From positions 1 through 13,212 of the forward strand of contig JBHLNT010000117.1 of the NCBI GenBank assembly GCA_048941265.1: a stretch of DNA of 13,212 nt, given 5' to 3'. Numbering within the stretch: the stretch's first letter is position 1; each line of letters begins with the position of its first letter. The notes below the pieces were generated by a model. The model searched no databases and was not told the DNA's origin. It worked only from the letters and a program-made list of their open reading frames with translations. A program made the translations under genes and the position numbers. This stretch comes from Promethearchaeota archaeon (lineage in GTDB: Archaea; Asgardarchaeota; Lokiarchaeia; Sigyniarchaeales; SOKP01). Below, piece by piece: positions 1 through 13,212 of this stretch.

Positions 1-2
1 TG

Positions 3-587
3 AGATTACATTTTGTTGATTTAGATGGAGCATGGGGATCGGATAAAAATAAAAAACTTCTAAAAAATATGATATTAAAAGCAAGGATGAGTAATTTAAA
101 AATACAAATCGGAGGGGGAATAAGAACATATGAAGCAGCAGTTGAACTTATCGATATTGGAGCTGAACGTGTTATAATTGGAACCTTAGCAATCAAACAA
201 CCAAAGATAATAAAAAAATTAGCTGAGAAAGTAGGATCAGAGCATATTATTGTTGCTCTGGATTATAAAGAAGGAAAAATCTCTACACATGGGTGGACCC
301 AACAAATAGATAAAGATCCTTTTAATTATGGGAAAAAAATGGCTGAATATGGTGCGGGATATATCTTAATTTCATCAGTTGAAGCTGATGGTGCTTTTAC
401 TGGACCAGATTTAAAGAATATTGAAAAAATGGTACAATCTGTTGATATTCCAGTATATGCTGCGGGAGGAGTGAGAAATGAAGAGGATATTAAAAATCTT
501 GAAAAAACCGGAGCTCACGGAGTTATTGTTGGAAAAGCTTTTTATGAGAAAAAATTACCCTTTTCAATATTAAAAAATATTTATTAA
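3..587 (+). CDS. hisA: HisA, phosphoribosylformimino-5-aminoimidazole carboxamide ribotide isomerase (5'-truncated by window edge)
   Basis: The frame is open from base 3 (RLHFVDLDGAWGSDKNKKLLKNMILK...), giving the HisA LHxVDLDGA motif upstream of the ORF-track ATG at 69. It also has QIGGGIR, GAERVIIGT, VALD, DGAFTGPD, AAGGV and GVIVGKA motifs of the HisA/HisF barrel. Confidence 0.93.
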   Translation, partial: RLHFVDLDGAWGSDKNKKLLKNMILKARMSNLKIQIGGGIRTYEAAVELIDIGAERVIIGTLAIKQPKIIKKLAEKVGSEHIIVALDYKEGKISTHGWTQQIDKDPFNYGKKMAEYGAGYILISSVEADGAFTGPDLKNIEKMVQSVDIPVYAAGGVRNEEDIKNLEKTGAHGVIVGKAFYEKKLPFSILKNIY

Positions 588-680
588 ATTAATAAAAACT
601 AAGATAAATAAGCGATACTTCAAATTTACACTTAAATTTAAAAAAATATTAAATTCAATCGAAAATTAACAAAAATATCC

Positions 681-1400
681 ATGGAACAATATCTTTTCTT
701 TCAAGAGTATCTCATTATTTTTTTTCCGGCACTTCTATTAGGGCTTCTTCACACCTTATCACCCTGCGAAGACAAGAGTATTTTCTGTTTTTATACCTTT
801 GGTATCACAAAAGAAACAAGAAAGAGTTTATTTATTCTAATTTTATACGGTCTAGGGTTAATGACGGCGAACTTAACGATTGCTATCATTACAATTTTAA
901 TAAGCTTGGTACCGCTGATTATTTTTCCTACATTTGTCGCGGACCCCTTTGCAATAATTTTCTTTGGAGCATTTTCTTCAACATTTGTAGCTATAGGCTT
1001 CCTATTTTTTATAACTCGACGGGATTATGAACCTCATTCAAAATTAAGAAAACAATTTAGTAATTTAGACTGGGATAAAAAAAGAACTCCGTATCTCTTA
1101 GGGGTATTATCAGGATTCCCTCCTTGCATTTTTGAATTATTTATTTATTCTCAATGTTTAATATTTTCATTGAGTTATGGTTTCGTTGAAGCACTTTTAA
1201 CAGTATTTTATTTTTCCATCGGTACATTTATTGGACTATTTCCATTGGCATTGGCAAAAGAGAGTTTTGAAGTCCAAATTAATGATCATAAAAGGAGGAG
1301 AATTTATATCATCATGATAATGATTATTATCATTTTCAACACCATTATAATGATCCTAGCTTTCTTACGTATTCATATTTTCCCTGTTCACGTAAAATAA
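681..1400 (+). CDS. Multi-pass membrane protein, CcdA/DsbD_2 (TauE/SafE-UreH-like) superfamily
   Basis: About 6 hydrophobic segments, with paired motifs GLLHTLSPCEDK in the first helix and GVLSGFPPC in the second half. These resemble the two membrane PC motifs of CcdA/DsbD and the GxxH motif of Ni/Co transporter relatives. Confidence 0.6.
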   Translation: MEQYLFFQEYLIIFFPALLLGLLHTLSPCEDKSIFCFYTFGITKETRKSLFILILYGLGLMTANLTIAIITILISLVPLIIFPTFVADPFAIIFFGAFSSTFVAIGFLFFITRRDYEPHSKLRKQFSNLDWDKKRTPYLLGVLSGFPPCIFELFIYSQCLIFSLSYGFVEALLTVFYFSIGTFIGLFPLALAKESFEVQINDHKRRRIYIIMIMIIIIFNTIIMILAFLRIHIFPVHVK

Positions 1401-1557
1401 ATACCATATTTGTATTTATGGTTTCTGGAGATGAGTATTTAAACAAAAAAATCTAATTTTGGTCTAGTAAAAATTGGTCTAGATAAAATTATTATTATGT
1501 TATTATTATATTATTTTTATAGAAAAATAAGAGAAAAAAATAAAAATAAATTAAGTC

Positions 1558-3927
1558 ATGACTGATAATTGCTTATTCTGTGATTCTAAAAGTATAGATT
1601 TTAAATGTGAAAAATGTAAATCAAGTTTTTGTCTCAACCATATGGCAACCACCGAGAGTTGGGAATGTAAAAAACATATTGACTTAAAATATTCTAAATC
1701 AGATGCAGTAGAAAATAATTATAAATGTTCCGTTATCGAGAATAGTAGATGTCCTGAATGTGATTCTTTATTGAGAATTAAAAGACTATCTTCGGGACAA
1801 TTTTATTTAAGCTGTACCAAATGTGCTTGGAATTCATATGAAAATACACCAGGTTTATTTTTTCCGTCAAAAGATCAGCTTACAAGAGAAGCAAGAAGAT
1901 ATAACCTTCTTACAGGGTCTTCTATGAAAGAGTGTCAGAAAAAGCTAAAGTACACAAGTGGACGCAGAGTTTGTCCTAATTGTTTTTTAGAGCTTTTAAA
2001 ACGAGCTGTAACTACGAATTTTTCCACAATAATGGACTCATTTAACATTACAGCAGAGCAAATGATCAAATTAATCAAACAGTATATTGAAGAAGATCGG
2101 ATTTATGGAATTATAGACCAGAAAAATCGGATGTTTTATTATATCTCAGATGAAATGAGAGAGAAATTAATTTCAAAAATTCAGAATGAAGGTGCAATTA
2201 AAGTAGCAGATTTAGGAATAATGCTTGATATGAACGCTGAAATGGCCCTTCAAGTAGTTTATAAACTCATTAGTCAGCATCAAATTAGAGGTTCATTTTC
2301 TAAGGAAAAGAAGAATTATTTCACTCAGAAATATATTACTGATAATCTAATTAAAAAGATTAAAGAAAAAGGAAGAATATCTATAGACGATCTAGCCAGA
2401 AATTTTAACATCCCTTCTGAGTTAATCAAAAACTTTTGTGTGAATTTGATGAGAACAAAGATGATTGACGCTTTCTTCGCCGATAGAGGTAAAGAAATTG
2501 TGACTACTGATCAACTACATAATGAAATAAAAAAATATGCGAAAGAAATTGGTGTTGTAAAGCTTAATAAACTTGCTGAAAAAGAGAATATTGCCGAAGA
2601 ACTAGCGCGAAAAACTCTACATGAAATGATTAAACAAGGAGTTATAAGAGGTATTTTCACACAACGCAGAGAATTCATGACGATGAAGCACCTTGAAGTA
2701 AAAATAAAAGAACTTGCCAGAGCGTATAGGAACATGTCATTACGGGAAATTTCAAACAGGTTAGGAATTACAGAAGCAAGTGTGGAAGAAAATTTAGCCA
2801 GATTAATAGGGCAGGGAGATATTGATGGATATATTGATTCAGAAAAAAAATTATTTGTTGCATATAGTGTACCTTTAGAGGGTAGAAAGGCTGCTCCCGC
2901 AAAAGGCAAAGAAGTTAAAGAAGGAGAAAATAACATAGAAGTATTAAGAGATTATGACTTTGAGGGTGGACAGCTTCATTTTAAAGTCGTAGTTAGAAAT
3001 CATAGTACTATGGCAATTAATAATGTGAAAGTTGTCTTAGATGTACCCACCAGTTATAATGTAAAGCAACCATTAATTACTATACCAGTAATAGAGTCAA
3101 ATAATTCCCGAGGAGTAGACTTTTATTTAGAACCAAAAGAATGTGGAATATCCAACATAGGAGGAACTGTAATCTTTAAAAATGCATTAGGCGAACAAAA
3201 TACAATTCATGTGAGGAAGAAAGAGGTTCAGATAAAATGTCCCTTGGTATGTACTTCAATGAGCACTATTGAAGATTGCCAACTTTCGATTCAGGATCTT
3301 CCGAATGATGCTCGAGCTTTTTTAATAGCCGATTTAGATCCAAGACTTGCTTATAGAGCGGCTATTAGAGCGTTAAAATACTTTGAAACAAGCATGGTAA
3401 CATCATATGAGAGCGGAGATGCTGCCAGCTCATATGAGGCTGAAGCCTGGTTCTGTGCAGAAGCAAAAGTCACAGGTGGGCGAATAATTACCAGAATCTT
3501 CGTTTCTGCAGCTAATCAATCTTTAGAAGTTCGCGTTTGGTGTGCAAATCCGGGACAACTCACTGGCTTTTTAGCAAGAGTAATTGAATTATTAATGGAG
3601 CAGATTGGGATAATCAGAAAAATCAAATCAGAAGAACGCGAGATAACAATAAATAGTATGGCTATAACGCAAAATTTAGCAGAGATTTCTGATTATTGTA
3701 TGCTAAGATGGAAAGCTCAAAATATTCGGACTAAATTACATGATACGTTTGTACGATTAAGGAAAATATTGAAAGAAGATGACCCAGTTTTAGATCGAAT
3801 AGAATTTTGGTTGACAAGATTAAATAAGTACGAAAAAGACGATAATATTACTGATGATGATGCGGATAAACTAGTAAATGATGTAGAACAATTCCGAAAT
3901 GTACTTACCAGAAGTCTAAAAATTTAG
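1558..3927 (+). CDS. Multidomain protein: N-terminal Zn fingers, five tandem winged-helix (PCI/DDRGK/UFL1-like) repeats, C-terminal beta-sandwich + alpha/beta + helical region
   Basis: 789-aa ORF. It begins with CxxC-x8-CxxC-x4-CxxH followed by further CxxC pairs. Repeats of about 60 aa follow the pattern GxIx(I/L)xxLA...(L/M)Ixxxx(I)xG, ending in the PCI-like YRNMSLREISNRLGITEASVEENLARLIGQGDIDGYID. The C-terminal domain starts IEVLRDYDFEGGQLHFKVVVRN. Confidence 0.75.
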   Translation: MTDNCLFCDSKSIDFKCEKCKSSFCLNHMATTESWECKKHIDLKYSKSDAVENNYKCSVIENSRCPECDSLLRIKRLSSGQFYLSCTKCAWNSYENTPGLFFPSKDQLTREARRYNLLTGSSMKECQKKLKYTSGRRVCPNCFLELLKRAVTTNFSTIMDSFNITAEQMIKLIKQYIEEDRIYGIIDQKNRMFYYISDEMREKLISKIQNEGAIKVADLGIMLDMNAEMALQVVYKLISQHQIRGSFSKEKKNYFTQKYITDNLIKKIKEKGRISIDDLARNFNIPSELIKNFCVNLMRTKMIDAFFADRGKEIVTTDQLHNEIKKYAKEIGVVKLNKLAEKENIAEELARKTLHEMIKQGVIRGIFTQRREFMTMKHLEVKIKELARAYRNMSLREISNRLGITEASVEENLARLIGQGDIDGYIDSEKKLFVAYSVPLEGRKAAPAKGKEVKEGENNIEVLRDYDFEGGQLHFKVVVRNHSTMAINNVKVVLDVPTSYNVKQPLITIPVIESNNSRGVDFYLEPKECGISNIGGTVIFKNALGEQNTIHVRKKEVQIKCPLVCTSMSTIEDCQLSIQDLPNDARAFLIADLDPRLAYRAAIRALKYFETSMVTSYESGDAASSYEAEAWFCAEAKVTGGRIITRIFVSAANQSLEVRVWCANPGQLTGFLARVIELLMEQIGIIRKIKSEEREITINSMAITQNLAEISDYCMLRWKAQNIRTKLHDTFVRLRKILKEDDPVLDRIEFWLTRLNKYEKDDNITDDDADKLVNDVEQFRNVLTRSLKI

Positions 3928-4008
3928 GTTTTAACTACAAATAAATATATATAATGTGTTAAACAATATATTGATCAATACAAAGAGAAATAAGAGAATG
4001 ATTTTATC

Positions 4009-4425
4009 ATGCCTATTATAAGCATTTCGATTAGTGAAAGCTTAAAAAAATTTATCAATAAATTAGTTTCCAGCAGAAAGTATGAAAACAAATCCAAGAT
4101 TATAAGAGATGCCTTATTACGCTTAATGCAAACCCCTGAGATATCTAATATTACAGATTCGTCTGGTGAAACATTCTCCCTTGAAAATAAAAATATTATT
4201 GGAAATATGATTGTGGTTTTACCAAACGACTCCAATGTTCTCAGAAAATTAAATAAAATAGAATATAAATACAAAGACCAAATTGTTAGTAAGAACCAGC
4301 ATTTCTCTAAAAATCTACAACTATTTATGGTTTTTGAAGGTTCTATCGAAGAGTTTCATAAAATTGTTGTGGAAATAAATTCAATTAAAGAAGTTTCGAA
4401 TTTTCGATACCTAATAGATAATTAA
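4009..4425 (+). CDS. Ribbon-helix-helix transcriptional regulator with NikR-like C-terminal domain
   Basis: N-terminal MPIISISISESLKKFINKLV...YENKSKIIRDAL is a CopG/NikR RHH. The C-terminal half has the ACT-like pattern and overall length (138 aa) of NikR but lacks most of the canonical Ni ligands. Confidence 0.75.
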   Translation: MPIISISISESLKKFINKLVSSRKYENKSKIIRDALLRLMQTPEISNITDSSGETFSLENKNIIGNMIVVLPNDSNVLRKLNKIEYKYKDQIVSKNQHFSKNLQLFMVFEGSIEEFHKIVVEINSIKEVSNFRYLIDN

Positions 4426-4499
4426 TAATATATCTTCTTTTTAGATATTGTTTATTTAAAGTATATTTTATAAAAGCTATTACTTATTAAATTAAGATT

Positions 4500-4506
4500 A
4501 GGTGAT
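4500..4506 (+). promoter_or_regulatory. Shine-Dalgarno site for the parvulin gene
   Basis: AGGTGAT lies 6 nt before the TTG at 4513 and is complementary to the 16S 3' end AUCACCU. Confidence 0.7.
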
Positions 4507-4512
4507 AATCAC

Positions 4513-4866
4513 TTGGGAAAAAATAAATATGGTAAAGGTTATCAGCAGAAAAATAAAAGTTCTGGAATGAAAAAAGGAGGAGCTCCAATCCGTGGTGGAA
4601 AAATCAAGGCAAGCCATATATTAGTCGATAAATTAAGCAAAGCTCAAGAGATTTATGAAGATTTACAATCTGGAGGGAATTTTCAAGAACTTGCCCAAAA
4701 ATATTCTACTTGCTCCAGTAAGAATAAGGGAGGGAATTTGGGGGAATTTCCAAAAGGAAAAATGGTACCAGAATTTTGGAATGCATGTGTTAACTTAGGG
4801 ATTGGAGAGATTTCAAAGCCGGTAAAAACTCAATTTGGCTATCACTTAATTAAGCGAACAGGGTAA
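4513..4866 (+). CDS. Parvulin-type peptidyl-prolyl cis-trans isomerase with basic N-terminal extension
   Basis: Motifs IKASHILV, FQELAQKYSTCSSKNKGGNLG, GKMVPEF and PVKTQFGYHLI. The TTG start is supported by a strong SD site. Confidence 0.93.
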   Translation: MGKNKYGKGYQQKNKSSGMKKGGAPIRGGKIKASHILVDKLSKAQEIYEDLQSGGNFQELAQKYSTCSSKNKGGNLGEFPKGKMVPEFWNACVNLGIGEISKPVKTQFGYHLIKRTG

Positions 4867-4878
4867 TATAAAAATGAA

Positions 4879-4976
4879 TAGCCCGACCAGGATTCGAACC
4901 TGGGTCTCGGGATTCAGAGTCCCAAATGCATTGCCTTCTAGTTTTTGCTAAAATTTGGCCACTACACTATCGGGCT
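4879..4976 (-). tRNA. tRNA-Gln(CUG) with 25-nt intron in the D-loop (intron 4930..4954)
   Basis: Minus strand: AGCCCGA TA GTGT AGTGGCCAA [ATTTTAGCAAAAACTAGAAGGCAAT] GCAT T TGGGA CT-CTG-AA TCCCG AGAC CCAGG TTCGAAT CCTGG TCGGGCT A. Removing the intron gives a 73-nt cloverleaf with the A1-U72 pair typical of archaeal tRNA-Gln. CCA is not encoded. Confidence 0.95.
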
Positions 4977-5155
4977 TTTATAGGTAAAAAAAGTTAAATT
5001 AATATAATTTAGAAATTCTAAAAAATTTTTCTTTTAGTGAGTTTGGAAAAAAACTTTTTTATGGAATATAATCTGAAATATAATAATAGAAAAATTATTA
5101 TTTTGTAAATAAAATTAGAGATAGATTTATTAGTAGTTGCAATCATATATTAAAT

Positions 5156-5324
5156 TGGATTACACAAAAAAAGAGAAGATATTTTAAAAAAAAGTTTCGG
5201 CTATTAAACTTGTTATGTAAAACCCCTGCCGAAATTCAAAACCCCGTGAGGTGGTGGCTAATTTCGCCCCGCTCGGGAAACTGAAAAAAAAACTTATTAT
5301 ATATCTTCCGATTTGTGTAATCCA
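5156..5324 (+). ncRNA. Candidate structured non-coding RNA of unknown class (~170 nt)
   Basis: A perfect 13-bp terminal inverted repeat (5156-5168/5312-5324) and a nested 8-bp stem (5175-5182/5301-5308) enclose a GC-rich core of hairpins, including GTGA and GAAA tetraloops, within an AT-rich spacer. The strand is inferred from GNRA loops and G-U pairs. Confidence 0.55.
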
Positions 5325-5493
5325 CCCTTTCCATTTATCTAGTTAAACCATATAATACACTTCACTTGATTTTTCTTAAAAAATAGTTAAATCTACAATT
5401 TAGATTGTAAGTTACTACTTAAATTATGAAAATATCGAAATTTAGTTATTTAAACGGATTTATTTTTGAAAACTAAGTTAAAAATTTTTTTTC

Positions 5494-6723
5494 TTAAGTC
5501 CTTTTACGATATTGCTCATATACTTCCATAAAGTATTTATCACTCATTCCAGCGATATAGTCTCTAACAATTAAAGATAATTTATTACTTTTTTTAAGCG
5601 GATTATAATATGTTGAATATTTAGCGTCATCTATATATTCTATATGATCCTTAAATATTGGAGAATTATTATTTTCATTTTCAAGATCTTTCAATGATAT
5701 TTCAAAAATTAGCACAAATTTTTTAGCTAATTCTTCCTTAAAAGAAGTCTGAGAATTCTTATTGGTAAATAAATCCCTTCTATCATATATTTTTTCATAA
5801 TTAAATCTTTTCAAGGCTTTTAATGCTTCAAAAATTTCTTCACTATACCCTATTGTATCATTATCTAGACTGAAAGTTAATAAATCCATAATTAGTGTAT
5901 TGATAATTTTTCGGTTAGTGTCACCGAGAACATTTTTACAGTTCTCAGGAATCTCCTTTCTTTTGATAAACTTTAATAAAATGGCATCTTCGATATCTCT
6001 GCCAATATATGAAATTGAATCAGCAAATCTTACTGCAATTCCTTCATATGACATAGGAATTCTTTTAATTTTATTTTCGTTGAAACAATCTTCATATTCT
6101 TTAAAGTGGTCTTTCCACGTTTTTCCATTTATTTTTTTAGGTTTTAATTCCTTTTCATTGATTTCTCCATCATGACAGAGTACTCCATCAAGCGTTTGTA
6201 AAGTTAAATTCAATCCTTTTGCTGGTTTTGTTGGGAATCTTTTTTCAAGATAAGCAAGCCATCGTATACTTTGAGCATTATGCATGAATTTAGCTAAATT
6301 ATATTTCTGGCTAATCTTGTCTAATATCTCCTCACCAACGTGACCATAAGGAGAATGTCCTATATCATGAGCAAGAGCGATAGAATGACATAAATCTACA
6401 TTCAGCTTTAGAACTCTGCCAATTTGTTCTGCTATCCTTGATACTAAAACAACATGTAAGGAACGATGAGTTATGTTGGCATTGATTATATCGAAAAATA
6501 CTTGAGTTTTATCGATATATCGTGCATACGCTTTTGAATGTACAATTCGATCAGCATCTCTAAAAAAGGGTGGTCTTATATCGGAGTAATCTTTATCATT
6601 TTCCTCTTCATGATATCTAACTGCTTGTGAATTTAAAATTCCATGGATTCCAATGTCGCTATCTTTTCTTAGACGTAAACGAAGTTGTTCGATTTTTTTA
6701 GGATCCATTATATATTCTGCCAT
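5494..6723 (-). CDS. dgt: HD-domain deoxyguanosinetriphosphate triphosphohydrolase-like protein (dNTPase)
   Basis: Motifs RPPFFRDADRIVHSKAY..DKTQVF, THRSLH, LAHDIGHSPYGHVGE, HNAQS, NLTLQTLDGVLCH, ADSISY..DIED and RDYIAGMSD. Confidence 0.88.
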   Translation of the reverse strand: MAEYIMDPKKIEQLRLRLRKDSDIGIHGILNSQAVRYHEEENDKDYSDIRPPFFRDADRIVHSKAYARYIDKTQVFFDIINANITHRSLHVVLVSRIAEQIGRVLKLNVDLCHSIALAHDIGHSPYGHVGEEILDKISQKYNLAKFMHNAQSIRWLAYLEKRFPTKPAKGLNLTLQTLDGVLCHDGEINEKELKPKKINGKTWKDHFKEYEDCFNENKIKRIPMSYEGIAVRFADSISYIGRDIEDAILLKFIKRKEIPENCKNVLGDTNRKIINTLIMDLLTFSLDNDTIGYSEEIFEALKALKRFNYEKIYDRRDLFTNKNSQTSFKEELAKKFVLIFEISLKDLENENNNSPIFKDHIEYIDDAKYSTYYNPLKKSNKLSLIVRDYIAGMSDKYFMEVYEQYRKRT

Positions 6724-6754
6724 GGGATCTATATGTTAAACTTAATATAGAAAT

Positions 6755-7681
6755 TTATCCAAACCTTATTTCGATGGCATCATAAGGACAGGATTCCATG
6801 CATCTTGCGCATAAATTACATTCTCCATTTCCTGTAAAAAATTCAAAAGGTTCATCTAATATTCGGATCTGCTTTGGGCAGATTCTTTCACAAATTCCAC
6901 AATCTGCTCTACCGACACATCTTACTGGATTTCGCGATAACTTCAAAAACGAATAATCGCTAATCGCCGCAGTAATCGCTCCAAAAGGACATATATATCT
7001 GCAATAAGCTCGAGGATAGTATGCTGATACGATAAGCACAATTAGATAAAATGCAAAAATAACAAATACAGCAAACTCCGTAAAAAGAGGTTCTAAATTC
7101 TCTATTTCCCACATTTTCTCAACCAATTGAGGAAAAAATACAAAAATATATTCTGAAAGAGAAAAATATCCGACTGGATTTCTGGCGATATCTCCTAAAG
7201 CCTGCTTATAATCGTGATAGAAACCCTTATCTGTTGTTTTCGTAATACCCAAGGGAACGATGATAAATAATAACAAAATGACAATTAGATACTTCAAATT
7301 CAATAATGTTTTATGCCATTCAAGGCCTACTTTTTTTTTCTTTGTAGGAAAAGCAGATAATCCATCTTGTATCGTTCCAATGGGGCATATCCAACCACAG
7401 AAAAATCGATTTGAAAATAATACGATCAAAAGGAGTATTCCTAAAAGCAAAAATGGAAATTCACCTTCTGCTATGAAATAAAAAATATATTCCGCAAATC
7501 CAGCTCCCTTTGATAATGGATTTTCTGGGGCTGCAAGAATAGGGAGGGCTTTTACAAACGGTTCTAGACTGTTTAAATTAATCATAAAAATAAATTCTAA
7601 AATCGCGTAATTAATAATCACAAAAGAAACGAATTGTACTATTCTTCGAGGTATAGAGAACCTATATTCTTTTAATGTCAA
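6755..7681 (-). CDS. Membrane-bound 4Fe-4S polyferredoxin, NapH/MauN-like
   Basis: Hydrophobic helices with RFFCGWICP and RAYCRYICP motifs, plus two C-terminal ferredoxin motifs (CVGRADCGICERICP, CNLCARCMESCP). TTG start; the exact start is uncertain. Confidence 0.85.
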   Translation of the reverse strand: MTLKEYRFSIPRRIVQFVSFVIINYAILEFIFMINLNSLEPFVKALPILAAPENPLSKGAGFAEYIFYFIAEGEFPFLLLGILLLIVLFSNRFFCGWICPIGTIQDGLSAFPTKKKKVGLEWHKTLLNLKYLIVILLLFIIVPLGITKTTDKGFYHDYKQALGDIARNPVGYFSLSEYIFVFFPQLVEKMWEIENLEPLFTEFAVFVIFAFYLIVLIVSAYYPRAYCRYICPFGAITAAISDYSFLKLSRNPVRCVGRADCGICERICPKQIRILDEPFEFFTGNGECNLCARCMESCPYDAIEIRFG

Positions 7682-7876
7682 TAGAATTCCACATGGTTTA
7701 AAATTTTAAGATAATAAATAATTACTCTTTAAAAAAATTAAGTTTTCATACATATTTGAAAATTAACTCTTTTGAAAAATGAGAATAAGAGGGTAGAAAT
7801 TATTTTAGTAATAATATTACGATTTTTTAGCGCTTTAGTTGCTTTTCAAATTTTCTATGAATTATCGTGTATAATA

Positions 7877-9787
7877 TCATTTTAAAATGATAGTTTCTCT
7901 ATTTTTTGGAGCTTTGGTGGCTTTCCTTAATTTTTTGTGAATCATCGTTGATAAGCTTACACATTTGCTCTCTTCTCCATGATTAGTTATAACTATTTTA
8001 GGTCTTGGTTGAATTCGGCGCAGAAATTGTGATATTTGACTCCTTGATGAATGTCCACTAAAACCTTCCAGAGTAAAAACATTCAAATTTAGTTTTACTA
8101 ACTGAGTTCTTCCTTTTGCGTCAACGTATTGAAATTCTCGAAATCCTCGTTGAATTCTATTACCAAGCGTTCCAGCAACCTGATAAGAAACAAAAATTAG
8201 GGCACTATTTTTATCATTTGCTAAACCTTTTAAATATTGAACAGAAGGACCTCCAATTAACATACCACTTGTAGCCATAATAATACAAGGTCCTCCTTTC
8301 AGCACATCTAATCTTTCCTCATGAGCCGTAATAGTAGTAAAAAAGTCGCTTAAAAATGGATTTTTACCTTGATGTAGTATTTTTTCTCTTAGATCACTAC
8401 TTAGAAAATCAGGGTTAGCAGTATGAATAGCCGTAGCTTCACTGATTAATCCGTCAAGAAAAATAGGAACATTTTGAATCACTTCTTTCGAAATAAATTC
8501 TTCTAGAATTATTATTAGTTCTTGCGCCCTTCCTACTGCCAATACAGGGATTAAAATTTTTCCTCCTTTATTAATCGTTGAGTTTAAGATTTGTTTGAGC
8601 TCTCTTTCTGATTCGTGCCGGCTAGGAATTCGATCTTGCGGTCCACCATAAGTAGCTTCAAGAAGCAAACTCTCCACTCTAGGAAATTTAACATTAGCTT
8701 TTTCTAGCAATCGGGTTTTTTGAAATTTAAAATCCCCAGTATATACAAAATTATACCCTCCCTTTCCAAAGTGTAAGTGTACGATCGAAGAGCCCAATAT
8801 ATGACCAGAATTATGGAGCGTCAATTTAATATCCGGAGCTATATCAGTAACTTTACCCCATGAAAGCGGAATCGTATGAAGTACTGTTGTCTTTACATCT
8901 CTCTTAGAATATGGGCTTATAACCCCCTCCTTCTCACATATTTGGACATAATCTAATTGCAGCATTGTTGATAGGTTTCTAGTAGGTAATGTACAATAAA
9001 CAGGACCCCTATAACCGTATTTGAAAAGGAAAGGTACAAGTCCACAATGATCCAAATGTGCATGAGAAACGATTACTGCATCTAAATCTCGCACACTGAA
9101 TTCTGGAATTTCAAAAAAAGGATATTTTTCATTCGGATTTCCTACATTTAATCCACAATCAAGTAAGACATTACTATCTCTGGTTTGCATAAGGATACAA
9201 GACCTTCCAACTTCCCGAAATCCACCTAAAGAGGTCATACGGACACATAGATCATTAAAAAGGATTGGACGATGTATTCTTTTCCCAATAATTAATAAAA
9301 TTTCTTTCTGAGTTTTTCTTTCTTGCTTGAGCATCCCCCTAATTAATTGGATAGTCCGTGATGTTAATGGAGGTGTTCTTATGGTTTTTGGTTGCCAGAA
9401 GGTATTAGCTCGAATTTCTTTCAAATTGACTCCTTTTTTACCAATAACTAATCCTGGTTTACCCGATTCAATTATAACTTCCCCTCTAGTATGATCAAAT
9501 TCAATAGCCGAAATCTCCGCTTCCTCACCTACTAAATTTCTTATATAATCTTCTGTTTCATTAGGATCCTTTCTTTTTTCTACATTCCATCGAAAAACTA
9601 CTCTCTTCCTCATTATTTTTGCTAGATCCTTAAGAACAGTTGAATTATCATCCAGACTTAAATCTGAATTCTCAGAATAAACAGCAATTTCAGGACCCTC
9701 AAATTCAATTTTTTGTACTTTTATTTCAGCAGGAAGATTAGAGACAATCTCATCTTTAATTCTTTGTAATTCACTCTCAAAACTCAT
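7877..9787 (-). CDS. fttA: aCPSF1/FttA: KH-domain beta-CASP ribonuclease (archaeal transcription termination factor)
   Basis: 636 aa. It has N-terminal KH domains (IEFEGPEIAVY, KPGLVIGKKG), LGGFREVGRSC, the metallo-beta-lactamase SHAHLDH, GHILGS, YTGD, EATYG, GFSGHS and NHGE. Confidence 0.95.
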   Translation of the reverse strand: MSFESELQRIKDEIVSNLPAEIKVQKIEFEGPEIAVYSENSDLSLDDNSTVLKDLAKIMRKRVVFRWNVEKRKDPNETEDYIRNLVGEEAEISAIEFDHTRGEVIIESGKPGLVIGKKGVNLKEIRANTFWQPKTIRTPPLTSRTIQLIRGMLKQERKTQKEILLIIGKRIHRPILFNDLCVRMTSLGGFREVGRSCILMQTRDSNVLLDCGLNVGNPNEKYPFFEIPEFSVRDLDAVIVSHAHLDHCGLVPFLFKYGYRGPVYCTLPTRNLSTMLQLDYVQICEKEGVISPYSKRDVKTTVLHTIPLSWGKVTDIAPDIKLTLHNSGHILGSSIVHLHFGKGGYNFVYTGDFKFQKTRLLEKANVKFPRVESLLLEATYGGPQDRIPSRHESERELKQILNSTINKGGKILIPVLAVGRAQELIIILEEFISKEVIQNVPIFLDGLISEATAIHTANPDFLSSDLREKILHQGKNPFLSDFFTTITAHEERLDVLKGGPCIIMATSGMLIGGPSVQYLKGLANDKNSALIFVSYQVAGTLGNRIQRGFREFQYVDAKGRTQLVKLNLNVFTLEGFSGHSSRSQISQFLRRIQPRPKIVITNHGEESKCVSLSTMIHKKLRKATKAPKNRETIILK

Positions 9788-10137
9788 ATTTATTACTCTC
9801 TTTTAAATAAATAAATAACGCATCAGAAATATTTGATTTTTATATTAAATCAATCATTTAAACTACGTATCAAATTTTTATATATTTATACTACAAAATT
9901 TATTTGTATATGAAGATATTTTGATTATTTTTTAATTCTGGTTTTGGATAAACGAGATATATTAATTCTCTTACATAATTTTATTTATGAGAGAATTTAG
10001 TTAAAAAATAATTTCTATAATTCTAATTTTATTATACTAATTGTCAAATAAAAACCTTATGATTATGGAAAATATGGTAAAGTTTTATAGTTTATAAGAT
10101 TGGATAAGTTTTTTTTAAAGGGAAAATTAGATGATAT

Positions 10138-10770
10138 ATGGCAAAAGTAAAAATTGGAGCAATTGCATCGGGGAGTGGCTCAAATTTTGAAGCTATAGTT
10201 AAATCCACTGAAAGTGGAATTTTAAAAGATAAAGCAACCGTTGAGGTTTTAATTTGCAATAAGTCAGGAGCCTATTGTATGCAACGAGCTAAAAATCATA
10301 ACATTCCCCATACATTAATCGAATCCGATAAACATAAAGGTACTCGGGAAGAGTTTGACCAAAAAATGATCGATGTTCTTAAAGAATACGAATGTGAATT
10401 AATAGTACTTGTGGGATATATGAGGCTTGTTTCCTCAATGTTCATCAAAGCTTTCAATGGTAATGTTATGAATATACACCCCTCTTTATTACCTTCTTTT
10501 AAAGGAATGCATGCACACCGAGACGTTTTAGAATATGGAGTTAAAGTTTCTGGATGTACTGTTCATTTTGTCGATGCTGATGCTGACCACGGACCAATTA
10601 TTTTACAAAAATGCGTGAAAGTGCATGATAACGACACAGAAGACTCTCTTGGACCAAGAGTATTAGAATGGGAGCATAAAGTCTTCCCTAAATGTATTGA
10701 ACTTTATTGTGATAAAAGATTGCACATTGATGATCGAATCGTTAAAATTGATGGAGAAGTGAACTTATAA
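10138..10770 (+). CDS. purN: Phosphoribosylglycinamide formyltransferase
   Basis: Motifs ASGSGSNFEAI, LVGYMRLV, NIHPSLLPSFKG, GCTVHFVD..DHGPII and EH..FP. Confidence 0.95.
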   Translation: MAKVKIGAIASGSGSNFEAIVKSTESGILKDKATVEVLICNKSGAYCMQRAKNHNIPHTLIESDKHKGTREEFDQKMIDVLKEYECELIVLVGYMRLVSSMFIKAFNGNVMNIHPSLLPSFKGMHAHRDVLEYGVKVSGCTVHFVDADADHGPIILQKCVKVHDNDTEDSLGPRVLEWEHKVFPKCIELYCDKRLHIDDRIVKIDGEVNL

Positions 10771-10772
10771 AT
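10765..10772 (+). promoter_or_regulatory. Putative TATA box for the downstream C/D-like RNA, overlapping the purN stop codon
   Basis: TTATAAAT lies about 25-30 nt upstream of the start of the terminal stem at 10796/10797 and is preceded by a purine-rich BRE-like stretch. The AT-rich background lowers specificity. Confidence 0.45.
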
Positions 10773-10795
10773 AATTAATTCTAATAAAAATATTA

Positions 10796-10898
10796 AGGGA
10801 AATGATTTTTTAATGAGCCCTCTGACCCAGCTGAGATTGGTATTCGATATATCAATTAAATGAAGAAGATCTTGAGTAGCGAGAAAAGTCATTTCCCT
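10796..10898 (+). ncRNA. Box C/D-like 2'-O-methylation guide sRNA with two kink-turns
   Basis: 16-bp terminal stem 10796-10811/10883-10898. C-like ATGAGC at 10813, 12-nt guide 10819-10830, D' CTGA 10831-10834, 9-bp internal stem, C' ATGAAGA 10860-10866, 12-nt guide 10867-10878 and D-like GCGA 10879-10882. Confidence 0.75.
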
Positions 10899-10986
10899 CT
10901 CTTATCTCTATTTTATAAATACTAAAATATTAATCAAATTAATTATACTTTTAATTAATTTTAATGAATAAATCTTTGTAAAATAC

Positions 10987-13176
10987 ATGCCTCGTCGAAA
11001 AGAGATTTCTGAAATTTTAAGTTTAATGGAAAAAACACAGAACATTAGAAATATTGGATTTGTTGGACATATCGATCACGGTAAAACAACGTTATCTGAT
11101 TCACTCTTAAGCGAGGCAGGTTTACTTAGTCCAGAATTGGCGGGTGAGGCACGAGCTTTAGATTTTCTTGAAGAGGAACAAAAGCGGGGAATAACCATGA
11201 AATCTGCCAATATTTCGCTATATTACGAGAAATCTCTTGAGGGACATGAGCCTTTTCTAATTAATCTTGTGGATACTCCAGGACATTTAGATTTCAGTGG
11301 AAAAGTTACTAGGGCACTAAGACTTGTTGATGGGGTTGTAGTAGTCGTTGATGCCGTTGAAGAGATAATAACTCAATCGGAAACAGTAATAAGACAGGCA
11401 TTGCAGGAGGGAGTTAAACCCGCTCTTTTTATCAATAAAGTGGATAGACTAATTAGGGAATTAAAACTTACAGATGAAGAAATTAGGAAAAAATACGTAA
11501 GAATCATTAATGATTTTAATACATTAATAGAAAGGTATGCGACTCCACCTTTTAATAAAGAATGGAAAGTTTCTCCAGCTGAGGGAAATGTAGCGTTTGG
11601 TTCCGCGCTTCATAAGTGGGGCTTTACTGCAAAAATCATGGAAAAAAGCGATATCAAGTTTAGTGGGATTAGAGCACGATATAAAAAAGAGACATATTCT
11701 AAAGATTCTTATAGTGATTTGCAAATTTATCTTCCAATACACAGAGCCATCTTAGAAATGGTCGTTGATCATCTCCCAAATCCTAGTGAAGCTCAAAAAT
11801 ATAGAATTAAAAAGATCTACGAAGGAGATCTGAATACAGAAGTAGGGAGAGCTATGGTTAAATGCGATCCTAATGGTCCATTAATAATATGTTTGAGTAA
11901 AGTCCAAGCCGATAAACATGGTTTAGTTGCCACAGGAAGGATTTTTTCAGGTAAATGCTCTAAAAAAAGAGAGATATTTCTTTTAAGAGAAAATAATTAT
12001 GAAACTATTCAAAGAATAGGGATTTTCATGGGGCAAAGAAGAGAACAAGTAGATGAGATTCCAGTTGGAAACATTGTAGCTATAGAAGGTCTGAAAGAAA
12101 TTAAAAGTGGGGAAACTATAGTTGAGGCTAATTATCTTAATCAAATTATACCTTTTGAAAATGTGAAGTATATTACTACGCCAGTTGTTACAGCATCATT
12201 AGAGCCAGAATACTTAAGAGATCTAGATAAAATGAAAGAACTCATTGAAAATTTGTTAATTGAAGACCCTAATTTAAAGTTCGAAATTAATGAAGAAAAT
12301 GGGGAATTTTTATTATCAGGGATGGGGCCACTACATCTTGAAATCAGTACGAATGAATTAGCAAAAAGAGGAGTACTCGTTTCAATCTCTGAACCAAGAG
12401 CCGTATTTAAAGAGTCTTGTAAATATTATTCATCATTAATTAAAACTGTCTCCCCCAATGGTAAAAATGCACTTGAATTAAAAATAGAAAGACTTGATGA
12501 AAAATCTGTGAGATTCTTTCAATCTACAGATAACCGCTCCATAAAACCGTTTAGCAGATTACAAGAAGTTTTAAGAGAAAAATCTGGTCTTAGTGAGACA
12601 GAAGTCAAAAAATTTTGGAAAACTGATGAGGACCAGAACGTATTAATTTATTTAGGAAATTCTGAATTAAACGACTCTTCTAAGGATCTAATCCCTAAAA
12701 TAATAGAAAAAATTCATTTAAATGGCCCTCTCTGCGGCGAAAAAATAACAGAAATTAAAATTTTAATACATGAATTGAGTATTAGTGAATTAGATGAGGA
12801 AAGTGCTTTCACTGAATTATCTACTATGTTTTATGAAGCGATTAAAAAAGGATTAACTGAAAGTGAATTAATATTATTAGAACCCATATATCATACAATA
12901 ATCCAACTCCCTCCAGATTACATCAAAAACGTACTTACGCTTCTTTCAAAATATTCTGCTAAGATTAAAACTATTGACCAAGAAAAAGAATATCAAGCAA
13001 TTATTGAAATTTTATTACCTGTGAGGAATTCCATTAAATTTGCTGAGGATATCAGGTCAACAACGTCAGGAAGGGCATTCTGGCAAAATGAATTTTATGC
13101 TTTTATGGAAGTTCCCGAGCAAGAATCAAATGCTATTATAAGTGATTTGCGATTTACAAAAGGTCTATCATGGTAA
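10987..13176 (+). CDS. Archaeal elongation factor 2 paralog (aEF-2p-like) lacking the diphthamide motif
   Basis: Intact GTPase motifs GHIDHGKTT, RGITM, DTPGH, NKVD and GSA, plus EF-2 domain III/V motifs (EDP, GMGPLHLEI, LLEPIY, IRSTTSGRAFW). Domain IV is divergent, with SISELDEESAFTEL where HEDxxHRG is expected. Confidence 0.88.
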   Translation: MPRRKEISEILSLMEKTQNIRNIGFVGHIDHGKTTLSDSLLSEAGLLSPELAGEARALDFLEEEQKRGITMKSANISLYYEKSLEGHEPFLINLVDTPGHLDFSGKVTRALRLVDGVVVVVDAVEEIITQSETVIRQALQEGVKPALFINKVDRLIRELKLTDEEIRKKYVRIINDFNTLIERYATPPFNKEWKVSPAEGNVAFGSALHKWGFTAKIMEKSDIKFSGIRARYKKETYSKDSYSDLQIYLPIHRAILEMVVDHLPNPSEAQKYRIKKIYEGDLNTEVGRAMVKCDPNGPLIICLSKVQADKHGLVATGRIFSGKCSKKREIFLLRENNYETIQRIGIFMGQRREQVDEIPVGNIVAIEGLKEIKSGETIVEANYLNQIIPFENVKYITTPVVTASLEPEYLRDLDKMKELIENLLIEDPNLKFEINEENGEFLLSGMGPLHLEISTNELAKRGVLVSISEPRAVFKESCKYYSSLIKTVSPNGKNALELKIERLDEKSVRFFQSTDNRSIKPFSRLQEVLREKSGLSETEVKKFWKTDEDQNVLIYLGNSELNDSSKDLIPKIIEKIHLNGPLCGEKITEIKILIHELSISELDEESAFTELSTMFYEAIKKGLTESELILLEPIYHTIIQLPPDYIKNVLTLLSKYSAKIKTIDQEKEYQAIIEILLPVRNSIKFAEDIRSTTSGRAFWQNEFYAFMEVPEQESNAIISDLRFTKGLSW

Positions 13177-13186
13177 AATTGACAAA

Positions 13187-13212
13187 TGCGCCCGCCGGGA
13201 TTTGAATACCCG
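13187..13212 (-). tRNA. 3' end of a tRNA (probably Leu), truncated by the window, with an apparent intron boundary at 53/54
   Basis: Minus strand: ...CGGG TA | TTCAAAT CCCGG CGGGCGC A, which is T-loop, T-stem 3' strand, acceptor 3' strand and discriminator A. The ...CGC-A end is typical of archaeal tRNA-Leu. The anticodon is not visible. Confidence 0.75.

Follow-up and report, generated by a model that had tools for sequence, protein, structure and literature searches.

Locus and Putative Transcription Unit

The window, by which we mean the whole 13,212-nt stretch of DNA analyzed here, carries next to a tRNA-Gln gene an element that is very probably a real single-copy gene for a structured noncoding RNA of an undescribed family (Table 1). 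Its covariance model, R1, matches the element over model positions 1-149 of 149; the RNA measures 171 nt in the window and roughly 115-206 nt across the family, and no ORF was found inside 5156..5326. The + strand of 5156-5324 folds with a minimum free energy (MFE) of -50.1 kcal/mol, compared with -27.3 ± 3.6 kcal/mol for 200 dinucleotide shuffles (z -6.28), none of which folds as well, and the - strand reaches a z of -4.93. The RNA stands out as a G+C island (0.32 vs. 0.15 in the flanks), and its strand composition among family members is A 39, U 29, C 19, and G 13.5%. In the 5.0-Mb source genome (G000) the RNA is present once and has no whole-element look-alike elsewhere; the terminal 13-mer matches 17 times, against 11 for a reversed-pattern control, and the 15 further matches, each with one mismatch, were judged no more than control.

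Table 1. Features of the RNA gene and its flanks in the window
Feature	Position	Strand	Basis or remark
RNA gene as matched by family covariance model R1	5156..5326	+	90.8 bits, E about 1e-12
BRE/TATA-like box AGATAGATTTATTA	5119..5132	+	TTTATT part begins 30 nt before first base of RNA model
P1 terminal helix, 13 bp	5156..5168 TGGATTACACAAA / 5312..5324 TTTGTGTAATCCA	+	Fold, duplexes, covariation
P2, 5' strand (G5173 + GAAGAUAU)	5173..5182	+	GGAGGAU in most relatives
Hairpin GUUUCGGC/GCCGAAAU	5194..5235	+	G000, G001, and G003 only
UUUCGG	5195..5200	+	Can pair with CUGAAA 5281-5286 instead of 5229-5234
Signature motif AAAACCCCGUGA	5238..5249	+	CC(C)CGUG...CUGA in 64/64 members
Optional inserted hairpin GGUGGUGGC-UAAUUUC-GCCCCGCU + CGGG (pairs to CCCG 5243-5246)	5250..5277	+	Fold, alignment
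ACUGA motif then A run	5280..5292	+	Motif counts
P2, 3' strand (AUAUCUUC + C5309)	5301..5309	+	Fold, duplexes, covariation
Pyrimidine/T-rich tract CCCTTTCCATTT	5325..5336	+	Likely termination zone

The TTTATTA at 5126-5132 has counterparts throughout the family: 63 of 64 copies have a TTTWWW box that begins between -33 and -26, at -30/-29 in 61 of those, and an extended GAT[AC]..T.T box is found at -37..-34 in 53 of the 64 members, a BRE/TATA position that corresponds to archaeal promoter geometry. Model R1 likewise scores 47-138 bits on the forward strand of family members and 32-36 bits on the reverse. The promoter and this strand asymmetry together suggest that the + strand is transcribed from the RNA's own BRE/TATA promoter, the transcript probably starting at G5157 (the G of UGGAUUAC) and ending in the T-rich tract at about 5328-5336. 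Oligo-T terminates archaeal transcription, and 40 of 64 members have a run of at least four T no farther than 27 nt downstream; in the window there are T3 runs only.

Synteny and Family Distribution

The tRNA-Gln neighbor named in the original prediction is indeed present, but it lies on the minus strand and spans 4879-4976, the default ARAGORN call of 4879-4943 being partial. A divergent tRNA gene is found upstream of the RNA in at least 33 of 61 loci, and an HD/dGTPase-like gene (dgt) is convergent on it in 44, with a member of this gene's cluster within 3 kb in 48. Other neighbors at the 61 loci are an RHH gene (39 loci), a parvulin gene (37), and a UFL1-like gene (32). These conserved neighbors are not candidates for RNA binding, and their linkage may reflect nothing more than synteny. 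The RNA keeps one syntenic position across nine genera, and its gene is vertically inherited.

The RNA belongs to one family of Asgard (Lokiarchaeia-type) archaea. Covariance-model searching of 135 genomes of that family detected one full-length copy each in 97, and two more genomes, G013 and G012, were added once fewer genomes were searched, bringing the total to 99 of 135 with a single copy each; these two were false negatives of the first covariance-model search. The remaining 36 of the 135 genomes gave no detection with the model. Among them, all five genomes of genus g8, two of which are 100% complete, are without the RNA, and in G006 (99% complete) it is gone from the syntenic place together with dgt; the absence in G006 and g8 means that the RNA is perhaps dispensable, or has there diverged beyond detection. 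In five genomes without it (G019, G060, G058, G066, and G020) searches for the neighboring dgt and parvulin genes likewise found nothing, and the locus may be absent from these assemblies. The G008 contig stops just past the parvulin gene.

Beyond the family, R1 found no homolog in 19 genomes of three sister families (f2-f4), and the DNA beside the dgt homolog in three f2 genomes holds no such RNA. A single R1 match among f2-f4, at E = 0.7, resembles coding sequence and was rejected. Of 134 family genomes, 73 carry an extended internal signature, a single time each, and it is absent from 26 genomes from the six other families of the class (f2-f7). The conservation among Asgard genomes that had been proposed as a check on the element was thus found, confined in these searches to one family.

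A Covarying Terminal Rod

The 13-bp and 8-bp closing helices of the original prediction are both borne out in sequence and fold, the latter pairing GAAGATAT (5175-5182) with ATATCTTC (5301-5308), and so are the pairing 5194-5201/5228-5235, the two occurrences of AAAACCCC (5219-5226 and 5238-5245), the TTTATTA box, and the pyrimidine-rich tail after 5324. Across 64 sequences P1 is 99.5% paired, with changes on both sides at 8 of 9 pairs, and per-sequence duplexes show variants such as GGAUUAUACA/UGUAUAAUCC, GUGGAUGCAC/GUGCAUCCAC, and UGGUGGAUGU/ACAUCCACCA; the UGGAUUACAC part of its 5' strand is nearly invariant. A purely structural handle gives no explanation for a P1 that is near-invariant in most genera. 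P2 is 82.7% paired on an alignment not fitted to it, helix 5 is 85.1% paired with both-side changes in three of six pairs, and the three inner helices as a set lie at 81-85%. In many genera the rod further contains P3 (AAAAAG/CUUUUU) and P4 (UCAGUUU/AAACUGA).

Overall, 88.2% of 1722 cells are paired, vs. 85.5 ± 0.3% in shuffles and 35-52% in slid controls, and double changes occur at 16 pairs vs. 8.2 ± 1.9 (none of 500 shuffles reaches 16), figures to be read with the shuffle control overstating significance for related sequences and with the P1 columns of alignment A4 having been fitted to P1. The inner helices come from per-sequence duplex folds and from a model-guided alignment onto which a structure was mapped; with the raw MAFFT alignment as input, RNAalifold recovered P1 alone. 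The covariation called for by the original prediction is seen as compensatory changes in the helices of the 64 sequences. Nearly all of the internal loop that separates P1 from P2 is on the 5' strand, the 3' strand contributing 0-3 nt, and by-eye inspection of the sequences revealed neither a K-turn at the P1/P2 junction nor a bulge-helix-bulge motif of the kind associated with circularization.

A Variable Distal Domain with Conserved Motifs

The GC-rich multibranch core that had been predicted is present in the window, but it falls mostly outside the conserved part: comparison with 63 relatives indicates that this core is largely lineage-specific, the 5194-5235 hairpin being restricted to three genomes (Table 1) and 5250-5274 to 17 of 64 members. 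The arms of that hairpin are GTTTCGGC (5194-5201) and GCCGAAAT (5228-5235), and its 26-nt loop holds AAACUUGUUAUGU (5206-5218) and AAAACCCCU (5219-5227); in other genera it is P4 that closes this loop content. The alternative UUUCGG/CUGAAA pairing would be the window's counterpart of that P4, and a duplex fold of the two arms of the window's element suggests that it may form in G000. As for the second hairpin, 16 of 64 members carry an insert of 30-34 nt that ends in GGGAA(A/UG)ACUGA, and one longer gap brings to 17 of 64 those above 20 nt; the gap at the insert site is 6 nt or less in 40. The long hairpin 5243-5277, proposed as a conformational switch, does appear in the MFE fold (CCCG 5243-5246 with CGGG 5274-5277), but a switch there is not a feature of the family.

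What is conserved at the tip is a set of short motifs, namely AAACUNNUUUUU, an A-run followed by CCCCGU(G), and ACUGA, the last two mostly unpaired and flanked by A. ACUGR appears one to three times per RNA in all 64 members, and two A-flanked C-runs are found in 45 of 64 copies. For the 122 CCC(C)GU motifs in the 64 RNAs the unpaired probability averages 0.73, vs. 0.45 for all positions; the window's own main CCCCGU motif is partly paired (0.34). The spacing of the motifs varies, and modular hairpins are inserted at fixed points, an arrangement usual for the scaffold RNAs of ribonucleoproteins (RNPs).

Relation to Known RNA Classes

No model of Rfam 15 reaches its gathering threshold across the whole window, a permissive scan (E up to 10) places nothing on 5156-5324, and a scan of seven diverse members (E up to 5) places nothing on the RNA, in keeping with the original prediction that it would match no known class. 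The promoter, conservation, and helices likewise support its proposal of an independently transcribed noncoding RNA of an undescribed class, transcription being deduced from the DNA. Contig C271 of G000 carries a match resembling SRP RNA (69.4 bits over the full model length, under the 96.5-bit cut-off) and contig C190 an RNase P RNA (121.6 bits, above cut-off), so the element is not the genome's copy of either.

A telomerase-like template role for AAAACCCC was considered and rejected: G000 is without GGGGTTTTGGGG, and AAAACCCCGT occurs six times, never in arrays or other RNA-like contexts. The rRNA gene models found no SSU or LSU gene in G000, and in G067 only a 53-nt LSU fragment.

The resemblance to 6S and Y-type RNAs that had been suggested remains an analogy. 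Y RNAs are bound by Ro60 and occur in eukaryotes and some bacteria. Like them and vault RNAs, the new RNA is a small stand-alone gene product with an end-to-end terminal helix, a short pyrimidine- or U-rich tail, and a rod whose internal loop is asymmetric and whose distal part is variable and modular. Its terminal stem, formed from the 5' and 3' ends with conserved sequence, is nevertheless unlike that of Y RNA in sequence; Rfam's Y_RNA model does not match, and a search for TROVE/Ro60 (PF05731) returned no match in G000 (91% complete), the control being found in 2 of 14 known genomes. The new RNA also has its own conserved distal C-rich repeats and a size of up to 206 nt. With 6S RNA it shares a rod shape and a single-copy gene, and with CsrB/RsmZ the display of a short single-stranded motif (GGA in the latter) repeated on a structured carrier. 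Unlike CsrB and 6S, which are bacterial and tied to CsrA and the σ70-RNA polymerase, respectively, it presents CCCCGU(G)/ACUGA in few copies, without a symmetric central bubble, and no model of either matches it. The Hgc RNAs, reportedly found by Klein, Misulovin, and Eddy in 2002 as GC-rich islands in AT-rich archaeal genomes, are a further parallel as orphan structured RNAs in a G+C island, but they form a different sequence family and the Rfam Hgc models give no match.

Discussion

The RNA folds as a long irregular rod that opens with the 9-13-bp P1 (UGGAUUACAC/GUGUAAUCCA), made of both RNA ends, continues through a one-sided internal loop into P2 (GAAGAUAU/AUAUCUUC in the window and GGAGGAU/AUCCUCC in most members), and ends distally in an A-rich, weakly paired domain that displays the conserved motifs. 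A single fixed site accepts a GC hairpin of about 30 nt, and the window carries one. We propose a mechanism in which the rod would serve as a stable handle and the C-rich repeats would bind a sequence-specific RNA-binding protein, either several copies of it or a multimer, so that the RNA would act as an RNP scaffold or decoy (cf. CsrB, 6S, Y, and 7SK) and not as a modification guide. We hold this reading, a stable scaffold or decoy RNA displaying repeated C-rich sites for putative protein binding, tentatively and at somewhat less than an even chance. It is possible, if rather doubtful, that the RNA is the subunit of a new lineage-specific Asgard RNP, with its stable terminal stem, its oligo-pyrimidine tail, and repeated C-rich sites for protein binding, and with an uncharacterized RNA-binding protein as partner; that such an RNP RNA would be functionally comparable to the eukaryotic Y, vault, and 7SK scaffold or decoy RNAs is an equally speculative suggestion.

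A different reading would make the RNA a trans-acting antisense regulator, its exposed ACCCCGU repeats being seeds for G-rich stretches of mRNA. The C-rich motifs are repeated, conserved, A-flanked, and predicted to be unpaired, and the gene stands alone with its own promoter, all of which would suit such a role. There are precedents as well: in Firmicutes, C-rich regions of RsaE/RoxS pair with ribosome-binding sites, and sRNA41 of Methanosarcina is an sRNA with a C-rich seed, so that several unpaired C-rich regions in one small RNA are a shared trait; the long terminal rod and the ACUGA motifs, however, are absent from those families. Both the invariant terminal helix and the ACUGA motif would be unneeded by an antisense RNA, and the G-rich complement is not enriched at crude translation starts of G000, where ACGGGG lies in 6 of 4392 start regions (-30..+6; rank 11 of 30 permutations of these letters), a weak test given the crude starts and the single genome, and CACGGGG in none of the 4392. 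The ribosome-binding motif that is enriched in G000 is of the GGAGGUGA type and not G4. We consider antisense regulation unlikely.

A ligand-sensing, catalytic, or otherwise self-acting RNA, in which AAACU, CCCCGUGA, and ACUGA would build a tertiary core at the rod's tip, possibly with a switch in which the 5' UCAGU/UUUCGG strand changes from one pairing to another, seems quite improbable to us. It would account for the placement of conserved nucleotides in loops and junctions, outside the helices, and for the ability of the P4 5' strand to pair with either ACUGA copy (in the window, with GCCGAAAU or CUGAAA). Yet the motifs are spaced anywhere from 0 to over 30 nt apart and whole hairpins come and go, a poor fit to a precise tertiary core; moreover, no known ribozyme or riboswitch model matches, and the RNA lies outside any 5' leader.

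Very improbable is a divergent K-turn RNA, that is, a C/D-like guide or chaperone RNP in which GUGA and CUGA would be degenerate C/D boxes bound by L7Ae and their flanks would pair with rRNA. GUGA followed by CUGA does occur in all 64 members, and the window's GUGAGG and CUGA could, as read from the sequence, in principle give the G.A/A.G plus G.U and G-C pairs; the RNA also resembles archaeal C/D and H/ACA sRNAs in being an archaeal small RNA with CUGA/GUGA tetranucleotides and a terminal stem. It is, however, two to three times longer than archaeal C/D sRNAs, and it has neither a C box (RUGAUGA and UGAUGA in 0 of 64 members) nor a stem-side D box (CUGA in the last 25 nt in 0 of 64). Where a hairpin separates the boxes, the strand 5' of the GGG stem is without the required GA, and in the 40 of 64 members where GUGA and CUGA are no more than 6 nt apart the boxes cannot fold onto each other. 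A 3-nt tail reading ACA is present in 2 of 64 members, the one-sided P1-P2 loop means that the RNA is without a two-sided pseudouridylation pocket, and no Rfam C/D or H/ACA model matches.

We give hardly any credence to a DNA-level element, either an origin with ORB-like boxes or a recombination site by the tRNA gene. Being single-copy and adjoining a tRNA gene would agree with it, as would the terminal inverted repeats TGGA...TCCA around A/T-rich DNA with G/C strings, and covariation would be mimicked if a single binding site, present twice, changed in concert. One binding site nonetheless hardly explains four nested helices that change independently; the inner motifs are strongly strand-asymmetric, and 63 of 64 copies have a TATA box at a fixed 26-33 nt from the first repeat. 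No extra repeat copies lie nearby to mark an origin, and the distance to the nearest Orc1/Cdc6 (Cdc6_C) gene is at least 476 kb in G067 and at least 539 kb in G001. That the element is a MITE or a remnant of some other mobile element has practically no chance, its perfect 13-bp terminal inverted repeats notwithstanding, since it has one copy in 5.0 Mb, no other similar stretch, and a constant syntenic position in nine genera.

Asgard archaea are the closest known prokaryotic relatives of eukaryotes, and to our knowledge almost nothing is known of their noncoding RNAs; the part of the literature on Asgard and Lokiarchaeal noncoding RNA that was accessible to us holds no account of a comparable RNA. 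The novelty reported here is at the level of an orphan RNA class and not of demonstrated new biology. The family is well defined, with about 100 genomes, a fixed promoter, a covarying rod, and a once-per-genome signature, and its covariance model allows it to be annotated at once. Should it turn out to be the RNA component of a new RNP, a lineage-specific RNA-protein machine would be added to the Asgard inventory; if it is a regulator, it would offer a first handle on riboregulation in a Lokiarchaeia-type lineage.

Sequence Conservation Supports an Undescribed RNA Class

Judged from its sequence and that of its relatives, the element at ~5156-5324 (+) is a genuine ncRNA gene, new and specific to its family. 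Its initial reading as an ncRNA of an undescribed class is, on the main point, supported by the absence of Rfam matches, its single copy, its conservation within the family and its covarying helices. Rfam 15 at gathering score returned no match over the whole window, and permissive thresholds likewise gave none over the element, either in the window or in seven diverse relatives, in keeping with the proposed novelty. The SRP and RNase P RNAs of the window's own genome (G000) are encoded away from the element; C/D-like and H/ACA-like RNAs were rejected as the element lacks their defining features, and membership of the Y RNAs was rejected for want of both a TROVE gene and a model match. Full-text searches, judged from listings and abstracts, turned up no paper describing this RNA, and the element contains no ORF of note. 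In the 5.0-Mb, 361-contig assembly its sole full-length match is itself, which answers the copy-number question raised with the original prediction: the exact 13-mer is confined to the two arms, with one-mismatch matches about as common as with a reversed control. Single copy and conserved synteny together rule out a MITE.

Features of the element and of an upstream gene in the window
Feature	Sequence	Position	Strand	Evidence
P1 (terminal helix) arms	TGGATTACACAAA / TTTGTGTAATCCA	5156-5168 / 5312-5324	+	Sequence check
P2 arms	GAAGATAT / ATATCTTC	5175-5182 / 5301-5308	+	Sequence check
Local hairpin arms	GTTTCGGC / GCCGAAAT	5194-5201 / 5228-5235	+	Sequence check
Repeated motif	AAAACCCC	5219-5226 and 5238-5245	+	Sequence check
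Upstream box	TTTATTA	5126-5132	+	Sequence check
UFL1/DDRGK/PCI/Vps28-type protein, 789 aa		1558-3927	+	Pfam: DDRGK, UFL1-type winged-helix/PCI, Vps28-C

A Covarying Rod With Exposed Tip Motifs

The paired arms, the AAAACCCC repeat and the TTTATTA box of the original prediction are all present where it had placed them (see table), and the + strand folds to -50.1 kcal/mol vs. -27.3 ± 3.6 for 200 dinucleotide shuffles (z -6.28, 0/200 as good), with a z of -4.93 for the - strand. The 5243-5277 hairpin, initially regarded as an alternative conformation, belongs to the minimum-energy fold itself. In duplex folds of the arms UUUCGG (5195-5200) has two possible partners: GCCGAAAU, giving a local hairpin seen in G000 and its relatives G001 and G003 only, or CUGAAA (5281-5286), giving the window's counterpart of P4.

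Folding the two arms of each sequence as a duplex yields a common rod, in which a P1 of 9-13 bp is separated from P2 by a loop lying nearly all on the 5' strand (5 to ~20 nt vs. 0-3 nt on the 3' strand). P1 is invariant in sequence in most genera and carries paired substitutions in the rest (GGAUUAUACA/UGUAUAAUCC, GGAUUACGCAC/GUGCGUAGUCC, GUGGAUGCAC/GUGCAUCCAC and UGGUGGAUGU/ACAUCCACCA). P2 reads GGAGGAU/AUCCUCC in the majority of members; the window's group has GAAGAUAU/AUAUCUUC instead, and the remaining variants are AAAGGAUAG/CUAUCCUUU and GGAGAAU/AUUCUCC. P3 (AAAAAG/CUUUUU) and P4 (UCAGUUU/AAACUGA) recur in many genera, the latter covarying likewise (UUCGGUUU/AAACUGAA and UUUCGGCUU/AAGCUGGA). 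When one member's structure was laid on a model-guided alignment of 64 copies, in which structure guided the P1 columns alone, 88.2% of 1722 cells were paired, vs. 85.5 ± 0.3% in shuffles and 35-52% with slid partners. Pairs changed on both sides numbered 16 vs. 8.2 ± 1.9 in shuffles, 0/500 of which reached 16, a control that overstates significance where sequences are related. P1 is 99.5% paired, with double changes at 8 of its 9 pairs, and P2, P3 and P4 are paired at 82.7%, 81.2% and 85.1%, respectively.

CC(C)CGUG...CUGA is common to all 64 copies. The gap between its two parts is at most 6 nt in 40, typically as CCCCGUG(UG)ACUGA, 7-20 nt in 7 and above 20 nt in 17, 16 of which, from three genera including the window's, hold a 30-34-nt hairpin ending in GGGAA(A/UG)ACUGA. 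A-runs leading into a C-run number two per RNA in 45 copies, one in 13, three in 4 and zero in 2, and ACUGR is found one to three times in every copy. Unpaired probability averages 0.73 over the 122 CCC(C)GU motifs, vs. 0.45 over all positions, with 84% of the motifs exceeding 0.5; for the window's own motif it is 0.34, as the motif there base-pairs with the insert. Gaps, motif counts and unpairing thus place the conserved information in the terminal helix, together with brief, variably spaced single-stranded motifs, and not in the GC-rich hairpins stressed in the original prediction.

The insert hairpin itself (window 5250-5277), shared with 16 other members, occupies one fixed site at a near-constant 30-34 nt, with its 3' GGGAA conserved and stems that differ in sequence between members while keeping their pairing. 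It is missing from close relatives of each of the three genera, and is either ancestral with repeated loss or an expansion segment gained repeatedly.

Predicted Promoter, Strand and Ends

In 63 of the 64 copies a TTTWWW box begins 26-33 nt (29-30 nt in 61) ahead of where the model starts, with a longer AGATAGATTT-type box at -37 to -34 in 53. Archaeal TATA boxes lie ~25-30 nt upstream of the transcription start, and by this distance the predicted start falls at about G5157, the first P1 base pair. R1, a 149-position covariance model built from 21 copies, scores 47-138 bits on the RNA strand vs. 32-36 on the opposite one. The RNA strand is composed of 39% A, 29% U, 19% C and 13.5% G, its G+C content being 0.32 vs. 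0.15 in the flanks. A T run of at least 4 lies within 27 nt downstream in 40/64 copies; the window's downstream pyrimidine tract has T3 runs only.

Distribution Within Lokiarchaeia

The element represents an orphan class of RNA belonging to one family of Lokiarchaeia-type Asgard archaea. When 40 relatives were searched by a BLAST-type method, two from the same genus proved to have full-length homologues (82-83% identity), and partial homologues turned up in other genera; across eight aligned copies the ends are invariant, the upstream box is conserved and internal motifs are kept within an otherwise variable core. A two-end pattern matched 87/154 genomes of the order, nearly all in the window's family (80/134); matches in sister family f2 sit in ordinary-looking sequence and were dismissed as chance. 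R1 recovers one full-length copy in 97/135 family genomes, with a second, weak and partial match in one genome only, and no convincing match over 19 genomes of three sister families, where the lone match (E = 0.7) reads as coding sequence. The internal signature ACCCCGTG-N(0-45)-CTGAA-N(2-22)-AACCC was found in 73/134 family genomes, at a single site in each, and in 0/26 genomes of the six other families of the class, its reversed control giving about four matches in all.

A similar pattern matched 86 stretches in a scan that covered 185,579 species, with one genome apiece. R1 confirms 38 of the 80 listed, all with archaeal MAG titles: Promethearchaeota or Promethearchaeia in most, 'uncultured archaeon' in some, with six carrying other, depositor-assigned Asgard phylum labels. 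The other 42 listed were set aside as chance matches on their bacterial titles, longer gaps and lack of an R1 match.

Absences from family genomes are soft: two genomes missed by the first search (G012 and G013) were recovered later, the neighbouring genes were likewise not found in five RNA-negative genomes, and one RNA-negative contig stops at the expected spot. In genus g8 of the family the RNA was found in 0/5 genomes, two of them 100% complete, and dgt, the HD/dGTPase-like gene, adjoins a different gene with no RNA beside it. Both RNA and dgt are lost from the syntenic place in G006 (99% complete), in what looks like a local replacement. That place (contig L151, ~1330-1420, - strand reading) retains the parvulin gene, a fragment like a tRNA 3' end and a promoter-like box (caggtagatttattat), and a leucine-rich-repeat-like gene stands where RNA and dgt would be.

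Conserved Genomic Neighborhood

Pfam identifies in the window HisF, a DsbD-like membrane protein, a ribbon-helix-helix (RHH) protein, parvulin, the HD/dGTPase-like protein, a ferredoxin-type protein, FttA/aCPSF1, PurN and EF-2. Of the gene clusters found repeatedly within 3 kb of the RNA at 61 loci, that of the HD gene is present at 48, in 44 of which it lies downstream on the opposite strand, convergent on the RNA (median gap 96 nt). RHH (39/61), parvulin (37/61) and UFL1-like (32/61) genes are all upstream on the RNA's strand. ARAGORN places an upstream tRNA at 33/61 loci, on the opposite strand in nearly all, called Gln-CUG in 26 and with introns in many. The neighborhood is one of conserved synteny and holds no pointer to a functional partner. 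A termination/cleavage factor of the FttA/aCPSF1 type (KH + beta-CASP + RMMBL; 7877-9787, -) stands 2.5 kb downstream, and is probably unrelated to the RNA as it is nearby at only 7/61 loci.

The window's tRNA-Gln(CUG) spans 98 nt (4879-4976, -). Its matching 5' half (AGCCCGAUAGUGUAGUGG...) sits ~25 nt upstream of where ARAGORN's default 65-nt call has it; that partial call scores only 25.9 bits in Rfam (cut-off 29), and ARAGORN with intron search covers 4879-4976 under a wrong tRNA name. Since the extra bases fall in the D-loop region and not at the canonical 37/38 site, the insert looks like a noncanonical intron; in relatives the same tRNA has an intron at the canonical position or none.

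Discussion

As a reasoned guess, offered tentatively but preferred over its rivals, the element may be a stable scaffold or decoy RNA, in which the paired-end rod would serve as a protective handle and a sequence-specific protein would occupy the exposed, repeated C-rich/ACUGA sites, either in several copies or as a multimer. The repeated exposed motifs, their variable spacing and the modular insertions suggest such a role, as do the invariant terminal helix, the strong fixed promoter and the strict single copy. The exposed C-rich motifs would also fit as seeds of an antisense RNA, a less probable reading. A crude test on G000 lends it no support: ACGGGG occurs in 6/4392 crudely called start regions, 11th among 30 permutations, and the ribosome-binding motif of that genome is of the GGAGGUGA type. 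Several features speak against a DNA-level replication origin: helices that are nested and covary, asymmetry between the strands, a TATA box at constant distance, and Orc1/Cdc6 genes no closer than 476 kb.

In G000, enrichment 3-22 nt before crude gene starts is strongest for the 5-mers AGTGA, AGGTG, GAGGT, GTGAA and GGTGA, suggesting that this Asgard genome uses a long Shine-Dalgarno motif of the GGAGGTGA type. Ribosomal RNA operons seem missing or masked in two assemblies: no 16S or 23S rRNA gene was detected in that of G000, and only a 53-nt LSU fragment in the one-contig related genome G067.

Whether scaffold, decoy or otherwise, the element represents a clean and testable RNA family from a lineage of high interest.

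Follow-up and report, generated by a model that had tools for sequence, protein, structure and literature searches.

Archaeal box C/D sRNAs are compact RNAs of roughly 50-70 nt. They carry consensus boxes, have little or no terminal stem, and close their internal motif with a K-loop. In Euryarchaeota, the intron of pre-tRNA-Trp itself holds a box C/D guide, for Cm34 and Um39. The Haloferax volcanii sRNA sR-tMet reportedly carries an atypical kink-turn motif and guides modification of a wobble cytidine in a precursor that still has its intron; its duplex is said to span the anticodon loop and the adjoining intron and to methylate C34 of tRNA-Met. The C/D snoRNAs of eukaryotes are longer RNAs with internal structure, in which a short terminal stem clamps the kink-turn and accessory pairing boosts weak guides. 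The sRNA sR-tMet (Joardar et al. 2011) is tabulated in PMC4033218, and SNORD97/SCARNA97 is described in PMC6601510 as guiding Cm34 of human elongator tRNA-Met. Pyrococcus has predicted C/D sRNAs for position 34 of four tRNAs: Leu(CAA), Leu(UAA), Met, and Trp (PMC7994747, PMC7668247).

We analyzed a window of 13,212 nucleotides, the whole stretch of DNA at positions 1 to 13,212 of contig JBHLNT010000117.1 from a Promethearchaeota archaeon (assembly GCA_048941265.1), in which a non-canonical box C/D guide RNA had been proposed at 10796-10898. In what follows, G000 is the source genome, other G numbers are its relatives, and f1 and f2 are families of Promethearchaeia, a class of Loki-type Asgard archaea. 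By comparison with the archaeal C/D sRNAs, this RNA has degenerate outer boxes, a long stem, and a hairpin in place of the K-loop; it is neither compact nor equipped with a short or absent terminal stem. With eukaryotic C/D snoRNAs it shares a terminal stem clamping the kink-turn, greater length with internal structure, and a tRNA wobble cytidine as predicted target. Like sR-tMet as reported, it is a predicted C/D guide for a wobble cytidine, would act on an intron-containing precursor, and shows an atypical kink-turn. Like the pre-tRNA-Trp guide, it would tie tRNA introns to pre-splicing methylation of the anticodon arm by C/D guides, but there the intron is the guide, whereas here the intron carries the putative target or tag, and a gene of its own encodes the guide. 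The position-34 sRNAs of Pyrococcus use the same machinery, +5 rule, and C34 target (Clouet-d'Orval et al. 2001; PMC7994747, PMC7668247); as these sources describe them, there is a separate sRNA for each tRNA, unlike the one RNA here. Because Cm34 on tRNA-Leu(CAA) has already been predicted in Pyrococcus, that target has a precedent; what is new is the RNA architecture and the pairing of the D' guide with an intron. The features of the locus are as follows.

10138-10770, + strand: upstream neighbor of 210 aa, named purN in the original prediction alone
10765-10774, + strand: TATA-like UUAUAAAUAA, a putative promoter that lies about 22-31 nt before the stem begins and overlaps the purN stop codon
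10796-10811, + strand: 5' strand of the terminal stem, AGGGAAAUGAUUUUUU, pairing with 10883-10898
10812-10814, + strand: AAU, the 3-nt bulge of the outer kink-turn
10813-10819, + strand: box C-like AUGAGCC; G10815 and A10816 sheared, G10817 and C10818 paired with the D-like box
10820-10830, + strand: D' guide CUCUGACCCAG, with the conserved core UCUGACCCA at 10821-10829 and C10826 at +5
10831-10834, + strand: box D', CUGA, read from the sequence
10835-10857, + strand: internal hairpin of 9 bp with a 5-nt loop, which closes the C'/D' motif
10860-10866, + strand: box C', AUGAAGA, also read from the sequence
10867-10878, + strand: D guide AGAUCUUGAGUA, with G10874 at +5, opposite C34 of tRNA-Leu(CAA)
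10879-10882, + strand: box D-like GCGA, with G10874 as the fifth base upstream
10883-10898, + strand: 3' strand of the terminal stem, GAAAAGUCAUUUCCCU, from sequence, fold, and alignment
10899-10916, + strand: pyrimidine- and U-rich trailer CUCUUAUCUCUAUUUUAU after the 3' stem, which may be an archaeal oligo-U terminator
10987-13176, + strand: downstream neighbor, an EF-2-like GTPase of 729 aa, originally called an EF-2 paralog

The double kink-turn anatomy originally proposed for this locus is there in all its elements, at the positions first assigned to them. In the source genome, the terminal stem consists of 16 pairs, 14 of them Watson-Crick and 2 G.U. The outer kink-turn follows with pairs G10815.A10882, A10816.G10881, G10817-C10880, and C10818-G10879. 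As judged from the sequence, this is the geometry expected of a C/D kink-turn: a stem, a 3-nt bulge, tandem sheared G.A/A.G pairs, and a short non-canonical stem. The internal C'/D' motif is present and is closed by a hairpin instead of a K-loop; in it 10835-10843 pairs with 10849-10857, including 2 G.U pairs. Both guides had been given as 12 nt. This is right for the D guide, but the D' spacer is 11 nt (10820-10830) when box C is placed in its canonical 7-nt frame. Both lengths fall within the roughly 10-12 nt of archaeal C/D sRNA spacers. For the + strand the folding energy is -27.1 kcal/mol (z = -2.89), a value equalled by 1 of 200 shuffles; for the - strand, z is -1.46, equalled by 19 of 200.

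We then searched for known families and similar loci. No Rfam family matched the RNA at gathering scores, and a permissive search returned three chance-level matches with E above 5. Since the outer boxes retain UGA...GA alone, searches built on consensus boxes would miss this RNA, as the original prediction had anticipated. A descriptor (UGA..GA / UGAnGA..GA, with spacer lengths kept constant and 10 or more pairs in a flanking stem) was run over the whole 5.0-Mb genome and found this locus alone; the reversed sequence gave none. Relaxing the flanking stem to at least 8 pairs again returned this locus alone, so the suggestion of a hidden class of long-stem guides finds no backing in the source genome. 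We found no paralogues sharing the terminal-stem sequence.

The RNA is widely conserved. A model match is present in 110 of 151 genomes of the class (102 of 126 in f1, 7 of 13 in f2, and 0 of 11 in other families), and all but one of the 110 carry a single copy. Several near-complete f1 genomes, G006, G019, and G060 (99% each) and G011 (98%), have neither a model match nor an sRNA-like D-guide site. RNA length ranges from 89 to 120 nt in relatives against 103 nt in the source genome, and the terminal stem measures 11-16 bp in 60 of the 61 distinct sequences. A structure alignment of 71 matches (70 distinct rows, 22 modelled base pairs) has 89.6% of its cells paired, compared with 70.1% in shuffles and 37-59% in slid controls. 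All 22 modelled pairs have changed on both sides, and none of 500 shuffles reaches any of five measures. Helices 1 and 2 of the terminal stem are paired in 97.7% and 93.9% of cells, with both-side changes at every pair, and all 7 modelled pairs of the internal hairpin (helix 4) show such changes as well. In f2, the terminal stems are unrelated in sequence and still keep their pairing. The stretch from D' to C' varies from 6 to 37 nt across relatives, and its folded hairpin from 0 to 14 pairs. By folding, descriptor scan, and conservation with covariation, the element at 10796-10898 is not a product of chance.

We next counted boxes and kink-turn pairs over the 61 distinct sequences, in which boxes and guides prove conserved. 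In the outer motif, the first sheared pair (1b.1n) is G.A in 61/61. The second (2b.2n) is A.G in 42, U.G in 10, C-G in 6, and another non-A.G combination in 3; judging by sequence, kink-turns with a non-A.G second sheared pair may bind L7Ae poorly. Position 3b.3n, the first of the two pairs that the source reads as GC/GC, is A-U in 32/61 and G-C in 19/61, and 4b.4n likewise covaries (C-G in 21, U-A in 7, A-U in 7, G-C in 2), which bears out the compensatory change postulated for the outer boxes. The outer bulge is AAU in 23/61, with U as its third base in 58/61. The D box ends in GA in 58/61, most often as AUGA (29) or GCGA (17), and reads CUGA in 2/61. Thus the outer boxes depart from the RUGAUGA/CUGA consensus, and UGA...GA alone is retained across the 61 sequences. 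The inner motif is closer to the canon: 1b.1n is G.A in 61/61, 2b.2n is A.G in 54/61 and U.G in 7/61, 3b.3n is A-U in 49, and 4b.4n is G-C in 59/61. Box D' is CUGA in 51, CGGA in 7, AUGA in 2, and CCGA in 1, and box C' is AUGAAGA in 42/61. Six C' variants reading AUGACGA coincide with the six C-G cells at 3b.3n, where D' is CGGA. Ahead of D', 60/61 sequences have a counted stretch of 12 nt; the C'-to-D stretch is 12 nt by the way the 61 sequences were parsed.

The D guide was said to be antisense to the anticodon loop of tRNA-Leu(CAA), with C34 as the methylated base. Indeed, the tRNA-Leu(CAA) gene of the source genome (G000:C212, - strand, about 3549-3706) carries ACUCAAGAUC around its anticodon. 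The guide is complementary to 10 nt of the mature tRNA and to 11 nt of the precursor (ACUCAAGAUCU), and counting five from box D falls on C34. When guides were shuffled, 6 of 5,000 equalled the match to any of 26 tRNA loci. The guide reads AGAUCUUGAGU in 55/61 sequences and GAUCUUGAGU in all 61, and the matching sequence of tRNA-Leu(CAA) is kept in relatives. It is perfect for tRNA-Leu(CAA) alone; with Leu(UAA) it forms 10-11 pairs with a G.U at 34, and with the CAU tRNA 5+3 pairs. The first four bases of the intron, AUCU, extend the D duplex to 11 bp in 12 of 14 f1 genomes. In G030, the guide pairs over 10 bp with the spliced tRNA and over 7+2 bp with the precursor; the precursor is therefore not always the better substrate for the D guide. 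In G013, the first base of the guide is G and pairs with an intron C, and the mature tRNA also has C there. In five genomes whose guide starts with U, neither BLAST (E of at most 1e-6) nor a pattern search found tRNA-Leu(CAA). The comparative evidence supports the guide-RNA reading of the original prediction, and the RNA at 10796-10898 is a supported candidate for the guide of Cm34 on tRNA-Leu(CAA).

The same D guide occurs in a different setting. A compact C/D sRNA in a Thermoproteota MAG (L210:3974-4050) has a D guide identical over AGAUCUUGAGU, with the same box order and spacers. Its 77 nt include a stem of 6 bp, a D box reading CUGA, and a C'/D' loop of 6 nt. The D' cores of the two RNAs, UCGAACCCA there and UCUGACCCA here, disagree at 2 of 9 positions, and the L210 D' guide would pair with a T-arm-like UGGGUUCGA and not with the intron motif.

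The D' guide, for which the original prediction named no target, points to tRNA introns and is the more unusual of the two. Its core UCUGACCCA is invariant in 57/61 sequences and is complementary to UGGGUCAGA within the tRNA(CAU) intron (G000:C183:8496-8504). In G000, G001, G016, and G022, this intron is the sole recurring RNA-gene context of the 9-mer, which is present in 16 of 18 tRNA(CAU) genes examined. It is also found in an otherwise unrelated intron of G030 and in the D-loop intron of tRNA-Leu(UAA) of G038. The tagged introns of f2 were located by searching for the motif, an anticodon-arm pattern having given mostly random sites among the 30 retrieved of 59. The tagged tRNA(CAU) would be of the elongator type, either elongator Met or Ile2; an initiator-type gene lies elsewhere on C212. 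The f1 intron is probably inserted at 37/38, with position 38 variable. On the source genome alone, the D' match is equalled by 148 of 5,000 shuffles, a modest significance. Changes in relatives match on both sides: in G018, a guide ending in CCCU faces an intron with AGGG, and in G148, a guide ending in CCUA faces UAGG in both tagged introns. G013 keeps 9 bp of pairing through a register shift. The guide change in G043 is uncompensated and leaves 8 bp. The intron 9-mer is present in G006, G019, and G011, which have no match to the RNA, so the tag can be kept where no guide is detectable.

The whole D' duplex falls within intron sequence, at a distance of about 20 nt from C34. Opposite +5 of the D' guide stands the last G of an intron triplet, GGG (AGG in G148), a base lost on splicing, and methylation of an intron base has no obvious use. 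This differs from sR-tMet, whose duplex reportedly includes the anticodon loop; here the D' duplex is fully intronic and +5 is an intron G. Dependence on the intron is thus split between the two guides. The D' duplex needs the intron entirely, and its target base is absent from the mature tRNA. The D duplex gains its 11th pair from the intron (in those 12 of 14 f1 genomes, and not in G030), and its target base, C34, is in the mature tRNA. We looked for a second sRNA serving C34 of the CAU tRNA among the first 30 of 102 GATTATGAG sites, and none of them had a guide-like site beside a box. We know of no earlier hint of a C/D guide that addresses a sequence unique to tRNA introns.

The proteins for such an RNP are encoded in the source genome. 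Fibrillarin (261.8 bits) and Nop5 (212 bits) are both on contig C193, and two further genes belong to the L7Ae family (81.5 and 48.7 bits); every one of these scores exceeds its Pfam cut-off. We put a probability of roughly 0.78 on the locus being a trans-acting box C/D 2'-O-methylation guide sRNA of about 103 nt, with Cm34 predicted from the D guide and intron pairing from D'. Each of the two kink-turn motifs would bind L7Ae, followed by Nop5 and fibrillarin. The outer motif would be a degenerate C/D pair (UGA...GA) clamped by the A/U-rich terminal stem of 11-16 bp, and the inner one a near-canonical C'/D' pair with a variable hairpin where a short K-loop is usual. The 12-nt D guide would pair with the anticodon loop of tRNA-Leu(CAA), placing C34 at +5 to become Cm34. 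The 9-nt D' core would pair with UGGGUCAGA, found inside tRNA introns alone: in most genomes in the anticodon-loop intron of elongator-type tRNA(CAU), and in one family also in the D-loop intron of tRNA-Leu(UAA). Since the D' motif sits inside tRNA introns alone, the RNP would also engage unspliced precursors. We infer transcription of the RNA, assembly of the RNP, methylation of C34, and action of the D'-intron duplex from these sequence relations. The 12 sequencing runs listed for the locus are all recorded as DNA or as of unknown type.

The D'-intron duplex could serve for docking, for methylating the intron G at +5, or for controlling folding and splicing. With docking, the intron motif would be a tag, and D' pairing would bring pre-tRNA(CAU) and pre-tRNA-Leu(UAA) to the RNP for wobble methylation, an idea that we hold as tentative and rather doubtful. 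CAU and Leu(UAA), the tRNAs tagged here, are among the four wobble targets listed for Pyrococcus in PMC7994747 and PMC7668247.

Alternatively, a C/D-like RNP could act mainly as a chaperone or timer of intron-containing pre-tRNAs, controlling folding of the bulge-helix-bulge and hence splicing, with methylation not its main job. The D' guide does pair with intron sequence alone. The f1-type tRNA(CAU) intron has a 5-bp hairpin (UCUGA/UCAGA) whose 3' arm is made up of part of the 9-mer, and in folding calculations, blocking the 9-mer abolishes that hairpin, taking the energy from -14.8 to -8.9 kcal/mol. As read from the alignment, the tRNA-Leu(CAA) splicing motif would have its central helix, CUCA/UGAG, opened by the D duplex, and it is the intron start AUCU that lengthens this duplex to 11 bp. 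However, fixed 11/12-nt spacers and an exact +5 on C34 are what a methyltransferase guide needs, and the same D guide sits in the canonical compact sRNA of L210. The flanks of the motif are wholly different between introns, so no common structural effect is evident, and for the f1 tRNA(CAU) intron, no canonical bulge-helix-bulge could be fitted by hand or by folding, whether the 9-mer was blocked or free. We regard this explanation as unlikely. A mature RNA, such as 23S rRNA, as the true D' target with the intron match secondary is less probable again. The candidate 23S site for the D' guide reads UGGGUUAGA. In the 23S rRNA of G016 and G024, AUGGGUUAGAAU offers 9 contiguous pairs, one of them G.U, at -14.4 kcal/mol compared with -16.3 for the intron site. 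A match of this kind has a chance of about 0.14 in some 4.6 kb of rRNA by a rough estimate, however, and no exact 8-mer occurs in the 16S or 23S of the relatives examined. The source assembly is without rRNA, and the relatives' rRNAs hold no exact match to the D or the D' guide. The guide changes of G018 and G148, moreover, are matched in introns.

The position of the locus raises another possibility, that it is a cis element of a neighboring mRNA, either the purN 3' UTR or the EF-2-like 5' leader, where L7Ae bound to a kink-turn would regulate translation. Translational control of this sort has been proposed in archaea (PMC5539422), and synteny is strict. The RNA begins about 26 nt past the purN stop and ends about 88 nt ahead of the EF-2-like start, most relatives being alike; purN homologues lie immediately upstream in 12 of 14 relatives' loci, and the RNA is almost always found just after purN. 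Yet a cis element leaves two invariant single-stranded segments of 9-11 nt, complementary to tRNAs and changing in step with them in trans, without explanation. In G001, the RNA still adjoins purN, but the EF-2-like gene is about 1.65 kb away, with another gene in between. The 61 loci have the consensus TTAAATTATAA at about -30 to -20 and a T-run after the 3' stem; both this run and a further conserved block rich in A/T fall in the interval from the RNA to the EF-2-like gene. We therefore think a cis element highly improbable. The least credence, next to none, goes to a hairpin that arose by chance in an A/T-rich spacer or to a short coding frame. The genome has 30.5% G+C, and there are a 16-codon frame from AUG 10813 and a 62-codon ORF at 10704-10892 on the - strand. 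Against these stand conservation with covariation across 110 genomes, an internal segment of 6-37 nt whose lengths are not multiples of three, and G.U pairs that make sense on the + strand alone.

A trans-acting C/D guide RNA thus remains our preferred reading, and it provides a well-supported, widely conserved example of a predicted guide RNA in Asgard archaea. In the portion of the literature that our search covered, we found no description of methylation guide RNAs from this group. The long terminal stem and hairpin-closed C'/D' motif are closer to eukaryotic snoRNAs than to the compact sRNAs of thermophiles, and this eukaryote-like architecture bears on the origin of snoRNA architecture. 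A census of heavily interrupted Asgard tRNA genes leaves open why their introns persist (10.64898/2026.10.13.758758); a term search of the text of this preprint returned no mention of guides or methylation. If docking is true, one guide RNA would replace three Pyrococcus sRNAs, and introns would be retained as a licence for a modification. More broadly, Asgard tRNA introns could then endure because they serve guide RNPs as address labels. With a functional tag in introns, why they persist becomes a directly testable question.

Inspection of the window's sequence bore out the anatomy that the original prediction had described for the guide RNA element, which has the following features:

10796-10811 with 10883-10898, plus strand: terminal stem of 16 pairs, two of them G.U
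G10815.A10882 and A10816.G10881, plus strand: outer kink-turn with an AAU bulge, closed by G10817-C10880 and C10818-G10879
10831-10834, plus strand: box D', CUGA
10835-10857, plus strand: internal 9-bp hairpin, directly after box D'
10860-10866, plus strand: box C', AUGAAGA
10867-10878, plus strand: D guide, AGAUCUUGAGUA
Directly after the D guide, plus strand: GCGA in place of box D; G10874 is the fifth base upstream

Both guides had been given as 12 nt; this holds for the D guide, while the D' spacer is 11 nt in the canonical 7-nt box C frame. The plus strand folds into the two stems (-27.1 kcal/mol, z = -2.89), and its centroid structure leaves both guide segments unpaired; folding of the minus strand is weaker (z = -1.46). 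Rfam gave no family match, whether at gathering or at permissive thresholds. Contig C92, which constitutes the window, belongs to a 5.0-Mb assembly (361 contigs, 30.5% G+C, rated 91% complete), and the element lies 26 nt downstream of the stop codon of the gene originally named purN (10138-10770) and 88 nt upstream of the start of an EF-2-like gene (10987-13176). Across 61 loci, a TATA-like block about 20 to 30 nt upstream of the RNA and a T-run after the 3′ stem would fit a transcription unit of its own. In the relative G001 (contig C9, ~661871-663600; loci L038 and L147), an extra gene separates the RNA from the EF-2-like gene, and the RNA still adjoins purN; the record behind locus L148 likewise has an extra gene between the EF-2-like gene and the place where the RNA would be expected.

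Of 40 related genomes searched with BLAST, 14 contain a full-length relative (E ≤ 2.3e-6); the other matches were short and chance-like. We built a covariance model from 14 sequences, omitting G023, which ends at a contig edge, and two loci sharing just the first 34 bases. Fetching loci via the EF-2-like protein gave 77, of which 62 contain one plus-strand match; the remaining 15 comprise 10 from other phyla, judged by record title, 2 without upstream sequence and 3 with other DNA upstream. The record titles otherwise give Promethearchaeota or Promethearchaeia, the Asgard lineage to which the Loki group belongs. In a survey of the class, the model matched 110 of 151 genomes, including 102/126 in one family (f1) and 7/13 in a second (f2), and none of the 11 genomes of five other families. 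The RNA is single-copy in all matching genomes but one, G066, where two full copies lie on different contigs. In a model-fitted alignment, which favors the structure, of 71 matches (70 distinct rows), 89.6% of cells are paired, versus 70.1% in shuffles. Changes occur on both sides at all 22 modelled pairs, none of 500 shuffles attains any of five measures, and slid partners pair at 37-59%. The f2 terminal stems have a wholly different sequence, yet they are paired. A coding frame is ruled out because the D′-to-C′ segment varies from 6 to 37 nt. At the corresponding place, G006 (L043) and G004 (L042) keep just the first 34 query bases and lack both guides; a search elsewhere in these two genomes found no copy bearing the D guide.

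We then considered the D guide, which the original prediction had taken to be antisense to tRNA-Leu(CAA). ARAGORN and the Rfam tRNA model recovered only part of the tRNA set of the window's own genome (G000), because most tRNA genes are interrupted; there were 26 model matches, 4 of them under the gathering score, and most genes found are interrupted. No 16S or 23S rRNA is assembled in this genome, rated 91% complete. The relevant gene was found:

G000, contig C212, ~3549-3706 (L011:1918-2080), minus strand: tRNA-Leu(CAA) gene with two putative introns

An alignment of 17 such genes puts both predicted introns in the anticodon loop, one at 32/33 and one at 37/38. The 37/38 intron forms a canonical bulge-helix-bulge, in which loop CUCA pairs with the UGAG in a conserved ...GAUGAGAU|A; the 32/33 intron, present in many genomes including G000, leaves a 5-nt micro-exon, UCAAG (positions 33-37). 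Two blocks of the 37/38 intron, UUCCGUUGA and CUGAUGAGAUA, are kept across two families. Directly after this gene on C212 comes a gene for tRNA-Leu(UAG), which has an intron in its D loop.

Indeed, the D guide pairs with ACUCAAGAUCU over 11 bp in the precursor and with ACUCAAGAUC over 10 bp in the mature tRNA, and G10874 lies opposite C34, so the predicted 10- to 11-nt match with C34 at +5 is present in the genome. The 10-mer target occurs four times in G000, once as the RNA gene's own antisense, and just 6 of 5,000 shuffled D guides reach an 11-nt match with any of the 26 tRNA loci. Within the D guide, GAUCUUGAGU is invariant in 61/61 sequences. An eleventh pair comes from the intron start AUCU in 12 of 14 f1 genomes; in G013 a guide with initial G faces an intron that reads AUCC, and in G030 there are 10 pairs, with the spliced tRNA only. 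Either the precursor or the spliced tRNA may therefore be the substrate.

We parsed the kink-turns of 61 distinct sequences, after dropping one truncated by N.

Base pairs of the outer and inner kink-turns (n = 61)
Outer 1b.1n: G.A 61/61
Inner 1b.1n: G.A 61/61
Outer 2b.2n: A.G 42, U.G 10, C-G 6, other 3
Inner 2b.2n: A.G 54, U.G 7
Outer 3b.3n: A-U 32, G-C 19, G.U 3, U.U 3, U-A 1, other 3
Inner 3b.3n: A-U 49, C-G 6, U.U 3, other 3
Outer 4b.4n: C-G 21, A.A 21, U-A 7, A-U 7, G-C 2, other 3
Inner 4b.4n: G-C 59, other 2

The outer closing pairs covary, and therefore these counts uphold the idea that GC/GC is a compensatory stand-in for the usual U.U and G-C. The six inner C-G cases at 3b.3n are AUGACGA paired with CGGA. 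The most frequent outer form is xUUGAAA with AUGA, and f2 has an outer box C nearer consensus (GAUGAUA or GAUGAAA). The second sheared pair is absent in a fifth to a third of outer motifs; position 2b is the weak point, and motifs lacking this pair may be poor L7Ae binders. The lengths of the D and D′ spacers are both fixed across the family. Genes for fibrillarin and Nop5 share a contig in G000, which also encodes two L7Ae-family proteins.

There is precedent for such a guide. In Pyrococcus, C/D guides are already predicted to target position 34 in four tRNAs, namely Leu(CAA), Leu(UAA), Met and Trp (PMC7994747, PMC7668247). A Thermoproteota MAG record, JAOZGF010000264.1, contains a compact canonical C/D sRNA of 77 nt (L210:3974-4050, plus strand) with the same D guide as the Loki RNA; it differs in its 6-bp stem, GAUGAAG and CUGA boxes and 6-nt C′/D′ loop. 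This sRNA links the Loki RNA to ordinary C/D guides. Its D′ guide is complementary to the T-arm-like UGGGUUCGA. The EF-2 gene of the same organism lies ~1.4 kb upstream of the sRNA, and this EF-2 linkage, common to two phyla, may reflect either chance or old synteny. Given the anatomy, register, conservation and precedent, we put at about 0.8 the probability of the whole picture, in which the D guide would direct a C/D-type RNP to methylate C34 of tRNA-Leu(CAA).

The D′ guide points elsewhere. Its 9-nt core UCUGACCCA is invariant in 57/61 sequences, with variable bases on both sides. The complement, UGGGUCAGA, occurs 11 times in G000, including the RNA gene's own antisense, and its sole RNA-gene site is a tRNA intron:

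G000, contig C183, 8413-8549, plus strand: elongator-type tRNA(CAU) gene with the 9-mer in its anticodon-loop intron

The same intron is the sole RNA-gene site in G001, G016 (13 of 15 sites viewed) and G022. Among 18 aligned tRNA(CAU) genes, 16 have the 9-mer and two have AGGGUCAGA. In f2, G030 carries the 9-mer in a tRNA(CAU) intron with otherwise unrelated flanks, and the complete genome G038 carries it solely in the D-loop intron of tRNA-Leu(UAA). Guide and tag also change together: G018 has guide UCUGACCCU and intron AGGGUCAGA, and G148 has guide UCUGACCUA, with UAGGUCAGA in its tRNA(CAU) intron as well as in the D-loop intron of tRNA-Leu(UAA). On visual inspection, the 15 UGGGUCAGA sites of G148 all lie outside tRNA-like contexts. 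In G013 loss of the terminal pair is offset by a new G-C at the opposite end, so that the duplex stays at 9 bp. G043 runs counter to this pattern, with 8 bp only, and no tRNA(CAU) was found in G042. In G000 alone the match is modest (148 of 5,000 shuffles equal it), a 23S site gives nine pairs with the D′ guide, one of them G.U, and three near-complete f1 genomes keep the tag with no guide detected; these observations count against strict guide-tag dependence. On balance, we think it rather probable that pairing between the D′ guide and the intron tag is genuine.

The tagged gene varies in other respects. Its D-loop intron is variable and present in about half of the relatives (L057-L074). The tagged intron sits at 32/33 in three to four genomes (G002, G005, G006, G043), where it adjoins a degenerate anticodon-loop copy; it looks as if the intron moved there by duplication of the 5′ half of the anticodon arm. 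A canonical splicing motif could not be fitted to the f1 tRNA(CAU) intron.

What the D′ pairing would do can be read in several ways. At +5 the D′ guide faces an intronic G, which is lost on splicing and might be methylated. The pairing might instead control folding or splicing of the precursor, because the intron's own 5-bp hairpin disappears when the 9-mer is blocked. Docking of tagged precursors would suit the fact that both tagged tRNAs, CAU and Leu(UAA), belong to the four with separate predicted wobble-position guides in Pyrococcus and are near-cognate for the D guide: tRNA-Leu(UAA) forms 10-11 pairs, read by eye, with G.U at position 34, and the CAU tRNA forms 5+3 pairs (-8.6 kcal/mol). 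However, tRNA-Leu(CAG) comes about as close to cognate for the D guide yet has no tag in G000, and we therefore regard docking as unlikely.

The original prediction also envisaged a hidden class of guides with long stems. A descriptor scan of G000 with the same box order and fixed spacers, using reversed sequence as control, did not support this: with a flanking stem of at least 8 pairs, it returned this locus only, and nothing in the control. At stems of at least 5, 6 and 7 pairs, it returned 35, 13 and 6 loci, versus 6, 1 and 0 in the control; therefore other, more compact C/D candidates probably exist. Those with C/D′/C′/D order and 6- to 7-bp stems, which may be ordinary C/D sRNAs of G000, are as follows:

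C102:8044-8108, minus strand: compact candidate
C327:800-863, plus strand: compact candidate
C211:5599-5668, plus strand: compact candidate
Ten more loci

In the window, ARAGORN also calls a 65-nt tRNA-Gln(CUG) at 4879-4943 (minus strand), which the Rfam tRNA model scores at 25.9 bits against a gathering score of 29; the call is either false or an unusually disrupted gene.

The methylation target and machinery are already known. Our search of listings of the open literature found no published description of an Asgard guide family, the snoRNA-like architecture or an intron-addressed guide, and a term search of a 2026 intron census preprint (10.64898/2026.10.13.758758) turned up neither guides nor methylation. 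What appears to be new, then, is a documented family of Asgard guide RNAs, a snoRNA-like clamp and hairpin with the outer boxes reduced to UGA...GA, and a guide element directed at a motif confined to tRNA introns.
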